In this document: one piece after another, positions 1 to 64,000 of the stretch
How the letters are laid out: every line of letters begins with the position of its first letter
Position numbering within the stretch: position 1 is the first letter of the stretch
Source: Ferrithrix thermotolerans DSM 19514
GTDB taxonomy: Bacteria; Actinomycetota; Acidimicrobiia; Acidimicrobiales; CAIXPF01
Length of the DNA: 64,000 nt
NCBI GenBank assembly: GCA_945906305.1
Contig: CAMDQT010000004.1
Coordinates: forward strand, 66,117-130,116
Direction of reading: 5' to 3'
Made by a program: the position numbers and the translations under genes
The notes under the pieces: generated by a model
Seen by the model: only the letters and a program-made list of their open reading frames with translations
What the model was told of the DNA's origin: nothing
The model's database searches: none

Positions 1-33
1 CGGGGTCTTCGGCGGGGGTGGCGTCGTGGCTAC

Positions 34-1218
34 TCATGGGTTCTCCTGGGTCGAGTTCGGTTCGGGGGTCGGCAAGGGGTTGGCCCGGCTTGGCGGCGAG
101 GACGATTTGATCCATCGGCGCCGAGTGGTGACCTCGTCGGTGAGGTGGCTGTCGATTACCTCGTGGCGTTGGACAAGGGTCGAGGCCAACGAGGTAAAGG
201 TGGCGGTGACCGGTAGCGCCATGACTGCACCGATTGGGCCGAGCAAGGCGGCGCCGGCGATCACCGCGCCGAAGGCTACTGCGGCGTTCACCTCCATCGT
301 CTGTGCTGTGATCCGCGGTGCGAGCAGATAATTCTCGACCTGCTGGTAAAGGATGATGAGCCCTAGCACCCACAGCGCTGACACCGGATGCTCCGCCAGG
401 GCAACGAACGCTGGTAGTAGCCCGGCAAGGTAGGTGCCGATTACCGGGATGAACTGCGAGATGATGGCCACCCACAATGCGAGGGCTACGGGTGAGGGAA
501 TGCCGATTAAGGCAAAGGTGGCCCAGTGGAACAGGAACGAGGTGAACGCCAATAGGGCGCGGGAGTAGAGGTAGCCACCGGTCTTGTCCACGGCCACTTC
601 CCAGGCTCGCAGCACCGACCGCTGCCGATCCGGCGGGAGCAGGGAGCAGATGAGCCGACGAAGCTTGGGGCCGTCCGCAATTAGGTAATAACTGAACATG
701 GCCACGGTCAGGAACTGGAAGAGAACCACCAGGACGCGGTTGCCGACGGCAAGGATGTTCGGGGCAATTGCCGCCGCCACATCAGACAGTCGACCACCAG
801 CCTGGAACTCCACGAGGAGCTTGGCGGTGTCGACTTCGGCGTCAAAGGTGTCGTTTATCCAGGATTCGGCCTCGGCGATGTAGATCGGTCCGCGGTCGAT
901 CAGCTCCGCCGATTGGGTGGCGACGACTCGACCGACGACCCAGCTGAAGGACATCGCCGCGGCGACCGTCACGGTGAACACCAACAGCGTGCTGATACTG
1001 CGACGCATGCCCATGCGCTCGAGGCGGTTCACCGCCGGCTCGAGGGCGAAGGAGATCATCAGGGACACTCCGAGCATGATGAACAGGCTGCGCAGTTCGA
1101 CGAACAGCCACGACAACGCCCACAGGACGGCGACGCCGGCGAAGAACAGCGCAATGGCTCGAGGCACCCATGGGGGCATCGTGGCATGGGGAACGTCGGC
1201 GGCTGGCTCGTCGGTCAC
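34..1218 (-). CDS. AI-2E family transporter (PerM/UPF0118-type permease)
   Basis: 394-aa ORF with multiple hydrophobic helices and a family-typical C-terminal bundle (GAVIAGAALLGPIGAVMALPV). Recognised from the translation. Confidence 0.75.
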   Translation of the reverse strand: MTDEPAADVPHATMPPWVPRAIALFFAGVAVLWALSWLFVELRSLFIMLGVSLMISFALEPAVNRLERMGMRRSISTLLVFTVTVAAAMSFSWVVGRVVATQSAELIDRGPIYIAEAESWINDTFDAEVDTAKLLVEFQAGGRLSDVAAAIAPNILAVGNRVLVVLFQFLTVAMFSYYLIADGPKLRRLICSLLPPDRQRSVLRAWEVAVDKTGGYLYSRALLAFTSFLFHWATFALIGIPSPVALALWVAIISQFIPVIGTYLAGLLPAFVALAEHPVSALWVLGLIILYQQVENYLLAPRITAQTMEVNAAVAFGAVIAGAALLGPIGAVMALPVTATFTSLASTLVQRHEVIDSHLTDEVTTRRRWIKSSSPPSRANPLPTPEPNSTQENP

Positions 1219-1233
1219 CTTGGATCCTTCCCT

Positions 1234-2091
1234 TCATTCCAAGTGGCGCATTGCTGGCGCATTTCGAGAAACCAGCCCGGCGTCCATTCGACGGCGGATT
1301 TCACGTCGTCCCTCAGCGCAGTGAGCGGTGTAGGGACACCACGCACACAACGGACCGGTTCGCGGCGCGAACTCTTCGCTGCTGAAACACGATTTGAGGG
1401 CATCCCATTTTTGATGGAGCCGACCGAGCGCCCCATCGATGGCCTCGTCCGTCGTCTCTACCTCAATGCTACGGGACCCGAGGTAGAGCAGGCGGGCTCG
1501 TTTGGTGCTGCCTCCATTGGTGGCCCGCCAGGCGGCCGCGTAGAGCAGGACCTGGTCGAGTTTGTCCGCGGCAAAGCCAGCAGCGGGGGGGCGGCCGCTT
1601 TTGTAGTCGCTCACCACCACTCCGCCTTCGGTGGCATCGACCCGATCGAGCACCCCGAGGAAGGGCACCGTACCGAGTTGGACGTCGAGCCGGCACTCTG
1701 TGGCGAGTACATCGACGCGGGCCGGGTCCTCGAGTTGCCACAGGCCGGCTATGGCCTGCCATACCCGCCATTTGTACTGACGTACCTCGTCGGCCGCGAG
1801 GGACAGGGCGCTGACCTCGGGTGATGCTTGATGCAGAGGCCATTCTTCGGCCGCGAGCGTGCGGGCACGCTCGAGGGTGCGTTGATCGGCCGAGTCGCCC
1901 AGGAGGCGTTCGAGCACGCGGTGCACCAGCGTTCCGGCCAACGCGGCAGCACCGGGTGGATCGGGTAGGTGCTCGACGTAGCGCAGGCGCCAGCGGCGAG
2001 GACATTGTTCAAACAGCGTGGCCGAGGACGGCGAGAGGTGACTCGGTTCGGTCAACGCGCTGGGGTTTTCGCCGTCCGGTGTCACGCTCAC
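1234..2091 (-). CDS. PD-(D/E)XK nuclease, Cas4/RecB-like with 4-Cys cluster
   Basis: N-terminal FEQCPRRWRLRY plus C-terminal CAWCPYTAHC give the Cas4/AddB-type Cys arrangement. DYK motif present. Start moved to the GTG at 2091, because the longer ORF overlaps the upstream gene. Confidence 0.65.
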   Translation of the reverse strand: MSVTPDGENPSALTEPSHLSPSSATLFEQCPRRWRLRYVEHLPDPPGAAALAGTLVHRVLERLLGDSADQRTLERARTLAAEEWPLHQASPEVSALSLAADEVRQYKWRVWQAIAGLWQLEDPARVDVLATECRLDVQLGTVPFLGVLDRVDATEGGVVVSDYKSGRPPAAGFAADKLDQVLLYAAAWRATNGGSTKRARLLYLGSRSIEVETTDEAIDGALGRLHQKWDALKSCFSSEEFAPRTGPLCAWCPYTAHCAEGRREIRRRMDAGLVSRNAPAMRHLE

Positions 2092-2143
2092 CGTTGTACC
2101 GCAGCGGGTGTGACAACAAAGGAATGGTCGAGGTGGTTTCTGT

Positions 2144-2947
2144 TCACGGTCGCATCCGGGTTGCGGCCTCGGCGACGAAGCCGTTGAAGTGTTGCTGCAT
2201 GGTCGGGTCGATTTCGGCGGTGTCCTCGGGATGGTATTGCGTCGCCACCAGCCACTGTTCTCGATGTTCGAGGGCTTCGACCACCCCGTCGGCACTCCGG
2301 CCGACGATCACCAGGCCCTGCCCGACGGTATCGACCGCCTGATGGTGGCTGTGTGCCGCGAGCACGGTGAGCGGCTCTTGCGCCGATGAGGCCGAGCCGA
2401 CCAATCGGTGTAGCCGACACCCGGGTTTGATCGTGACCGGGAGTAGCGGTCCGATGCTCCCCGGCTCGGCCCGGGGGAAGGTGTCCGACGCGTGAGCCAG
2501 AAGCCCGGGTTCGTCGGCCAGATGTTGAATCAGAGTGCCGCCGAAGGCCACGTTCACCAGTTGCAGGCCCCGGCAGATGGCTAGCACTGGTAGCGACCGC
2601 CGCCCGGCCGCGGCCAGCAGTGCTGTCTCGAAGTGATCTTGAACCGGATCGACCCCATAGGTAGCGCGATGGGCGGCCTGGCCGTAGCGCTGCGGGTCGA
2701 CGTCGGACCCGGCCAACAACAGCAGCCCGTGGGCCTGGCGCAGAATTGCGTCGGCGTCCTCATCGTCCTCGAGTGCCCGGGGGGCCACGACCCATTCGCG
2801 GGCGCCAGCTCGCCACAAGGCTTGGAGGTAGGACAGGCCTGCGACCATCGTGGCCTGACGGCCGGCCCGGCCCGGCGCCAGGATTCGGCCCGGTATCACG
2901 ATGATCGGAACTTCGCGCCGATCGCCGCTGCGCAGATCCACCGCCAT
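2144..2947 (-). CDS. Class I glutamine amidotransferase / peptidase C26 (gamma-glutamyl-GABA hydrolase-like)
   Basis: LAICRGLQLVNVAFGG nucleophile elbow and C-terminal HHQAV motif. Confidence 0.75.
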   Translation of the reverse strand: MAVDLRSGDRREVPIIVIPGRILAPGRAGRQATMVAGLSYLQALWRAGAREWVVAPRALEDDEDADAILRQAHGLLLLAGSDVDPQRYGQAAHRATYGVDPVQDHFETALLAAAGRRSLPVLAICRGLQLVNVAFGGTLIQHLADEPGLLAHASDTFPRAEPGSIGPLLPVTIKPGCRLHRLVGSASSAQEPLTVLAAHSHHQAVDTVGQGLVIVGRSADGVVEALEHREQWLVATQYHPEDTAEIDPTMQQHFNGFVAEAATRMRP

Positions 2948-2970
2948 CGCGCTCTCGCCCCAGCTAACGC

Positions 2971-3828
2971 TTAGCGCTTGTATTCGTAGAAGCCGCGGCC
3001 GGCCTTGCGGCCGAAGAGACCCGCCTCGTTCATGCGGGCCAACAACGGCGGGGGGGCGTAGAGCTGTTCACGAAACTCATCGTAGAGCGACTCCGCTACC
3101 GCCATGGTGGTGTCCAAACCGATCAGGTCGGCCAGCGCTAGCGGTCCCATTGGATGGTTGCACCCTTCAACCATGCCGGCGTCGATATCGGCCGCGGTGG
3201 CAAAGCCGGACTCCAGCATGCGTACAGCGGAAAGGATGTAGGGGATCAGCAGCGCGTTGACGATGAACCCGGCCCGGTCCTTGCTGCGGATAACGCGCTT
3301 GTTCAGGTGCTGCGCCGCAAACGCACCTACCTGCTGCTCGGTGCCCTCGGACGTGAGCAGGGAGGTGACCACCTCAACGAGGTTCATCACGGGAACCGGG
3401 TTGAAGAAGTGCATTCCAATGACGTTGGCGGGGCGGCTGGTGGCCATGGCCAGCTTCATGATCGGGATGGACGAGGTGTTGGAGGCCAGGATCACCTCGG
3501 GGTTGGCGATGACCTTGTCCAAGGTTCGAAAGACGGAGACTTTGGCGTCCTCGCTCTCGATCACCGCTTCTACGACAAGGTCGCGGTCGGCGAAATCGCT
3601 GAGGTCGATGGTGAAGCCCAAGCGGTGTACCGCGTCATCGCGGTCGGTGGGGTTCAGTTTGTTCGCGACCACCGCTCGGTCAAGGGACTTCACCAAGCGA
3701 TCCCGACCGCGCTCGGCTGCCTCGGCATCGACCTCGTGCACCAATACATCGAAACCGGCACGGGCGCACACCTCGGCTATGCCCGATCCCATAAGTCCGC
3801 AGCCGACCACTCCGACACGTTCGATCAT
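2971..3828 (-). CDS. 3-hydroxybutyryl-CoA dehydrogenase
   Basis: MIERVGVVGCGLMGSGIA Rossmann N-terminus and 3HCDH C-terminal domain. Its start forms an ATGA overlap with the upstream stop at 3825-3828. Confidence 0.85.
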   Translation of the reverse strand: MIERVGVVGCGLMGSGIAEVCARAGFDVLVHEVDAEAAERGRDRLVKSLDRAVVANKLNPTDRDDAVHRLGFTIDLSDFADRDLVVEAVIESEDAKVSVFRTLDKVIANPEVILASNTSSIPIMKLAMATSRPANVIGMHFFNPVPVMNLVEVVTSLLTSEGTEQQVGAFAAQHLNKRVIRSKDRAGFIVNALLIPYILSAVRMLESGFATAADIDAGMVEGCNHPMGPLALADLIGLDTTMAVAESLYDEFREQLYAPPPLLARMNEAGLFGRKAGRGFYEYKR

Positions 3829-4979
3829 GGGCCGAACCTTACCGGTGAACCGCCCGCCCAACGGGAACGGCGAATCAGACTGTCCGGGCCGATCACGCCG
3901 ACCACATTGCCGGCGTGGTCGACCACCATGACCGTGCCACGCCCGGTCTCCGGGTGGCTGGCGATCACGCTGAGCAGCGACTCATCGACCCGCACCACCG
4001 GTACGTCGCGTCGTGGTTCGAGGAGTTCAGACACCGTCACCCCGGCACGAGCCACCACTGGTACAGCCAGGGCGATGCTCAGGCGGACCACACCGTGCAC
4101 CGCACCGTCTTCGCCGCGCACGAGGAGAACGTCCTGGTGCCGCGACGCGGTGATCGACTCGCCGTGCACCAGCAGTTGTTCGATGTTCATCCAACCGTCG
4201 ACTACCGCTGGAGTGGGTCTCATGACGTCGCCCACAACCCGGTCGCGGAGTTCCTCGCTGAGCCTCCGACGGCGTTCGTGTTCAATGCTCGCGCCGAGCA
4301 CGAACGCCGCGATGACGAGGGCCCAGATCGCGCCGGAGGCGCCATTGCGCAGTTGCAGCAGCCCGAGCAGCCCGAGCGCTGCTCCGACTAGCCAACCGGC
4401 GCGGGACGCTACCGTCTCGCCGAGTTCCGCGCTGCCAGTGGCACCCCAGACCGTTGCACCTAGCACCCGGCCGCCGTCCAGGGGCAGCGCCGGTAGCAGG
4501 TTGAGGGCCAGTAACAGCACGTTGGTACGGGCCAACCAGTCGAACATGGCAGAGCTCAGCGTCGGCACTGTGGCCGAATCCGTCGCAGCGGCCAACAGCC
4601 AGAAGATGCCGCTGGCAACTCCGGTGGCCGCGGGTCCGGCCAACGCGATGCGGGCTTCGGCCGCCGCGGTCCGCGGTGGGGAACTCAACCGGGCGACCCC
4701 TCCGAACATCCACAGCGTGACCCCTTCCACTCCCACTTGCTCGCCGCGGGCGACGAGGGCATGGCCCAGTTCGTGCCCGAGAATTGACAGGGCGAACAGG
4801 GCGGTGGTCGCCGCGGCCGCAGCCCAGTAACGCCAGGGGCCATGGCCGGGGAACGTCGTCGGATACTGGTCGAGGGCCAAGGTCAGCGTGACGAGAGCAC
4901 TCACGAGCAGCAGCCCCCAACTGATGCTCACCCGGATGCCCAAGACGCGGCCCAGGGACAACTCGCTACGTGCGCTCAC
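3825..4979 (-). CDS. Site-2 protease family (M50) metalloprotease with CBS pair
   Basis: HELGHALV zinc motif, TM helices, LPALPLDGG motif and a C-terminal CBS-like region. Confidence 0.8.
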   Translation of the reverse strand: MSARSELSLGRVLGIRVSISWGLLLVSALVTLTLALDQYPTTFPGHGPWRYWAAAAATTALFALSILGHELGHALVARGEQVGVEGVTLWMFGGVARLSSPPRTAAAEARIALAGPAATGVASGIFWLLAAATDSATVPTLSSAMFDWLARTNVLLLALNLLPALPLDGGRVLGATVWGATGSAELGETVASRAGWLVGAALGLLGLLQLRNGASGAIWALVIAAFVLGASIEHERRRRLSEELRDRVVGDVMRPTPAVVDGWMNIEQLLVHGESITASRHQDVLLVRGEDGAVHGVVRLSIALAVPVVARAGVTVSELLEPRRDVPVVRVDESLLSVIASHPETGRGTVMVVDHAGNVVGVIGPDSLIRRSRWAGGSPVRFGP

Positions 4980-5137
4980 CCTATGTCCTCCTCATCGCGA
5001 GCCGTTGGGGTGCTCTTGTTGGTCAGTGTGACCATTGCTGGGCCGGTCGGCTCATTCGTCCCGAGCGGTGCAGGCGGCACGATGAGGCGGTCGGCGGCGA
5101 GTAATGCGACCGATGTCTTGCGAGGTGGGCTAGTCGA

Positions 5138-5168
5138 GCGGGTAGGAGCCGAAATGGCCCCTACCCGC
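5138..5168 (-). terminator. Candidate stem-loop downstream of the DUF3097 gene (no U-tract)
   Basis: 9-bp perfect stem GCGGGTAGG/CCTACCCGC with a 13-nt loop, 26 nt past the stop at 5194. Confidence 0.3.
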
Positions 5169-5193
5169 GACGCGTCTGGCGTGGGTGGCCCGA

Positions 5194-6069
5194 TCATCCA
5201 TCGGGGTGGGTGACAAAGTCGATGAGCTCCTCAACGGCGCCTACGAGCGTGGGGTCAAGGTCGGCATAGGTACGGACCTTGCCCAGTAGTTGCTTCCAGA
5301 ACTTCGGCGCATCGGCGACCCCGAGCGCTTCGCACACGCCGTCCTTCCAGGGGCGGTCGCGGCCTACCTCGGGCCAAGCCGGTAGGCCGACCAAGCCTGG
5401 CTTGATGGCGGCCCAGACATCCACGAAGCGATGACCGCGGACACAGACGCAGGGATGGCGGACCGATTTGGCGATGCGCGCCTCCTTGGAGCCGGTCACG
5501 AGGTGATCGACGAGCACGCCGAGGCGCCGTCCGGGTTCGGGGCCGAAGCTCTCGATGCGCGGGGCCAAATTGTCGATGCCGTCGAGAAGTTCCACGACGA
5601 TGCCTTCGTGGCGCAGATCGTCGCCCCATACCTTTTCGACCAGCTCGGCGTCGTGACGGCCCTCAACCCACAGACGGCTGCCCCGGGCAACTTTGGCGGG
5701 GGATTTCGCGACCGCGATGGAACCCGACGCGGTGCGTTGCAGGGTGCTGTCCCGCGTGCTCGATGGCACGACGAGGGTGGCGATCCGGCCATCGATCAGG
5801 TAGCCACCTTCCTCGAGTGCAAAGCGGTGCTGGGCGCCTCGGCGGTCCCGTAGCAGCACCTGGCCCTTACCCCAACTGACCACGGCACCGACGACGGCGC
5901 TGGCCCGGTGCTCGACGACGAGGCCGGGGGCCATGGCCCGGCGCGGAATTGGCTGGCGCTTGCGGTCGGTGTCGACTGGTCCTGCCACGATGCCGTCGCC
6001 GGTCCGTCGCTGCTGCACCGCATGATCGTACCGACCGGCGACTCGTCGTCGGTGGCCATCGCCATGCAT
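5194..6069 (-). CDS. DUF3097 family protein
   Basis: C-terminal half (LWVEGRHDAELVEKVWGDDL...VRHPCVCVRGH) matches the actinobacterial DUF3097 pattern. Start set at the internal ATG (6069) to leave room before the divergent ABC-F gene; the ORF is open to 6120. Confidence 0.6.
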   Translation of the reverse strand: MHGDGHRRRVAGRYDHAVQQRRTGDGIVAGPVDTDRKRQPIPRRAMAPGLVVEHRASAVVGAVVSWGKGQVLLRDRRGAQHRFALEEGGYLIDGRIATLVVPSSTRDSTLQRTASGSIAVAKSPAKVARGSRLWVEGRHDAELVEKVWGDDLRHEGIVVELLDGIDNLAPRIESFGPEPGRRLGVLVDHLVTGSKEARIAKSVRHPCVCVRGHRFVDVWAAIKPGLVGLPAWPEVGRDRPWKDGVCEALGVADAPKFWKQLLGKVRTYADLDPTLVGAVEELIDFVTHPDG

Positions 6070-6139
6070 TCGATCTTGACCGGCAATGTGATCAGGGCCG
6101 GCGGGTGAGGCCGTCAGCAACGCCTACCTTTGCAAGGTC

Positions 6140-7945
6140 ATGATCGTGGTCGACCTCTCCGCTGTTTCCATGAGCCGCCCCGACCGAGCGTTGTTGTCCG
6201 ACGTCTCGCTCACCGTGTCCACCGGCGAGCGCATCGGCGTCGTCGGCATCAACGGCACCGGGAAATCAACGCTGCTGCGAGTGGTGGCCGGTGTCGAGCA
6301 GCCCGAGAGTGGCACCGTGCGCCGTGGCACGAGTGTTCGGATCAGCCTGCTCGATCAGGGTGGAGACCTACCGGATACGACGGCGTTGGCCGCCGTGGGT
6401 GAGGGCTGGGAGGCCGAGGCGGCCTTGACCCGGCTGGGTCTCGGCGACTTGTTCGACCGCCCGGTGGCGCAGCTCTCGGGCGGGCAGCGCAAGCGGGTGG
6501 CCCTGGCCGCGGCGTTGCTGAACCCCGCCGACCTCTTGATCCTGGACGAGCCGACCAACCACCTCGACGTGGACGGTATCGAATGGCTGGAGGCGGAGCT
6601 CAAAAAGTTGCGCGGCGCGGTGTTGTTGGTGACCCACGACCGTCACGTGCTTGACCGAGTCACCAATCGCATCGTGGAACTGGACCGCGGCCGGGCCTAC
6701 GTGCATCAAGGTGGCTACGCGGCGTACCTCAATTCCAAGGCCGAACGCGAGGCCCTCACGGCGCGGGTCGAGGACGTGCGCCGCAACCTGGCGCGTTCGG
6801 AGTTGGCCTGGTTGCGACGCGGTGCCCCGGCGCGGACCCGCAAGCCAAAGGCCCGTATCGCCGCCGCCACACAAACCGTGCAGGGTCGCGCTCCGAACGC
6901 GGCTCGCGGTGCTGCCCTCGATCTGCACATCGCCGCAACGCCCCGCCTCGGTGACACCGTGATCGAACTGCGTTCGGTTCGTGCCGGGTACGGCGATGCT
7001 GCGGCGCCGGGGGAAATCCGTCCGGTGCTGGATGGGGTTGAACTGGCCCTCGATCCTGACGAGCGACTGGGGATCATCGGTCTCAACGGCACGGGCAAGT
7101 CGACCTTGCTCGACGTGCTGGCGAGCCGTCTGGCGCCGCTGGCCGGTGAGGTGGTGACCGGCCCCACCGTCCGCCTCGGCTATTGGGATCAGCTCGGCGC
7201 GGACCTCGATCCCGACCTGCGTCCGGTGGACGTGGTGGCTGGCCCGGCGCGGCGGCCGGACTGGAGCGATGAGGCTTTCCTGGAACGGTTCTGGTTCGAC
7301 AAGGACAACGCCTGGGCACCGGTCGCGACCTTGTCCGGTGGTGAGCGGCGCCGCTTGCAACTCGTGGCGATCCTGGCGCAGCGCCCGAATGTCCTGCTTC
7401 TGGACGAACCCACCAACGACCTCGATCTTGACACCCTGCGTGTCCTGGAGGATTTTCTGGAGGACTGGCCCGGTGCGCTGGTCGTGGTCAGCCACGACCG
7501 TGCTTTCCTTGAGCGCACCGTGACCGACGTCATCGTCGTGGACGGCAGTGGCGGCGCAGCTCGTCGCCCCGGCGGGTTGGCCCGATGGCTGGCGGACCGG
7601 GCGGGCGGGTCGACCCCAGGGCCCACGTCCTCGGGCGGCCGGTCGGGGCCTAACCGCAAGCGGCCAGCGGGTAGTTCCCCCATAGCAAGGGACGGCGACC
7701 GGCCGATTGGTGCGTCCAAACCATCTGTGAGCACCTTGCGCCACAGGCTGCGCGACACCGAAAAGGAATTGGCATCGCTGACCCGGCAACGCGACGCGCT
7801 GAATGCCCAGCTCGAAATGGCCGGGGTTAGCGCAGATATCGCCGCACTGGCCCGTATTGGGACCGAACTTGCTGCGGTGTCATCGGCCCTCGACGCGGTT
7901 GAGGAGCGTTGGTTGGAGTTGGCGGCACAGTCAGAGTCCGGCTGA
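6140..7945 (+). CDS. ABC-F family ATPase (Uup/EttA-like, no TM domain)
   Basis: Two ABC cassettes (GINGTGKST and GLNGTGKST Walker A; LSGGQRKR and LSGGERRR signatures) and a C-terminal coiled-coil tail. Confidence 0.85.
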   Translation: MIVVDLSAVSMSRPDRALLSDVSLTVSTGERIGVVGINGTGKSTLLRVVAGVEQPESGTVRRGTSVRISLLDQGGDLPDTTALAAVGEGWEAEAALTRLGLGDLFDRPVAQLSGGQRKRVALAAALLNPADLLILDEPTNHLDVDGIEWLEAELKKLRGAVLLVTHDRHVLDRVTNRIVELDRGRAYVHQGGYAAYLNSKAEREALTARVEDVRRNLARSELAWLRRGAPARTRKPKARIAAATQTVQGRAPNAARGAALDLHIAATPRLGDTVIELRSVRAGYGDAAAPGEIRPVLDGVELALDPDERLGIIGLNGTGKSTLLDVLASRLAPLAGEVVTGPTVRLGYWDQLGADLDPDLRPVDVVAGPARRPDWSDEAFLERFWFDKDNAWAPVATLSGGERRRLQLVAILAQRPNVLLLDEPTNDLDLDTLRVLEDFLEDWPGALVVVSHDRAFLERTVTDVIVVDGSGGAARRPGGLARWLADRAGGSTPGPTSSGGRSGPNRKRPAGSSPIARDGDRPIGASKPSVSTLRHRLRDTEKELASLTRQRDALNAQLEMAGVSADIAALARIGTELAAVSSALDAVEERWLELAAQSESG

Positions 7946-8028
7946 GCGTGCCCGGTTGAGCTGGCGGCGATTGGGGCCGGGAGGAGAAGGGCTTCGGTAG
8001 GCTCCCGCCGGTCGAAAGGCGGTCCTGC

Positions 8029-8850
8029 GTGCTGCGAGTCATGACCTGGAACCTGTGGTGGCGTTTCGGCCCGTGGCAGGCCCGCCAAGCGGCCATCGCT
8101 GCGGTGTTGGCCGAGCAGTCGGCTGATTTGATTGGGCTGCAGGAGGTGTGGGTCGAGGAGGGCGGTGTCAGCCAGGCGGTGCGGCTCGGCGAGCGGCTCG
8201 GTATGCATGTCGCACACGGTGAGCTGCGATTTCGCCATGGGCTGGCGTTCACCAATGCGGTGTTGTCACGCTGGCCCTTCGAGTGGCAGGACTCCGTCGT
8301 GTTGCCCGATGCCCACGGCGCGGCGTCGCACCGTCAGGCGGTGCTGGCCCGGGTGGCTTCGCCCTTCGGGCCGGTGCTGTTCGTGACCACCCACCTCGAC
8401 TGGGCGTTTGACGGCAGTGCGACCCGTCAGGCGCAGGTCGCGGCGCTGTGCCAGTTGGTGGCCACCCACCGGCCTGACCCCACCGAGGGGTTTCCGGTCG
8501 TGCTTACTGGAGATCTCAACGCCGTACCGCACAGCGAGGAGATCCGTCTGTTGACCGGTGCGGCTCCGGTCCCGGTGGCCGGGCTGGCGTTCACCGATTC
8601 CTGGGAGGTGGCCGGTGGTGGCGAGGCGGGCCATACCTGGAACGGGGTGAACCCGTATCTGGCCGACGCGTCCTACCCCAATCGCCGCCTCGATTACATC
8701 TTGGTCAGCTGGCCTAGACCCAAGCCGTTGGGCTCGGTGAGTTCGGTACGGCTGGCGGGAATGGATCCGATCGACGCCGTGATGGCCTCGGACCACTACG
8801 CCGTGGTGGCGGAGTTGCGCACCGAGCACCCCACCGACCTGCGCAGCTGA
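8029..8850 (+). CDS. Endonuclease/exonuclease/phosphatase (EEP) family protein
   Basis: MTWNLWW...LQEVW N-terminus, TGDLN motif and C-terminal SDH motif. Confidence 0.8.
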   Translation: MLRVMTWNLWWRFGPWQARQAAIAAVLAEQSADLIGLQEVWVEEGGVSQAVRLGERLGMHVAHGELRFRHGLAFTNAVLSRWPFEWQDSVVLPDAHGAASHRQAVLARVASPFGPVLFVTTHLDWAFDGSATRQAQVAALCQLVATHRPDPTEGFPVVLTGDLNAVPHSEEIRLLTGAAPVPVAGLAFTDSWEVAGGGEAGHTWNGVNPYLADASYPNRRLDYILVSWPRPKPLGSVSSVRLAGMDPIDAVMASDHYAVVAELRTEHPTDLRS

Positions 8851-8876
8851 CAGCCCAGGCGCTACGTTCAGCGGCC

Positions 8877-9671
8877 ATGTCGGGCGAACTGCAAGGAAGG
8901 GTCGCCATCGTTACCGGTGGTGGTCGGGGAATCGGCAAGGCCATCGCGCTGGGCTTGGCGGCCGATGGCGCTGACGTGGTGGTGAACTATCGACGCGATG
9001 GCCTCGCCGCAGCCGAGACGGTGGCGGCGATCGAAGGCCTCGGGCGTCAGGCCATTGCGGTCGCGGCCTCGATCGACGATTTCGATGCGTGCGCCGCTCT
9101 GGTCGAGGCCGCCGTTGGGCACTTCGGTTTTGTGGACATCCTGGTCAACAACGGTGGCATCGCCAGCCAGGGTCGCTCGGTGGCAGACACTGACCCGGCT
9201 GAGATGGCTCGGGTGGTGCACACCCACGCCTTTGGGGCGTGGAACATGTCCAAGCTGGTCCTACCGACGATGCGTACTCGCCCCCGAGGCGACATCGTGA
9301 TGATCTCTTCGGTGGCCACCATGTCCAATGGTGCCAACGGAGCGCCCTACAACATGGGTAAGGCAGCCCTTGAGTCCTTGGCCTTTACCCTCGCCAAAGA
9401 GGAGCGACCGCACGGCATCCACGTCAATATTGCGGCCCCCGGTCTGGTGGAGACGGACATGGGGCGACGATTGGCCCGCGCCGTCGCCGGGGTCGAGGAT
9501 CTGCGCACCCTCGATGCCACGATGCCTTTCGGGCGGGTCTGTCAACCGGAGGACGTGGCGGACGTGGTGCGGTTCTTCTGCTCCGCCAAGGCTGGCTATC
9601 TCACCGGTGAGAAGCTGAATGTGTGGGGTGGTGGCCAGGACTGGCGCAACGCCGGCACGGCGGAACACTGA
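8877..9671 (+). CDS. SDR family oxidoreductase (FabG-like)
   Basis: TGGGRGIG cofactor motif, NNGG, and the YxxxK region (YNMGKAAL). Confidence 0.85.
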   Translation: MSGELQGRVAIVTGGGRGIGKAIALGLAADGADVVVNYRRDGLAAAETVAAIEGLGRQAIAVAASIDDFDACAALVEAAVGHFGFVDILVNNGGIASQGRSVADTDPAEMARVVHTHAFGAWNMSKLVLPTMRTRPRGDIVMISSVATMSNGANGAPYNMGKAALESLAFTLAKEERPHGIHVNIAAPGLVETDMGRRLARAVAGVEDLRTLDATMPFGRVCQPEDVADVVRFFCSAKAGYLTGEKLNVWGGGQDWRNAGTAEH

Positions 9672-9782
9672 GCGAGGCGACTCGCCCCTGCGTCGAGGGC
9701 GTCGCTCCCGCTACCATTTCTCCTACGGCGATGTTGGAAATCCCGGGCTGTTGGCCCATGTCGACCGAGAGGGAGCAGGTGC

Positions 9783-10463
9783 GTGATGTCGAGGACCGAG
9801 GCGATGGACAGCGGTGTGGCCGATGGCGGCGAGGCCGACGCGGTTATCGAGTTGGTCGAGTTCGTACTCACCGTCACCCCTCAGGCGATCGAGAAGGTGC
9901 TGGAACTACGTTCCGGTGAGGACAAGGCCGAGCTGATGGGTCTCCGGGTGGAGATCACGGGCCATGTCGGCGTGGACTTCCAATACGACCTGTCCTTCGA
10001 ACCTCTCGAGGATGTTGCCGAGGGTGACTCGGTAACGGTGCAGTCGGGCCTGTCGGTCATCGTTCCCGCCAAGAGCCTGATCAATCTGCAGGGCTCGACG
10101 CTCGATCTTCCCACCAACGCCGCCCAGGGTGGGTTAGTGATCCGTAACCCGAACCGGCCCAATCCCCTGGCGGGGCTCCACCTCGAGCTGTCCGGCACCA
10201 TGGCGGAGAAGGTTCAGACACTGCTGGAGCAGTCCGTCAACCCCTCGCTTGCCGCTCACGGGGGTTTCGCCACTCTGATTGGGGTGGACGAGGAGGCCGG
10301 CAACGTCTATCTCACCATGGGTGGCGGGTGCCAGGGCTGCTCGATGAGCCGAGCCACGCTGACCAATGGCATCAAGGCCGCCATCATCGAGGCCATGCCC
10401 GAGATCGTCGACGTCATCGATGCCACCGACCATTCTGCGGGTAGCAGCCCCTTCTACAGCTGA
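9783..10463 (+). CDS. NfuA-like Fe-S biogenesis protein (degenerate HesB/IscA-like N-domain plus Nfu domain)
   Basis: C-terminal Nfu domain with GGGCQGCSMS. N-terminal A-type-carrier-like fold. Confidence 0.7.
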   Translation: MMSRTEAMDSGVADGGEADAVIELVEFVLTVTPQAIEKVLELRSGEDKAELMGLRVEITGHVGVDFQYDLSFEPLEDVAEGDSVTVQSGLSVIVPAKSLINLQGSTLDLPTNAAQGGLVIRNPNRPNPLAGLHLELSGTMAEKVQTLLEQSVNPSLAAHGGFATLIGVDEEAGNVYLTMGGGCQGCSMSRATLTNGIKAAIIEAMPEIVDVIDATDHSAGSSPFYS

Positions 10464-10485
10464 GCGCCGTCCCGCGCCCCGCCGG

Positions 10486-12555
10486 TCAGGGCTGATCGGT
10501 GTCGGTGGTTGCGCCCAAGTGGCAGAAGGCGACGATCGCTTCGGTACGTGCGCCCTCGCCAAGCTGGCCGCGAGTCACGGCAATCGGATCGGGACGCAGC
10601 GCCTCGGAGGGTCGACGCGACTGGGTGGAAAAGGCACTTCCCGCCACGTTGAGACAGCCTTTGGCGGCGCCGAGATTCCACATGCCTTCGCGGTCCCCGG
10701 GGCCGTATCCCAACGACGGGAGATTGTGCATGTTCGGGTACATGGCCTCGTCGGTGTGGGCCACGTGGTCCAGGCCCATCATGTGGCCGAGTTCGTGAAG
10801 CAGCAAACCTTCCAGCCCGTTGGGGCCGGTTCCTTGGGTGAAGTTGAGCGTTTCGTTGATGTGAACGAACCCTTGGGCGACGTACGCGTCAGACCCGTTC
10901 CATGGCGTGTAGTAGGCGCCGCCACCAAGTCCTGCGATGCCGCTGATGGAGGGTGACTCTTCGGGGGACACGAAGGCAATGACCGCCTTGACTCCGGCTG
11001 GGGGTTGATGGTTGTGGCCGAGGTCGGTCTCGCCAAGGTCCACCAGGTCGATACCAGTGGCGGCTTCTACCTTGGCTATGGCACGGGCCACCTCGGTCCG
11101 GGCGAAGGACGGTGCGCCGCTGTAGTTGACCTTGTAAGTGAGTGTCGAACACGGATTCCAGCGGGCGAAGCTGCCGTCGCTCATGCGGTAGAGGAAGGCA
11201 TGCGGTCCATCCGAAGGTGGCCCAGTATCCTTGGGCATATAGCCGTCTCGAGGGGTCGCGGCCGTTCCGGTGAAATAGCCGTTGACGTCGATGAGGAGGT
11301 GGGCGCCGGTCAGCGTGTAGAAGGAAAGGCCGAGGCTCGACACGGGAACAAGAGCATGGTTGGGCACGGTCTGACCCGGTCGCACGGCGTTGAGGTTCGA
11401 TGCCAAGGGAAGATCGAGGCCGGCGGCGAAGAGGGTGAAGTAGCCGGCGGCGTTGGTGTCGGTCACGGTGGCGTTGGCCGCCACTGCGGACACCCCGGTG
11501 GAGGGTATGCCATGTCGACCGGCGGTGGTGACATCGAATGTGGTGTTCGCACCCGGTTTGATTCCCGGCCGAGGTGAGAGGTTCGGTAGGCGACTATCGA
11601 GCAGCCGCGCCGGGGTGAGCGGCACGAACAAACCTTCATCGGAGTCTGGGCTCGAGGGTCCGCTGTACCAGCCGTTCAGATCGACCACAACATGGGTTGC
11701 CATCGAGGCATAGATCGTCACCCACCCGTTGTGGAGCGGAACGATGGCCTGGTTGGTGATGGTCTGGCCAGCCACAGATACGTTCAGGTTGGACACCGTG
11801 CCGGGCGGGGTGCCTTTGGGGATGGCCGAGAGAAACCCTTGCCCCTGTGTTTGGGTGACGGTAAGGGTCAACACCGCCGCGGTGGCAGAGCGGGCGATGG
11901 TGCCGAGGCTGGCCACATCGATGTCGACCGTTCCTGCCGGAGCCAGGGCGCCGAAGCGCACGGCATTGGGGGCGCGGGTGTCGATGAGGCGGGTCGGGTT
12001 GAGGATCTGAAGCCGTCCGCTGGTGGACGTCGCGGCCGGGAGGTAATACCCGGCGATGTCGGCGACGAGGTGGGTGCGCGGGTAGGAAAAGAGGCGAACA
12101 CCGCCGGTGCCGAGGCCCACCGTGACGAGGTTGGCGACGGTCTGGCCGGGGTATTCAATGTTCAACGAACTGGTGTCGGGTAGCGCCGCCCCATCGGGGT
12201 AGGCGGTCACGAAGCCAACCGCCTCGGGTTCGGTGACGGTGATGTTCAATACCACCGCAGTGGCCTCGGCAGGAACGGAAGCGACTCCCCCGACGATAGG
12301 TAGCAGCATGCGTTCACGGGCCGCCGCTTTGCCTCGGTGGCCGCCGACGGCGGTGCGGGTATCGAGCACCCTGGTGGGGCTCATTGGTACGTACCTGCTC
12401 GTGGACTCCGCCGGAGCGCTGGCGCTGGCCTGTTCGGTCGCCCCCTGGGGAGCACTCATCACCTTGGCCGGCGGTGGAGCGGGGGCCGTGGCGGGCGATG
12501 GTCCGGTGAAGGACGTGAACATCACAGCGATAATGGCGACCAACCGAGCGAACAC
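10486..12555 (-). CDS. Secreted metzincin (matrixin-like) with three ~115-aa N-terminal repeats
   Basis: Signal-like N-terminus. Three repeats each begin P(T/A)R(V/L)(L/I)D(T/S)R and end (A/N)G(Y/W)(Y/F). C-terminal HELGHMMGLDH followed by a Met-turn (AMYP). GTG start. Confidence 0.75.
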   Translation of the reverse strand: MFARLVAIIAVMFTSFTGPSPATAPAPPPAKVMSAPQGATEQASASAPAESTSRYVPMSPTRVLDTRTAVGGHRGKAAARERMLLPIVGGVASVPAEATAVVLNITVTEPEAVGFVTAYPDGAALPDTSSLNIEYPGQTVANLVTVGLGTGGVRLFSYPRTHLVADIAGYYLPAATSTSGRLQILNPTRLIDTRAPNAVRFGALAPAGTVDIDVASLGTIARSATAAVLTLTVTQTQGQGFLSAIPKGTPPGTVSNLNVSVAGQTITNQAIVPLHNGWVTIYASMATHVVVDLNGWYSGPSSPDSDEGLFVPLTPARLLDSRLPNLSPRPGIKPGANTTFDVTTAGRHGIPSTGVSAVAANATVTDTNAAGYFTLFAAGLDLPLASNLNAVRPGQTVPNHALVPVSSLGLSFYTLTGAHLLIDVNGYFTGTAATPRDGYMPKDTGPPSDGPHAFLYRMSDGSFARWNPCSTLTYKVNYSGAPSFARTEVARAIAKVEAATGIDLVDLGETDLGHNHQPPAGVKAVIAFVSPEESPSISGIAGLGGGAYYTPWNGSDAYVAQGFVHINETLNFTQGTGPNGLEGLLLHELGHMMGLDHVAHTDEAMYPNMHNLPSLGYGPGDREGMWNLGAAKGCLNVAGSAFSTQSRRPSEALRPDPIAVTRGQLGEGARTEAIVAFCHLGATTDTDQP

Positions 12556-12725
12556 CCGAATGTATTCGACGTTCGGGCAGGCAGCCTTTCTGGGCCGATT
12601 GGCCTATTCCAGGTTGGATCATCGAATGTCCACCAAGCGGTGAACGTCTCGGGTCGGGGCAGATTCGAATTGCCTGCGTTGGTCGTCCTACGCTCCCGCG
12701 GAGTCCGAACAGCGAAGGGGAGCAG

Positions 12726-14135
12726 ATGCGAGGCATCATCGCGGCCGGGGGATATGTCCCCTATAACCGCCTGCAACGGAGCAAGATCGGTCAACTACTC
12801 GGTTCGGGGGGAGGTCGCGGCACCCGCTCGGTCGCTTCCTTTGACGAGGACACCACCACGATGGGGGTCGAGGCCGGCCGCGTCGCGTTGAAGAACGGCG
12901 CTGGTGTCGTTCCCAATGCGGTGTTCTTCGCCACCACTGCACCGGCCTATCTCGACAAGAACAACGCCACGGCGGTGCACGCTGCGCTGGACCTGGCGGC
13001 TAATGCGGGCGCGTTCGATATGACCGGTTCGCTGCGCTCCGGCATGGGGGCGTTCATCGCGGCCGCCAACTATGGGTGGGGTTCGGCCCTCTTGGTGGTC
13101 TCGGACACGCGGACCGGCTTGGCGGGAAGCTCCGACGAGGCGAACGCCGGCGATGGCGGGGCCGCCGTGCTCTTCGGTGACGATGCGGCGGGCCCGGTCA
13201 TCGCTGAGATCATCGGTGGGGCCATGCATAGCGCCGAGTTTCTCGATCGCTGGCGCAGCGTTGGTAGCTCCTCGGCCAAGATCTGGGAGGAGCGATTCGC
13301 GGAGGCGGCCTACGATCCGGTGATCAAGGCCGCGGTCGCTGATGCGTATGCCCAGTCCGGAGTCACCGCGCAGCAGATCGACAAGGTCGTGATGACCGGC
13401 ATGGCATCGCGGGCGGTGCGTAGTGCCGCCAAGTACGTCGGCGTGGCCCCCGACAAGTTCGTGGACACGTTCGAGGAGACCGTCGGTAACACCGGGACGG
13501 CCCACTTCGCGCTCATGTTGGTGCACGCGCTCGAAACGTCCGCTCCGGGGGAGACCATCCTGGTCATCAACGCGGCCGACGGCTGCGATGTCTGCATCCT
13601 GCGCACCACCGATGCGATCGCTGGCTACCGGTCCGTCAACACCGTGGCGGAGCAACTACGCGGCGGAAACGACGGGCTCGACTATGGCAAATTCCTAACC
13701 TGGAAGGGTCAGTTGACCCGGGAGCCGCCCCGCCGACCCGATCCCGACCGCCCGGGCGCGCCGCCTATGTTCCGCTCCGAGAAGTGGAAGTTCGCCTTCC
13801 ACGGCTCGCGTGACCGCTCGACGGGGACCGTGCATTTGCCACCGCAGCGGGTGTCGATCCGGGGCGGAGCCGTGGACGACATGCAGGACGTGGCCATGGC
13901 CGATGTCCCCGGCACCATCACCACCTTCACCATCGACCGGTTGGCCTTCTCGCTGTCGCCCCCGTTGGTGGCGGCGGTCGTCGACTTCGACGGTGGGGGC
14001 CGCTATCCGGTGGAGATGACCGACATGGACCCCGCCGAGGTCAAGATCGGCATGCGGGTCACGATGACATTCCGGCGGCTGTACACCGTGGACGGCATCC
14101 ATAACTACTTCTGGAAGGCTCGTCCGCTTCGCTGA
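12726..14135 (+). CDS. HMG-CoA synthase-like (thiolase-fold) domain fused to DUF35 OB-fold domain; apparently non-catalytic
   Basis: N-terminal GGYVPYNRL...SFDEDTTTMGVEAG resembles archaeal-type HMGCS. The C-terminal ~120 aa resembles a DUF35 OB fold (VPGTITTFTIDR...). SD GAAGGGGAG upstream. See findings for the missing Cys and Glu. Confidence 0.65.
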   Translation: MRGIIAAGGYVPYNRLQRSKIGQLLGSGGGRGTRSVASFDEDTTTMGVEAGRVALKNGAGVVPNAVFFATTAPAYLDKNNATAVHAALDLAANAGAFDMTGSLRSGMGAFIAAANYGWGSALLVVSDTRTGLAGSSDEANAGDGGAAVLFGDDAAGPVIAEIIGGAMHSAEFLDRWRSVGSSSAKIWEERFAEAAYDPVIKAAVADAYAQSGVTAQQIDKVVMTGMASRAVRSAAKYVGVAPDKFVDTFEETVGNTGTAHFALMLVHALETSAPGETILVINAADGCDVCILRTTDAIAGYRSVNTVAEQLRGGNDGLDYGKFLTWKGQLTREPPRRPDPDRPGAPPMFRSEKWKFAFHGSRDRSTGTVHLPPQRVSIRGGAVDDMQDVAMADVPGTITTFTIDRLAFSLSPPLVAAVVDFDGGGRYPVEMTDMDPAEVKIGMRVTMTFRRLYTVDGIHNYFWKARPLR

Positions 14136-14174
14136 GGGCGCCCGAGCTGTGCTCGCCGCAGCGGGGGGCGAAGC

Positions 14175-14600
14175 TCAGATGCGTTCGACGAAGACCTTGT
14201 CGGCGAACAAGGCCATTGCTTCGATGGTCGGCCGGTTGCCAACCAGTACCGTCCCGCCTGGCTCGGCCAAGGCCACGACTAGGGCGTCCACTGCGGTGCC
14301 GCGGTTGACCGCGGTTCGGAGCCACGCGGCTCGGCGGGCGAGATCTTCGCTGAGGTCCTCGACCAGTAGGCAACAGCGCAGAAGACACTGCACGTTGTGG
14401 TCGATTGCGTCGTCACCCGTCAGCGCTTCGGCCACGACCACGGTCGGAACCCGGGCTGGCCACAGGCCGGCGTTGCGCAGTCGGGCCAACAGAACGGCCG
14501 AGCGCGACGACCCGTCCGCTAGCCGCCGCACGGCGCTTGCATCGAGGACCAGGTTCCAACTGGTCCCGATGGGGCGCGGTTCAGCCCCCAAAGCGGGCAC
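14175..14600 (-). CDS. vapC: PIN-domain toxin (VapC-like)
   Basis: LVLDASA N-terminal acidic motif, VVVAEAL, and AVDALVVALA. Overlaps the upstream antitoxin stop. The true start may lie slightly downstream. Confidence 0.65.
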   Translation of the reverse strand: MPALGAEPRPIGTSWNLVLDASAVRRLADGSSRSAVLLARLRNAGLWPARVPTVVVAEALTGDDAIDHNVQCLLRCCLLVEDLSEDLARRAAWLRTAVNRGTAVDALVVALAEPGGTVLVGNRPTIEAMALFADKVFVERI

Positions 14601-14823
14601 GGCTCAGCCGCCGCACGATGATGTCGGCCCGCTCGTGGTCAGCGGCCGTCGCTCGCTGAAGTGCATTCGCCAGGCCGGCGAGATGGGCATCGGTGGCAGC
14701 GAGGAGGTCAAGCCGTTCGATCTCGGTGCGCAGCGCGGCTTGCAACATTTCCGACGCCGGCAGGTTCCGCTTCTTGAGCTCGTGGTAGAGGTCGTCGGGG
14801 AGGTACACCTGCAGCCGCGGCAT
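14581..14823 (-). CDS. vapB: Ribbon-helix-helix antitoxin (VapB/CopG-like)
   Basis: MPRLQVYLPDDLYHELKKR gives a beta-strand plus helix typical of RHH. 81 aa from the ATG at 14823. Confidence 0.65.
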   Translation of the reverse strand: MPRLQVYLPDDLYHELKKRNLPASEMLQAALRTEIERLDLLAATDAHLAGLANALQRATAADHERADIIVRRLSRARFGG

Positions 14824-14860
14824 ACGCCTAACTATACGCCTATACGGCTTGGGTTTGACA
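14821..14860 (-). promoter_or_regulatory. Candidate TA promoter/operator
   Basis: Direct repeat ATACGCCTA at 14822-14830 and 14834-14842 overlaps the antitoxin start codon. On the minus strand, TTGTCA-N19-TATAGT ends 7 nt before the ATG, which suggests a leaderless transcript. Confidence 0.35.
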
Positions 14861-14907
14861 AGCTGGTCAACTACGATCGGGCTCAACGGCAGAAGGGGAG
14901 CACCAAG

Positions 14908-16098
14908 ATGAGTTCAAACGGCATTCGTGACAAGGTCGCCATCGTCGGCATGGGCTGCACGCCTTTCGGTGAGCATTGGGGTAAAGACGTCGATGACCTG
15001 TTGGTCGACGCCACCGAGGAGTGCTTCCGCACCTCAGGCATCGGCAAGGACCAGATCGATGCGTTCTGGCTCGGCACGATGGGCTCGGGCGTGTCCGGGC
15101 TCACCCTGAGCCGGCCGCTGAAGATCGACTACAAGCCGGTCACCCGGCTCGAGAACATGTGCGCCACTGGCTCGGAGGCATTCCGCAACGCCTGTTATGC
15201 CGTCGCCTGCGGTGCCTATGACATGGTCATGGCCGTCGGCGTCGAGAAGCTGAAAGATTCCGGCTTCTCCGGGCTGGTTTCCGCCGCGCCACCAGCGGAC
15301 GGTACCCACCCCACGATCACCGCTCCGGCGACCTTCTCCCTACTCGCCCCGGCCTATGGCCACAAGTACGGGGTCAACGAGGAGGACATGAAGGAGGTCA
15401 TGACCCGTATCGCGTGGAAGAACCACAAGAACGGTGCGCTCAACCCGCGGGCTCAGTTCAAGAAGGAAGTGGGCAAAGACGTCATCTGCAACAGCCCGCT
15501 GGTGGCAGGTCCGCTGGGCATCTTCGACTGCTCCGGCGTGTCCGACGGTGCCGCCTGCGCCATCATCGTGCGGGCCGAAGACGCTCACAAGTACACCGAC
15601 AAGCCGCTTTTCGTGAAGGCGCTGTCCTTCACCGCTGGCCCCGCGTTCGGCCCGATGGACCCCGACTACGACTACACCACCTTCACCGAGGTGTCCAAGT
15701 GCGCCGAGGATGCCTACCAGCAGGCCGGGGTAACCGACCCTCGCAGCCAGCTTGCTATGGCGGAGGTGCACGACTGCTTCACCCCCACTGAGTTGGTGCT
15801 GATGGAGGACCTCTCCTTCGCAGAGCGGGGCACCGCCTGGAAGGAAGTGCTCGCCGGTACTTTCGACCTCGACGGCGATCTTCCGGTCAACCCCGACGGT
15901 GGTCTCAAGAGCTTCGGCCACCCCATCGGTGCATCGGGTTTGCGGATGCTGTTCGAGTGCTGGCTGCAGTTACGGGGCGAGGCGCCGCCGGAGCGTCAGA
16001 TCAAGACCAACCGGACCCTCGGCCTCACCCACAACCTCGGCGGCCAGCCTGGTGCGTGTGTGAGCTTTATCTCAATCTGGGGCACCGAACTCGGCTGA
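14908..16098 (+). CDS. Thiolase-like protein (SCP-x / lipid-transfer-protein type acetyl-CoA acetyltransferase)
   Basis: VAIVGMGCTPFG N-terminus, nucleophile context RLENMCATGSEAF, and C-terminal GHPIGASG and HNLGG. SD GAAGGGGAG lies 8 nt upstream. Confidence 0.85.
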   Translation: MSSNGIRDKVAIVGMGCTPFGEHWGKDVDDLLVDATEECFRTSGIGKDQIDAFWLGTMGSGVSGLTLSRPLKIDYKPVTRLENMCATGSEAFRNACYAVACGAYDMVMAVGVEKLKDSGFSGLVSAAPPADGTHPTITAPATFSLLAPAYGHKYGVNEEDMKEVMTRIAWKNHKNGALNPRAQFKKEVGKDVICNSPLVAGPLGIFDCSGVSDGAACAIIVRAEDAHKYTDKPLFVKALSFTAGPAFGPMDPDYDYTTFTEVSKCAEDAYQQAGVTDPRSQLAMAEVHDCFTPTELVLMEDLSFAERGTAWKEVLAGTFDLDGDLPVNPDGGLKSFGHPIGASGLRMLFECWLQLRGEAPPERQIKTNRTLGLTHNLGGQPGACVSFISIWGTELG

Positions 16099-16124
16099 GT
16101 AGGTCCTCTGAAGACATCGACCAA

Positions 16125-16163
16125 GGGTCCGGCCGTCACGCGGTCGGACCCGGTTGTGTTTTC
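16125..16163 (+). terminator. Intrinsic terminator after the thiolase gene
   Basis: 11-bp stem GGGTCCGGCCG/CGGTCGGACCC (one G-U pair), 5-nt loop, then GGTTGTGTTTTC. Confidence 0.55.
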
Positions 16164-16185
16164 GGGGCCGGTCCGGCGGGCGCAA

Positions 16186-18063
16186 TCAGCCCAACGAACG
16201 GCGCGTGTCCAACACGGTTCGTACCCGCTGCGCGATGCTGGCGGCGTCGAGGCCGAGGTCGCGCAGAATGTCATCGGGCTTGCCGTGGGGCAGGAATCGG
16301 TCGGGGACTCCCAACACGTCAACCTCGCACGGAGCGCACCCGGTGCTCAGGCCATGTTGGGCTATGGCCTGAGCGATGGCGCTTCCCGCTCCGCCGTCTC
16401 GCAGGCCATCCTCGATGGTGAGGACCAGTTCGTGCGCCGCGGCGTCGGCGATGAGTTTGGGGTCGAGTGGCTTGACCACCCTGACGTCCCACACGGTGGT
16501 TTCGATGCCCTCGGCTTCGAGCAGCGCGGCCGCTTCGAGTGCGGCTCCCACCATCTTGCCGATACCGAGAAGACCCACCGCGCCCGCTCCTCGACCGGGC
16601 TTGCCATCTACCAGGCGAAGGCTGTGCAGGCCCGATCCGACCGCCTCTGGTGGCACGTTTCGGGCGGTGGTCTTGGGAAAGCGGATGGCCGAGGGCCCAG
16701 GCAGTTCGAGCGCATCGTGCAGCATGACCTGCAGGTCCTGGTAAGAGGACGGTGCGAATACCGTCATGCCGGGGACCTTGGTCAACAGCGCGAGGTCGAG
16801 TATGCCGTGATGGGAGGGGCCATCGTCACCGGTGATGCCGGCGCGGTCGAGGCAGAACACCACCGGAAGGTTGTGGAGGCCGACGTCGTAGTTGAGCTGA
16901 TCGAAGGCCCGGGTGAGGAACGTGGAGTACAACGCGACGACGGGCCGCAAGCCTCCCATGGCCATGCCCGCCGCCGAGGTGACCGCGTGCTGTTCGGCGA
17001 TACCGACGTCAAAGAAGCGATCGGGGTGGGCAGCAGAAAAGGGGAGCAATCCGGTTGAATCGGGCATTGCGGCGGTGATGGCCACCAGCTCAGGGCGCGA
17101 TTCCGCCTCTTTCATCAGCGCATCGGAGAACGCTGCGGTGTATGAGCCCGCCTTGAATTCGGACAGGTCATGCAGTTTTTTGACGGGGTCGTTCTCCGCC
17201 GGGGCGTAGCCGCGCCCTTTGTCGGTAAGGACGTGGAGCACGACTGGTCCGCCCTTGTAGGCCTTCACCTGGCGCAGGGCATGTTCAAGCTCGGCCAGGT
17301 TGTGGCCGTCGACGGGCCCGGCGTAACGCACGCCGAGTTCCTCGAAGAAGGTCCGCGGCTCCCACAACTCCCGGATCGCCGCCTTCGTGGCATCCCAGCC
17401 CCGTTCGAGCAGCTCGCTGCCCACCCCGACCTTGCGTACGAGGTGGCGAACTCGGTCTTGTTGGCGCAGGAGATCGGGCGAGAGACGGAGCTTGATCAGC
17501 CCTTCGGACAGCTTGGAGATGGTAGGAGCGTAGGAACGGCCGTTGTCGTTGAGGATGATCACCACGCGACGTCCGGAGTGGCCGAGATTGTTGAGGCCCT
17601 CGAAGGCCATGCCCCCGGTCAACGAGCCGTCGCCGACGACCGCTACCACGCGTCGATCCTGGCGTCGGTGGACCTCGAAGGCGGAGGCCAGACCGTGGGC
17701 GTAGGACAAGATGGTGGAGGCGTGGCTGTTCTCGACCCAGTCATGTTCGGACTCGGCCCTGGAGGGGTAACCGGACAGCCCGCCTGCTTGGCGGAGCCGA
17801 CCGAAGCCCGCGGTTCGTCCGGTGACGATCTTGTGGACGTACGCCTGGTGGCCGGTGTCCCAAAGGATCGGGTCCTTAGGCGAGTCGAAGACCCGATGCA
17901 ACGCCAGGGTCAGTTCAACGACCCCGAGGTTGGAGCCAAGGTGGCCGCCGTGGGTGTTGACGGCATCCACGACGAAGGTGCGGATCTCCGCGGCCAACTG
18001 CTCAAGTTCGGGGTGGGAAAGTTTGCGCAGGTCAGCCGGTCCGGCGACGTGGTCGAGGAGCAT
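16186..18063 (-). CDS. dxs: 1-deoxy-D-xylulose-5-phosphate synthase
   Basis: GGHLGSNLGVVELTLALH, WDTGHQAYVHKI and GDGSLTGGMAFEGLN motifs. Start taken at MLLDH. Confidence 0.95.
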   Translation of the reverse strand: MLLDHVAGPADLRKLSHPELEQLAAEIRTFVVDAVNTHGGHLGSNLGVVELTLALHRVFDSPKDPILWDTGHQAYVHKIVTGRTAGFGRLRQAGGLSGYPSRAESEHDWVENSHASTILSYAHGLASAFEVHRRQDRRVVAVVGDGSLTGGMAFEGLNNLGHSGRRVVIILNDNGRSYAPTISKLSEGLIKLRLSPDLLRQQDRVRHLVRKVGVGSELLERGWDATKAAIRELWEPRTFFEELGVRYAGPVDGHNLAELEHALRQVKAYKGGPVVLHVLTDKGRGYAPAENDPVKKLHDLSEFKAGSYTAAFSDALMKEAESRPELVAITAAMPDSTGLLPFSAAHPDRFFDVGIAEQHAVTSAAGMAMGGLRPVVALYSTFLTRAFDQLNYDVGLHNLPVVFCLDRAGITGDDGPSHHGILDLALLTKVPGMTVFAPSSYQDLQVMLHDALELPGPSAIRFPKTTARNVPPEAVGSGLHSLRLVDGKPGRGAGAVGLLGIGKMVGAALEAAALLEAEGIETTVWDVRVVKPLDPKLIADAAAHELVLTIEDGLRDGGAGSAIAQAIAQHGLSTGCAPCEVDVLGVPDRFLPHGKPDDILRDLGLDAASIAQRVRTVLDTRRSLG

Positions 18064-18189
18064 GAACGCTGCTGGTCCTCTCGATCTGCAGTTCCGCACA
18101 CGTTAGCGACCCATCGGGCTACGTGGGCTGCAGACCGAACACGGCGTCGGGCCCTGATGCCGAGTCCGACGCAAGGCGTGGTCATCGAG

Positions 18190-19035
18190 TTAGGTGGCGG
18201 GTGGGGCCAACACCGTAGGGGTGCGCTGCCCGCGTGCCTTGACGTAATCGATCCGTCCGGCGATGAGGTAGCCGATCTGGAAGGCCGCAACCCCGCCGAC
18301 GGCATCGAGCCAGTAGTGATTGGCGGTGACCACAATGGCGAACACGGTCGCGGGTATGTACAGCAGCACCAACCGGCGCAGCCACCGCGCCCGGATGAAG
18401 GGAAACACGGCCAGAACACACCACAGCGACCAGCCGACGTGCAGGCTGGGCATGGCCGCAAATTGGTTCGACACGGTCTGCATCGTGGCGGAGTTGAACG
18501 ACCACAACGTCGGGAAGTGATGCAGTGTGTCCACGAAGCCGCTGAAGCGCGCGTCACCGCCGCCGTAGAGGCCGGTGTCCGCGAGCAGCCGCGGTGGCAT
18601 CAGCGGGAAAAGGCTGAAGCCGACCAAGGCCAACCCGGTCATAGCGGCGAGCGTGTTGCGCCACCGGGGGTAGATGTCCGGGTGGCGACGAAACAGCCAC
18701 ACCATCACCCCCGCGGTGACCACGAAGTGCAGTGTGCCGTAGTAGAGGTTCCAGAACCGGAGGAACAGCGTGCTCAACCCCAGAAAGAATCGTTGGATGT
18801 CGGCCTCGACGAAGCCGCCGACGAGTTGTTCCAGGCGAATCACCCGAATGGCATTGCGCTGGGCCAGCGACGGATCCACTGCGTTGGAGCCGAATTGATT
18901 CCGGATAACGGAGTAGATGCCGTAGAAGGCCGCCACCGTGGCAACCTCCTGATACCACCGCAAACGGGTCGCGGCGCGTGCCACGCCAGCAGGGTCCAGC
19001 CTTACGCTTGTCGAACCGTCAGAGACGTAGGCCAC
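18190..19035 (-). CDS. PAP2_C-type membrane protein (AUR1/IPC-synthase-like phosphotransferase fold)
   Basis: Multi-TM protein with AAMPSLHVGWS and TANHYWLDAVGG motifs. Confidence 0.65.
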   Translation of the reverse strand: MAYVSDGSTSVRLDPAGVARAATRLRWYQEVATVAAFYGIYSVIRNQFGSNAVDPSLAQRNAIRVIRLEQLVGGFVEADIQRFFLGLSTLFLRFWNLYYGTLHFVVTAGVMVWLFRRHPDIYPRWRNTLAAMTGLALVGFSLFPLMPPRLLADTGLYGGGDARFSGFVDTLHHFPTLWSFNSATMQTVSNQFAAMPSLHVGWSLWCVLAVFPFIRARWLRRLVLLYIPATVFAIVVTANHYWLDAVGGVAAFQIGYLIAGRIDYVKARGQRTPTVLAPPAT

Positions 19036-19115
19036 GGTCCCCCCGGCCGGGATCAGGAAGCCGTCAGGCTAGCCAGCTCCCGGTGGGTGTAGCACAACTT
19101 CGCGGCAGGGTTAAC

Positions 19116-19547
19116 TCAACGCAACTTGTCGAGGAACCGTTGGCGGTCCACGGAAACCCGGGTGACTCGACCTACGGCGACGAGGCCACGGTCGTCGTGG
19201 ACGGTGACCTTGAAGTTGAGACGAGGCCCGTCGAGTTCCTCCAGCACAGCTTCCACTCGCACCGAGGACCCCACGGCAGTCGGCGCGAGGTGGTCGAGTT
19301 GTACCCGCATGCCCACCGTCGTGCGGTCCGCGTCGAGGTGGCCAGCAATGGCGACGAGGGTGGCGGCCTCGCACCAGGCGACCACCCGGGGTGTGGCGAG
19401 TACCGCGACGTCGCCCGACCCGACGGCTATGGCCGTATCAGCGTCGGCGACGGTGTGCACGACCTCGGCCCGTAGGCCCTGCTCCAAGGACACAAGTCGA
19501 TACGATACGGCGGTCGGCACCTCCAGCACCACCCGCCGGGTCGTCAT
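19116..19547 (-). CDS. Hotdog-fold thioesterase (FlK/YbgC-like)
   Basis: 143 aa from MTTRRVV. Pattern ATPRVVAWCEAA...GMRVQLDHLAPT typical of small acyl-CoA thioesterases. Confidence 0.65.
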   Translation of the reverse strand: MTTRRVVLEVPTAVSYRLVSLEQGLRAEVVHTVADADTAIAVGSGDVAVLATPRVVAWCEAATLVAIAGHLDADRTTVGMRVQLDHLAPTAVGSSVRVEAVLEELDGPRLNFKVTVHDDRGLVAVGRVTRVSVDRQRFLDKLR

Positions 19548-19575
19548 GCCGCCTCTCTCGCCCCGGGTAGGTCCG

Positions 19576-20979
19576 ATGCTCGATTCAGATCTGATCCAAC
19601 GGACCCTGGAGTTGGCTGCGGGCCGGGGTGCTGATCTGGCCGAATTGTTCGTCGAGGATGTGCGCAGTTCGAGCGCATCCCTCGATGATGGACGGATCGA
19701 GGAGTTGGTCTCCGGCCGTGACCGCGGCGCAGGTATCCGGGTGATGATTGGTGAGCGCACTGGCTTCGCCCACACCGCCGACCTGTCACCCGAGGGCCTG
19801 GCGGAAACGGCCCGGGTGGCGGCGGCGTCGGCACGCGGGGCGACTGGCGAGAGCCGAAGGGTGGCCGTGGGTGGCTCGCCCCGGGCCTATGCCGCTCCGG
19901 TACGCATCGATCCCAGCACGGTGGGCAAGGCAGACAAGGTGGCCTTACTGCGGCGAGCGGATGATGCCGCCAGGGCTGGTTACGCAGCAGTGAGCCAAGT
20001 CGCGGCGCGTTACGGCGATGTGCGTCGACGGGTGTTGGTGGCCAACACCAATGGGGTGTTCGCAACCGACGACCTGACCAAGACGTCGTTTTCCGTGTCC
20101 GTGGTGGCCAAGGGCGACACCGGCATGCAGACCGGTCGCCACAGCGTCGGTCGGGTGGCTGGATTCGAACTGTTCGACGTGGCCCATGGCGGGTACGACG
20201 TTGAGGAGCTGGCCCGCTTGGCTTCGGGCCGGGCCATTCGCAAGCTCGATGCCCGGCCCGCGCCCTCGGGCGCGCTGGCGGTGGTGATCGCCGGCGGATC
20301 GGGCGGGGTGTTGTTCCACGAGGCGTGTGGCCACGGGCTCGAAGCCGACCTGGTGGACAAGGGGGCATCAGTGTTCGCCGGTCGTCGCGGCGAAAAGGTC
20401 GCCAGCGAGCTTGTGACCCTGGTCGACGACGCGACGATGGTCGGCGAATGGGGTTACTTCGGCATCGACGACGAGGGCCACGCCGCCACGCGCAACGTGC
20501 TGATCGAGAGAGGTGTACTTAGCGACTACCTCTATGACGGCCAACAGTCACGCAAGGCCGGCCGTGGCGGCAGTGGCAACGGCCGGCGCCAGAGTTATCG
20601 GCATCTTCCGATGGTGCGGATGACCAACACCTACATCACCGGCGGTGATTCCGACCCCGCTGACATCATCGCCGCCACCGACTTCGGCGTGTACATAGCG
20701 CAACTCGGAGGCGGGCAGGTCAATACGGCGTCGGGTGACTTTGTGTTCGGCATGACGGAGGCCTACCTCATCGAGGGTGGGGTGATCACCGAAGCCCTGC
20801 GCGATGCCAACCTCATCGGCAACGGCCCTGCGGCGCTCGCCGCCATCGACGCGGTGGGCAACGATTTCTCGATGGGCTACCCCGGTACCTGCGGCAAGGA
20901 TGGCCAAGGGGTCCCCGTTGGTATGGGCACGCCGACGTTGCGGGTCCCCTCGCTGACCATCGGCGGCACCGCGCCATGA
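19576..20979 (+). CDS. tldD: Metalloprotease TldD
   Basis: MLDSDLIQRTLELA..., the HEACGHGLEAD zinc motif, and a C-terminal GxC motif. Confidence 0.9.
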   Translation: MLDSDLIQRTLELAAGRGADLAELFVEDVRSSSASLDDGRIEELVSGRDRGAGIRVMIGERTGFAHTADLSPEGLAETARVAAASARGATGESRRVAVGGSPRAYAAPVRIDPSTVGKADKVALLRRADDAARAGYAAVSQVAARYGDVRRRVLVANTNGVFATDDLTKTSFSVSVVAKGDTGMQTGRHSVGRVAGFELFDVAHGGYDVEELARLASGRAIRKLDARPAPSGALAVVIAGGSGGVLFHEACGHGLEADLVDKGASVFAGRRGEKVASELVTLVDDATMVGEWGYFGIDDEGHAATRNVLIERGVLSDYLYDGQQSRKAGRGGSGNGRRQSYRHLPMVRMTNTYITGGDSDPADIIAATDFGVYIAQLGGGQVNTASGDFVFGMTEAYLIEGGVITEALRDANLIGNGPAALAAIDAVGNDFSMGYPGTCGKDGQGVPVGMGTPTLRVPSLTIGGTAP

Positions 20980-22334
20980 GCGAGGGAGATCTGGTCGAAC
21001 TCGCCGCCCGCCTGGCCGAGCGGGCCAGAGCGGGAGAGCATCTCGAGATCGCCGCCGGACGCGGCTTGTCCACCACAGTCAAGGCCTACGACGGGGAAGT
21101 GGAGTCCTTCACGTCGGCGGAGTCTTTCGGGGTGGGCATCCGGGTGCTCATCGAGCGTGACGGTGGCCTGTCCCAGGGATTCGCCCACGCCGGTTCGTTC
21201 GACCCTGACGTACTGGAGGAAACGCTGCAAGAGGCGCGCGACAACGCCACCTTCGCCGAGCCCGATCCTTTCGCTGGCCTCGCAACCCCTGACGGGCGGG
21301 TGCCGGTCCACCAGGACTTGTGGCGGGGCGAGCTACTTGGGACATCCACCGAGGCGAAGATCGACTTGGCGCTCCAGCTCGAACGGGCCACGCGGTCTGC
21401 TCACGCCGCGGTCAAAGGGGTCCGCTCCGCCTCCTACGGCGACTCCGCGGGCGAGATGGCTTTGGTCTCCACGGCGGGCATACGCGCCTACGGGCGGTCC
21501 ACAAGCTGTTGGTTGTCGGTGTCTTGTATGGCTGGCGACGAGAACGAAACTCACACCGGCTACGGCGTGGCGGTCGGACGTGAACCAGGGTCGCTCGATG
21601 TTTCGGCCGTCGCCGAGGAGGCAGTGACCCAGGCGGTTCGTCTGATCGGTGCCCGTCAGGTGCCCTCCCAGCGCTTGGCCTTGGTGTTGGAACCGAAACT
21701 CGCCGCCACCGTCTTGGCCATCATCGGGTCGATGCTGTGCGGCGACGCGGTGGTCAAGGGCCGATCTCCCTTCGCCGATCGGCTTGGACAGGCCATAGCC
21801 GCGCCCCTGCTCAGCCTGGCCGACGATCCCACCGATGCCCGATCCTTGGGCGCGGACGCCTATGACGGCGAGGGCCTCGCCTGCCGTCGCAATGTGCTCA
21901 TCACAGACGGGGTGCTGTCGAGCTTTCTCCACAACAGCTATACGGGCCGTCGGGCGGGTACCAACTCCACCGCATCCGCGGTGAGGGGCTCGCGCTCCCT
22001 GCCCGGAGTCGGCCCCCAAGCACTTGCAGTTGTCCCCGGCGCAACGAGCTACGAGCAGCTACTCGCTGGCGTTGACCACGGGATCCTGGTGCAATCCATG
22101 GCCGGCTTGCACTCGGGCGTCAACACCACCAGCGGCGATTTCTCCGTCGGAGCGGAAGGGTTGATGATCCGTCATGGCGCCTTGGCCGAGCCGGTGCGCG
22201 AGGTCACCATTGCCTCGACCTTGCCTCGGTTGTTGCTCGATCTGGTTGGCGTCGCCTCGGAGATCACGTGGTTGCCCGACGGGTCCGGCTCCGCTGCCCT
22301 GGTCTTTGGTGAAGTGGCGCTCTCCGGCTCGTGA
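20976..22334 (+). CDS. pmbA: TldD/PmbA family protein (PmbA/TldE)
   Basis: PmbA_TldD fold, ATGA overlap with tldD, and C-terminal SGDFSVGAEG motif. Confidence 0.85.
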   Translation: MSEGDLVELAARLAERARAGEHLEIAAGRGLSTTVKAYDGEVESFTSAESFGVGIRVLIERDGGLSQGFAHAGSFDPDVLEETLQEARDNATFAEPDPFAGLATPDGRVPVHQDLWRGELLGTSTEAKIDLALQLERATRSAHAAVKGVRSASYGDSAGEMALVSTAGIRAYGRSTSCWLSVSCMAGDENETHTGYGVAVGREPGSLDVSAVAEEAVTQAVRLIGARQVPSQRLALVLEPKLAATVLAIIGSMLCGDAVVKGRSPFADRLGQAIAAPLLSLADDPTDARSLGADAYDGEGLACRRNVLITDGVLSSFLHNSYTGRRAGTNSTASAVRGSRSLPGVGPQALAVVPGATSYEQLLAGVDHGILVQSMAGLHSGVNTTSGDFSVGAEGLMIRHGALAEPVREVTIASTLPRLLLDLVGVASEITWLPDGSGSAALVFGEVALSGS

Positions 22335-22369
22335 CAGAGCGGTTCGGGCTGTGGTGCCGGTGGCGGGGT

Positions 22370-23449
22370 TCAGCGCGGTAGTGGGCAGGCCACGTTGAGT
22401 TCGTCCGCGAGTTCGACGAAGTACTGCACCACGTCGCGGTGGTAGGGGATGCCCCGCTGGTTGCGGTCAGCTTCGGTCTCCGCCTCGAGTTGTCCGGCGT
22501 AGAGGACCCGTTCGTGGCCTGGTGCGGGCGGACAGGCGGCGAGGTCGTCGAGGTAGCGGTCCATCTGGTCCAAGAACCACTCTGGGTCGCAGAACGCTTC
22601 GATCCGGTAGGCCGAACAATGGTGGGAGATGTTGCCTACGTTGGCGTAGCCGGGCCCGGTGCCAGCCAACATGCCACACAGTACGTCCACGATCATGGCC
22701 AAGCCGTAGCCCTTGTGCGATCCGAGGTCGCGGGTGGCGCCGAGCGGCAGCATGTGGAACTGCTCGGGAACCGGTCGGGAGTCCATCACCGGAGTGCCGT
22801 CGGACTCGGCGATCCAGCCCGGTTTTACCGGGTTGCCTAATCGCCGAGCGATGCGAATCTTGTTGCCCGCCACTGCGCTCATCGAGGCATCGAAGACGAA
22901 CGGTGCTCGACGCCGCGACGGTACGGCCACCGCGATCGGGTTGAGTCCCAGCATCGGTTGGGATCCGAACGTCGGTAGAACCTGGATGCCCCCTACGGTC
23001 ATGGCCATCCCGATGTAGCCGCGTTCGGCGGCAAGATGGGCGTGGTAGGCGGCAGCACCGAAGTGGCGGCCGTTGGTCACCACCACCGTGCCCACGCCGA
23101 CGGTGGCGGCCTTGGCGATCGCGAGGCGCATGGCGTCGGCCGCGACGCTCAGTCCGAGGCCGGCGTCGGAGTCGATCGTGGCGGTGGCGGGGGTTTCGCG
23201 CACGATGGTTGGGTTCGGGTCGGCCTTGATAGTGCCCCGTCGCAGGTCGTGTACGTAGTAGGGGAACATGTTGGACACCCCGTGGCTGTCGATTCCCCGA
23301 CGGTCGGCGTACAGCAGTGTCTCGGTGCACTGCGCGGCGCGGTCCAGCGGCATGCCGAGCGCGCAAAAAATGGCGTTGACGGTGGCCGCCATATCGGCTG
23401 GGGGGACTCGCACGGCGAGTTCCTCGGGAACGCTGAAAGTCTCATCCAC
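22370..23449 (-). CDS. Ldh_2 family (malate/L-lactate/sulfolactate-type) dehydrogenase
   Basis: ADRRGIDSHGV motif and HKGYGLAM motif. Confidence 0.8.
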   Translation of the reverse strand: MDETFSVPEELAVRVPPADMAATVNAIFCALGMPLDRAAQCTETLLYADRRGIDSHGVSNMFPYYVHDLRRGTIKADPNPTIVRETPATATIDSDAGLGLSVAADAMRLAIAKAATVGVGTVVVTNGRHFGAAAYHAHLAAERGYIGMAMTVGGIQVLPTFGSQPMLGLNPIAVAVPSRRRAPFVFDASMSAVAGNKIRIARRLGNPVKPGWIAESDGTPVMDSRPVPEQFHMLPLGATRDLGSHKGYGLAMIVDVLCGMLAGTGPGYANVGNISHHCSAYRIEAFCDPEWFLDQMDRYLDDLAACPPAPGHERVLYAGQLEAETEADRNQRGIPYHRDVVQYFVELADELNVACPLPR

Positions 23450-23478
23450 GTTTGGGACCCTACCCCCGGCTGGGCGCG

Positions 23479-24219
23479 ATGGCTCCGGTGGCGTACGGTG
23501 CAGCCGTGCAACCGACCGCGGAGGCCGTCGCTCGTCATCCCCATCTCCAAGATCCGCAAGCCGATGGGTGGCTTCGCGTCGATCTGCACAGCCACACGAT
23601 GCACTCCGGTGATTCGACCACCACGCCGGAAGAGATCGAGGAGGCGGTCCTCGCCTGCGGCATCGATGTGTTGTGCATCACCGATCACAACGCCACCCGG
23701 GGTGCGATGGAACTCGGCCTGCGACTCGCCTGCCGGGTGATCGTGGGCGAAGAGGTCAAGACCCACGCCGGTGAGATCATCGGACTGTTTCTCAACGAAC
23801 GCATCCCCGCCGGGCTACAGCCGGCGGAGGTGTGCGAGCGGATCCGCGAGCAGGGCGGGATCGTCTACATCCCCCATCCGTTCGATCCGCTCCGCAATGC
23901 CCTGCGCGAGTCGATACTGGTGGAGTTGGTTGCTCGGGGGTTGGTGGATGCCATCGAGGGCCGTAACGCCAAGACCTCCCTGGAGCATCTCAACCGCAAA
24001 GGCGTCGACTTCGGCCGCGAGCACGGCCTTGGCATCGGTGCGGGCAGCGACGCACATGTCGCGGAGGCGCTCGGGGCGGCGTACGTGGAGATGCCCGATT
24101 TCGACGGTCCACAACAGTTCCTCGAATCGCTACGAGTTGGTCGACTCGTCGGCCATCACTTCGATGCGCCGCGCCGTTGGCGGCCTCGCATCATCCCGTC
24201 GATTCCCACCGAGATCTAG
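23479..24219 (+). CDS. PHP-domain metal-dependent phosphoesterase
   Basis: VDLHSHTMHSGD, CITDHN, and C-terminal GAGSDAH. Start set at the ATG at 23479, because the ORF opening at 23452 would abut the divergent gene. Confidence 0.75.
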   Translation: MAPVAYGAAVQPTAEAVARHPHLQDPQADGWLRVDLHSHTMHSGDSTTTPEEIEEAVLACGIDVLCITDHNATRGAMELGLRLACRVIVGEEVKTHAGEIIGLFLNERIPAGLQPAEVCERIREQGGIVYIPHPFDPLRNALRESILVELVARGLVDAIEGRNAKTSLEHLNRKGVDFGREHGLGIGAGSDAHVAEALGAAYVEMPDFDGPQQFLESLRVGRLVGHHFDAPRRWRPRIIPSIPTEI

Positions 24220-25013
24220 CGGTTCGGCCCACGCGTCGTGGACCCTGGGGTGGGTGACGCGCCCCCACCTAGAGCCAGGAGCGCCATCACGACTAGGCCG
24301 CGCCGTTCGGCCTCCGCCACCCGGCCCGCGTCGGCAGCGTCCACCGCCACCACTAGCCGGTTCTCGCTCGTCGGCGCCGCGAGCACGGTACCAAGCACCG
24401 CGTCGGGCCCGCCTCTCGCCCCATCGAGCGATCCGCCCTCGGACGCGTCGGCGAGGAGAAACAACAACACTTGATCCCCGGTGGAGACATCGGGCTGGCC
24501 CGTCAGCGGATCTAGTGCCAGGCCGATCGTCCCCGGCGCGAGCAGGGCCGAAAGACCGCGGGCGCCTGCGCCGGCAAGGCGGTGTTCGAGCAGGATCTCC
24601 CCGCCCGCCATTTCGGTGCGCACGGCGTAGCCCAACGGTGAGCGAGCCAGATCGTCGGCATCTATGGCCGATGCCGGAACGAGGCCTTGGGGCAGGAGGC
24701 GCCGTTCGAGGTCGCCGGTTCCCAGGACGGCTCCGGCATGCACGTCATGGCGGATGAGCCATACCGGACGAGTCTCGCCGTAGGCCCTTCGGGCGGTGTT
24801 GGCGTCGCGTTGCAGCCTGACGGTGAGCAGAAGGCAGACCCCGAGCATGATCGCGCTGGCGGTCCACGCCAGCCGGGCTTGTCCCCGAAACGCTCGGGCA
24901 GAGCGAAACAGCGGCGAGGCGTGGTGGGTGGAGCCGATCGAGGCCGGGTCGGGTGAAGGATGACCCATGGGGCGAGGTCGGGACATGACTCTCCTGCGTA
25001 AGGCGCTCTCCAC
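24216..25013 (-). CDS. SAF-domain membrane protein (CpaB/RcpC-like)
   Basis: One N-terminal TM helix, then VWLIRHDVHAGAVLGTGDL, which is SAF-like. Confidence 0.5.
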   Translation of the reverse strand: MESALRRRVMSRPRPMGHPSPDPASIGSTHHASPLFRSARAFRGQARLAWTASAIMLGVCLLLTVRLQRDANTARRAYGETRPVWLIRHDVHAGAVLGTGDLERRLLPQGLVPASAIDADDLARSPLGYAVRTEMAGGEILLEHRLAGAGARGLSALLAPGTIGLALDPLTGQPDVSTGDQVLLFLLADASEGGSLDGARGGPDAVLGTVLAAPTSENRLVVAVDAADAGRVAEAERRGLVVMALLALGGGASPTPGSTTRGPNR

Positions 25014-25068
25014 TGATGATGGAAGCGGTATGACGGCAGGGAAGTCGACGTCGGGGTTGGTGGGCCCC

Positions 25069-25857
25069 TCAGCGGATTAGCGGGCGTTCGGTCAAGGACC
25101 GAATAGCCGTGAACAACACGTCACGGACGCGATGCAGGTTGCTTTCGAAGTATTCGAAGACCTGTTCCATGGTGACGCCAGGAACGGTGGGGTCCTCCTC
25201 GAGTCCGGCATCGAAGTCCGTGACGAGGGCCACCCCGGCGACGGGCAGACCGACCTCGTTGCAGAGGGCCACCTCGGGGTATTGGGTCATGTTCACCACG
25301 TGCCAGCCCATTTGGCCGAACCAGCGCGACTCCGCGGCGGTGGAGAACCGCGGGCCGTTTATGACCACGACGGTGCCCTGTTCGTGCACCGTCACCGCGC
25401 AGGTCCGGCAAGCGTCGATGAGGCGCTGCCGCAAGACGGGGTCGTAGGGGTGGGCCATGGCGGTGTGGTGGGCGCCCGGACCGTCGAAGAACGTGTCGCG
25501 GCGGGCACTGGTGCGGTCCACGAATTGGTCGAGGACCACGAAGTCCCCCGGTGGGATCGCGGCCTGCAACGACCCGGCGGAGCAGGGCGCGAGCACACCC
25601 TTGACACCGCTGTACTTCATGGCCCAGACGTTGGCTCGATAGTTAACCGTGTGGGCCGGAAAGTCGTGATGGGCCCCATGTCGGGCCAGGAAGGCCACGC
25701 GCTGGTTGTGAACCGTGCCAATGTGCAACGGGCCCGAGGGCGGCCCATAAGGAGTTTCGACGGGGACTTCGGTGATGTCCTCAAGAAGGCGATACAGACC
25801 GGAACCGCCGAACACGCCGATGTCGGCTAGGTCGGCAGAGCCGATGTCGAGGGCCAT
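25069..25857 (-). CDS. mtnP: S-methyl-5'-thioadenosine phosphorylase
   Basis: GGSGLY, ETPYGPPS, FLARHG, NYRANVWA, GPRFST and VNMT motifs. Confidence 0.9.
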   Translation of the reverse strand: MALDIGSADLADIGVFGGSGLYRLLEDITEVPVETPYGPPSGPLHIGTVHNQRVAFLARHGAHHDFPAHTVNYRANVWAMKYSGVKGVLAPCSAGSLQAAIPPGDFVVLDQFVDRTSARRDTFFDGPGAHHTAMAHPYDPVLRQRLIDACRTCAVTVHEQGTVVVINGPRFSTAAESRWFGQMGWHVVNMTQYPEVALCNEVGLPVAGVALVTDFDAGLEEDPTVPGVTMEQVFEYFESNLHRVRDVLFTAIRSLTERPLIR

Positions 25858-25860
25858 CGC

Positions 25861-26205
25861 TCAGCTCGCGTCCGAACTCGATGCACTACTTGGAGCAGGC
25901 GTCGGCGCCGCAGCGGCCCCGGAGCTCTCCCCACTCGAGGTGGTCGAGCTGTCGGTTTTTTCGCTGCTGGCGGTGCTGGCCCCGCCGTTGGTCGAACTCG
26001 CAGCATTGCCGCTCTTGCTCGAGGAACCGCGGCTGTCGTTCTTGTAGAAGCCCGATCCCTTGAACGTCACGCCAACCGCGGTGAAAACCTTGCGGACGGG
26101 GGCGGCTTTCTCGCAGTTGCAAACCGTGAGCGCATCGTCGGTGAAGGCCTGCCGCACCTCGAACTTGTCGTCGCATTCGAGGCATCGGTACACGTAGGTT
26201 GGCAT
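25861..26205 (-). CDS. FmdB family zinc-ribbon protein with low-complexity S/T/G/A tail
   Basis: MPTYVYRCLECDDKFEV followed by a second Cys pair in the same domain (CNCE). C-terminal ~50 aa is Ser/Gly/Ala/Thr-rich. Confidence 0.8.
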   Translation of the reverse strand: MPTYVYRCLECDDKFEVRQAFTDDALTVCNCEKAAPVRKVFTAVGVTFKGSGFYKNDSRGSSSKSGNAASSTNGGASTASSEKTDSSTTSSGESSGAAAAPTPAPSSASSSDAS

Positions 26206-26379
26206 CAGCGAAAATTCCTTCGTTAGCACTCGCGGACTGCGAGTGCCAGCCTAGCGGAGGCGGTTGATGGGGCCGAAACCATTCCCGGGCCGGTGCCGAA
26301 GTTGCCCTCTTCGGGTTACTGGCTGCTTTGAGCGGCGATGACGGTGGGAGTTTCGGGCCAGTGAAGGCACACTGGGGGG

Positions 26380-27270
26380 GTGGGAGCCTCACTTCAAGTT
26401 CGTAAAGCTGTCATTCCCGCCGCCGGTCTGGGGACTCGCTTCTTGCCTGCCACGAAGGTGGTGCCCAAGGAGATGTTGCCGGTCATCGACCGGCCGGCCA
26501 TTCAGATCGTGGTAGAGGAGGCCATCGCTGCCGGCATCGACGACATCCTCATCATCTCCAGCCCGTACAAGAAGGTGATGGAGGATCACTTCGACCGGGC
26601 TTTCGAGCTCGAGGCCCGTTTGGCGGCCAAGGGCAAGTTGGCGGAGGTCGAGGCCATACGGGCCATCGGGAGCCAGGCCCAGGTGCACTTCGTGCGTCAG
26701 GGGGAGCCCAGGGGTCTCGGCCATGCCGTTTCCATGGCTCGCCGCCATGTCGGCGACGAGCCCTTTGCGGTGCTGTTGCCCGACGACATCATGGTCGATG
26801 GAGGTTGCCTGCTACGGGGCATGATTGATGCCTTGGCGGTGACGGGCAGGTCGGTGGTGGCGCTCAAGGAGTTCCCTTCTTCGGAGATCTCCAACTATGG
26901 CTGCGTCGCCCACGGACCCATCGAGGCCGGTTCGCCCCTGGTGTCAATCAGCGGGCTGGTGGAGAAACCGAAGGCCGAGGATGCCCCCTCCAATCTGGCC
27001 GTGATGGGCCGTTACGTGTTGACGCCAGCCATCTTCGAGCACCTTGAAGCCATCGAGCCCGGCGCGGGCGGCGAGATCCAGTTGACCGATGGTTTGGACC
27101 GATTGCGGCGCGCCGACGGCATGTCTGGTTTCGTCTTCTCCGAAGGCCGTTACGACATCGGCCAGAAGCAGGACTTTCTCCGAGCGACAGTCGAACTCGC
27201 CCTCCAACACCCCGAGTTGGGACCGAATTTCGCCCGGTTTCTGGCCAGCCTCACCCCGCGGCTGCCCTGA
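26380..27270 (+). CDS. galU: UTP--glucose-1-phosphate uridylyltransferase
   Basis: VRKAVIPAAGLGTRFLPATKVVPKEMLPV. GTG start. Confidence 0.9.
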   Translation: MGASLQVRKAVIPAAGLGTRFLPATKVVPKEMLPVIDRPAIQIVVEEAIAAGIDDILIISSPYKKVMEDHFDRAFELEARLAAKGKLAEVEAIRAIGSQAQVHFVRQGEPRGLGHAVSMARRHVGDEPFAVLLPDDIMVDGGCLLRGMIDALAVTGRSVVALKEFPSSEISNYGCVAHGPIEAGSPLVSISGLVEKPKAEDAPSNLAVMGRYVLTPAIFEHLEAIEPGAGGEIQLTDGLDRLRRADGMSGFVFSEGRYDIGQKQDFLRATVELALQHPELGPNFARFLASLTPRLP

Positions 27271-27333
27271 CGGGCCGACCTGGCTCACCCGGTGGCATGC
27301 CCGGGAGCCTGGTTCACCCCTACGATCACCGCC

Positions 27334-28551
27334 ATGATCGAACTGGAGTCGGCGCGGGCCAGGGTGCTGGAGGGTTGCGCGGCGCTGACCCCGGTACGGG
27401 TTGACCTCGCGGAGGCCTGTGGGCTGGTGCTTGCGGAGACTGTTGTGGCCGACCAGCTGTTGCCGCCGTTCGCGAACACTGCGGTCGACGGCTACGCCAT
27501 ACGCGCCGCTGACGCCGCCGGTGCCACCCACGGGTCCCCTGTCCGGCTGGCAGTGGTGGAGACCATCGCCGCCGGTGCCGCTTCGAGCCGGGTGCTGGGG
27601 GCCGGGGAGGCCATGCAGATCATGACTGGCGCGCCCATCCCTGCCGGTGCGGATGCGGTAGTCATGGTGGAAGACACCAACGCCGCCGGTCACGGTGAGC
27701 TGGTGGAGATCCGTCGATCGGTCCTCGCCGGTGATGCGGTGCGTCCCGCGGGCGACGATGTGCACCCGGGTGACCGGCTCTTTCTGCCCGGCGAGGTGCT
27801 TTCGCCGGCCCATGTCGGGGTGCTCGCCTCGTTGGGGCGCCTCGACGTGCTGGTCCACCCCCGGGTCCGAGTTGGGGTGATATCCACCGGCGATGAGCTG
27901 GTCGAGGGGCCGGTCCCACTCCAACCGGGTCAGATTCGCGACTCCAATCGGATCACGCTGCTGGCCCTGGTTGACGCGGCCGGAGCGACCGGAGTGGATC
28001 TCGGTCTTGTCCGCGACGACGAGGAGTTGATCCGGCAGGCGTTCGTGGCCGCGGCGGCGACGTGCGATGCCATCATCTCCTCCGGCGGGGTGAGCATGGG
28101 TGAGTTCGACTTCGTCAAGCGGGTGCTCGACGAGGTGGGCCAGATGAATTGGATGCAGGTCGCCATCCGTCCGGCCAAGCCGCTGGCCTTCGGCACCATC
28201 GACGGTACGCCGGTGTTTGGGTTGCCTGGCAACCCGGTGAGCTCGATGGTCAGCTTTGAGTTGTTCGCCCGACCCGGGTTACGGCGGCTTGCGGGCCACC
28301 ATGACGAGGAGTTGGTACGCAACTCGCTACGGGCAGTCACCGGCGAGCCCTTTCCTCGATCGCCCGACGGCAAGACCCATTTCGTGCGGGTGGTCGCGGC
28401 CAACGTCGAGGGCCGTTACGTGGTTCGCAGCGCAGGTGGCCAGGGATCGCATCAACTCGCGGTCATGGCCGCCGCCAATGCTCTGGTGGTTCTACCCGAC
28501 GGTGATGGTGTGCCTGCCGGCCACGAAGTTGCCTTACTGCTGCTGGGCTGA
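27334..28551 (+). CDS. moeA: Molybdopterin molybdenumtransferase
   Basis: MoeA N-domain (NTAVDGYA), MoCF_biosynth domain (ISSGGVSMGEFD) and LPGNPVS. Confidence 0.85.
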   Translation: MIELESARARVLEGCAALTPVRVDLAEACGLVLAETVVADQLLPPFANTAVDGYAIRAADAAGATHGSPVRLAVVETIAAGAASSRVLGAGEAMQIMTGAPIPAGADAVVMVEDTNAAGHGELVEIRRSVLAGDAVRPAGDDVHPGDRLFLPGEVLSPAHVGVLASLGRLDVLVHPRVRVGVISTGDELVEGPVPLQPGQIRDSNRITLLALVDAAGATGVDLGLVRDDEELIRQAFVAAAATCDAIISSGGVSMGEFDFVKRVLDEVGQMNWMQVAIRPAKPLAFGTIDGTPVFGLPGNPVSSMVSFELFARPGLRRLAGHHDEELVRNSLRAVTGEPFPRSPDGKTHFVRVVAANVEGRYVVRSAGGQGSHQLAVMAAANALVVLPDGDGVPAGHEVALLLLG

Positions 28552-28592
28552 GGACGGCACCGGTTTGCGCTACGCCTGAGCCGGGTTAATTC

Positions 28593-29597
28593 GTGGCCCG
28601 CTATCATCGTCTCATGGCGGCTCCGCTCATCGATTCCTTTGGCCGGGTCCACCGTGATTTACGGATCTCGGTGACGGATCGTTGCAACTTCCGCTGCACG
28701 TATTGCATGCCGGCGGAAGGTATGGCCTGGCTGCCGCGCAGCGAGGTGCTCACCTTCGAGGAGATCTACCGGGTGGCCCGGATCATGGTCGAGCGATTCG
28801 GGCTGGAATCCATCCGGCTGACCGGCGGCGAGCCCACGGTTCGAGCCCATCTACCTCGGCTGGTCGAGATGCTCGCCACACTCGGCGTCGATTTGGCCTT
28901 GACCACCAACGGCGCCACGCTGGCCATACTGGCCCCAGAGTTGGCTGCTGCAGGTTTGCGCCGGATCAACGTCTCGTGTGATTCGTTGCGGCCCGATCGT
29001 TTCGCGGAGATCACCAAGCGCGACAGCCTGCACAAGGTGCTCGAGGGCATCGACGCCGCGCTCGCGGCAGGCTTGAATCCGGTGAAGCTCAACGTGGTCG
29101 CCATGCGCGGGGTGAACGAGGACGAGTTGCTCGATTTCGCCGCTTTCGGCCGCGACAAGGGGGTCACGGTCCGCTACATCGAGTTCATGCCGCTTGACGC
29201 CCAGCAGGCCTGGACCAATGACCAGGTGCTGACCTACGACGAGATTCGTCGAACCATCAGCGATGCCTATCCAATCGAGCCCCTCGAGCGTGGTTCGGCG
29301 CCGGCGGAACGGTTCCGCTACCTCGACGGCAAGGGGGAGATCGGGATCATCGCTTCGGTGACTCAAAGCTTCTGCGAAAGCTGTGATCGGGTGCGTCTCA
29401 CGTCGGAAGGTTCCTTCCGGACCTGCCTGTTCGCCACCGAGGAGCAGGCCCTACGGCCGTTGTTGCGCGCCGGTGGTACCGACGACGAGATCGCTCAAGT
29501 GATAGCTCGCGCCGTTTCGGAGAAGTGGGCCGGCCATCGCATCAATGAGGTCCACTTCATCCGGCCCTCCAAGTCGATGAGCCAGATCGGCGGCTGA
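28593..29597 (+). CDS. moaA: GTP 3',8-cyclase (radical SAM)
   Basis: DRCNFRCTYCMP radical-SAM motif and conserved C-terminal Gly-Gly. The alternative ATG at 28614 is equally plausible. Confidence 0.9.
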   Translation: MARYHRLMAAPLIDSFGRVHRDLRISVTDRCNFRCTYCMPAEGMAWLPRSEVLTFEEIYRVARIMVERFGLESIRLTGGEPTVRAHLPRLVEMLATLGVDLALTTNGATLAILAPELAAAGLRRINVSCDSLRPDRFAEITKRDSLHKVLEGIDAALAAGLNPVKLNVVAMRGVNEDELLDFAAFGRDKGVTVRYIEFMPLDAQQAWTNDQVLTYDEIRRTISDAYPIEPLERGSAPAERFRYLDGKGEIGIIASVTQSFCESCDRVRLTSEGSFRTCLFATEEQALRPLLRAGGTDDEIAQVIARAVSEKWAGHRINEVHFIRPSKSMSQIGG

Positions 29598-29706
29598 TGT
29601 GAAGTTGCACGCGCTGAAAGGCCGCGAATCGCGTCGGGTGTCAGTCGGAGTTGCACCCGGATGCCAGGGAAGTTGCACCCACTGAAAAGGTTGCAGCCAC
29701 TGAAAG
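29598..29706 (-). repeat. Composite repeat copy A (inverted relative to B and C), degenerate
   Basis: On the plus strand: GAAGTTGCAC at 29601 and 29669, GGAGTTGCAC at 29647, AAGGTTGCAG at 29687. Three of the four cores are followed by NNN-CTGAAA (the 29647 core is not). Begins immediately after the moaA stop. Confidence 0.85.
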
Positions 29707-30185
29707 CGCTTGAGCGGCAGTCAGGTCATCGGCGCTCGGCGGGCTGAGCAGGCATGGTGCTGGCCCGGTCGACCTGAACGCCGGCCGCGCCGGAGCCTGT
29801 CGCCGCGGCCGTCAACTCCCCGCTGCGGCCGCGTGCTGGAGGCTTGTTGCCGGGCCGTTGGCGGCCCCGGCCGCTCTTGCGATGGTGGCTCGATCAACTT
29901 GCGATGGTGTCCCCATGAACGTGGAAACTGCGTCTCCGCGCGCCGGTCCGCGAGTGTCGACGGGGTGCAGGGCTCGCCACGATCCGCGTGGTGGGGGACA
30001 TGGTCGCTTCCGACCCGCCTGACCCGATCCCCGCCGTGAACTGCTCGCCCGCCCCGGACTCGACACGTCCACCCCGCTATGAGTGTCCGTGTCTCGCGGC
30101 GACTGGCACGCTCGCCCGGACTGTGTTGAGGACACCCCGACGGTGGCGGTGGACAAGATGGTCAGGTCAGGGCCTCGAGGCGCGG

Positions 30186-30258
30186 TTTCAGTGGGTGCAA
30201 CTTCCGGGCGACTGAAAGCTCGTGCAACTTCTCGGCCTTCAGTCGGTGCAACTTCACA
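30186..30258 (+). repeat. Composite repeat copy B
   Basis: GTGCAACTTC at 30195, 30222 and 30246 (spacing 27 and 24), interleaved with TTTCAG / CTGAAAG / CCTTCAG segments. Ends ...CTTCACA. Confidence 0.9.
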
Positions 30259-30320
30259 GCTGAATAGCTGGTCAGCCGCCCCGGAAGGCCCGCCGCGCTC
30301 CGTGACCGACGGTCGGGTCC

Positions 30321-30872
30321 TCAGCCGTGGACCTTCACACCGACGTAGTGCACGCCGAGCACGGTGCCCTTGGCGTCGACCATCGGCTCGTAAATCGTGT
30401 CGTACTTCTCGCCGAGGATGTCGACCACGCCGCTGAAGGCCTTGGCCTGCCGGATCTGAGCGATGACCGGTCCTGTGGGGTCGAGTTCCGTTCCGACCGC
30501 CCGCTTTCCGTCCTTCATCACGTTGGTGCTGACCCGCACGAAGGCCGAGCCCTGGGCGACGAAGAACGTGGCGGTGCAGCCGAACTCCCCGGCGACGGCG
30601 TCGACGAGGGTGAAGTCGTCGTTGACCTTCGTCGACCCGAACGACAGCACCGACCCGGACACACTCGGGGCCCCGAGCTTGGCGGCGTCGGCCTTGAGCT
30701 TCGCCATCGCTGCGCTCAACTGCTTCGCAGCAACAACAACCGTCGTCGTCGCCGACGCCGCGGCGGGCGTGGCGTCATCGCTGCCCCCACCACAGCCGGC
30801 GGACCCCACCGCCAGCACGGCGGCCACCGCGACGGCGCGGGCGATCGTGCGAGTACGAGCGTGTCCGGTCAT
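30321..30872 (-). CDS. Stand-alone Cache-domain (sCache_3_2-like) secreted/lipo-protein
   Basis: Signal peptide ending VGSAGC. VRVSTNVMKDGKRAVGTELD...GEKYDTIYEPMVDAKGTVLGVHYVGV matches the single-Cache sensor fold. SD GGGAGAG upstream. No output domain. Confidence 0.7.
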   Translation of the reverse strand: MTGHARTRTIARAVAVAAVLAVGSAGCGGGSDDATPAAASATTTVVVAAKQLSAAMAKLKADAAKLGAPSVSGSVLSFGSTKVNDDFTLVDAVAGEFGCTATFFVAQGSAFVRVSTNVMKDGKRAVGTELDPTGPVIAQIRQAKAFSGVVDILGEKYDTIYEPMVDAKGTVLGVHYVGVKVHG

Positions 30873-30938
30873 GAACTTCTCTCCCTGTCAGTCGCTCCCG
30901 GCCGTGACCGGCATGGGGGTCCTGGACGTTAGCCGCAA

Positions 30939-30966
30939 CGGCGACGGCGACGGCGACGGCGACGGC
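30939..30966. repeat. Hexanucleotide microsatellite (CGGCGA) x ~4.7
   Basis: Perfect tandem cggcga x4 plus cggc, starting 67 nt upstream of the Cache gene start. Confidence 0.9.
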
Positions 30967-31106
30967 TTGCACCCGGGTGGTGTCCGTTGGTTCCTCAGGA
31001 GGTGCCCGCTTCGGCCTTGAAGTGGGCCATGGCAAGGGTGATGAACACAGCGGCCATTGGCCGCAGAAGGCGTTACCCGGGCGGGCGCATCGGGTGGAGG
31101 TGACCC

Positions 31107-31304
31107 ATGAGGATCCTCGATCGCATCAGGTCACTGTTCGGGAACAAGCCCGGGTACGGCCGACCGGGTACCGGCCGGCTGATGTCTCTGGGCGGTGGCG
31201 AGGAGGCCGGGCGGCACGACGAGATCCGCGATGCGGCACGGACGCGTCAGTTCGGCCAGCCGTCGGACACGCTTGAGGACAGCGTCCGTCCGCCGTTGGG
31301 CTGA
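31107..31304 (+). CDS. Small hypothetical protein (65 aa)
   Basis: ATG preceded by GGAGGTG at a 4-nt spacing. My hand count gives about 82% GC at third codon positions against about 56% at second positions, which is coding-like. Amphipathic N-terminus MRILDRIRSLFG. Confidence 0.45.
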   Translation: MRILDRIRSLFGNKPGYGRPGTGRLMSLGGGEEAGRHDEIRDAARTRQFGQPSDTLEDSVRPPLG

Positions 31305-31365
31305 CCCCGCTGTGCGCCACACGACGGCGGCTCGGCCCGTCGCCGAAGCGACGACTACTCCGGCC

Positions 31366-31576
31366 GAGGCTGTTCGAGCAGAGCCGGGACGTCGAGCGGG
31401 GCCGCGCTCACGCCGAGACGTCGAAGCCGCTGCCAGCTCGTCCGGGTACCGTAGGCGATGGTCGAGACGCTCTGGATGACGACGAGGTTCATCAGCTGGC
31501 GGAAGACGATCTGCTGGAAGGACAGGACCCACACGGCCCGGCGGCGCTCCCCGTCAAGCCGCGTCGGAGCCCCGAT
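31366..31576 (-). pseudogene. C-terminal remnant of a GT2-family glycosyltransferase
   Basis: The minus frame reads ...AVWVLSFQQIVFRQLMNLVVIQSVSTIAYGTRTSWQRLRRLG...*. This resembles the conserved Q(F/I)VYRQLMY..VIQS....W..L.R.G tail of actinobacterial GT2 enzymes. An in-frame stop lies upstream at 31577-31579 and no N-terminal catalytic part is present. Confidence 0.45.
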
Positions 31577-31700
31577 TCAACCGACGTTTGTCCGCGGTTA
31601 CTCTGCCTGGCCGAGATCGCCACCGAGGACCCACGCCGCCGACATTGACCCAGACCACGGCAGCGACGGCACCACAACGCCTGGGCGGTCAGTGGGTCCG

Positions 31701-31773
31701 TTTCAGCGCGTGCAACTTCGGGGCCACTGAAGCTGAGTGCAACTTTTCGGCCTTCAGCGGGTGCAACTTCACA
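31701..31773 (+). repeat. Composite repeat copy C
   Basis: GTGCAACTTC at 31710 and 31761, GTGCAACTTT at 31737 (spacing 27 and 24). Collinear with copy B at roughly 85% identity. Ends 27 nt before the carboxyltransferase ATG. Confidence 0.9.
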
Positions 31774-31800
31774 GCTGATCCGAGCCGCTAGGTTCGCCGA

Positions 31801-33345
31801 ATGGCTCAGCCCGATTTGTCGACCGACCCCGCTCATTCGCAGCTTCCTCTCCGTCTGGAACAGCTGCTCGCCGCTAGGGCCGCCACCTTGGACGAGAACC
31901 GTCCCGCGGCGCTTGAGCGACAGCACGGCCGGGGTCGTTGGACGGCGCGAGAGCGGATCGGCGCGCTGTTGGACCCGGGAACGTTTCTGGAGTACGGCCA
32001 GCTCGCCGAGCCCAAGACCCGGGCGTTGGGGGAGGGTCCCGCCGACGGGTTGGTGATGGGGGTGGGCCTGGTAGACGGGCGAGCGGTGTGCGTGTTCACC
32101 TATGACTACACGGTGTTCGGGGGCAGCCAGAGCCCTCGTAACCATCGCAAGATGGACCGCATGCTGGCCCTGGCCGAACGCAACCGCTGGCCGGTGCTTT
32201 GCTGGTCGGAGGGGGGTGGTGCTCGAGCCACCGAACTCGATTACGACGGCGGTATGGTCACTACGTTCGTGCAGCTGGCCCGCATGTCTGGTCTCGTGCC
32301 CATCATCTGCCTTTTGTCGGGCCCCTCATTCGCGGGACAGGCCAACATCGCCGGTTGCGCCGATGTCGTGATCGCCACCCGGGCCTCGACCTTGGGTCTG
32401 TCCGGCCCGCCGTTGGTTCTCTCCGCCACTGGCGCGGCCGTCACCCCGCAAGACATTGGACCGATGGACCTGCATGAGCGCATCGGCACGGTGGACCTGC
32501 TCGTGGATGACGAGGAGCAGTTGCTGGCGACCGCCCGGGCGTATCTCGGTTACTTCGGGGGTCGGGTCCCGGCGGTGGATGCTCCCGGCGACGCCGATGC
32601 CCTACGGCGGATGGTGCCGGAAAACCCGCGCCGTGCCTATGACGTGCGACGCGTCGTGGCCGCCATTGCGGACGAAGGTGCGGTGTTGGAACTACGGCCG
32701 TTGTGGGGCCGGTGCCTGTCGACCTCGCTCGTGCGTATCGACGGCAGACCGCTTGGGGTCATCGCCAACAATCCGATGTTCGGCGCGGGTGCGATCGACC
32801 GTGACGGCGCCGACAAGTTCTCCCGGTTCGTCGAGTTGTGTAACGCCTATGACCTGCCGTTGCTGTTCCTGTGCGATACCCCGGGGTTCATGATTGGACG
32901 AGGGGCCGAGGAGACCGCTCTCGTCCGCCACAGCGCTCGCACCTTGATGGCGCTGGCCAACGCCGATGTGCCGCTGCTCACCATCGTGCTGCGCAAGGCC
33001 TACGGGCTGGGGTATTACGTGATGGGCTGCGACTGCTTCCAGCCGGAGCTCATTGTGGGTTGGCCGACGGCGGAATTCGGTGGAATGGGTCTCGAGGGCG
33101 CCGTCAATATCGTCTATCGAGATGAATTGGCCGCGGCCGTGGACGAGTCGGCTCGCAAGGAGTTGCGGGCGCGGCTGACCGAGGAAATGAAGGAGCGCAA
33201 CACGGGTCTCTCCTATGCCCGTGGTTTCGCGCTCGACGACATCATCGACCCTGCTGACACCAGGGAGGTGCTGATTAGGGCCCTAAACACCCTGCCTGCT
33301 CCGCCACCACGAACGAGCCGGAAACACCCCATCGATCCGTGGTGA
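31801..33345 (+). CDS. Acyl-CoA carboxylase carboxyltransferase (beta) subunit
   Basis: Two crotonase-like CT domains. ERQHGRGRWTARERI N-terminus typical of PccB/AccD5-like proteins. Confidence 0.85.
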   Translation: MAQPDLSTDPAHSQLPLRLEQLLAARAATLDENRPAALERQHGRGRWTARERIGALLDPGTFLEYGQLAEPKTRALGEGPADGLVMGVGLVDGRAVCVFTYDYTVFGGSQSPRNHRKMDRMLALAERNRWPVLCWSEGGGARATELDYDGGMVTTFVQLARMSGLVPIICLLSGPSFAGQANIAGCADVVIATRASTLGLSGPPLVLSATGAAVTPQDIGPMDLHERIGTVDLLVDDEEQLLATARAYLGYFGGRVPAVDAPGDADALRRMVPENPRRAYDVRRVVAAIADEGAVLELRPLWGRCLSTSLVRIDGRPLGVIANNPMFGAGAIDRDGADKFSRFVELCNAYDLPLLFLCDTPGFMIGRGAEETALVRHSARTLMALANADVPLLTIVLRKAYGLGYYVMGCDCFQPELIVGWPTAEFGGMGLEGAVNIVYRDELAAAVDESARKELRARLTEEMKERNTGLSYARGFALDDIIDPADTREVLIRALNTLPAPPPRTSRKHPIDPW

Positions 33346-33431
33346 GTCTCGGATCGCTCACCCCGGGAGCACTGGTAGCCCGCACAACGGGGTAGGTATC
33401 GGCAACGCGGCTTGGCACCTAGACTGACGTC

Positions 33432-33929
33432 ATGGCCGAACTGGGTTTCACCCACCTCGATCCGCTGGGGCGTGCCCGCATGGTGGATGTAACCCCGAAG
33501 GACCCGACCCACCGCCGAGCCGTGGCCAAGGGCCGGGTCTTCATGACCCCGGAGACGGCCTCACTCGTCGCTCGTGGGGCCGTGAGCAAAGGCGACGTGT
33601 TGGCCGTGGCGCGGGTGGCGGGAATCCAGGCCGCCAAGCGGGCATCGGATCTGATCCCGTTGTGTCATCCGCTGCTCATTGGTGGCGTGTTTGTGAACTT
33701 CCGCATCGAAGACGATCACGTCGAGATCGAGGCTCAAGTTGACACGGTGGATCGTACCGGGGTTGAGATGGAGGCCCTCACCGCGGTGGCGGTGGCGGCA
33801 CTGACGATCTACGACATGTGCAAGTCTGCCGATCGCACGATGCGTATCAGTGATATCGCGCTATGGGAGAAGTCTGGTGGTCGCTCCGGCACTTTCCGTC
33901 GTGAAATATCGCCCGATGATGCGCGATGA
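33432..33929 (+). CDS. moaC: Cyclic pyranopterin monophosphate synthase
   Basis: FTHLDPLGRARMVDVTPK, KGDVLAVARVAGIQAAK, LIPLCHPL and ALTIYDMCK motifs. Confidence 0.9.
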   Translation: MAELGFTHLDPLGRARMVDVTPKDPTHRRAVAKGRVFMTPETASLVARGAVSKGDVLAVARVAGIQAAKRASDLIPLCHPLLIGGVFVNFRIEDDHVEIEAQVDTVDRTGVEMEALTAVAVAALTIYDMCKSADRTMRISDIALWEKSGGRSGTFRREISPDDAR

Positions 33930-33980
33930 GGGCCATTTCCGACGTAATTGCCAACTTTTGCTGGCATTGACGTAACCTCT

Positions 33981-34045
33981 ACCACTAAGCAATGAAGGCA
34001 TCTTCCGTTAGTGGTTGCGACCATGGCATGTCGCAGTACCACTAA
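33981..34045 (+). promoter_or_regulatory. Candidate leader/attenuator RNA with mutually exclusive hairpins
   Basis: ACCACTAA (33981) / TTAGTGGT (34008) / ACCACTAA (34038). The middle arm can pair with either flank, and each alternative is extended by an inner 5-bp stem. Lies in an AT-rich 235-nt gap. Confidence 0.35.
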
Positions 34046-34096
34046 AACAACCACAACCCCGGGGCCGACCAACGCAATTCAGCACCGCCATTCGAC

Positions 34097-34116
34097 AAAA
34101 AAGGCAGCGCCTTTTC
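34097..34116 (+). terminator. Small terminator-like hairpin in the same leader
   Basis: AAAAGGC-agc-GCCTTTT with flanking A and T runs (bidirectional appearance), 50 nt upstream of the GTG at 34166. Confidence 0.4.
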
Positions 34117-34165
34117 ATTCGATAGGTAGTGATGGGACGGGTACCCGCCAAGGTAGGGATTACCG

Positions 34166-34693
34166 GTGAATTTCAGCACGCTTCTCGTTCTTGTGTTCCT
34201 AGTGGGAATGTGGGTGGCCCTTTTGGCTGGTCCTCTCCTGGCGCACAGAGGCTCGGGAGGTAGCCGGGGGAGAGACTCGATCAAGTCCTTCCAGCGGCAA
34301 CAATCGGTACTGGATCGCCAGCAAGGCATTGGCTCCCCAACGCTGCGTTCCTCGGCCTCTCTGGGCCGCGTGTCGGCCGCGCCTCGTCTGATGTCGAACC
34401 GCTCGGGCCAGGAGCGCTCTCGTATGGCTGCTCAGCGGCGCAAGATGATCGTGACGGTGCTGAGCGGGTCGACCCTCACCTTCTTGCTGTTGTCCTTCAT
34501 GAAGGGTGGCCCGTTCCTCATGCTGTGCATTGCGAGCGCAGCGCTGATGGTGAGCTATGTGGGCCTGATGATGTACCTGCTCGGGGCCAACGCCGAGCGC
34601 GAGATGAAGGTGGCCTTCCTGCCTCACCGCAACTCCGCGGCCGAGCCGAGCAGGCCCTTGAACCTGCGCGAAGCGTCTGCCGGACGGCGCTGA
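34166..34693 (+). CDS. Hypothetical membrane protein (3 predicted TM helices)
   Basis: N-terminal TM, a basic/Ser-rich linker (SIKSFQRQQSVL), then two C-terminal TM helices. GTG start. Confidence 0.6.
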   Translation: MNFSTLLVLVFLVGMWVALLAGPLLAHRGSGGSRGRDSIKSFQRQQSVLDRQQGIGSPTLRSSASLGRVSAAPRLMSNRSGQERSRMAAQRRKMIVTVLSGSTLTFLLLSFMKGGPFLMLCIASAALMVSYVGLMMYLLGANAEREMKVAFLPHRNSAAEPSRPLNLREASAGRR

Positions 34694-34698
34694 GCCCA

Positions 34699-35388
34699 AT
34701 GGGGGTCGATGGCGGGGGCGCGAGTGCGGCTCTGCGGGTCGCCTTGGCATCAGTCATCGACGAGATCGTCCTCGGCCTAGAAGATGCCAATCGGGCGCGG
34801 GAGACGGCCCTGCGGGAATGCCGCACCGTGATCCGACTGTGTGGCAGCAGCATCCGAAGCGTGCACCGCGGCGACACTGGCGCCGCGGCGGCGACGCTCG
34901 CCGACGCCGATGCTGCATTGCGCCGGGCCCAGGCAGCCTTGCTGCCCTTCCCCCATCTGACCCACGCCGGATTCCTGCATGACGCCGAGAAGGAGTACGT
35001 GGAGGCCTGTTGTACTCAGGTGCTGGTGGAAGGGTCGCCTCTGCTTCCTGGCCCGACGGAGTTGGCGGTGGATGGCCGCTCCTGGCTGAGAGGTTTGGCC
35101 GAAGCGGCCAGCGAATTGCGTCGGCATCTGCTCGATCGACTGCGCGAGGGTGATCTTGAGCGAGCGGAGAGTCTCACCCGGTCCATGGAGGAGGTCTATG
35201 ACGCCCTAGTGGTCATCGACTTTCCCGATGCGCTCACCCTGGGGTTGCGCCGCACCCTGGACGCCCTACGGGCGGTGCTTGAACGCAGCAGGGCCGATGT
35301 GACGACCACCGCCGTGCAGCATCGGCTGTGGACCGCCATCGAGGGAGCCAACTTGTCCGGCCTTCCGCCGGGTTCCGCTATCGTGTGA
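34699..35388 (+). CDS. Translin-family (COG2178) protein
   Basis: SIRSVHRGD, EKEYVEA, WLRGLAEAASELRR, DFPDAL and LRRTLDALR match the translin-like pattern. Starts 5 nt after the upstream stop. Confidence 0.7.
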   Translation: MGVDGGGASAALRVALASVIDEIVLGLEDANRARETALRECRTVIRLCGSSIRSVHRGDTGAAAATLADADAALRRAQAALLPFPHLTHAGFLHDAEKEYVEACCTQVLVEGSPLLPGPTELAVDGRSWLRGLAEAASELRRHLLDRLREGDLERAESLTRSMEEVYDALVVIDFPDALTLGLRRTLDALRAVLERSRADVTTTAVQHRLWTAIEGANLSGLPPGSAIV

Positions 35389-35402
35389 AGTTCCATCCTT
35401 CG

Positions 35403-35479
35403 GGGGGTGTAGCTCAGTTGGCTAGAGCGCTACGTTCGCAACGTAGAGGCCGTGGGTTCGAATCCCATCACCTCCACCA
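35403..35479 (+). tRNA. tRNA-Ala (anticodon CGC)
   Basis: Cloverleaf folds by hand. Acceptor GGGGGTG/CACCTCC has the G3:U70 Ala identity pair. Anticodon loop TTCGCAA, T-loop GGTTCGAATCC, encoded CCA end. Confidence 0.95.
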
Positions 35480-35488
35480 AGTCTTGTT

Positions 35489-37027
35489 GTGTCGGCGAGT
35501 CGTCCGATCGTTGGCGCTAGCACAGTCGTGAGCCAGGCCCTCCGTCACCGCCGGAGCAGGTCTGATCCGCTGCCTTCATGGCTGGCCATCGTGGTGGTGG
35601 TGGCCACCTCGGCCGCGGTGCTCGTGTTTGAAATCCTCGCTGGTCGACTACTCGCTCCCTATGTCGGGGTCAGCCTGCAGACCTACACCGCGATCATCGG
35701 TACGGTGCTCGCCGGCATGGCCATCGGTTCCTACGGTGGTGGGTGGTGTGCGGACCATTTCGACCCGCGACGGCTTCTGCCGCTCCTGGAAATGGCTGGT
35801 GGGGCCCTGGCCATGGCCATCATTCCTGTTGTACGGGTGGTGGGCCGAACCGGTGGCGATAGCAGTACCGGCCGGATCGTGGTGCTCGCCGCTTGCGGCT
35901 TCTTGCCTGTGGCGACGGTCCTGAGCGCCGTGACCCCGGCGGTGGTGAAGTTGCAACTGCGCGACCTCGATGCCACCGGCCGAACAGTCGGTCGACTGTC
36001 GGCCTACGGAACCGCGGGCGCGATCGCGGGCACGTTTCTCACCGGATTTGTGCTGGTGGCCTGGGCCGCTGTGTCCACGCTGATCGTCATGGTTGGTGCT
36101 GCGTTGGGGATCGGTGGCCTGCTGCTGTGGTTCGCTACGAGCCGTGCTCGGCCACTTGAGGTGATCGGAGCCGGCTCGGTGGCCGCATTGTCGCTCGTTG
36201 GGGTCTTCCTCATCGACGCCCCTTGCGACCTCGACAGTGCGTACTACTGCATCTCGGTGCAGGTAGACAGCGCCCGGCCGCAGGGCCGGACCTTGTGGAT
36301 GGACGATCTCCGGCACAGCTACGTCGACCTCGCCGACCCGACCTACCTGGCCTTCTGGTACACCCGGAGATTGGTCGACGCCATTGACGCCTACAGCCCG
36401 GCCGGTTCGTTGCAGGTGGCCCACCTCGGTGGAGGTGGCTTCACCGTGCCCCGCTATCTACGCGCCGATCGACCAGGAAGCCAACAGGTGGTCTTTGAGA
36501 TCGACGCCGCGTTGGTGGAACTTGTGCAGCGCGACCTCGCGTTCCGAAACGGTGACGATGTGAGCGTGGTGATCGGCGATGCCCGGATGGGCGTAAAGGA
36601 CTTTACGGCCAGCCGCTTCGATGTGGTGGTGGGCGACGCCTTCGGCAGCCGTGCGTTGCCGTGGCATCTCGCCACCGAGGAGTTCATCACGGAGATTGCC
36701 CGCGTGCTGCGTCCCGGCGGGCTGTACGTGGCCAACGTCATCGACGAACCGGGTCAACATTTTCTGCGGGCCGAGGTTGCCACCATCGCCGCCGTATTGC
36801 CTTACGTGGTGGTGGTACAGGGGCCACAAGCCAGCACCGGCCGGCTCGGTAACAGCGTGATCGTCGCCGCCCAAGCTCCACTCGACGCGGCCGCCATGCA
36901 ACGCGCCATGGATGCGGTGGGCGACGCTGGGCGGCTCGTGTCGGACCTTTCCACGTTCGTCGCGGGGTCGCCGATACTGCGCGACGACTACGCACCGGTA
37001 GATCAATTGATTGATCGGGGTCGGTGA
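35489..37027 (+). CDS. Fused membrane domain / spermidine-synthase-like methyltransferase-fold protein
   Basis: About 7 N-terminal TM helices, then LGGGGFTVPRY...VVGDAF...LRPGGLYVANV (SpeE-like). Confidence 0.8.
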   Translation: MSASRPIVGASTVVSQALRHRRSRSDPLPSWLAIVVVVATSAAVLVFEILAGRLLAPYVGVSLQTYTAIIGTVLAGMAIGSYGGGWCADHFDPRRLLPLLEMAGGALAMAIIPVVRVVGRTGGDSSTGRIVVLAACGFLPVATVLSAVTPAVVKLQLRDLDATGRTVGRLSAYGTAGAIAGTFLTGFVLVAWAAVSTLIVMVGAALGIGGLLLWFATSRARPLEVIGAGSVAALSLVGVFLIDAPCDLDSAYYCISVQVDSARPQGRTLWMDDLRHSYVDLADPTYLAFWYTRRLVDAIDAYSPAGSLQVAHLGGGGFTVPRYLRADRPGSQQVVFEIDAALVELVQRDLAFRNGDDVSVVIGDARMGVKDFTASRFDVVVGDAFGSRALPWHLATEEFITEIARVLRPGGLYVANVIDEPGQHFLRAEVATIAAVLPYVVVVQGPQASTGRLGNSVIVAAQAPLDAAAMQRAMDAVGDAGRLVSDLSTFVAGSPILRDDYAPVDQLIDRGR

Positions 37028-37080
37028 GATCCTCCGATTGGGATGGGTCCGATCCTGCGCCGGGGGGCGTCGCTCAAGCG

Positions 37081-37485
37081 TCAGTGCCGGGCTGGTAGCG
37101 CGAGCTCGAACCAAACGGTTCGGCCAGCATCGCTGTGCTGCACTCCCCAGGCGTTGGCCAGCGCATCGACGAGGAGTAGGCCGCGTCCGCTTGTTTCGCT
37201 CGGATCGGGTCGACGGAGTTTGGGACCTGCTCCGCCACCGGCGTCGGTGACCTCGACTCGTAGGGAGTCGGAACCGATGCGTAAGGTCAAAACACCTGGG
37301 CCGGGGCTGTGCAGGATGGCGTTGGTCACCAACTCGCTCACCATGACCTCAACGTCGGTGCCGCAGCGGTGCCCAGCCCAGGGGACGAGTTGGGCGAGAA
37401 CGTTTTTGCGGGCCTCGCCGATGGCCAGTTCTGACGCCGGAAAGGACCACGCGTAGAGCTCAGTGCAGGGTCCGACGGTGGGCAC
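37081..37485 (-). CDS. HATPase_c (RsbW-like) anti-sigma factor/serine kinase
   Basis: VSELVTNAILHS and TSGRGLLLVDALA motifs. Confidence 0.75.
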   Translation of the reverse strand: MPTVGPCTELYAWSFPASELAIGEARKNVLAQLVPWAGHRCGTDVEVMVSELVTNAILHSPGPGVLTLRIGSDSLRVEVTDAGGGAGPKLRRPDPSETSGRGLLLVDALANAWGVQHSDAGRTVWFELALPARH

Positions 37486-37523
37486 GCCGACACGATAGTG
37501 CCGACCCCCGGGCGCTTGAGCTG

Positions 37524-38048
37524 CTAGCGCTCGGCAACGGCGGTGGAGCCATCCTTGGGTTGCGCAACGGGCTCCTCGGAAGCCCAGGGGAACAGGATCC
37601 AGCGGTCGCTGTCCCGCCAGACGTAGTGCGGTCGGACCACCGAGTGCGGCTTGTAGTAAAGAACCGCGCTGCGAACCTCAAGCACCTTTGGGGTACAGAA
37701 CCGCAGCACCATGTCGAGGGTGTGGCCGGTGTCCGCGACATCGTCGACCACCAGGACCTGGCGGTCCTCAAGTCCCATCAGATCGAGAAAGGGGGGCAGG
37801 ATGACCGGCATCTCAAGCCGCTCGTTCACGCCGGTGTAGTACTCGACGTTCATGGTGAAGATGTTCTTGACCGAAAGCAGGTAGCCCAACGCTCCTGCAG
37901 GGACCAAACCGCCGCGGGCGATGGCCAGGATGATGTCGGGCTGAAAGCCCGATTGGGCCACCATGGCTGCGAGTTCTTTGACGGCATCGCCGAAGCGAGA
38001 CCAGGTCAGGACCTCGTAGATGTCCACGGGGTCATGCGAACTGGCCAT
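37524..38048 (-). CDS. Phosphoribosyltransferase (purine PRT-like)
   Basis: PRPP loop VLVVDDVADTGHT and IARGGLVPAG. Confidence 0.8.
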   Translation of the reverse strand: MASSHDPVDIYEVLTWSRFGDAVKELAAMVAQSGFQPDIILAIARGGLVPAGALGYLLSVKNIFTMNVEYYTGVNERLEMPVILPPFLDLMGLEDRQVLVVDDVADTGHTLDMVLRFCTPKVLEVRSAVLYYKPHSVVRPHYVWRDSDRWILFPWASEEPVAQPKDGSTAVAER

Positions 38049-38111
38049 GGCCCAACCCTAGCCAGGCGCGCTACGGCGAGTTGAGGCGGCGATGCGGTTG
38101 GGGCGGGTTGC

Positions 38112-38954
38112 TCAGCTGGACCGCAGAGCGGCAGCTACCTCGGCGCTGGCGTGGTAGGTCTCGGCCTCGGCGGGAAAGGCTCCCGAACGCACATCGGCGG
38201 CGTAGCGGCTGATGGCCTCGATGCCGTCGGCCCCGAGGTTGGCGTATCGACGCACGAACTTGGGTCGAATGCGCTCTTCGAAACCCAAAAGGTCGTGGAA
38301 CACCAGTACTTGCCCGTCGCAGCCGCGGCCAGCACCGATGCCGATGGTTGGTACGGGGATCTCCCTGGTGATGAGCTCGGCGACCACGTCGGGAACCCCC
38401 TCGAGCACGATGGCGAAGACACCGGCATCGACGAGGGCCTTGGCATCGTCGAGCAGTTCTCGAGCGGCGGCGAGTTCCTTGGCCTGGACTCGGAACCCGC
38501 CCATGGCGTGCGTCGACTGAGGGGTGAGCCCTAGATGGCCCATGACCGGAATCTCGGCGTTGACAATGGCCTTCACCATCGGGACACGCTTGGCGCCGCC
38601 CTCCAACTTCACGCTTTGGGCGCCAGCCCGAATCAGCAGGGCGGCGTTGTTCACCGAATCGACCTCGGAGAGGTGGTAGCTCATCCAGGGCAGGTCACCG
38701 ACCACCAGCGGGTTGGGCTTGGCCCGCCGCACCGCGGCCACGTGGTATGCCATGTCCGTGACGGTCACTTGAAGCGGGTCGTCGTAGCCGAGCACGACCA
38801 TCGCCACACTGTCACCGACGAGGATCAGGTCGGCTCCGGCGGCATCGACCATTCTGGCGCCGGGGGCGTCGTACGCCGTGACCATCACGAGCGGTGCATC
38901 ACCGTTGGCCACCTTGTGACGAGCGAGGGTGGGAACTGTCCAGCTCTTAGTCAC
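38112..38954 (-). CDS. panB: 3-methyl-2-oxobutanoate hydroxymethyltransferase
   Basis: MVTAYD, LVGDS, KLEGG and GHLGLTPQS motifs. Confidence 0.9.
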   Translation of the reverse strand: MTKSWTVPTLARHKVANGDAPLVMVTAYDAPGARMVDAAGADLILVGDSVAMVVLGYDDPLQVTVTDMAYHVAAVRRAKPNPLVVGDLPWMSYHLSEVDSVNNAALLIRAGAQSVKLEGGAKRVPMVKAIVNAEIPVMGHLGLTPQSTHAMGGFRVQAKELAAARELLDDAKALVDAGVFAIVLEGVPDVVAELITREIPVPTIGIGAGRGCDGQVLVFHDLLGFEERIRPKFVRRYANLGADGIEAISRYAADVRSGAFPAEAETYHASAEVAAALRSS

Positions 38955-39023
38955 GAGGCACTCCTTTGGATTCGGGGGCGCTGAAGCGGTTGAGAGACGC
39001 TAGGGCCTCGCAGAAACCGGGGC

Positions 39024-39875
39024 TCAATCTGCGACTGCACCCACGTTGTCGATGAGGCGGGCCGGCCCGACGCGGGCGGCGATGAGCAGGCGGAGCGTAC
39101 CGTGCAACCGGTCGAGCGTCTCCAGGGTGCGGGCATCGACAACTCGGGCGTAGTCCAGGGTGGCCAACGGCTCGGTGGCCACGACCTGTGCCATGCCGAG
39201 CTCAACGCTCGCGGCGGACCGCTCGCCGGCCTCGATGACTGCCACCGCCGAATCGAGGGCCCGTTTGAGGACCGCCGCTGCGTCCCGCTCGGTGTCGCTC
39301 AAGTAGGCGTTTCGCGACGATTTGGCCAGACCGTTGGCTTCACGCACGGTCGGGCAGGGAATGACCTCGACGGGGATCGACAGATCACCGGCCATGCGGG
39401 TGACGATCTGTAACTGCTGGAAGTCCTTCTCGCCGAAGTACGCCCGGCAGGGCCCGGCAATGGCGAAAAGCTTGCTGACGACCGTGGCGACGCCATCGAA
39501 ATGGCCCGGCCGGCTGGCGCCTTCGAGCTGGTCCGCGAGGCCGCGCACCCGGACCGAGGTGAGCACCTCACCGTCGGGGTACATCTCCTTCACCGAAGGG
39601 GCGAACACCAGGCTCACGCCAGCCGCCTCGGCTAGTGCCAGATCGCCATCGAGGTCCCGAGGGTACGCGTCGAGGTCCTCATTGGGACCGAATTGTAAGG
39701 GGTTGACGAAGATGGTGACGGTCACGAAGCCACCATCGGCACGGGCCGCTTCCATGAGGCTGCGATGGCCGCTGTGCAGGAAACCCATGGTGGGCACCAG
39801 ACCAACTCGCCGGCCCGCCGCTCTCGTGGCGTCGTGGTGGTCGCGCACCTCTTCGATGGTGTGCACCAGCTTCAC
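39024..39875 (-). CDS. panC: Pantoate--beta-alanine ligase
   Basis: VPTMGFLHSGH and FVNPLQFGPNEDL motifs. GTG start at 39875, abutting the upstream stop. Confidence 0.9.
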   Translation of the reverse strand: MKLVHTIEEVRDHHDATRAAGRRVGLVPTMGFLHSGHRSLMEAARADGGFVTVTIFVNPLQFGPNEDLDAYPRDLDGDLALAEAAGVSLVFAPSVKEMYPDGEVLTSVRVRGLADQLEGASRPGHFDGVATVVSKLFAIAGPCRAYFGEKDFQQLQIVTRMAGDLSIPVEVIPCPTVREANGLAKSSRNAYLSDTERDAAAVLKRALDSAVAVIEAGERSAASVELGMAQVVATEPLATLDYARVVDARTLETLDRLHGTLRLLIAARVGPARLIDNVGAVAD

Positions 39876-39876
39876 C

Positions 39877-40626
39877 TCAGGCCACCTCTTCGGCGAGGGA
39901 CTCGGTGTTCGATGGGCCGCCTGCCACCAAGCGAGTTGCCAGATCGGCCATGGCCCGGTATCCGGCCGCCTCTTCCGGCGGCAGTGCTGCCAGATGCCGC
40001 GCCACGGTGGCCCAGTCGCCGCGGGCAACGGGGCCGGTCAACGCGGCGGCAGGTCCGAGTCGACGGACGTTGGCCAAGGTCTGCTCGGCGAGGGCCAGGT
40101 AGGCCTCCAGCGGTAGGCCCGCTTGGGCGGCCACGCGTTCGACCTGACCCATCAAAGCGACCAGGTGGTTGGCGGCGATGGCGGCGGCGGCGTGATAAAG
40201 GACCCGGTCCTCTGGGGCCACTCGGAAGGCGCGGCCACCAAGCTCAGCGACCAGTTCGGTAACCAGTGGGTCGCCGTCCACGGCGAAACAGCAGCCGTTG
40301 CGCAGCCGCTCGGCGCCGACGACCGGGTCGGGAACGGAGGTCAGAGGGTGCAACGACGCCCGCCGGGGATGGGGTTGGAGTGGATCGAGTGACTGGGCGC
40401 CGGCCGCATGGGCCACCACGGTGTGCTCGTTGGGTTCCACGGCCTGCGCAACCCGACGAATGGCGTCGTCTGGGGTGGTGATGAGCAGCAGATCGACCCC
40501 CGCCGCTGCGGCGCGGACATCCTCGCCCCGACGCAATGGGGCCTCGACGTGCCAGCCTTTTTCGGCCAGTACGGTCATGAACGATCGACCCACTCGACCA
40601 GGACCGATCACCCGAACCCTTCGCAC
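39877..40626 (-). CDS. Rossmann-like plus DUF2520 protein (putative oxidoreductase of the pan cluster)
   Basis: VRVIGPGRVGRS dinucleotide fold and a C-terminal DUF2520-like helical domain (LTGPVARGD). Confidence 0.7.
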   Translation of the reverse strand: MRRVRVIGPGRVGRSFMTVLAEKGWHVEAPLRRGEDVRAAAAGVDLLLITTPDDAIRRVAQAVEPNEHTVVAHAAGAQSLDPLQPHPRRASLHPLTSVPDPVVGAERLRNGCCFAVDGDPLVTELVAELGGRAFRVAPEDRVLYHAAAAIAANHLVALMGQVERVAAQAGLPLEAYLALAEQTLANVRRLGPAAALTGPVARGDWATVARHLAALPPEEAAGYRAMADLATRLVAGGPSNTESLAEEVA

Positions 40627-40912
40627 TTTGTGCGCCCCCTGGAGCTCTTGAGACCCTTATTTGTGGATCAAGGTTGAGCGTTGGGTGGTCATTCCACCAA
40701 ACGAGTATGACCTTTGTCTCCGGGCTGGTGGCGCGGGTACTCGCGTATCATGCACGCGCGCGGCAGCGCGTTGCACATGAGTGTGCGCCGAGTGCGTTGG
40801 CGCATCGCCCCAAAGGCCAAAAATTTGCGGTGTAGCCACCGTTCTCGTCGCTCACCGGCTCGACTCCGCCACCAACGGGGAGAGGTTCGGGCCGGTGCGC
40901 TACCGTCAGGTC

Positions 40913-41887
40913 ATGGCGCTGGGGGTCGATGGGGTCACGATTGGCTGTTGGACCCATCCCACCCATCCGACGGGCTGCACGGTGATCCTGGCGCCACCTG
41001 ACACCATGGGTGGTTGTGCCGTGCGAGGTGGGGCTCCCGGCAGCCGGGAGACTCCGGCGCTACGACCTGAAGGCACCGTGCAACAGTGCACCGCCATCGT
41101 GCTCACTGGCGGCAGCGCGTTCGGTCTGGCGACTGCTGACGGGGTCATGCGCTGGTGTGAGGCTCAAGGCCGCGGCTTGGCCCTGAGCACGGTGACGGTA
41201 CCCATTGTGGGTGCGGCAGTGGTTTTCGACCTACGGGAAAAGGGCCAGCCTCGCCCCGACGCTGAAGCCGGTTGGGCGGCGTGCGAGGCAGCGGTCGACG
41301 AGGACCCTCCAATGGGCTCGGTCGGGGTAGGTGCGGGCTGCTCGGTGGGCAAGACCGCCGGTCGGGACTATGCCACCAAGGGCGGCCAGGGGTGGGCCGT
41401 GCGTCGGCACGAATCGGGCCTCGTGGTGTCGGCTCTCATGGCGGTGAACCCAGTAGGCGATGTGCTCGATGAGCACGGGGCGATCCTCGCCGGCGACATC
41501 GCCCCGCCTGGGACGCCACGCTTCCCTGGTGTGGGCCTCGAGACCTTCCTCGCCCGCGATTCCCAACCCGAGCAGGGTGCGATCACCAATACCGTTATCG
41601 GGTGCGTGGTCACCAACGCCCGCTTGACGAAGTCGGCGGCGAGCCGGGCGGCAGATCTTTGTCACAGCGGCATCGCCCGCTCGATCACCCCAGCCCATAC
41701 CTCCGCCGATGGTGACCTGTTGTTTCTACTGGCCACTGGCACGGTTGAGGCGACGGGTGACCTGGTGGCACATCTCGGTGCCGAGGCGGTCGCGGCCGCG
41801 GTGCGGGCTGCAGTGCGCCACGCGACGGCCGTAGTTGGCCTCGGGGTGGATCCGCGGGTGCGCCCTGTCGGGCGTTCTGGCGGTTGA
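40913..41887 (+). CDS. P1/S58 family peptidase (DmpA-like aminopeptidase)
   Basis: TGCTVILAP, LTGGSAFGL and GNTVIGCVVTNA (self-cleaving Ntn-type) motifs. Confidence 0.8.
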   Translation: MALGVDGVTIGCWTHPTHPTGCTVILAPPDTMGGCAVRGGAPGSRETPALRPEGTVQQCTAIVLTGGSAFGLATADGVMRWCEAQGRGLALSTVTVPIVGAAVVFDLREKGQPRPDAEAGWAACEAAVDEDPPMGSVGVGAGCSVGKTAGRDYATKGGQGWAVRRHESGLVVSALMAVNPVGDVLDEHGAILAGDIAPPGTPRFPGVGLETFLARDSQPEQGAITNTVIGCVVTNARLTKSAASRAADLCHSGIARSITPAHTSADGDLLFLLATGTVEATGDLVAHLGAEAVAAAVRAAVRHATAVVGLGVDPRVRPVGRSGG

Positions 41888-41909
41888 CCGCGGGCCGCGC
41901 CCTTCGTCC

Positions 41910-43280
41910 TCAGCGGCTGGCCTCCTCATAGTTGACCAGACGACGGTGCAAGGCGCCCGCGGCGTTCGTCGGTATGTCCTCGACGATGGTGAGCACCTCG
42001 GGTCGACATTCGGGGGGCAAAGACGCGGCCACAGCGGCGAGATCCTCGAGAAACGGGGGCCACTCAGGGTCTGCCGGTACGAGCACCGCGACCACCTGGT
42101 TGCCTCGCTCGGGGTGGGGCCGGGGGGCGACGGCGATCTCCGCCACGAGGGGGTGTGCGGCGAGAACGGCTTCGACGACAACGGGGTTGACCTGCGTGGC
42201 ATCGACGCGGAAATGGTCCCGTAGCCGACCCTGCCACACGGTCCGTCCGGCTGCGTCGGTCTCGGCCTGATCGCCGCTGGGCCACCCCCCTGCGGGCCTT
42301 GGCTGTCGAGCCGAAACTTGGGCGCTCTGCGGGCCGCTGGTGTGCATGGTGCCGCCCGAGTCGAGCCGCACCTCGAGCCCTTCGGGGACGTGGCCGTCCT
42401 GGAGCAGCCAACCTCCGGCCTCGGTGGCGCTGAGCCAGCTCCGAACCGAGCCGCTGAAGCGCTGAGGCCAGTCGACCTGTTCGTGAGGTCGAACCGGGCC
42501 CTGGTGCAGGCTCAGCTGACTGACTCCGACCAGCCGACGTTGGCGACGTTGCAGCTGTCGCAAGGTCCGGCGAAGCAGCACCGGCGTGGTCACCACCTGG
42601 TCGTAGTGCCCATGGGCGAGCAGCCCGCCGAAATGGGTGCGGTCCGTGATCTGGACTTCAGCCCCGTGGGCCAGCGCCGACAGGGCCATGCGCAGCACCG
42701 GGGCATGGGCCACCTCGCCGGTGACGAGAACCCGGGAGCCCGGTTTCAGGTCCCCGCCCAAGGTCCCCCCAGGCGCCATCCAGGAGCTGACCTGGCCCCG
42801 GTCGAAGACATAGGGGGTGGGGTCGCCGTCGCTGCCCGTCGACGCTAGCCACCATGCGGCGTCCACCGCCGCGCTGGCATCGGGCCGCAGCGCGTGGGAA
42901 TGGCCCAAGCCGACGGGTGTCGGCACCTGCCCGGGATCTCCGCCGCTCATCCAGCCTGGCCTCACCTGCTCGAGTACGGCGTCGCGCTCGCGGGGCCACC
43001 AGCCGTTGTTGAGGGCCAACGCCGGTAGCCCTGCTTCAAACGCGGCGAGCAACTCGATGAGCAGCAAGGCCCCTCGGTGGGCGTCTACCGCCAAGACTGG
43101 GGCCGGGCCGGGCCCGGAATGCACGTCGTGGGACCAAGTCCGTAGTCGTGCCGCTCGGCGGCGCACCGTGTCGTGCAACTCCGCGAAGCTCAAGACCCGA
43201 TCTTCGGCCCCGCCTGGTTCGAGGTGCAGCGCGGGAAGGTCGCGGCGAGCCACCAAGTCGAGAGCCTCAAGTGGGCTCAT
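41910..43280 (-). CDS. Degenerate ANL-superfamily (acyl-CoA synthetase-like) protein
   Basis: Overall ANL layout (SFAELHD..., C-terminal VAEIAV.PRPHPERGNQVVAVLV...DIPTNAAGALHRR). Canonical Lys residues are replaced; see findings. Confidence 0.55.
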   Translation of the reverse strand: MSPLEALDLVARRDLPALHLEPGGAEDRVLSFAELHDTVRRRAARLRTWSHDVHSGPGPAPVLAVDAHRGALLLIELLAAFEAGLPALALNNGWWPRERDAVLEQVRPGWMSGGDPGQVPTPVGLGHSHALRPDASAAVDAAWWLASTGSDGDPTPYVFDRGQVSSWMAPGGTLGGDLKPGSRVLVTGEVAHAPVLRMALSALAHGAEVQITDRTHFGGLLAHGHYDQVVTTPVLLRRTLRQLQRRQRRLVGVSQLSLHQGPVRPHEQVDWPQRFSGSVRSWLSATEAGGWLLQDGHVPEGLEVRLDSGGTMHTSGPQSAQVSARQPRPAGGWPSGDQAETDAAGRTVWQGRLRDHFRVDATQVNPVVVEAVLAAHPLVAEIAVAPRPHPERGNQVVAVLVPADPEWPPFLEDLAAVAASLPPECRPEVLTIVEDIPTNAAGALHRRLVNYEEASR

Positions 43281-43283
43281 GAC

Positions 43284-43775
43284 TCAGGCCGGGAGTTCGA
43301 CAGTGATACGGGTACCCCTGAGGCTCGCATCGGTGAACACCCTGATCACTTCGACCTTTCCATTCTCGAGATACACCGAAGTCCGTTGGGTGTCGGCCTC
43401 GTCTTCGGTGGCCAAACGCTCGGTCGGGATCCATCCGAGGTTGCGCAGTACGGCGTCGAGATCCTTGAGAACCTCGTCGAATGCCTTGTCGACCCGCCAG
43501 GTGACCGAACGCCCGAACGTGATCTGGTCATTGCCGGTGGAAGGCTCGGACACGACAGACACGATCACGCCGCCCTTGGGTGAGGGGAACGAGGACGGAA
43601 ACCAGTTGGGCACGGTGACGCTCACCTGCTCGGTGGCGGAATCGGTAATTCCATCGGGCCGCCCACTGTTGGTTCCACAGCCCGATGCCAACGCGACAGT
43701 GCTGAAGACCGACAGCACGGCCATGGCCCACTGGGCGGGACCCGGCATCGAGCGGCAGAGACGACGACCATGCAC
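43284..43775 (-). CDS. Hypothetical lipoprotein
   Basis: Signal plus lipobox-like VALASGC. No recognisable domain. A 3-nt gap separates it from the ANL-like gene downstream. Confidence 0.55.
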   Translation of the reverse strand: MHGRRLCRSMPGPAQWAMAVLSVFSTVALASGCGTNSGRPDGITDSATEQVSVTVPNWFPSSFPSPKGGVIVSVVSEPSTGNDQITFGRSVTWRVDKAFDEVLKDLDAVLRNLGWIPTERLATEDEADTQRTSVYLENGKVEVIRVFTDASLRGTRITVELPA

Positions 43776-43852
43776 CGCGCAATTCTCGCCGCGCTGATGG
43801 GCCGGGGGGTAATCGCATCGAGCCTCACAACCCGCTGTGCCAGACTGCAGCG

Positions 43853-44167
43853 GTGTACGTGCATGTGAAGGGTCCCAACGGCGAGGTCGACTTGGTCGAG
43901 CCCGAGGACTGCAAGCGCTTCCACGTGCTCTGTGCGGTGCCCGAAACGGCCTTGGCCGCGGTCGCTGACGCCCTCGGTCCTTGGGCTGTGGGGGCGACCG
44001 CGGACCACGTGTGGATACGCGTCGACGCCGTGCAGGCCGCTGCCGCCGATCGTGTCGCTGCAGGCTGGTCCGACGAGTTCGCCGCGATGCTCGGCTACGC
44101 CCGGTCCAAGGGCTGGTTGAACGACGCCGGGGATGCCATCGCCGCCCACGTCGAGTTCAGCGTCTGA
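43853..44167 (+). CDS. Hypothetical protein (104 aa)
   Basis: Clean ORF in an otherwise empty interval. No family recognised. Confidence 0.45.
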   Translation: MYVHVKGPNGEVDLVEPEDCKRFHVLCAVPETALAAVADALGPWAVGATADHVWIRVDAVQAAAADRVAAGWSDEFAAMLGYARSKGWLNDAGDAIAAHVEFSV

Positions 44168-44201
44168 GGCCTCTCCGGGCCCGAGCGGCCCTGAGCCGCG
44201 G

Positions 44202-44642
44202 CTACGGCGCCGCTGGAGCTCGGCGCGTGGCGGTGGCCAAGGTGGCCGTGTAGCGCGGGTCGAGTTCGGATTCCTGCGCCGGGCGCCAGCCGAGGTCGAA
44301 GGCCTGCCACAGCGATTGGGAGAAGGGCCAGAACAGCAACGGGGTCAGCGCCGCCGCGGCGAAGCAGATTCCGAGCAGGAGGGGCACGTTCAAGTCAGGA
44401 AACATGGCCCAAGTCCCCAGCAGCAAGACGATGAGCAACACGCCGAAGCTGAAAATGGTGTTGAACCCGACCGCCCCCACGAAGTGGCCTTCGACGCGCT
44501 CGCTGGCCAGACCGCAGGTGGTGCAGCGCTCGTTCATCTTGAACCAGTGGGCGAACATGTCGGACCCACCACACTGGGGGCAGCGGCGGCGAAGTGCTCG
44601 ACCGAGCAGGCGCCAGCGATTGATGGGATGGCTGACGATCAC
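44202..44642 (-). CDS. DUF983 membrane protein with N-terminal zinc ribbon
   Basis: CPQCGG...CTTCG followed by two TM helices. Confidence 0.7.
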   Translation of the reverse strand: MIVSHPINRWRLLGRALRRRCPQCGGSDMFAHWFKMNERCTTCGLASERVEGHFVGAVGFNTIFSFGVLLIVLLLGTWAMFPDLNVPLLLGICFAAAALTPLLFWPFSQSLWQAFDLGWRPAQESELDPRYTATLATATRRAPAAP

Positions 44643-44780
44643 GAGTCGATGGTAGGCAACTTCGTCGCCGGCGCTGAAGCGCCGCTGGCCTCGGGCTCGA
44701 ACTTGCCGATCGCGCTCGACGAAGGAGCGTCAGGATGGCACTAACATCACGGCGAACGACGTCGCCTCGGGAGGATGTAG

Positions 44781-44981
44781 ATGGTTTGGCGAGTGGTGGT
44801 CGATATGGACCTGTGCGAGTCGAACGCCGTGTGCATGGCCGTTCTGCCCGAGGTGTTCGAGGTGCGCGACGACGATTTGTTGTACGTGCTCAACGAGACG
44901 CCGCCCGATAGCGACCGGGCCAAGGCTGAGGAAGCCGTGGCCCGCTGTCCCAAGCAGGCCATAACTATCGTCGAGGCCTGA
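44781..44981 (+). CDS. Small ferredoxin (P450-system-like, single cluster)
   Basis: 66 aa with CESNAVC...CP. Confidence 0.75.
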   Translation: MVWRVVVDMDLCESNAVCMAVLPEVFEVRDDDLLYVLNETPPDSDRAKAEEAVARCPKQAITIVEA

Positions 44982-44987
44982 GCGGCG

Positions 44988-46190
44988 TTGCGTCGTATCT
45001 GCGTGGTCGGCGCGTCACTAGCGGGGTGGAATGCGGCTACCACGCTGCGCCGCGAGGGTTTCGACGGCGAACTGACCCTGGTCGGGGCCGAAACCGAGCC
45101 GCCCTATGACCGGCCGCCGTTGTCGAAGGCCTTTCTGGCCACGGGCGAGGAGGCCAAGGTCGCCCTGGGTGGGGTGGCCGATAGCGAGGCGCTGGCCATC
45201 ACCTGGCGTTTGGGTCGGCGCGCCGTCCGCCTTCGGCTTGGGGATCGGGTCGTCGATCTCGATGACGGAACCGAGGTGGCGTTCGACGGGCTGGTGCTGA
45301 CCGGTGGCGCCGAGGTTCGCACCCTGCCGTCGCTGCCCGTGGGCAATGGTGTCCATGTCCTGCGCACGGTGGCTGACGCCCGTGAATTGCGGGCCGACCT
45401 CGATCGACGCAACGGTCCGGTACTGGTGGTCGGGGCCGGTTTCATCGGGGCCGAGGTTGCTGCGACCTGCCGTCAGGCCGGCCGCGAGGTCGTGCTGGTT
45501 GAGGCAGCAGAGGTCCCCCTCGAACGGGCGGTAGGCACCGAGATTGGGGCCGTGTGCGCGTCGTTGCATCGCGAGCATGGCGTTGACGTCCGGCTGGGCA
45601 CTGCGGTAGTTGGGCGGGACTCCTCGGGAGCGGTTCGCCTTGATGATGGGACCACGGTGGATGCCGCGGTGGTCGTGGTGGGCGTCGGGGTTGCCCCCTC
45701 GACGCGCTGGCTGGAAGGGTCGGGCCTGCTGCTCGAGGACGGTGTGGTCTGCGACGCCACCGGTCTAGCCGCCGCTGGTGTGGTGGCGGCGGGCGACATC
45801 GCCCGGTGGCCCAACGAGCTGTTCTTCGGTGACTCGATGCGCGTCGAGCATTGGGACAATGCCATTGATATGGGGGCCTTCGTCGCTCGGCGGCTGTTGG
45901 CAGGCACCGACTGGGACCCCCGAGCAGTGTTCGCTCCGGTTCCGTGGTTCTGGTCCGATCAATACGACCGCAAAATGCAGATGGCTGGGCGTAGCACCGG
46001 CTTTGACCGCATGGAGGTAGCGGGCGGCACGCTGGAAGAACGTCGTTTCGTTGCCCTGTACCGTCGACAAGGTCGTCTCATTGCCGCCTTCGGTATGAAT
46101 CGGCCCCGTCATGTCGTGCAATGCCGCTCGTTGATCGCCCGCCGCTGTCCGTGGGAGGAGGCCAGGGAGTTGGCCGCGGCGTGGACGTGA
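44988..46190 (+). CDS. NAD(P)/FAD-dependent ferredoxin reductase
   Basis: VVGASLAG and VVGAGFIGAEVA dinucleotide motifs and a C-terminal Reductase_C-like domain. TTG start. Confidence 0.85.
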   Translation: MRRICVVGASLAGWNAATTLRREGFDGELTLVGAETEPPYDRPPLSKAFLATGEEAKVALGGVADSEALAITWRLGRRAVRLRLGDRVVDLDDGTEVAFDGLVLTGGAEVRTLPSLPVGNGVHVLRTVADARELRADLDRRNGPVLVVGAGFIGAEVAATCRQAGREVVLVEAAEVPLERAVGTEIGAVCASLHREHGVDVRLGTAVVGRDSSGAVRLDDGTTVDAAVVVVGVGVAPSTRWLEGSGLLLEDGVVCDATGLAAAGVVAAGDIARWPNELFFGDSMRVEHWDNAIDMGAFVARRLLAGTDWDPRAVFAPVPWFWSDQYDRKMQMAGRSTGFDRMEVAGGTLEERRFVALYRRQGRLIAAFGMNRPRHVVQCRSLIARRCPWEEARELAAAWT

Positions 46191-46690
46191 CCCAAGTGGG
46201 CGAATACGTCGACTGGGTCAGCGAGAACAACGAGGTGCTGGCGGTTGTCCCGCGGGAACAGATGCGGCGGCAGCGGTTGCGTCACCGGGCCGTTTTCGTG
46301 GTGACCGTGGACGGTCAGGATCGCGTCGTGGTGCATCAGCGCGCGGCCTGGAAGGACGTGTGGCCTTCCGCCTGGGATGTCTGCTTTGGTGGGGTGCTTA
46401 GCGCGGGAGAGACTTGGGAAGTGGCCGCTCGACGTGAACTCGCCGAGGAGGCGGGCCTCGACGATGTCCTGCTCGCCCCGCTGGGCGGGCCGTTTGCCTT
46501 CCGCGACGACCAGGTTTGTCTGCTCGGCCAGGCCTACCTCGTGCGCACCGACGAGCCCGTGGTGGCCCGTGACGGTGAGGTGGTGGCGGTGCAGCACGTG
46601 GCGCGGTCCCAACTGCTGGGCTGGAGCCTGACGCGCGCCGTATGTCCCGACTCGCTGCACTGTGTGCTACCGCTCATCGTCATGGGGTGA
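46187..46690 (+). CDS. NUDIX hydrolase
   Basis: Nudix box GGVLSAGETWEVAARRELAEEAGL. GTGA overlap with the upstream stop. The GTG at 46196 is an alternative start. Confidence 0.75.
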   Translation: MTQVGEYVDWVSENNEVLAVVPREQMRRQRLRHRAVFVVTVDGQDRVVVHQRAAWKDVWPSAWDVCFGGVLSAGETWEVAARRELAEEAGLDDVLLAPLGGPFAFRDDQVCLLGQAYLVRTDEPVVARDGEVVAVQHVARSQLLGWSLTRAVCPDSLHCVLPLIVMG

Positions 46691-46744
46691 GCCGAGGACG
46701 GCCGACCCGCTCCAACCCGGCGACCTCAACACCGACGGTGACGC

Positions 46745-49267
46745 TCAGCGCAACGAGTCGGCCAGCAAAGCCCGCTCGCGTGCCGCCAAGGCCACCATCA
46801 CCTGCATCTTCTCTCGGTTCTGGCGGACCGTTTTCGCCCCTTGGGGAATGGGGTGAGCGTCGAGAAAGGCGTCGACGGCACCGGCGAGCGAAGGGTCGGT
46901 GATGGTGGTGATCGTGGCGAGCAGGCGCGAGATGGTGTTGGTTGGCAACCGAGTGTTCAAGGCGTCCCAGTTGGCTTCGACCCATGCCCAGGCCGAGGCG
47001 GCAACGGTGCGGTTGGCAAGAGCGCGGGCCACCACAAACGCCCCATCCTGGGATTTGATCGCCCCATCGAGGCACAGTTCGAGCGCAGACTGGGTGAGCC
47101 CCCAAGCCGGAAAATCGGCCAGGGCAAAGGTGTATCGGCGCAGTTCCTGGGGGGTCGTGCTGCTCTCCAGACGACGGCGGAAGTCCGACCAGTCGGTGCT
47201 GGCGCCTCGGTGGGCAAGGACCGCCACCGCGGCCGCGCCCAGGGACGGGTCGGTCGTGCCCAAGCGGTGCAGCGTGGCGGCCCGTTCGCCGATCGAGGCA
47301 TCGTCGCCGGTGGTTCCGGCGAGGGCGAATAGGGCCGCCCGAAGCTCGCGTTCGCGGTCGGTTTCGCCCTCGGCCGACTCCCAGCCCGCGATGTCTAGCG
47401 CCGGTACGCACAGTTCGCGCACCGCAGCCTGGAAGGGAGCGAGTTCGTCCTGGTCGAGCAGGCGGGCCAGACCACCGAGGGCGCCGGCGATGCGCTGCCA
47501 TACGGTGAGATCGTCGTCGCCGGCGAGGTTCCGGCACAACGCCAGGACATCGGTGGCGTGGACATGTCCAGCCAACATGGCGGCGTAGGCATCGTCGATC
47601 AGGGTGTAACGCTCGACGGGTGAGAGCAGTTCCTGGGCGACGGCGGTGAGTGTCTGGAGGCCGGTGCCTAGGTACCGGCTGCGGTAGAAGCCGTGGGCAC
47701 CCGCGTTGAGGACCACGGCATCGGCCCCGTTGAGGTCGAGTTCGGTCTGAGTCGTTTCGAGGAGCAGACGATGCGTTTCGCGGTGGGCGCCGCGGACGGC
47801 GTCCACAATGATCGGTACGCCGAAGCGATTCGGCCCGGCGTCGCGGTAACGGAACTGCTCTTGGCTGATGGTGAGTCGACCTGCCGCGAGTTCGCCGGAG
47901 ACCATGGGGAAGCCGCCCTGGAAGATCCAGCTGTCCATCACTGCTCGTACCGGTTGTCCTGTGGCCTCCTCGAGGGCGTCCCACAGATCGGTGGTGCGGG
48001 TGTTGGCGTAGGCATGACGGGTCAAATACAGCTGCACCCCTCGACGGAACGCGTCCTCTCCCAGGTATTGCTCCAGCATCCGGACGACGGCGGCACCTTT
48101 CTCGTAGGTGAGGATGTCGTACATGCCCTCGGCATCCGCCGGTGAAACGACCTCGTATTCGATGGCCCGGGTGCTCTCCAGTGCGTCGGTGTCGAACGCG
48201 GCCGATTTCGATTGCCCGAAGTCGACCCACCGGCACCAATCCGGGCGGTAGGCATCCGTTGCTTTCATCTCCATGAAAGTGGCGAAGGCCTCCTTGAGCC
48301 ACAGCCCCTCCCACCACGCCATGGTGACGAGGTCGCCGAACCACATGTGGGCGATCTCGTGGGCGATGACGTCGGCCGCTCGTTGCAACTCCGGCTGGGT
48401 GGCCGCCAAAGGATCGATCAGCAGCAGTACCTCGCGGAAGGTGACACAGCCGAGGTTCTCCATCGCGCCGAAGGCGAAGTCGGGTACCGCCACCAGGTCC
48501 AGCTTGTCACCTGGGTAGGCGATACCGAAGTAGTCCTCGAAGTAGCGCAGGCAGAAGGTGCCAACGTCGAGGGCGAAAGCGGTGAGATGGGCTTGTCCGA
48601 GCGGATGCACGACGCGTAACGGCGTGCCGTTGACGTTGACTGCTGCGGTGGCCTCGAGCGGCCCGACGACGAAGGCCACGAGATAGGTGGACATCACCAT
48701 GGTGTCCGCGAAGGCCACCTCGACGAGGCCGTCGGGCCTTGTCGTCCGGCCTTTTTCGCTACTACAGGACACCGCGAAGAGGTTGGGGTCGATGGTGAGC
48801 GTGACCCCGAAGGTGGCCTTGAAGTCTGGTTCGTCCCAGCAGGGGAAGGCCCGGCGGGCGTTGGTCGACTCGAACTGCGTGGTGGCGATGGTGCGCTCGT
48901 GGCCCTCGTGGTCTTTGAAGGTCGAGCGATAAAACCCCCGGAGCTTGTCGTTGAGCTCGCCTCGGAATTGGGTGTGCAGGTGGTGGGTGCCGACGGTGAG
49001 CACCCGATCGGAGCGCAGGGTGAGCCGCTCGGTGGCAGGGTCGACATCTACAACGAGTTCCAGCCGCTCCCCGCTGTCAACGATCAGCCAGGCTTCTTCG
49101 ACGAGGAGATCAACGGCGTTGAGGACGATCTCGTTGACGGGCTCATTCACCGCGATGCGGATGTCCTGGGCGCCACCGAAGGTGGCGGCACCGAGGTCCG
49201 GTTCCAAAACCAGTTGGTAATGGATCGGTTGGACGCTGCGGGAAAGCCGGTGCGGATTGGCGGTCAC
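46745..49267 (-). CDS. pepN: Aminopeptidase N (M1)
   Basis: GAMEN, HEIAHMWFGDLVT and WLKEAFA motifs. Confidence 0.9.
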   Translation of the reverse strand: MTANPHRLSRSVQPIHYQLVLEPDLGAATFGGAQDIRIAVNEPVNEIVLNAVDLLVEEAWLIVDSGERLELVVDVDPATERLTLRSDRVLTVGTHHLHTQFRGELNDKLRGFYRSTFKDHEGHERTIATTQFESTNARRAFPCWDEPDFKATFGVTLTIDPNLFAVSCSSEKGRTTRPDGLVEVAFADTMVMSTYLVAFVVGPLEATAAVNVNGTPLRVVHPLGQAHLTAFALDVGTFCLRYFEDYFGIAYPGDKLDLVAVPDFAFGAMENLGCVTFREVLLLIDPLAATQPELQRAADVIAHEIAHMWFGDLVTMAWWEGLWLKEAFATFMEMKATDAYRPDWCRWVDFGQSKSAAFDTDALESTRAIEYEVVSPADAEGMYDILTYEKGAAVVRMLEQYLGEDAFRRGVQLYLTRHAYANTRTTDLWDALEEATGQPVRAVMDSWIFQGGFPMVSGELAAGRLTISQEQFRYRDAGPNRFGVPIIVDAVRGAHRETHRLLLETTQTELDLNGADAVVLNAGAHGFYRSRYLGTGLQTLTAVAQELLSPVERYTLIDDAYAAMLAGHVHATDVLALCRNLAGDDDLTVWQRIAGALGGLARLLDQDELAPFQAAVRELCVPALDIAGWESAEGETDRERELRAALFALAGTTGDDASIGERAATLHRLGTTDPSLGAAAVAVLAHRGASTDWSDFRRRLESSTTPQELRRYTFALADFPAWGLTQSALELCLDGAIKSQDGAFVVARALANRTVAASAWAWVEANWDALNTRLPTNTISRLLATITTITDPSLAGAVDAFLDAHPIPQGAKTVRQNREKMQVMVALAARERALLADSLR

Positions 49268-49280
49268 CGCCGGAGCCTAA

Positions 49281-49302
49281 CTGCGTCCTCGCTGAGACGC
49301 AG
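49281..49302 (-). terminator. Candidate stem-loop between the GGDEF-like gene and pepN
   Basis: CTGCGTC/GACGCAG 7-bp stem with an 8-nt loop. No U-tract. Confidence 0.25.
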
Positions 49303-49334
49303 ATGTGCCCATCGGTACTGCGGGTCCGCTCAGC

Positions 49335-50579
49335 TCAGCTCAGCAGGAACCACGCCGGTTCGACGTTGCGTCGCAACAGGTCGGCGTACGCCCTGCGCAA
49401 GGGGGCGTCGAGGGACTCGTCAACCTGCCCGGCAGCGGCACCAAAGGCGATGTCGACCCACCGCTGGGCGTCTGGCTGAGCGGCGAGCAGCTTGGTCCGG
49501 ATGCGGTGCATCGGGATGTCGACCTCCTCCACCTTGCAGCGAGGCAGGAACAGCAGAAACAGGCGGCTGTCGTAGCGCCCAACGATGTCTCGTTGCCGTA
49601 AAGCGTCTCGCAGGACCGCGGCGAAGATCCGGACCTCACCCTGATCGACCGGAGCGTTCGGCGAGGCGTCGATTGTGCCGCCGGGGGTCATCATGGCCAA
49701 CATCGGGTGACAAACCACGACGGTAAAGGTCCGAAAGTCGCTGGCTCGCATCTCAATGTCGGCCCGCATCGCTTCGGCGAGGGGCAAGCCGGTGATGGGG
49801 TCGGTGAACCCGGGTGGAAGTTCGGCTTGGGGTAGCGGTTCGATGAGCGGGTGCACATCGGGTAGGAAGTCGTCGCGTCGGCGCTGGGGTAAACGGGCCA
49901 CCTCGGCCATGACGGCCGGTACGCGTGGCAAGTACAACGGGTGAATGGCCTCGTCGGGAAAGGTGCGCGGGCGCGGGTCGCTCGATCCGCCGAGATGCCG
50001 GGGACGGATGATGGGCGGCGCTGGTAGCGCTGGGGCGGCGGTGCTCGGTGGCGGGGGCGCGTGCAGGGCGGCGGCGGGCTCCGCCGGTTCCGGCGAAATC
50101 GGATAGGCGGGCGGCATCGGAGCCGCCGCGGCGAGCGCGGCGGGCGAGTAGAGGCCCGCGTCCTCGGCGTACATCTCGCCGGGAGGCAACGGCGGCGCAG
50201 GGTGCAGCGGGGGGGTGGCGAGGGTTGCACGGTGTGGCGATTGTTCGTCGAACGTAACGGGGGGCTCAGTGGCGTGAGCCGTGCCTCTGGGATTGTTCTC
50301 GCGGAACCGCACCAGCCCACCCGCTTGGTGGGCGCTGATTCGAGACCCAACCCAGGGCAAGGTCTGTCCGCTTGAGGCAGGTGTTTCGACTACCTGCTGA
50401 TCTGACCTCGTGGCGGCTGTCCCGTTGTCCCGGATCGGTCGCGAAAGATAGCGATTCATGGCGGGAATGGTCCGGGCGAGCAGCATGGCGGCGAGCCCGC
50501 CGAACAGCATCCCAACTAAGCCGCCCGCAGCGAAGCCACGAAGCGACGCGGCCGAGTCCAAGACCACGCTCGACATCAC
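49335..50579 (-). CDS. Membrane-anchored Pro-rich protein with degenerate GGDEF domain
   Basis: N-terminal TM, ~200 aa Pro/Ala-rich linker, then DPITGLP...VGRYDSRLFLLFLP (GGDEF signature replaced). Confidence 0.65.
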   Translation of the reverse strand: MMSSVVLDSAASLRGFAAGGLVGMLFGGLAAMLLARTIPAMNRYLSRPIRDNGTAATRSDQQVVETPASSGQTLPWVGSRISAHQAGGLVRFRENNPRGTAHATEPPVTFDEQSPHRATLATPPLHPAPPLPPGEMYAEDAGLYSPAALAAAAPMPPAYPISPEPAEPAAALHAPPPPSTAAPALPAPPIIRPRHLGGSSDPRPRTFPDEAIHPLYLPRVPAVMAEVARLPQRRRDDFLPDVHPLIEPLPQAELPPGFTDPITGLPLAEAMRADIEMRASDFRTFTVVVCHPMLAMMTPGGTIDASPNAPVDQGEVRIFAAVLRDALRQRDIVGRYDSRLFLLFLPRCKVEEVDIPMHRIRTKLLAAQPDAQRWVDIAFGAAAGQVDESLDAPLRRAYADLLRRNVEPAWFLLS

Positions 50580-50596
50580 CGAGGCATCGCGATCTG

Positions 50597-50619
50597 TTGG
50601 TCGGTCGCGACCCGACCAA
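50597..50619. promoter_or_regulatory. 23-bp near-perfect palindrome upstream of the GGDEF-like gene
   Basis: TTGGTCGG-TCGCGA-CCCGACCAA, 18 nt upstream of the start at 50579. Confidence 0.3.
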
Positions 50620-50829
50620 GGCGGTGGGTGGTCCCGCGGGCCAGTCGTCGAGGGGCAGGCTTCACCCCAGTTTCATCGACGGTCCGGCGTGCCGACTTGA
50701 AGGCGGGTGCTGGCCGCGGCGGCCTGGCCTGCGAACCCGTCGAATGAGACCGCGGGGCGGCCCTTGGCCTCCGGTAGCGTGAGCCATCCTGAGCAGCCCC
50801 GGCCGGTCTCGGCCGGTCAAATACGTCGA

Positions 50830-51846
50830 ATGCGGGGAGATGTAGTGCCGCCCAAACGCTATGACGTCGTGGGAGTGGGTAACGCCATCGTTGATGTCAT
50901 CGCCCACGTCGAGGACGAGTTCATCGTCGCCAACTCATTGCCCAAAGGGTCCATGACCCTGGTCGATGTCGACCGGGCGATCGAGTTGTACGCCTCGATG
51001 CCCCCTGCCATCGAGGCGTCGGGTGGCTCAGCGGCCAACACTATGGCGGGCGTGGCCAGCTTTGGTGGCACCGCGGCCTACGTGGGCAAGGTGCGCCAGG
51101 ACCAACTCGGTGAGGTGTTCCGCCATGACATCCGAGCGGCCGGTGTGGTCTATGAGCAGGCTCTCGCCACGGTGGGCCCCCCAACCGCCCGTTGTCTGAT
51201 CTTGGTCACTCCCGACGCCGAACGGACCATGAACACGTGCTTGGGCATTTCCAGCTTGCTGGAGCCAGCCGATGTCGACGAACACCTCATAACGGCAGGC
51301 CGTGTTGTCTACTGCGAGGGTTACCTGTGGGATGTCGACTCGGCCAAGGCCGCCATCCGCAAGGCGATGACCATGGCGAAGGACGCCGGTTCGAAGGTCG
51401 CCCTGACCCTGTCGGACATGTTCTGCGTGGACCGTCATCGGGCGGAGTTCCGCCATTTGGTCGAACACGACGTCGACATCGTATTTGCCAACGAGGCGGA
51501 GATCTGCTCGCTGTATGAAACCACCGATGTTGCCGAGGCGCTTCGACGTGTGCGTGGACATGTCGAGGTGGCCTGCGTCACGCGCGGTGCCGAAGGGTCA
51601 GTGGTGCTCACCGCGGCTGAAGTGGTGCAGGTGCCGGCTTGGTCCGCGGGCTCGGTCATCGACACGACGGGAGCGGGGGACCTGTACGCCGCGGGGTTCC
51701 TCTACGGCTACACCAGGGGCAAGGACCTCTTCACCGCCGGCTGGTACGGCTCTATCGCCGCCGGCGAGTGCATCAGCCACACCGGTCCGCGCCCCGAGCG
51801 TTCGCTGGCCGAGTTGTTTGCCGCGGTCCCCTCACCGACCAGGTGA
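50830..51846 (+). CDS. PfkB-family adenosine kinase-like carbohydrate kinase
   Basis: YDVVGVGNAIVD, GGSAANT, and C-terminal DTTGAGDLYAAGFLYG. Confidence 0.8.
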   Translation: MRGDVVPPKRYDVVGVGNAIVDVIAHVEDEFIVANSLPKGSMTLVDVDRAIELYASMPPAIEASGGSAANTMAGVASFGGTAAYVGKVRQDQLGEVFRHDIRAAGVVYEQALATVGPPTARCLILVTPDAERTMNTCLGISSLLEPADVDEHLITAGRVVYCEGYLWDVDSAKAAIRKAMTMAKDAGSKVALTLSDMFCVDRHRAEFRHLVEHDVDIVFANEAEICSLYETTDVAEALRRVRGHVEVACVTRGAEGSVVLTAAEVVQVPAWSAGSVIDTTGAGDLYAAGFLYGYTRGKDLFTAGWYGSIAAGECISHTGPRPERSLAELFAAVPSPTR

Positions 51847-51877
51847 GCGCCAGACCACCCGCTCAACTGTCGCTGGC

Positions 51878-52282
51878 TTACTCGCCCTGAGCGGCGGGTG
51901 GGCCGGCTGGACCAGCCACAGCTTCCGCGGTCGTCTCGATCCCACCGCGCTTGTTCTGCGTCAAGCGCACGGTGACCTCGGCACCCACGGCCGCCGCGAG
52001 GTCGCGGGCAATGCGGGCGCAGAGGTGCTCGGCGAAGATCCGCTGGTCGTGCCAGGTGAGCAAGTACAGCTTGAGCGATTTGGTCTCGATGCAGAGTTGG
52101 TTGGGTCGGTATCGCACCGTCCAGCGATAGAAGTCGGGTTGGAAGGCGGCCACCTCAGGGCACAGCGCGGTGAGCTCATCGCCGCATAGCTCCACCAGGG
52201 TTTGGGCAGGGTCCGCGGGAAAGGTGTCGAGCTGGCCGTACTCCTCGGCCAGGACCGTTCGCCCCAACATCGCCGGCCGCAT
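51878..52282 (-). CDS. queF: NADPH-dependent 7-cyano-7-deazaguanine reductase
   Basis: ELTALCP catalytic Cys context and ETKSLKLYL motif. Confidence 0.85.
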   Translation of the reverse strand: MRPAMLGRTVLAEEYGQLDTFPADPAQTLVELCGDELTALCPEVAAFQPDFYRWTVRYRPNQLCIETKSLKLYLLTWHDQRIFAEHLCARIARDLAAAVGAEVTVRLTQNKRGGIETTAEAVAGPAGPPAAQGE

Positions 52283-52290
52283 CTTGTCGT

Positions 52291-53103
52291 TCACAACTGG
52301 GAGCGTCCCCGGTCGACGATGGCCTGCCGCCGCTGCTCGAGCTGGCTCAGGTCCATGCGCTGTGCAGCCCACTCGCGTCCCATCCGAGCCTCGACCTGCC
52401 AACCTTCACCCGGCGCGACGGCGGTCACGGCGTCATAGGTCACCTTCATCCGGCGCACGCCGCTCGGGTCGTTTCCGGTGATGTCCTGGGCCAATCGAAG
52501 GCAGAACGGGAGGAGTTCGTCATGGTCGACCACGTGATTCACCAGCCCCCAGGCGAGCGCCTCGTGGGCGGCGAGGAAGTTTCCGGAGTAGGACAGTTCG
52601 CGGGCTCGGCGCACGCCGACCGCCTCGGCCAACAGCACGGTCAGCCCCCATCCGGGCATCACCCCGACGCGGGCGTGGGTGTCCGCGAAGCGGGCGCGGT
52701 CGGAGGCCACGATGAAATCGCAGTTCAGCGCCACTTCGAAACCACCGGTGATGGCGGCACCGTTGACAGCTCCAATGACCGGTTTAGTCATGGGAGCCCA
52801 GGGCCCGCCCGGTGGCGTACGTTCCGGTTTGGACACGCTGCTGGCGAGCTTGGAGTCGGGGGCGCCGAGTTCTTTGAGGTCCAGTCCGGCGCAAAACGCC
52901 GCTCCCGCGCCAGTGAGCACCACCACGTCGACGTTCTCGTCCGCTTCAGCGCGGGCCATGGCCCGCGGCAACATACGCCGTAGGCCGGACGACAAGGCGT
53001 TGCGGGCTTCGGGGCGGTTGAGGGTTACCACCGCCACCCGGTCGGTTACCTCGTAGAGCACCGTCTGCTCGTCCTCGGCGTGTTGAGACTGGTCATTGCT
53101 CAT
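52291..53103 (-). CDS. Enoyl-CoA hydratase/isomerase family protein
   Basis: VVLTGAGAAFCAGLDLKE and GAVNGAAITGGFE motifs. Confidence 0.85.
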   Translation of the reverse strand: MSNDQSQHAEDEQTVLYEVTDRVAVVTLNRPEARNALSSGLRRMLPRAMARAEADENVDVVVLTGAGAAFCAGLDLKELGAPDSKLASSVSKPERTPPGGPWAPMTKPVIGAVNGAAITGGFEVALNCDFIVASDRARFADTHARVGVMPGWGLTVLLAEAVGVRRARELSYSGNFLAAHEALAWGLVNHVVDHDELLPFCLRLAQDITGNDPSGVRRMKVTYDAVTAVAPGEGWQVEARMGREWAAQRMDLSQLEQRRQAIVDRGRSQL

Positions 53104-53711
53104 GTGCTGTCCTCCTCGTGCTCGTCGGGCGGCAGGTATTCCAGTTCGAGATCGCCCAGCCGCACCAAGGTCGAGGTGACCCAGCCGCCGACGGACGCGA
53201 AGTGCTCGTCGAGCATGGCCGGATCGGTGAGCGTGGCCTCATCGAACTCGTAGATGCCCTCGAAGCTGAACTCGATGGCGTGCTCTGGGTCTTCGAGGGC
53301 GCCGTCGTAGGCGATCTCGATGCGGGGGCCCGAACGGGCCAGGCGAACCATGCCCATGGGCGAACTCTCTTCGGGCAGGATGGCCTGGATCTGCGCCGGG
53401 TCGGGCTGATGGCACAGCCGTTGGATTCGCAGCACGATTTCCACCGCGATGCGCGGTCGCCCGGTGGTCGGCTCGCCCAGCCGCCAGCTGCGGTAATTGG
53501 CCTGTGACCAGGTTGACCACTCCAGCAGGATGTCGGCCTGCACCCGCGGGGGAAGTCCTTCGCCGGGTAGGCAGTACGAGGTCTGCCACGAAAGGTCCCC
53601 CAGCAGCACGTCGGCGTGGAAGCGCTCCTCGACCGACAACGGTTCGAGCAGAGCGGCCTCCAGCGCCTCGCGAAGGGCGGCGATGGCGTCGGTGAAGACG
53701 TGATCGAGCAT
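53100..53711 (-). CDS. Hypothetical acidic protein (203 aa)
   Basis: From MLDHVF. ATGA overlap with the enoyl-CoA hydratase gene. The longer ORF listed (to 54248) runs antisense into the mutase gene. Confidence 0.5.
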   Translation of the reverse strand: MLDHVFTDAIAALREALEAALLEPLSVEERFHADVLLGDLSWQTSYCLPGEGLPPRVQADILLEWSTWSQANYRSWRLGEPTTGRPRIAVEIVLRIQRLCHQPDPAQIQAILPEESSPMGMVRLARSGPRIEIAYDGALEDPEHAIEFSFEGIYEFDEATLTDPAMLDEHFASVGGWVTSTLVRLGDLELEYLPPDEHEEDST

Positions 53712-53809
53712 TGGAGACGAGATGCTACCGGCGAACGGGGATGGACGCGACTCCGCCGTTCTCGCTCGACTTGGGAGGCCGAAAAGCTCAGGTCGGTAGA
53801 GTGCCGGTG

Positions 53810-55552
53810 ATGGCAGAGATTGGTCCGACTCGTGACGAGGCGGGCCCGGGAACCGACAGTTCGGGTCTTGGTCCGCACCTCGCCCTGCGGCGTCAAGTCG
53901 CGGCATGGGCCGCGTGCGATCCAGACCCAGAGACGCGGGCCGAGCTGGAGCGGCTCCAGGCCGAACACGCCTGGGACGAACTCGCCGAGCGCTTCTCGGC
54001 CCGGCTGGCCTTCGGTACTGCGGGCCTGCGCGCCGCGCTCGGCGCGGGACCCATGCGTATGAACCGTCTCGTGGTACGCACCGCGGCTGCGGGCCTCGTG
54101 AGCTTTCTGCAGGAGCAGGGGCACCTAGAGCCCCTCGTCGTGGTCGGCTTCGATGCCCGGCACAAGTCCGACATCTTCGCCATCGATTCTGCGGCGGTGA
54201 TTGCCGCCGCCGGAGGACGGGCGGTGCTCTTCGAGCGCTGTGGCCCAACCCCGCTGCTGGCCTTCGCCGTGCGTCACCTCGGGGCCGACGCCGGGGTGAT
54301 GGTCACGGCGAGCCACAACCCCTCGACGGACAACGGCTACAAGGTGTACCTCGGCGATGGGGCTCAGCTGGTGTCGCCGCACGATATCGAGGTGGCGAAA
54401 CACATCGCTGCCGCTGGGTTTGAGGTGGCGCTGGCGGCTGCGGATGATCCAGCGATCACCGTCATGGCACCGTCGGTGTCACAGGCGTATGTCGAGGCAG
54501 TGGTGGCGCAGTTGACCCCCGGCGGCGCTCGGCAGCTAACCATCGCCTACACCGCGCTACACGGCGTGGGGGCGGAAACCGCGGCTGACGCCTTTGCGGC
54601 GGGAGGCTTCCCTCGGGCTCATGTGGTCGTCGAGCAGGCTGAGCCCGACCCGAGCTTTCCAACCGTGGCCTTTCCCAACCCGGAGGAACCAGGTGCCCTC
54701 GACCGAGGGCTCGATCTGGCTCGAGCGGTGGGCGCCGACGTGCTGCTGGCCAACGACCCTGACGCGGACCGGTTGGGTGTGGCGGTGCCCGACGGCCCGC
54801 AATGCTGGAGGGTACTCACCGGCGATGAGATCGGTGTGCTGCTCGCTGATCACCTCCTACGGCATCGCGACCGGCAAGGCGAGCGACTCGTGGTGACCAC
54901 CGTGGTGTCCTCTCGGCTGTTGGCCCGGCTCGCAGCAGCTCACGGGGTCCACTACGCGGAGACCCTTACCGGGTTCAAGTGGATTGTCCGGCCGGTGATC
55001 GACAACCCGACTTGGCGGTTTGTGCTCGGCTACGAGGAGGCGCTCGGGTTCGCTGTGGGTGCCGCGGTGCATGACAAGGACGGCATCGCTGCGGCATTGG
55101 TGTTCGCCGAGTTGGTCGCCGAGTGCCTGGTCGAGAACATCACGGTGTCCGAACGCCTGGAACTGTTGGCCCGGCAGTTCGGCCTGCATGCCACCGCCGG
55201 GTACACCTTGCGCTTCGGGGCTGGCTCGAGCGGAGCGGCGGCCGCGGCGGCGATCATGGAGCGCATGCGGGTGGCCCCACCCGGTTCGCTGGGCGGGGTG
55301 GCGGTCTCGCGCCGCGAAGACCTGCTCACCCAGCCCCCACCCCGTAGGACTGACCTGCTGGTGTGGGAACTCGCCGATGGGGCCAGGGTGCTCATCCGGC
55401 CGAGCGGGACCGAGCCCAAGTTGAAGGTGTACCTCGAGGTGTTGGAGCCCGTGGCCCCGACCGCCGTGGGCTATCACGCCGCCCGGATGGCGGCGCAAGC
55501 TCGGCTCGATGCGCTGCAGACCGAACTCGCCGCGTTGCTTGCGCCGTCGTGA
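53810..55552 (+). CDS. Phospho-sugar mutase (PGM/PMM superfamily)
   Basis: TASHNPSTDNGYKVY active-site loop, DPDADR metal loop, and RPSGTEPKLKVY. Confidence 0.9.
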   Translation: MAEIGPTRDEAGPGTDSSGLGPHLALRRQVAAWAACDPDPETRAELERLQAEHAWDELAERFSARLAFGTAGLRAALGAGPMRMNRLVVRTAAAGLVSFLQEQGHLEPLVVVGFDARHKSDIFAIDSAAVIAAAGGRAVLFERCGPTPLLAFAVRHLGADAGVMVTASHNPSTDNGYKVYLGDGAQLVSPHDIEVAKHIAAAGFEVALAAADDPAITVMAPSVSQAYVEAVVAQLTPGGARQLTIAYTALHGVGAETAADAFAAGGFPRAHVVVEQAEPDPSFPTVAFPNPEEPGALDRGLDLARAVGADVLLANDPDADRLGVAVPDGPQCWRVLTGDEIGVLLADHLLRHRDRQGERLVVTTVVSSRLLARLAAAHGVHYAETLTGFKWIVRPVIDNPTWRFVLGYEEALGFAVGAAVHDKDGIAAALVFAELVAECLVENITVSERLELLARQFGLHATAGYTLRFGAGSSGAAAAAAIMERMRVAPPGSLGGVAVSRREDLLTQPPPRRTDLLVWELADGARVLIRPSGTEPKLKVYLEVLEPVAPTAVGYHAARMAAQARLDALQTELAALLAPS

Positions 55553-55557
55553 CGATC

Positions 55558-55575
55558 GGCCCGGGTCCCCGGGCC
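55558..55575 (+). terminator. GC-rich palindromic hairpin after the mutase gene
   Basis: GGCCCGGG-tc-CCCGGGCC directly after the stop. No U-tract. Confidence 0.25.
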
Positions 55576-55643
55576 CAGTGCCAATAGGTAATGGGTCACC
55601 GGTCCCATTCTTGGACCACCATCGGATCCTTACGGTCAATGGT

Positions 55644-56195
55644 GTGCCCACCACCACGCCCCGACTAACGAACACCTCGTATTCGTTGCTGGGAGCGATA
55701 GCGAAGGCGGGTTCCTCCTCGCCGTACGACCTCAAGCGAGTATTGGCCAACAGCGTCGGCCCGTTGTGGGAGGTCCCCCACTCGCAGATCTATGACGAGG
55801 CCGCTCGTTTGGCCCGGGCCGGACTGCTCACGGAGCAGCAGGAGGGCAGCGGCCGTCGGCGCCTGAGCTACACCGTTACCGAGGAGGGTCGCCGTGAGCT
55901 GGTGCGGTGGCTGCGAATGCCCAGTCGAGACCGGGTTGACTTTCATGATGTCGGTTTGTTGAAGCTGGCCTATGCCTCCGAGTTGCAGCCAGCTGAACTC
56001 CGTCACGTTGCTGGCGACCATCTCGAAGCGTGGCAAGCCCTGGGCGAGGAAATCGGAGCCAACATGGATGGCCCGGGGGCCCAATACGTACTGGCCATGG
56101 TCGGAGCCGCCGTACGGTTCTGGTCGGACATGTGCGACGAGATCTCAGATTCGGGCCCTGTGCTGACGGGGGAAAGCGCCGACCCGCCCGCCTGA
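55644..56195 (+). CDS. PadR family transcriptional regulator
   Basis: SLLGAIAKAGSSSPYDLKRVL...SQIYDEAARLARAGLL...YTVTEEGRREL forms a winged helix. GTG start chosen; the ORF is open further upstream. Confidence 0.75.
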   Translation: MPTTTPRLTNTSYSLLGAIAKAGSSSPYDLKRVLANSVGPLWEVPHSQIYDEAARLARAGLLTEQQEGSGRRRLSYTVTEEGRRELVRWLRMPSRDRVDFHDVGLLKLAYASELQPAELRHVAGDHLEAWQALGEEIGANMDGPGAQYVLAMVGAAVRFWSDMCDEISDSGPVLTGESADPPA

Positions 56196-56476
56196 GACGC
56201 GGTTCGAGGCCCTCACCGCAGCGTCATGGCGAGGCGGCGGGGGTTTCGGGCTGCGATTGCTCGAATGGGCCGCCCAGCTAGGTTGGTGGCGAGGGTGGGC
56301 TGCACCCACCCAGAGCGTGCTGAGACGCGGTGCACTCGACGTTGAGCGAGCGTGGGGCTGGCCATGAGGGACGAGAAGAGGGCCGAACATCGCGTCGTCA
56401 CTGGTGGCCTACCGGGAACCTATGGGGGCAGCTGCCAGGTCCAAGGACGCGGTTCGGTCGACATCGTCGCGGTCTG

Positions 56477-57463
56477 ATGTCTGGCCCGATGCCGATTGCC
56501 TCACCCAGCCCCGACGGTGACCAGCCCCGCGACCCCCCCGCCGCCACCGCTCATCGGATGCGTCGTCAGTCTGGCATCGGTCGGCGTCGGGTTGTGCTGC
56601 TGGGCTGTTACGCGACGTTCGTGTTGGGGTGGTGGAGGGTCAATGGGGTGCCACTCGAACGACTCCAGGTGCTGGGGTGGGTACTAGGCGCACTAGTCAT
56701 CGCCTCAGTCGGTCGACCTGACGGCAGCGTGGTCCGTATCGCCAAAGACTGGGTGCCGTTGGCCTTGGTGCTCACGGCCTACGACCTCACCCGCGGCCTG
56801 GCCGACACCCTCGGCATGCCGGTGCAGCGCGAGGTGCTCATCCGCATCGAACGGATCATGGCCTTCGGCGAAATCCCCTCCGTACTGGCCCAAGAGCGGC
56901 TGGGACCTTACGCAGGGTCGGCGCGCTGGTGGGAGGTCGTGGTGTCACTGGTGTACTTGTCCCACTTTGTCGTGCCGTTCACGGTTTTGGGCGTGTTGTG
57001 GGTGCTCGACCGGCCTGGCTTCGGGCGCTATCGACATGCGCTGCTGGTGCTCACGGCGATGGGTCTGCTCACCTACATCCTGGTGCCGGCCGCACCCCCC
57101 TGGATGGCGTCACGAGACGGCCTGATCGGACCGGTGCATCGTGTCGTCCTTCGAGGTATGGATACCTTCGGACTCGACCTCGGCCCGGTGCTCATTCGCT
57201 ATGGACCACGATTCGGCAACGCTGTGGCGGCGTTGCCTTCCTTGCATGCGGGTTGGTCCACGCTGACTGCGCTGTTCTTCTCCCGGCGCTGTCGGTGTCG
57301 CTGGTGGCTCCTGCTGTTCGCCTACCCGCTGGCCATGTCGGTGGCACTGGTCATCAGCGGTGAGCATTACGTGTTCGACGTGGTGCTGGGTGGGTGCTAT
57401 GCCATCGTCGCCTTCGGCCTAGAGAGCGAATGGCGCCGCCGGTCGATGCGGCGCACAACCTGA
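56477..57463 (+). CDS. PAP2_C-type membrane protein (second paralog)
   Basis: AALPSLHAGWS and SGEHYVFDVVLGG motifs, multi-TM. Confidence 0.65.
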   Translation: MSGPMPIASPSPDGDQPRDPPAATAHRMRRQSGIGRRRVVLLGCYATFVLGWWRVNGVPLERLQVLGWVLGALVIASVGRPDGSVVRIAKDWVPLALVLTAYDLTRGLADTLGMPVQREVLIRIERIMAFGEIPSVLAQERLGPYAGSARWWEVVVSLVYLSHFVVPFTVLGVLWVLDRPGFGRYRHALLVLTAMGLLTYILVPAAPPWMASRDGLIGPVHRVVLRGMDTFGLDLGPVLIRYGPRFGNAVAALPSLHAGWSTLTALFFSRRCRCRWWLLLFAYPLAMSVALVISGEHYVFDVVLGGCYAIVAFGLESEWRRRSMRRTT

Positions 57464-57509
57464 CCGACTGCGAGGGAGCGTCGTAAGCGGCCAGCCCGAC
57501 GCCGAGCGG

Positions 57510-58187
57510 TCAGCGCGGTGTCGGACCATCCTCGACGCGGTCGAGGGTGCCGTTGCGGTAACGGTCGAAACGGTCGAGTACCTCGCGCATCTGTCGTGCG
57601 GTCAAGCGTCGCGGTTCGCCCACCGTGCGGGCCCGCAGGTACTGATCAGCCAGGCTCTCCACGTCGAGGGCTAGGCGCAAGGCGGCGTCGAGCGATGCCC
57701 CAACCGTCACCTGGCCGTGGTTGGCCAACAAGGCTGCGGATCGACCGTGGAGCGCTTCGATGACCGCGTCGGCGAGCTGGTCGCTACCGAACAAGAAATA
57801 CGGTGCACAGCGGATGTTGTCGCCGCCGGCGACAGCCACCAGGTAATGGAACGCGGGAATGGGCAGCCGAAGACAGGCCAACGCCGTTGCTGCGGGGGAA
57901 TGGACATGGACGATTGCTCCGGCATCGGGTCGCTCGGCGAGGATGCGCTGATGAAAGCGCCACTCTGAGCTTGGCGCCCGGTGCCCGGTCCGGCTGCCGT
58001 CGGGTCCCATCCAGACGATGTCCGACGGACGGATACGGGCATAGTCCATGGCCGAGGGGGTGATGAGCATCCCATTCTGCCAGCGCGCTGAGGCATTGCC
58101 CGAAGTGCCTTGACTCAGACCTGATGGTCCGAATGCCCCGCAGGTGTCGATGAGCTGCCGGCGAAGGGTCAGTTCGGCGTGTTCCAC
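57510..58187 (-). CDS. Class II aldolase/adducin family protein (MtnB / fuculose-phosphate-aldolase-like)
   Basis: GTSGNASAR and HVHSPAAT motifs and the LANHG region. Confidence 0.8.
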   Translation of the reverse strand: MEHAELTLRRQLIDTCGAFGPSGLSQGTSGNASARWQNGMLITPSAMDYARIRPSDIVWMGPDGSRTGHRAPSSEWRFHQRILAERPDAGAIVHVHSPAATALACLRLPIPAFHYLVAVAGGDNIRCAPYFLFGSDQLADAVIEALHGRSAALLANHGQVTVGASLDAALRLALDVESLADQYLRARTVGEPRRLTARQMREVLDRFDRYRNGTLDRVEDGPTPR

Positions 58188-58573
58188 CGGCGGGTCACCT
58201 CCGCATTGAGTGCCGACAGCGTGGGGCGGACCCCTTCCAAAGTGGCGATGATGGCGTCGAGGGTGATGGCCGGCGCGAGGTCGGCGGCGGCGGCGCCGAG
58301 ACGCTGGCGCAACTCCCGGTCATAGGGCTCGGTCATGTCGGTGTGGCGCACCGGAAGGTCCTGCTTCAGTGCCCACAGGTTGGCTCGGTAGTTGATCCGG
58401 TGGGGGGGAACGGTGTGCCCCGGGCCGTGGCGGGCGAGGAAGGCCACCGGCCGGTTCTGCCAGGTACCGACGGTTACGCCGACCGTACCGTAGGGTGTTT
58501 CGACCATCTCGAGCTGGGCGGCGCGTAGACCCGGAACCTCGTACAAACCGGATCCGGTGATGATGGCGAGCAC
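58169..58573 (-). CDS. Miniaturised MTAP-like protein (134 aa; likely non-catalytic or pseudogene)
   Basis: The N-terminal 70 aa are collinear with MTAP (GSGLY, ETPYG, AFLARHG, INYRANLWALK). The sequence then jumps to HTDMTEPYDRELRQRL and a C-terminal helix. The central catalytic core is absent, but the frame is intact. Confidence 0.6.
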   Translation of the reverse strand: MLAIITGSGLYEVPGLRAAQLEMVETPYGTVGVTVGTWQNRPVAFLARHGPGHTVPPHRINYRANLWALKQDLPVRHTDMTEPYDRELRQRLGAAAADLAPAITLDAIIATLEGVRPTLSALNAEVTRRWNTPN

Positions 58574-58672
58574 GTCAACTCCGCGATCGCAGGAAGGGTG
58601 AACGTCACCAGGATAGTCCTACCGTCGGGTGCCCGTTGGCCTAGAGTTTTGCCGTCGAAAGGACCGGTCCAA

Positions 58673-59725
58673 ATGAGACGAACGGGTGTCGCTGCGGCAG
58701 GGTTGCTGGTGCTGTTGTTGGGGGTGACGTCATGCGGTGGCGACGATGCCTCGTCGGCGGACAAATCGACCGCGGTCAAGGGATTTAGTGGGGACTGCGC
58801 CAAGAAAGAGGTTTTTTGCGTGGGCCTCGTCACCGATGTGGGCAAGGTCGATGACAAGTCGTTCAACCAATCGAGTTGGGAAGGTGCGGCGGCGGGAGCC
58901 AAAGCAGTGGGTGGCGGTGCGGAGTACATCGAGACCGTCGACCCCAAGGATTACGCCAAGAACATCCAGTCCTTTGTCGACCGCAAGGTCGATGTCGTCG
59001 TGACGGTCGGTTTCGCCCTCGCCGACGCCGCGGCAACGGCAGCGACGGCCAACCCCGGGATTCACTTCATCGGGGTCGATGCCTTTCAAGCCACCACGAT
59101 CGCAAATCTGTCCGGGTTGGTGTTCTACGAGGACCGGGCCGGGTTCATGGCCGGCGCGCTAGCAGGCTTGCTCACGAAGACCAACGTGGTCGCCGCCGTG
59201 CTCGGCACGGACAAGGTTCCGCCGGTGGTGGCCTTCGGAAAGGGCTGGGAGAATGGCGCCAAGTACACCAACTCAAAGGTGAAGGTCCTCACCACGTATC
59301 ACCCTGGCGGACTTGACGTCGCTTTCAACGACCCGACCTGGGGCGCGCAGACAGCCAAGCAGGCGCTCGACAACACCGCCGATGTGGTCTTTGGCGCTGG
59401 TGGCAACACCGGCAACGGCGCCTTGCTCGAGGTGGCGAAGAAGGCCGGGGCGTATTGCGTCGGGGTTGACCTCGACCAATGGGAAACCATGCCCGGGGCG
59501 CACGCGTGCCTGGTGACCAGTGCTGAAAAGCGCATCAAGGATGGCGTGGTCCTACTCATCAGCCAGGTTCATAATGGGACGGCGAAAGGCGGGAATTTCC
59601 GCGGCGAGGTTGGCCTCGCCTCGTACCACGACTTCGACGCCAAGATCCCCGCGGAGGTGAAGACGAAGATGGACGTCATCGTCCGCGATGTGGGATCGGG
59701 CAAGATCCCGACCGGCGTCAACTGA
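58673..59725 (+). CDS. BMP-family (PnrA-like) nucleoside-binding ABC substrate-binding lipoprotein
   Basis: Lipobox VTSC. VGLVTDVGKVDDKSFNQSSWEG and YEDRAGFMAGALAG motifs. Confidence 0.85.
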   Translation: MRRTGVAAAGLLVLLLGVTSCGGDDASSADKSTAVKGFSGDCAKKEVFCVGLVTDVGKVDDKSFNQSSWEGAAAGAKAVGGGAEYIETVDPKDYAKNIQSFVDRKVDVVVTVGFALADAAATAATANPGIHFIGVDAFQATTIANLSGLVFYEDRAGFMAGALAGLLTKTNVVAAVLGTDKVPPVVAFGKGWENGAKYTNSKVKVLTTYHPGGLDVAFNDPTWGAQTAKQALDNTADVVFGAGGNTGNGALLEVAKKAGAYCVGVDLDQWETMPGAHACLVTSAEKRIKDGVVLLISQVHNGTAKGGNFRGEVGLASYHDFDAKIPAEVKTKMDVIVRDVGSGKIPTGVN

Positions 59726-59741
59726 TCGGTCCTCATCGACG

Positions 59742-60806
59742 ATGAACCTCGACCGGCTTCGGCCTGCAATTCTGCCGGTCGCGGCGGTCGTGGTGGCGTT
59801 GACGATCGGCGCCGTCATTGTGGCGGTCGATGGTTCTTCGCCGCTCGGGGCAGCCACGGCGATATGGGTTGCGGCCTTCTCGGGACCAGACGCCATTGGC
59901 GCCACGCTCGAGAAGGCAACGCCGCTCGTCTTCGCCGGCTTGGCCGTGATCGTCGGGGTCAAAGCTGGTCTGTTCAACATCGGAGCGCAGGGCCAGTTGT
60001 TGGTAGGCGCGATCACTTCCGCCTATGCGGGGTACCGCTTCGCCGGCTTGTCGCCGCTGGTGCACCTGCCGCTTTGTCTGCTCATAGGGGTTGTCTTCGG
60101 CGCGCTACCGGCGTGGCTCGCGGGAGTGCTTCGGGCTAAGCGTGGGGTGCACGAGGTGATTGTCACCATCATGTTGAACACCATCATCTTCAACCTCACC
60201 GACTGGTTGGCCGGTGGCCCCTGGATGGAGCCGGGCCAGGTGATCTCGCGGACACCGCCCATCGTTGGGTCCGCCCGGATGGGGCGTGTCGCAGGCTTGC
60301 CGACGGGGTTCGTCCTGGCGATGCTGGTGACCGTCGCGGTGTGGTTCATGCTGGAGCACACCACCTTCGGGTTCCGTCTGGCAACGGTCGGGGCCAACCG
60401 ACACGCCGCGCACTACGCCGGTATCTCCGTTGGTGCCGTGACCGTGGCAGCCATGACCCTGTCGGGTGCCCTAGCCGGGCTCGGCGGTGCGGTCGAGAGC
60501 CTTGGGGTGGTCGGCCGGTTCGAACCGGGGTTCAACGCCGGGCTGGGCTTCGACGGGATCACCATCGCGCTGCTGGCCCGGGTCTCGCCGCGGGCGGTTG
60601 TTCCGGCGGCGTTGTTCATTGGTGCTCTGCGGGCATCCTCGAGCGAATTGCAGGCTGGCGCCCATGTGGCGCCAGCGATCGTCGATGTCGTGCTGGGCGT
60701 CGCCCTGTTGCTCGTTGCTGCCCCACTACTGCTGCGCTGGTTGTTGCGAATGCCGCCATCTTTAAGTACGGCAGAGGTTCAGTTCACCCGAGGCTGGGGC
60801 TCGTGA
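59742..60806 (+). CDS. ABC transporter permease (BMP system)
   Basis: About 9 TM helices. NIGAQGQLLVGA motif. Confidence 0.8.
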   Translation: MNLDRLRPAILPVAAVVVALTIGAVIVAVDGSSPLGAATAIWVAAFSGPDAIGATLEKATPLVFAGLAVIVGVKAGLFNIGAQGQLLVGAITSAYAGYRFAGLSPLVHLPLCLLIGVVFGALPAWLAGVLRAKRGVHEVIVTIMLNTIIFNLTDWLAGGPWMEPGQVISRTPPIVGSARMGRVAGLPTGFVLAMLVTVAVWFMLEHTTFGFRLATVGANRHAAHYAGISVGAVTVAAMTLSGALAGLGGAVESLGVVGRFEPGFNAGLGFDGITIALLARVSPRAVVPAALFIGALRASSSELQAGAHVAPAIVDVVLGVALLLVAAPLLLRWLLRMPPSLSTAEVQFTRGWGS

Positions 60807-61786
60807 GGCCAGCCTGGGTCCGTCGTCGGCCACCCCCGGCGCTGGGCGTGGCGGCCGCTTTATTGGTAGCGGCTTTCTTGGCGTACGCCATCTGGGGTTT
60901 TCGCGCTGCGGCGGTGGCGGGATTCGCGGTCCGCTCCTGCACCCCGCTGGCGTTGGCGGCGATGTGCGGGATCCTGTGCGAGCGCACCGGGGTCATCAAT
61001 ATCGGCATCGAGGGTCAAATGCTGCTGGGCGCCTTTGCCGGATTCTTCGGTGCTGCCGCGTTCGGGGTGGTGTTCGGGGTGCTCGCGGCGGCGATCATCG
61101 GTGCGCTTGGCGGGGCGTTCCTGGCGGTATGCGCGGTGAGTTGGCGGGTCGACCAGATCATCGCCGGGGCCGTGATCAACATCGTCGCGATGGGGTTCAC
61201 CACGTTCTTCTACCGGCCTGGTTTCGTCATTGGTTCGCTGCCAACTTGGCAGATTCCCCTCTTGGCTGACCTGCCGTTACTGGGGCCCATTTTTTTCCGG
61301 GCCCAACCGTTGGCGTTCTTGACCTTTGCCGTCGTCATCGGTCTACAGGTGACGTTGTTTCGCACCACGTGGGGCCTGCGAACTACCGCCGTGGGCGAAC
61401 ATCCCGGTGCGGCGGACACGGTGGGGGTCAACGTGGCGAGGTACCGCTACGGCAACGTGATGTTGGGTGGCGCGCTGGCGGGGTTGGCCGGTGCGATGCT
61501 CTCGGTTGAGATCACCGGTTCGTTCGATCGGGCCATGACCGCGGGGCGAGGGTTCCTGGCGTTGGCCATCGTGATCATGGGTCGTTGGCGGCCGATGCTG
61601 GCCTGGACGGCGGCGTTGCTCTTCGGGTTGCTGAGCGGTTTGGTCAACCAATTGAACTTCGATCAGGTGATCGATGTTCCCCCGCAGTTTGTCGCCATGG
61701 TGCCCTATGGGACGACCATCGTCGTGCTGGCAGTCTTCAGTACCCGGGTGCGGCCTCCGGCTGCGGCCGGCCGGCCCTATCCGTGA
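60803..61786 (+). CDS. ABC transporter permease (BMP system, second subunit)
   Basis: GVINIGIEGQMLLGAF motif. GTGA overlap with the upstream stop. Confidence 0.8.
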   Translation: MRPAWVRRRPPPALGVAAALLVAAFLAYAIWGFRAAAVAGFAVRSCTPLALAAMCGILCERTGVINIGIEGQMLLGAFAGFFGAAAFGVVFGVLAAAIIGALGGAFLAVCAVSWRVDQIIAGAVINIVAMGFTTFFYRPGFVIGSLPTWQIPLLADLPLLGPIFFRAQPLAFLTFAVVIGLQVTLFRTTWGLRTTAVGEHPGAADTVGVNVARYRYGNVMLGGALAGLAGAMLSVEITGSFDRAMTAGRGFLALAIVIMGRWRPMLAWTAALLFGLLSGLVNQLNFDQVIDVPPQFVAMVPYGTTIVVLAVFSTRVRPPAAAGRPYP

Positions 61787-61796
61787 GGCGGTCCGC

Positions 61797-63335
61797 ATGA
61801 GCGACAGCGAAGAGCAGCCAGGCGCGGACGTGGTGCTCGAGGTGCGGGGGCTCACCAAGCGATTCGGACCGGTGGTGGCGGACAGCGAGGTGACCCTGCA
61901 ACTTCGCCGCGGCGAGGTGCTGGCATTGCTTGGTGAGAACGGCGCGGGCAAGTCCACCCTGGTCAAGATGCTCGTGGGGCTGTTGCGCCCTGATGCCGGG
62001 GAGATCCGTATCGGTGGCGACGTGGTCCGCTTGCGCTCGCCACGAGACGCCATCGGCCGGGGCATCGCGGTGGTGCACCAGCACTTCCAGTTGGTGCCAG
62101 TCATGACGGTGGCGGAGAACGTGGTTCTCGGTGCGGAGCCCACACGCCGTGGGTTGTTCGACCATCGAAAGGCCGCTGCCGAGGTCCGGGCGCTGTCCCA
62201 ACGTTTCGGCCTAGCGGTCGAGCCTGATGCCGTGGTGCAGGACCTACCGATTGGTATGCAGCAGCGCGTGGAGATCATCAAGGCGCTGTACCGCGGGGCG
62301 GAGATTCTGATCCTCGACGAACCAACCGCCGTGCTGACCCCGGTGGAGACCGACGAGTTGCTGCGCATAGTCGCGGAGTTGGCGGAGCGGGGTGTCGGGA
62401 TCATTTTCATCACCCACAAACTGCGCGAGGTGATGAACGGCACGGACCGGGTCGTGGTTCTACGCGATGGCAGGGTGGTGGGCGATGTCGCCACCGCTGA
62501 CACCGACGAGGCAGGCCTCGCGGCGTTGATGGTGGGCCGCCCGGTGGTGTTGCACGTGGACAAGGAACCGGCCACGCCTGGGGCAACGGTGCTCGAGATC
62601 CGCGGGCTCGAAGTCGATGATGATCGCGGCCGTCTTGCCGTGCGCGGCCTAGATCTCGACGTACGGGCGGGGGAGATCCTCGGCATCGCCGGTGTACAGG
62701 ACAACGGGCAGCGCGAACTGGTGGAGGCAATCTGTGCCATGCGCCCGAGGCGCGCCGGCACGGTGGTGCTGGCGGGGCGCGAGGTCGAGGGGCTCGACGT
62801 TCGGGCGCTGCACGATCTCGGTGTGGCCCACATCCCCGAGGACCGCGACAAGCACGGTTTGGTGGGCGGCTACTTCGTAGCGGAGAACCTAGTGCTGAAT
62901 CGCTTCGACCAGGCGCCCTTTTCGCGCTGGGGTCGTCGCGATTTCGCCGCCATCCAACGCTGGGCGCGCCAGCTGATCGCTGATTTCGATGTCCGTACCC
63001 CGAGTGTGTACGCCCGCACCGATGCGCTGTCGGGGGGCAACAAACAGAAGGTGGTCGTGGCCCGAGAACTCAGCCGTGAGTCCGTGCTGCTCGTTGCCGC
63101 CCAACCAACGAGGGGGGTCGACGTGGGCTCGATCGAGTTCATTCACCAACAGTTGGTTGCTGCTCGCGATCGAGGGGTGGCGGTGTTACTGGTGTCGGCC
63201 GAACTCGAGGAACTGTTCGCTTTGTCCGACCGCATCGCGGTGATTCGGGAGGGTCGGGTCGCTGCGGTGCTCGACGCGAAGTCTGCGACCCGCGAGACGG
63301 TTGGGCTGATCATGGCCGGCGCCGCGGGGCACTGA
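61797..63335 (+). CDS. ABC transporter ATP-binding protein (duplicated ABC cassette, sugar/nucleoside type)
   Basis: GENGAGKST Walker A, a second degenerate cassette, and LSGGNKQKV signature. Confidence 0.85.
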   Translation: MSDSEEQPGADVVLEVRGLTKRFGPVVADSEVTLQLRRGEVLALLGENGAGKSTLVKMLVGLLRPDAGEIRIGGDVVRLRSPRDAIGRGIAVVHQHFQLVPVMTVAENVVLGAEPTRRGLFDHRKAAAEVRALSQRFGLAVEPDAVVQDLPIGMQQRVEIIKALYRGAEILILDEPTAVLTPVETDELLRIVAELAERGVGIIFITHKLREVMNGTDRVVVLRDGRVVGDVATADTDEAGLAALMVGRPVVLHVDKEPATPGATVLEIRGLEVDDDRGRLAVRGLDLDVRAGEILGIAGVQDNGQRELVEAICAMRPRRAGTVVLAGREVEGLDVRALHDLGVAHIPEDRDKHGLVGGYFVAENLVLNRFDQAPFSRWGRRDFAAIQRWARQLIADFDVRTPSVYARTDALSGGNKQKVVVARELSRESVLLVAAQPTRGVDVGSIEFIHQQLVAARDRGVAVLLVSAELEELFALSDRIAVIREGRVAAVLDAKSATRETVGLIMAGAAGH

Positions 63336-63356
63336 GGGGCCAGGCGTCGGTCCTGG

Positions 63357-63440
63357 TCAGCGTCCGGCGTTGGGCTTCACGCCGTGGTTGGCCTTCTTGC
63401 GACGGGCGTTGGTCTTCCGCTTGGTGGTCTTCTTCGACAT
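63357..63440 (-). CDS. 27-aa basic micro-protein, probable ribosomal protein bL37
   Basis: Not in the ORF track (too short). Translates to MSKKTTKRKTNARRKKANHGVKPNAGR. The ANHG.(K/R)PN motif matches my recollection of actinobacterial bL37. Confidence 0.55.
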   Translation of the reverse strand: MSKKTTKRKTNARRKKANHGVKPNAGR

Positions 63441-63453
63441 AGGACCGGACACA

Positions 63454-64000
63454 CTACTGGGGTTGGCCCCAGGCCACCAAGCGGTCGACGGGCCAGGTGT
63501 TGATCACGTCGTTGGAGTCCGCCCCGGCCGCGGCGGCTTTGTCGCAACCGAAGTTGACCCATTCGAGCTGGCCCGGGGCGTGAGCATCGCTGTTGATGGC
63601 CAGTTTGCAGCCCCACTCGAGCGCGAGATGTAGCAGTTCTTCCGGGGGGTCCTGGCGCTCGGGGCGGGTGTTGATCTCGAGCGCCGTGCGGTGTTCGGCG
63701 CAGGCGGCAAACACCAGGTCGGCATCGAATTGGGCTCCCGCCCTATTCCCGTGAGGCGGTAGTTTCCGTCCCGTGCAGTGACCGAGCACGTCGACGTGGG
63801 GGTGCATGGCGGCGAGCGCCAGCCGGCGGGTCATGGCCGTGGGATCCATTTTCAGCTTGACGTGTGGGCTGGCTACCACGAGGTCGAGTTGGGCGAGCGT
63901 CACGTCGTCCATGTCGAGGCTGCCATCCTCATTGATGTCGACTTCGAGGCCATGCAGCAGGCGGAATTGGGCGAGTGAAGGGGTGCGCTCCGCGGCGAAC
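63454..64000 (-). CDS. PHP-domain protein, PolX-like C-terminal part (partial; 5' end outside window)
   Basis: GLEVDI, VVASPH, HCTGR, ALEINT and NSDAH motifs. The frame stays open to the window edge. Confidence 0.75.
   Translation of the reverse strand, partial: FAAERTPSLAQFRLLHGLEVDINEDGSLDMDDVTLAQLDLVVASPHVKLKMDPTAMTRRLALAAMHPHVDVLGHCTGRKLPPHGNRAGAQFDADLVFAACAEHRTALEINTRPERQDPPEELLHLALEWGCKLAINSDAHAPGQLEWVNFGCDKAAAAGADSNDVINTWPVDRLVAWGQPQ

Follow-up and report, generated by a model that had tools for sequence, protein, structure and literature searches.

Probable gene-less remains of a transposon family that inserts recurrently behind moaA in an uncultured member of the class Acidimicrobiia

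The DNA between moaA and the downstream carboxyltransferase (CT) gene in the window, i.e. the whole 64-kb stretch that was analysed, very probably represents the gene-less remains of a DDE-type transposon family which inserts recurrently at the very end of moaA, directly past its stop codon, with duplication of the pentamer GCTGA. The window comes from an uncultured member of the class Acidimicrobiia. It contains three clusters of repeated units (A, B and C), and these are the ends of a mobile element that is genuine and, in general terms, of a familiar type. According to the proposed mechanism, the transposon would move by cut-and-paste or replicative transposition with target cuts staggered by 5 bp, its ends would be asymmetric arrays of putative transposase-binding units of ~19–20 bp with TGT...ACA tips, and the family would target one nucleotide immediately past the moaA stop. 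The stretch bounded by A as its long end and B as its short end would constitute a 661-bp non-autonomous mini-element, C would be what another insertion at this site left behind, and leftover passenger DNA would separate C from B. Mobility would be possible only in trans, from a transposase encoded elsewhere, which is probably accompanied by a sequence-specific target selector reading the conserved moaA 3' end. For the enzyme class and the mechanism of target selection, this is what we infer. The features of the locus are as follows:

28593–29597, forward strand: moaA (GTP 3',8-cyclase), the target gene (Pfam Radical_SAM and Mob_synth_C).
29593–29597, forward strand: GCTGA, the native target pentamer (end of a Gly codon plus the TGA stop) and left copy of the target-site duplication (TSD); single copy at the empty site.
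29598–29709, forward strand: cluster A, 'long'-type element end; TGT tip at 29598–29600, unit 1 at 29601–29618, variant unit 2 (GAATCGCGTC..TCAGT) at 29626–29645, remaining units at 29647–29656, 29669–29686 and 29687–29704.
29710–30181, no strand: interior of the putative 661-bp mini-element, non-coding; no codon-position GC periodicity and no Pfam or Rfam match.
30182–30258, reverse strand: cluster B, 'short'-type element end; units at 30238–30255, 30214–30231 and 30187–30204, ACA tip at 30256–30258.
30259–30263, forward strand: GCTGA, duplicated target pentamer right of B; the similarity between B and C ends exactly after it.
30264–31697, no strand: B–C segment, probably passenger or leftover DNA from an earlier insertion.
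30321–30872, reverse strand: Cache-domain lipoprotein gene, in the B–C segment.
31107–31304, forward strand: 65-aa ORF, in the B–C segment.
31355–31534, reverse strand: truncated C-terminal tail of a polysaccharide-deacetylase/GT2 glycosyltransferase, in the B–C segment.
31698–31773, reverse strand: cluster C, second 'short'-type end; units at 31753–31770, about 31729–31746 and 31702–31719, ACA tip at 31771–31773.
31774–31778, forward strand: GCTGA, duplicated target pentamer at the far right; the native leader and the CT gene come next.
31779–31800: native 22-nt leader, followed by the CT start at 31801.

Clusters A, B and C are arrays of a ~19-nt unit, GAAGTTGCAC-NNN-CTGAA, with TGT…ACA tips that are intact in all three. 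Cluster A starts at 29598 with TGTGAAGTTGCACGCGCTGAAAGG, and the reverse complements of B (which ends at 30258) and C (which ends at 31773) start with TGTGAAGTTGCACCGACTGAAGG and TGTGAAGTTGCACCCGCTGAAGG, respectively. The initial annotation had described these clusters as simple terminal inverted repeats. Its coordinates and end sequences were all verified, and so were the inverted arrangement and the tips, but each terminus is really an array of three to five inverted units with different left and right spacing, and there are two architectures. When the window was searched for GAAGTTGCACNNNCTGAA with at most three mismatches, 10 matches were obtained against 0.99 expected (0 of 100 shuffles reached 10), eight of them within the clusters; TGTGAAGTTGCAC with at most two mismatches gave 8 matches against 0.78 expected. 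The unit copies, eight good ones against about one expected and five without any mismatch, clearly demonstrate arrays far beyond chance. The long architecture was observed for A, the right end in the relative L018 and the left end in L269, and the short one for B, C and the left ends in L028 and L018. Complete elements have one end of each kind (A long and B short in the window, left short and right long in L018), and the long/short asymmetry of the end arrays is thereby evident. As the tips read TGT and not GGGG, a Tn3-type origin was discarded.

With regard to the flanks, the three GCTGA copies are direct repeats, and the left one includes the moaA stop codon right after ...QIGG; both had been stated in the initial annotation, and Pfam supports the identification of MoaA. 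The empty site (moaA…GGCG-GCTGA-22 nt-ATG), with one GCTGA, was found on four contigs from a close relative. It was reached by a search from the CT side, which gave no full-length element and whose match P0125 turned out to lie in an unrelated locus. In L330, L331 and L333 the junction reads ...CAGATCGGCG-GCTGA-CCCGAACCGCTAGGTTCGCCGG-ATG, and the 22-nt leader and the start of the CT gene are the same as those following cluster C in the window. The gene spacing is also 22 nt in the P0002 genome, and further unoccupied moaA ends read GGCGGCTGA (L024 and L270) and GGCGGTTGA (L026). Since the empty site in relatives carries a single GCTGA, the stretch from A to C is bounded by a real 5-bp TSD and was inserted directly after an intact moaA. 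GCTGA is thus a true target-site duplication, as had been proposed from the window together with a search for precisely such an empty site. An insertion of the IS200/IS605 type was rejected in view of the true duplication of the pentamer and of ends that form inverted repeats. The operon-internal intergenic position and the very good conservation of the units in the window could also be expected of binding sites for a host regulator controlling moaA, the CT gene or moaC, the transposon-like appearance then being secondary. We regard this as extremely improbable: close relatives function with an empty site, the proven TSD bounds the arrays, the interiors are wholly different between hosts, and scans for promoters, terminators and Rfam families detected no promoter-like or other feature.

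The A–B stretch of 661 bp is non-coding; one of its ends is long and the other short, the TGT/ACA tips are intact, and GCTGA flanks it on either side. As judged by this structure, it fits an intact-looking non-coding mini-element that could be called 'MITE-like'. MITEs share the small size, the lack of coding sequence, the terminal inverted repeats and the TSD, and the A–B unit, like them, would need a transposase supplied in trans. They are defined, however, by many dispersed copies, whereas here one site was seen, and the multi-unit ends of A–B (75–110 nt) are far longer than typical MITE inverted repeats. No further copies were found in the 64-kb window, which represents part of the source genome, in the loci of relatives (~250 kb) or in a set of 185,579 representative genomes. 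Since all copies found lie at a single site, a site-specific element is more probable than a dispersed MITE family; of the earlier designation as a 661-bp MITE-like unit, the length, ends and flanking pentamers stand. The stretch from A to C measures 2176 bp, as previously given, but it is not the single composite that had been suggested, because three GCTGA copies require two insertion events at one site. C is an orphan short end from a separate insertion event at that site; it has the same CT-proximal junction and the same flank as the right element end in L018. Under a tandem-insertion model, a second inner end is expected right of the GCTGA following B, but there is no element end at 30264.

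The same nucleotide after the moaA stop was found occupied in five diverged relatives (L018-23, L028, L269 and L271), and the last 27 nt of moaA (29571–29597, AAGTCGATGAGCCAGATCGGCGGCTGA) are identical in 5/5 of these in an alignment of the five genomes. An all-against-all comparison of five inserts showed that they have the ends alone in common, their interiors being unrelated; tblastx matches between the inserts of relatives were dismissed as high-GC noise. In L028, genes for an HTH protein, Abi_2 and a type I R-subunit adjoin the element end, as part of several kb of cargo. At third codon positions the window and the other hosts are 63–68% identical, whereas the cores of the terminal units are 88–100% conserved in L018, L028 and L271 (lower in the decayed end of L269) and the left end in L028 is 87% identical to B in the window. 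The ends are therefore younger than the splits between their hosts. Moreover, the L271, empty-site and L018 genomes, whose MoaA proteins are 97–98% identical, display three different site states (empty, one insert and another insert), which indicates repeated site-specific insertion and not one inherited relic. These results clearly demonstrate that insertion is site-specific and that it recurred once the host lineages had split.

It should nevertheless be considered whether a single ancient insertion was inherited vertically and later modified by internal deletions, nested insertions and in-place inversion via the inverted tips, with empty sites arising by precise excision (slippage between the 5-bp repeats) and with neither recurrent targeting nor recent activity. 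Such a history would agree with the presence of every copy at one site, with visibly decayed ends (the right tip in L018 is TGC, and the L269 end has ~30% mismatches) and with the IS256-type gene nested in L269; precise excision is, furthermore, stimulated by long inverted ends. We nonetheless find it quite unlikely, given the conservation of the unit cores and of the L028 left end far above the synonymous sites of the flanking genes, the five perfect units in the window and the three site states within so narrow a clade. In addition, ends from different hosts fail to align past unit 1 although the 22-nt flank aligns, and the three ends and three GCTGA copies in the window need at least two events.

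The finding that the window encodes no transposase was confirmed, as a comparison of its 40 ORFs with Pfam revealed no transposase, integrase or AAA+ transposition regulator, the family-matched ORFs being housekeeping genes. The visible parts of the relatives' inserts likewise contained no TniQ/TnsD, transposase or AAA+ regulator genes, and the small ORFs abutting element ends were assigned to no family by the search. The ORF at 31355–31534 had been considered as a possible transposase tail; a word-indexed search found only the sequence itself, and HMMER with Pfam identified it as the glycosyltransferase C-terminus listed above. No transposase beside matching ends was found in the scanned representative genomes, metagenome contigs, viral contigs and plasmids. 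The exact-terminus scan of the 185,579 representative genomes gave 15 matches against ~17 by chance (our own estimate, from 18 specified bases in 596 Gb). The sole match from Acidimicrobiia, in L006 (Ca. Microthrix), was judged to be due to chance: a single unit, not accompanied by others, located where an ORF for a DUF3670-SNF2 helicase begins. A three-unit gapped pattern proved too permissive for metagenome and viral contigs, the matches being periodic coding repeats and none genuine; nor did a degenerate-tip scan of viral contigs give any genuine match (L289 is a chance match within an ORF), and neither end had a BLAST match among 72,556 plasmids.

As to the family, the anatomy of the element appears to fit best that of Tn7-like transposons (Tn7, Tn6022, Tn5053/Tn402 and CASTs). 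Within the main explanation, a Tn7-like (TnsB/TnsC/TniQ-type) element is a serious candidate that falls somewhat short of probable, an IS21- or Mu-like element, from the same transposase superfamily, is a lesser possibility, and the remainder is assigned to neither. Like Tn7-like elements, A, B and C have TGT...ACA tips in common, three or more subterminal repeats of ~20 bp with different left and right architecture, and a 5-bp TSD (GCTGA). In five diverged genomes the insertion takes one fixed position directly behind a conserved housekeeping gene, which is left undamaged, defence-gene cargo is present in one relative, and several ends and differing configurations occur at one att site among close strains. 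Subterminal arrays of ~20-bp inverted repeats unite the Tn7-like elements, for which Abi_2/restriction-type defence cargo is typical, and one TnsB clade consists mostly of uncharacterised elements from Actinobacteria (PMC8649781). Five-bp TSDs and essential TGT/ACA tips are documented, and so are att sites that hold relic or multiple ends and near-identical strains that differ in their configurations (PMC11014353). On the other hand, none of the core genes tnsA/B/C/tniQ was found near the ends, the insertion point is here the stop codon itself, and the unit sequence had no match in the scanned collections. The supplement of a Tn7 cargo survey contains neither the unit sequence nor moaA or Acidimicrobiia, moaA is not named as an att site in two surveys of Tn7-like elements, and a full-text literature search for Tn7-like elements and moaA gave only an unrelated match.

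Orientation also sets the moaA site apart. The Tn7 TnsD pathway and Tn6022 insert in a single orientation. In contrast, the moaA-proximal end is long in the window and L269 but short in L018, L028 and probably L271 (a degenerate end), so both orientations occur; in two genomes the complete elements point in opposite directions, a small sample in which in-place inversion is possible. Orientation-independent insertion is one of the properties by which an IS21-family or Mu-like element might account for the locus instead, with L1/L2-type repeats, an IstA-like transposase, an IstB-like ATPase, and a strong sequence or structure preference of the machinery in place of a dedicated TniQ/TnsD selector. 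IS21 ends have at least two repeated units, terminal CA and duplications of 5 bp (4–8 bp), IstA is able to use two left or two right ends, and IS21 has no strong target specificity (PMC10122671). The locus shares the repeated-unit ends, the terminal CA, the 5-bp duplication and the absence of an orientation preference. At least five insertions share one nucleotide, however, and there are 3–5 units per array with clear long/short asymmetry; furthermore, IS21 normally consists of istAB alone, which was not found in the window, whereas the cargo of at least one relative runs to kilobases, which is unusual for an IS. An IS21- or Mu-like rather than Tn7-like element is accordingly judged unlikely.

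A genomic island of the integrase type (tyrosine or serine recombinase), comparable to the SCC-type islands at the 3' end of rlmH, is far less probable still. GCTGA would then be the attL/attR crossover core, the units would be recombinase or arm-type sites, and tandem accretion would have produced three cores. SCC-type islands are indeed site-specific, accrete in tandem and have a direct repeat at each junction, much like the locus behind this housekeeping gene, and defence cargo is present in one relative. The direct repeat is only 5 bp, however, the inverted multi-unit ends have TGT/ACA tips, and no half-site similar to the element end is present on the moaA side; an asymmetric core permits one orientation whereas both occur, and no tyrosine or serine recombinase was found in the window or in any visible insert of the relatives.

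Returning to the transposon family proposed above, it may, as a speculative extension that we rate as conceivable but unlikely, be an uncharacterised family of the Acidimicrobiia for which the moaA stop is a dedicated attachment site used in either orientation, with 661-bp mini-elements still mobilisable in trans. If the either-orientation reading is true, the target selector would fix the position without coupling to transposon polarity, unlike TnsD/TniQ of Tn7, and such orientation-independent yet nucleotide-precise targeting, if real, would be informative on how target selectors position transpososomes. For annotation, the 2.2 kb from moaA to the CT gene is inserted DNA that lies outside the native Moco operon. 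Since the Tn7-like elements found in Actinobacteria reportedly await experimental characterisation (PMC8649781), the ends (about 110 and 75 bp), the 5-bp target and its ~50-bp context would be a ready test system once the transposase is found. The moaA stop codon is a previously unreported chromosomal insertion hot spot in a poorly studied, uncultured actinobacterial class, and among close relatives all stages are seen there, from the empty site through the intact mini-element and the cargo-bearing island to decayed relics.

The window derives from an uncultured member of the Acidimicrobiia/Acidimicrobiales, according to the annotation of the closest named MoaA homologues, and the three transposon-end clusters A, B and C lie between moaA and a carboxyltransferase gene (CT) in the following local order:

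27292-28551: moeA
28593-29597: moaA
29598-29709: cluster A
Between clusters A and B: 472 bp of non-coding DNA
30182-30258: cluster B
30321-30872, minus strand: Cache-domain lipoprotein gene
Between the lipoprotein gene and the gene fragment: 65-aa ORF
31355-31534, minus strand: gene fragment, the truncated C-terminal tail of a polysaccharide-deacetylase/family-2 glycosyltransferase (GT2)
31698-31773: cluster C
31801-33345: CT
33432-33929: moaC

A (GACGGC)n hexanucleotide run lies on the opposite strand about 60 nt upstream of the lipoprotein gene start (30933-30966), and the GC content falls to 0.52-0.55 just past moaC (33750-34200) compared with ~0.65-0.70 around it, which may mark a further patch of foreign or intergenic DNA.

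The orthologous loci of relatives were obtained through exact-protein look-ups. In one genome, with a MoaA (P0002) that shares 91% identity with the window's, moaA and CT are separated by 22 nt, the same distance as from the GCTGA of cluster C to the CT start in the window. Four Logan contigs encode the same CT protein as this genome, and the three that were read (L330, L331 and L333) show …AAGTCGATGAGCCAGATCGGCG-GCTGA-CCCGAACCGCTAGGTTCGCCGG-ATGGCCCAG with one GCTGA only; their leader matches the one that follows cluster C (GCTGA-TCCGAGCCGCTAGGTTCGCCGA-ATGGCTCAG). In more distant genomes, where moaA abuts moaC, the unoccupied moaA end reads GGCGGCTGA in L024 and L270 and GGCGGTTGA in L026, with unrelated sequence following in each. 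Hence the left GCTGA is native to moaA, and the pentamers right of B and C are its duplicates. The pentamer is thus a real 5-bp target-site duplication, as the initial annotation had proposed, and a sequence check also confirmed its three TGTGAAGTTGCAC tips, the direct-repeat arrangement of the three pentamers with the moaA stop inside the left one, and the spans of 661 bp (A+B) and 2176 bp (A+C).

With regard to gene order, CT is found between moaA and moaC only in the clade of the window, L018 and L331, and moaA directly precedes moaC in the more distant L024, L026 and L270; the closest CT homologue in the metagenome of L269 (L334) occupies an unrelated locus. A second presence/absence difference within this operon concerns a TrkA_N/TrkA_C gene between moeA and moaA, which is present in L018 (8948-9946), L269 (8956-9954) and L024 (8950-9990) and missing in the window (28551-28593), L026 and L270.

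The termini had been described as terminal inverted repeats, but each is in fact an array of units. Clusters A, B and C have in common a unit of ~19 nt, GAAGTTGCAC-NNN-CTGAA(A), which at three or fewer mismatches matched the window 10 times compared with 0.99 expected, a number reached in none of 100 shuffles. Eight of the ten matches fell inside the clusters, and five to six were perfect. When all eight ends available in the window and its relatives were aligned, starting at the tip, two architectures emerged. Short ends (window B and C, L028 left and L018 left) have units at about positions 1, 27 and 54, whereas long ends (window A, L018 right and L269 left) have a consistent variant second unit (GAAWTCGCGKC…TCAGT) and ~17 extra nt ahead of the next unit, with additional units in A. 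In every complete element a long end is paired with a short one.

The A (long) and B (short) ends of the window delimit a unit of 661 bp that is complete, has intact tips and is bordered by GCTGA at both sides, in agreement with its earlier designation as MITE-like. Its interior lacks coding periodicity (codon-position GC of 0.69/0.75/0.69 compared with 0.64/0.47/0.80 for moaA) and gave no match to Pfam or Rfam. A-B is a non-autonomous mini-element. At the junction next to CT, cluster C takes the position that the right end has in L018, with the same GCTGA and flank, but is short where the L018 end is long. The similarity between B and C ends exactly past GCTGA, a pattern left by two separate insertions at one target and not by a segmental duplication. 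Since it carries the lipoprotein gene and the truncated glycosyltransferase tail, the B-C segment is leftover passenger DNA. Under a tandem model a second inner end should lie immediately to the right of the GCTGA of B, but no similar sequence was seen there (30264-30320); the absence of this end may reflect deletion or another route.

Use of the moaA site is site-specific and recurrent. In four further lineages an insert occupies exactly this nucleotide position, with …GGCGGCTGA followed directly by TGT…:

L018-L023: 985-bp insert; right end …GGTGCAACTTCGCA directly followed by GCTGA, then the 22-nt leader and CT
L028: clean three-unit end, then a defence island (2138-6063) with an HTH protein, an Abi_2 abortive-infection gene and a type I restriction R subunit; the contig ends inside the island
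L271: occupied, end partly degenerate
L269: decayed end; the decayed island contains a nested, frameshifted gene of the IS256 family (Transposase_mut; ~11250-12470), followed from ~13250 by an RCC1-like repeat coding sequence

Comparison of the inserts showed that the ends are the sole sequence they have in common, the interiors being unrelated. That all occupied sites descend from one inherited insertion is unlikely. Against such a relic, the L271, empty-site and L018 genomes, whose MoaA proteins are 97-98% identical (moaA DNA 92-93%), carry one insert, none and a different insert, respectively. Moreover, third codon positions are only 63-68% identical between the window and the other hosts, whereas the core positions of the terminal units agree at 88-100% when the window is compared with L018, L028 and L271 (lower for the decayed L269 end). 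Five units of the window are perfect, and over 69 nt its B end matches the left end of L028 at 87% identity. The host lineages thus split long before these ends arose, and insertions of related elements took place independently at one nucleotide. The final 27 nt of moaA do not vary among the five occupied genomes and may plausibly serve as the recognition sequence, although high-GC codon bias also adds to this invariance.

The end next to moaA is the long one in the window and L269, and the short one in L018, L028 and probably L271, whose end is degenerate. Consequently, the two elements that are complete, window A-B and L018, face opposite ways and are flanked by the same duplication. With a 5-bp staggered cut, the duplication left by a DDE transposase does not depend on the orientation of the element, whereas an asymmetric 5-nt core would restrict a site-specific recombinase to one orientation. 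This argues against an integrase-type island, as do the TGT/ACA tips and the lack of a recombinase in the DNA scanned. It is possible that the orientation difference arose by in-place inversion through recombination between the ~21-nt identical tips.

While the sequences show the ends, their asymmetry, the duplication, the site specificity and the recurrence, for the enzyme class and the target selector we infer the following. A DDE transposase encoded in trans would bind the unit arrays, pair one long with one short end, cleave at the TGT/ACA tips and join them to the target, in which GCTGA would be cut with a 5-bp stagger. A sequence-specific selector would read the conserved moaA 3' end and position the transpososome over the stop codon, leaving moaA undamaged.

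No transposase, integrase or AAA+ regulator was detected among forty window ORFs scanned against Pfam, which upholds the earlier statement on the transposase, or in the visible parts of the relatives' inserts. No genuine copy of the ends was found in 185,579 representative genomes, plasmids or viral contigs, and none was left after filtering in metagenome contigs, for which the search pattern was too permissive. The family can therefore not be fixed by its proteins from the collections scanned. The only match from the same bacterial class, a lone perfect tip-like TTCAGGAGGTGCAACTTCACA in Ca. Microthrix sp. UBA814 (L006, 5069-5089) where a DUF3670-SNF2 helicase ORF begins upstream of proS, has no further units and was judged a chance occurrence.

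The moaA-site element works like a Tn7-like homing transposon with non-autonomous derivatives, and its anatomy matches the published definition of Tn7-like ends. It has four of the six defining features (tips, arrays, 5-bp duplication and fixed attachment point); core genes are absent from the scanned DNA and the orientation is not fixed, and for these two reasons we do not file it as a proven member. The occurrence of both orientations is atypical, since the Tn7 TnsD pathway and Tn6022 use a single one (PMC11014353). In Tn7-like elements, attachment sites with relic or multiple ends are documented, as are differing configurations in strains that are nearly identical (PMC11014353), and one TnsB clade is reported to consist mostly of uncharacterised elements from Actinobacteria (PMC8649781). 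IS21-type elements share the repeated-unit ends, terminal CA and 5-bp duplication but are without strong target specificity (PMC10122671), whereas the moaA-site element is fixed at one nucleotide. moaA is not named as an attachment site in two Tn7 surveys, and a full-text search for Tn7-like together with moaA gave nothing relevant. The element itself is real and well supported; a bolder and rather doubtful reading is that it represents an uncharacterised Acidimicrobiia transposon family, in which a new selector would provide nucleotide-precise but orientation-independent targeting.

Follow-up and report, generated by a model that had tools for sequence, protein, structure and literature searches.

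A probable non-autonomous transposable element with multi-site ends at the moaA stop codon of Ferrithrix thermotolerans

Repeat clusters between moaA and a carboxyltransferase gene

Three clusters of iterated short sites, here called A, B and C, lie between moaA and a carboxyltransferase gene in the 64-kb stretch of Ferrithrix thermotolerans DSM 19514 DNA that was analysed (the window). The features of the locus are as follows.

28593–29597, forward strand: moaA, the target gene, encoding a radical-SAM protein of molybdenum cofactor synthesis (Pfam Radical_SAM and Mob_synth_C)
29593–29597, forward strand: left GCTGA, putative target-site duplication; includes the moaA stop TGA and is present as a single copy in the relative
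29598–29707, forward strand: end A, the moaA-proximal terminus; starts 5'-TGT, with the insertion boundary against the relative exactly at 29598; units at 29601–29619, 29647–29665, 29669–29687 and 29687–29705, and a possibly decayed extra unit near 29622–29646
29708–30184, no strand assigned: A–B interior; about 70% GC, no convincing coding signal
30185–30258, forward strand: end B, a putative internal second right end; ends ACA-3'; units at 30186–30204, 30213–30231 and 30237–30255
30259–30263, forward strand: internal GCTGA directly after B; the B/C repeat extends through it
30306–30953, reverse strand: apparent captured passenger segment, a Cache-domain lipoprotein gene (coding sequence 30321–30872, reverse strand; Pfam Cache_3-Cache_2, 3e-30) with about 80 bp upstream
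30954–31699, no strand assigned: remaining cargo, with a (GACGGC)n repeat (30933–30966), a 65-aa ORF (31107–31304, forward) and a 59-aa ORF with strong codon-position GC bias (31355–31534, reverse)
31700–31773, forward strand: end C, the terminus distal to moaA; ends ACA-3'; units at 31701–31719, 31728–31746 and 31752–31770
31774–31778, forward strand: right GCTGA, putative target-site duplication, followed by the native 22-bp spacer (31779–31800)
31801–33345, forward strand: carboxyltransferase gene, outside the element (Pfam Carboxyl_trans, 2e-104)

The core of the clusters, GTGCAACTTC, occurs in seven exact copies in the window, all of them inside A, B and C. At up to one mismatch there are 15 sites compared with 2.98 ± 1.83 expected, and none of 100 shuffles contained 15 or more; the seven exact and two one-mismatch copies fall within 29601–29678, 30195–30255 and 31710–31770. 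The repeats reported in the original prediction are thus real and enriched. However, while the cores had been described exactly, the true repeat unit is bipartite and approximately 19 bp long, GAAGTTGCAC-N3-CTGAAA, and is present in 3–5 copies per end. Unit offsets are 4, 50, 72 and 90 in A and 4, 28 and 55 in B and C, an asymmetric arrangement of 4–5 spread units at A versus three packed units at B and C. All cores within any one end point the same way, and in the right end the second half-site of the middle unit is inverted. The suggestion of iterated, phased arrays of short sites, of a type that would be bound by a protein, was correct. In nhmmer searches of the window, the B/C and unit profiles matched nothing but the three loci, and no further copy of the ends was found in 74 kb of the strain's DNA, so that a genome-wide family is only a possibility.

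B (30185–30263) and C (31700–31778) form a collinear match of 79 nt with 85% identity. The 73 nt at roughly 85% first reported is thereby confirmed and extended, since the match runs 5 bp beyond the last core. Likewise, the 19-mer said to be shared by A and B is present, and A has 19–21-nt perfect or near-perfect inverted matches to both B and C. A opens 5'-TGTGAAGTTGCAC while B and C close GTGCAACTTCACA-3', and A is therefore inverted relative to the other two. Differences between B and C occupy 9 of 21 spacer positions compared with 3 of 53 motif positions (Fisher p = 3e-4), indicating both that the motif is under constraint and that B and C are not the result of a recent duplication.

Limits and content of the insertion

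The clusters have sharp outer limits, which the original description of the loci had missed together with their flanks and the terminal inverted-repeat orientation of A versus B and C. TGT lies at 29598–29600 and ACA at 30256–30258 and 31771–31773, with 3 bp separating the outermost unit from the TGT/ACA terminus. Complementarity between the terminal 21 nt of C and the tip of A reaches 95%, and the inverted similarity between termini breaks off exactly at TGT/ACA. An identical 5-bp direct flank, GCTGA, stands before A, after B and after C.

In the closest relative (P0122 contig) the gene order is MoaA-CT-MoaC, with moaA already adjoining a carboxyltransferase that is 89% identical to the one described here. 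The site is empty in this relative (L391/L392): the moaA stop (GGCGGCTGA) is followed by a 22-bp spacer and the carboxyltransferase ATG, and GCTGA is present once. When 29598–31778 is removed from the window, the remainder aligns with this empty site at 83% identity across an ungapped junction. Taken together, the termini, the GCTGA flanks and the empty site of the relative identify 29598–31773 as an insertion of 2,176 bp flanked by a 5-bp target duplication. moaA, whose product shares 81–82% amino acid identity with those of Acidimicrobiia relatives, was left intact. The empty site shows A and C to be the two termini of one insertion and B to be an additional, internal terminus. This runs counter to the view of the clusters as three separate members of a dispersed repeat family. 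Moreover, A and B bound a 661-bp MITE-like unit (29598–30258). We consider it likely that 29598–31773 is a non-autonomous transposable element, with the repeat clusters acting as its transposase-recognition ends.

Contigs of the same strain are 100% identical across the region and thus offer no polymorphic empty site, so that the mobility of the element is inferred from a single insertion event. Nothing was found after the moaA stop in more distant relatives, and an insertion at this position was absent from all 80 relatives. The sole nhmmer match to the moaA loci of these 80 relatives was a coding coincidence, a core-like MoaA CNxRC motif.

As for the interior, the A–B segment gave a negative frame plot and stop-rich translations, and its ORFs had no Pfam match. 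The Cache segment shares 84–87% nucleotide identity with relatives, where the gene lies in a different arrangement, PfkB-(x)-Cache, with AHSA1 or a response regulator plus histidine kinase coming next. Judged by this conserved context, the Cache gene has apparently been displaced from the chromosomal locus that it occupies in relatives. The 65-aa and 59-aa ORFs had no Pfam, PDB or homologue match. The 59-aa ORF was also considered as the C-terminal remnant of a glycosyltransferase, but neither Pfam and PDB nor a search of 5.8 billion proteins supported this reading, which was rejected.

Searches and competing explanations

Pfam searches identified no transposase in the element or in the approximately 48 ORFs of the window, nor was one found within 10 kb past the window's left edge. 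The rve/TnsB, TnsC AAA+ and TniQ/TnsD domains were absent from the element, from the same ORFs and from the 10 kb leftward; lacking TnsB and TnsC genes, the element could, if Tn7-like, only be a non-autonomous derivative. That no catalogued family would match holds for Rfam, plasmids and, among the matches listed, for pattern scans of genomes, metagenomes and viruses. Rfam gave no match to the repeats, blastn of ends A and C against plasmids gave nothing useful and a literature string search for the repeat sequence returned primers only. The text of the supplement to a Tn7 survey contains no matching motif and no moaA entry. The exact terminal-unit pattern gave chance matches only in GTDB genomes, JGI metagenomes and IMG/VR, scanned collections outside which this species apparently falls. 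Two- and three-core patterns hit only unrelated tandem arrays among the matches listed. The core also appears, among the matches listed, in arrays of Intrasporangium, Amycolatopsis, Acidithrix and an Acidimicrobiales MAG, which we read as ascertainment rather than homology. Among the matches listed, GTDB genomes, JGI metagenomes, IMG/VR and plasmids yielded neither a further copy nor a relative of full length. The element is of an ordinary kind, with an end-sequence family that is new to the catalogues searched.

Short direct repeats bordering an insert, with inverted arrays of repeated sites at both junctions, could also mark an integrative element moved by a site-specific recombinase, of the tyrosine or another type. 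GCTGA would then be the attL/attR crossover core and the units core or arm sites, and repeated use of the same 5 bp, at B and at C, would be expected. We regard this as improbable. Crossover overlaps are 6–8 bp for tyrosine recombinases and 2 bp for serine recombinases, and an overlap of 5 bp would be unusual for either. The GCTGA flanks of the empty site are unlike the element-side sites (~4 of 11–13 positions, by eye), and neither the element nor the window contains an integrase or recombinase gene. Integron attC sites and tyrosine-recombinase att sites were rejected on this last ground together with the single core orientation per end and the 5-bp direct repeat. Furthermore, TGT/ACA termini abutting the duplication are a signature of DDE transposition (PMC9881144).

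It is very unlikely that the clusters are primarily operator or iteron arrays for a host transcription factor or a replication or partition protein, regulating neighbours such as the carboxyltransferase gene. The sites are indeed phased and conserved with variable spacers, and C spans −100 to −28 relative to the carboxyltransferase start, the gene being 28 bp downstream of C. However, A and B are located between the ends of converging genes rather than at promoters, no sigma-70-like promoter was found, and there were no promoter or terminator matches at the repeats. The relative has the same moaA–carboxyltransferase junction without any array, and this, with the TGT/ACA boundaries and the 5-bp duplication that such a function leaves unexplained, speaks against the iteron or operator proposal of the original prediction as the primary function. 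End C may nevertheless have a secondary regulatory effect on the downstream carboxyltransferase gene.

A purely local segmental duplication without function, to which the single known locus would correspond, is hardly tenable given the uneven B/C divergence with conserved motifs, the inversion of A and the precise limits and target duplication seen against the relative. Least probable of all is a structured non-coding RNA or REP-like hairpin displaying the core in loops: short complementary CTTTCAG/CTGAAAG segments are present, but on neither strand can the minimum free energies be told apart from those of shuffled sequences (z = 0.10, −0.69, 0.14, −1.78, −0.37 and −0.57, none significant), B and C are predicted to fold differently, Rfam has no match and the B/C substitutions lie in spacers without a compensatory pattern. 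The hairpin suggested at first is not supported.

The transposable element, by contrast, has an end architecture that by analogy matches the Tn7/Mu/Tn402/IS21 class, in which a DDE transposase recognises several sites per end. Tn7-like ends have multiple asymmetric TnsB sites (three left and four right in Tn7), a 5-bp duplication and TGT/ACA termini, the last being common but not universal (PMC9881144). The element resembles Tn7-like transposons, including the Tn5053/Tn402 and Tn6022 lineages, in these termini and in its 5-bp target duplication. Both have several sites of approximately 20 bp per end, putative in the element, in an inverted, asymmetric arrangement (apparently 4–5 versus 3 in the element, 4 versus 3 in Tn7). 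In its one insertion the element also sits, as Tn7-like transposons do, right at or just past the 3' end of a housekeeping gene that is conserved and stays intact. Extra ends are also common to both; in Tn7-like transposons these arise from adjacent or internal insertions (PMC9881144, PMC8649781). Moreover, a TnsB clade dominated by Actinobacteria is so far uncharacterised (PMC8649781). Unlike Tn7-like transposons, tnsB, tnsC and tniQ are missing from the element and window, the outermost site lies 3 bp rather than ~8–12 bp from the tip, and the right end has a middle site with an inverted second half-site. In further contrast, targeting of moaA was seen only once, with 0/80 relatives carrying an insertion there, and the end sequences have no match in the searched collections.

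Phage Mu has TG..CA termini, a 5-bp duplication and three bipartite MuA sites of ~22 bp per end, attL (L1–L3) and attR (R1–R3), with those of one end spaced out and those of the other packed together. The element shares the TG..CA tips, the duplication length and the spaced and packed bipartite sites, but has no phage genes and is only 2.2 kb long. IS21 target duplications are 4–8 bp, a range that includes the 5 bp seen here. IS21 elements (IstA/IstB) are common in Actinomycetota, the phylum to which the host also belongs, and like the element have terminal TG..CA and ends built of repeated transposase-binding repeats (L1/L2 and R1/R2). IS21 ends consist of direct repeats with CA at the tip, and measure ~50–55 bp with two or sometimes three repeats, compared with 74–110 bp and 3–5 repeats in the element (PMC10122671). 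With istA and istB absent and the ends longer and richer in repeats, membership of the IS21 family was rejected despite the CA termini and repeats. MITEs are likewise small (661 bp for A–B and 2,176 bp for A–C here) and transposase-less, bounded by terminal inverted repeats and flanked by a target duplication; they are defined by their numerous dispersed copies, whereas the element is known from one insertion.

A proposed history and its significance

We propose that a DDE transposase of the retroviral-integrase fold, encoded elsewhere in the genome, would bind the GAAGTTGCAC-N3-CTGAAA units, pair both ends and expose a terminal CA-3'OH. The ends would then be joined to the target strands with a 5-bp stagger, yielding the GCTGA duplication. 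The insertion at the moaA stop is seen once, and B with its own GCTGA would represent a second right end, a configuration that suggests reuse of the moaA site. In the simplest history two related elements would have inserted successively into the same 5 bp, giving the order moaA-GCTGA-[A..B]-GCTGA-[..C]-GCTGA, and the end of the second nearest to moaA would afterwards have been lost. The cargo, with the Cache gene and the small ORFs, would be chromosomal DNA trapped between the ends. We note that this tandem-insertion history for B needs the clean loss of one end, the cause of which is unexplained.

A more specific scenario is that of an undescribed Acidimicrobiia lineage of the Tn7/Mu class, in which a TniQ/TnsD-like selector would direct insertion to the moaA stop as an att site. 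At least two insertions would then have left the 661-bp mini-element beside the remnant of an older, cargo-carrying element. We hold this to be rather unlikely.

Beyond the end motif, the relocation of the Cache gene and the possible target reuse, the finding is ordinary mobile-DNA biology. Repeats that were unexplained can now be annotated as a mobile-element insertion, one that splits the molybdenum-cofactor cluster between moaA and carboxyltransferase-moaC in an Acidimicrobiia lineage. The end motif, TGT-GAAGTTGCAC-N3-CTGAAA, can serve to search complete assemblies for the transposase and the autonomous element that encodes it. The Cache-domain gene would be an example of a chromosomal gene moved by a transposase-less element. 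Moreover, one 5-bp target may have been used repeatedly and, if true, this points to site-specific targeting.

Three repeat clusters and their anatomy

Allowing one mismatch at most, the 64-kb window contains 15 occurrences of GTGCAACTTC, compared with 2.98 ± 1.83 in shuffles, none of which reached 15, and the exact copies (7/7) fall within 29601-29678, 30195-30255 and 31710-31770. This confirms the original prediction of iterated cores at three clusters, here A, B and C, the only matches of an nhmmer profile search of the window. B (30185-30263) aligns with C (31700-31778) over 79 nt at 85% identity without gaps, in line with the collinearity of roughly 85% that had been claimed. Moreover, A has perfect or near-perfect reverse-complement matches of 19-21 nt to both B and C, in agreement with the inverted 19-mer it was said to share with B.

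Reading inward from the outer edge, each cluster opens with TGT-GAAGTTGCAC, and TGT/ACA is the exact limit of inverted similarity between the ends. Each repeat unit has two parts, GAAGTTGCAC-N3-CTGAAA(G), with the second box inverted (CTTTCAG) in the middle unit of B and C. The tip sequence, the bipartite unit and the common GCTGA flanks had gone unremarked.

Features of the repeat clusters and their surroundings
MoaA ORF, ending at 29597, preceded by MoeA
29593-29597, GCTGA outside A
29598, + strand, tip of A, starting TGT-GAAGTTGCAC; units at offsets 4, 50, 72 and 90 from the tip
30258, tip of B, ending ...GTGCAACTTCACA; units at offsets 4, 28 and 55 from the tip
30259-30263, GCTGA outside B, direct orientation
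30321-30872, - strand, Cache-domain lipoprotein gene (Pfam)
30933-30966, (GACGGC)n hexanucleotide repeat, upstream of the Cache gene
31773, tip of C, ending ...GTGCAACTTCACA; units at offsets 4, 28 and 55 from the tip
31774-31778, GCTGA outside C, direct orientation
31801-33345, carboxyltransferase gene (Pfam)
33432-33929, MoaC gene (homology to relatives and a MoaC Pfam call on identical same-strain contigs)

The part of A at offset ~25-49 resembles, in decayed form, the second unit of B and C. Between B and C there are 12 differences, nine among 21 spacer positions and three among 53 core, box and terminus positions (Fisher p = 3e-4). Therefore, the motifs were conserved while the spacers drifted, as would be expected for protein-binding sites of two related elements, and B and C are not a recent duplication.

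Insertion boundaries, cargo and the origin of end B

Among carboxyltransferase homologues, the nearest is P0122 (89% identity), whose contig has the order MoeA-TrkA-MoaA-carboxyltransferase-MoaC. There, moaA and the carboxyltransferase gene are 22 bp apart and the junction reads ...CAGATCGGCGGCTGA CCCGAACCGCTAGGTTCGCCGG ATGGCCCAGCCCGA. In the window, the left junction reads ...CAGATCGGCGGCTGA then TGTGAAGTTGCAC..., and the right ...GTGCAACTTCACA then GCTGA TCCGAGCCGCTAGGTTCGCCGA ATGGCTCAGCCCGA. With 29598-31778 removed, the window aligns to this relative at 83% identity with a gap-free junction. Therefore, 29598-31773 is a single insertion of 2,176 bp that duplicated 5 bp of its target site, and A and C are its two termini rather than the independent loci that had been supposed. 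From this comparison, the carboxyltransferase gene lies outside the element and predates it.

We consider the insertion a likely non-autonomous transposon whose ends carry multiple sites. Pfam found no transposase domains among its ORFs; there is no transposase among the ~48 window ORFs, all housekeeping, and the 10 kb past the left edge of the window likewise holds only housekeeping genes and no transposase. The A-B interval is 478 bp of GC-rich, non-coding DNA. The segment 30306-30953, comprising the Cache gene and ~80 bp of upstream DNA, has 84-87% nucleotide identity to relatives, in which the gene has a conserved, unrelated neighbourhood: a PfkB kinase gene precedes it, either immediately or with a 174-aa ORF in between, and AHSA1 or a two-component system is its 3′ neighbour. 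Since relatives keep the gene in this different neighbourhood, the segment is relocated chromosomal DNA. The other cargo (two ORFs of 65 and 59 aa and the hexanucleotide repeat) has no detectable relative. Three short Logan contigs of the strain (L222, L224, L225) end at the (GACGGC)n repeat, ~95 bp 5′ of the Cache gene.

Because GCTGA follows B as it follows C, B most likely used to be a terminus adjoining this target. The simplest history would be two successive insertions into one 5-bp target, yielding moaA-GCTGA-[A..B]-GCTGA-[..C]-GCTGA, after which the moaA-proximal end of the second element would have been lost; the need for so clean a loss counts against it. Surveys of Tn7-like elements find that extra ends arise via adjacent or internal insertions (PMC8649781).

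Proposed transposon class and alternative readings

TGT/ACA termini, a 5-bp duplication and inverted asymmetric arrays of ~20-bp sites jointly characterise DDE transposons with several subterminal transposase sites. Phage Mu is one class with TGT/ACA-type termini, a 5-bp duplication and asymmetric site arrays. Tn7-like elements, including the Tn5053/Tn402 lineage, are another (PMC9881144, PMC8649781), and the IS21 family shares these features with shorter ends of ~55 bp and two repeats (PMC10122671). Because of these features, we propose a trans-acting transposase of the multi-site DDE class, which would bind the GAAGTTGCAC-N3-CTGAAA units and synapse both ends, followed by cleavage at the terminal CA and integration with a 5-bp stagger.

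Integration by a tyrosine recombinase, with GCTGA as the core, is improbable, given that a 5-bp overlap is atypical of these enzymes, the empty-site flanks are unlike the element-side sites and no recombinase gene was found nearby. Somewhat less probable again are the operator arrays first suggested: A and B are located between convergent gene ends, the array is absent from the relative that shares the moaA-carboxyltransferase junction, and a search for promoter-like sites gave none, although end C could affect the downstream gene incidentally. The structured RNA or hairpin repeat also suggested is very improbable: on either strand, A, B and C fold with energies within shuffle expectation (z -1.78 to +0.14), and there is no Rfam match and no compensatory pattern in the B/C substitutions.

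Related elements and the locus in relatives

The terminal-unit pattern retrieved no related element from GTDB species genomes, JGI metagenomes, IMG/VR or plasmids, and multi-core patterns none among the matches listed. With no Rfam match either, the view of these repeats as uncatalogued, iterated protein-type sites stands. All same-strain contigs obtained are identical across the region. The source is an Acidimicrobiia/Acidimicrobiales bacterium whose best GTDB relatives have 81-82% identical MoaA; as the best identity in the GTDB species-genome collection is 82%, the species is apparently missing from it.

Intergenic arrays on the same (A)GTTGCAC core were observed in other Actinomycetota among the matches listed. 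They look like miniature elements of like architecture, and may be coincidence since the core was the search target.

Arrays on the (A)GTTGCAC core
Intrasporangium MAG, L022 5780-5915, three copies of CAGAAGTTGCACACTCGATTG and an inverted one, arranged around a 45-bp centre
Amycolatopsis pithecellobii, L285 1250-1450 and L325 6090-6230, head-to-head arrays on two contigs
Acidithrix ferrooxidans, L311 and L343, core arrays
Acidimicrobiales MAG, L330 3510-3585, core array adjoining a tRNA

Weak profile matches in every relative are not repeat copies. At 28682-28691, and at equivalent positions in most relatives, TGCAACTTCCGCTGC-like DNA encodes the radical-SAM CNxRC motif of MoaA and mimics the core, a source of false positives in motif scans.

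moaC follows moaA within 30-60 bp in the three best GTDB relatives and most of 80 Acidimicrobiia loci. The carboxyltransferase gene is missing between them in these three GTDB relatives (L136/L137/L164), which have 81-82% MoaA identity. Relatives with 85-87% carboxyltransferase identity (compared among loci L394-L400) carry it elsewhere, adjoining a PFK or FMO-like gene, and only the relative with 89% identity has the order moaA-carboxyltransferase-moaC. The gene (31801-33345) is itself an earlier insertion, separating moaA from moaC.

In Candidatus Poriferisodalis and allies (L191, L200, L202, L211, L213, L215), the final 20-33 bp of moaA (with ...GGCGGCTGA/TAG) have undergone tandem duplication two or three times between moaA and moaC. 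Downstream of moaC (33800-34250), G+C falls to 53-57% compared with ~65% for the genome, and the flanking genes are common to relatives. The HATPase_c_2 and phosphoribosyltransferase genes are adjacent in the window (37485-37524), unlike on the P0122 contig, where a sigma-70 factor gene and two small ORFs (~2.4 kb) separate them. Assemblies L401 and L402 (locus 9100-10000, window ~1219-2143) encode an identical AI-2E transporter protein with different neighbouring gene calls, a 285-aa PDDEXK_1/DUF2800 protein in one and a 136-aa ORF on the opposite strand in the other, which could be a strain or a gene-calling difference.

Transposons with multi-site ends are a known class, and the end sequences of this element match none in the collections searched. 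A full genome with a new Tn7-class lineage aiming at the moaA stop codon would, if true, raise the interest of this element.
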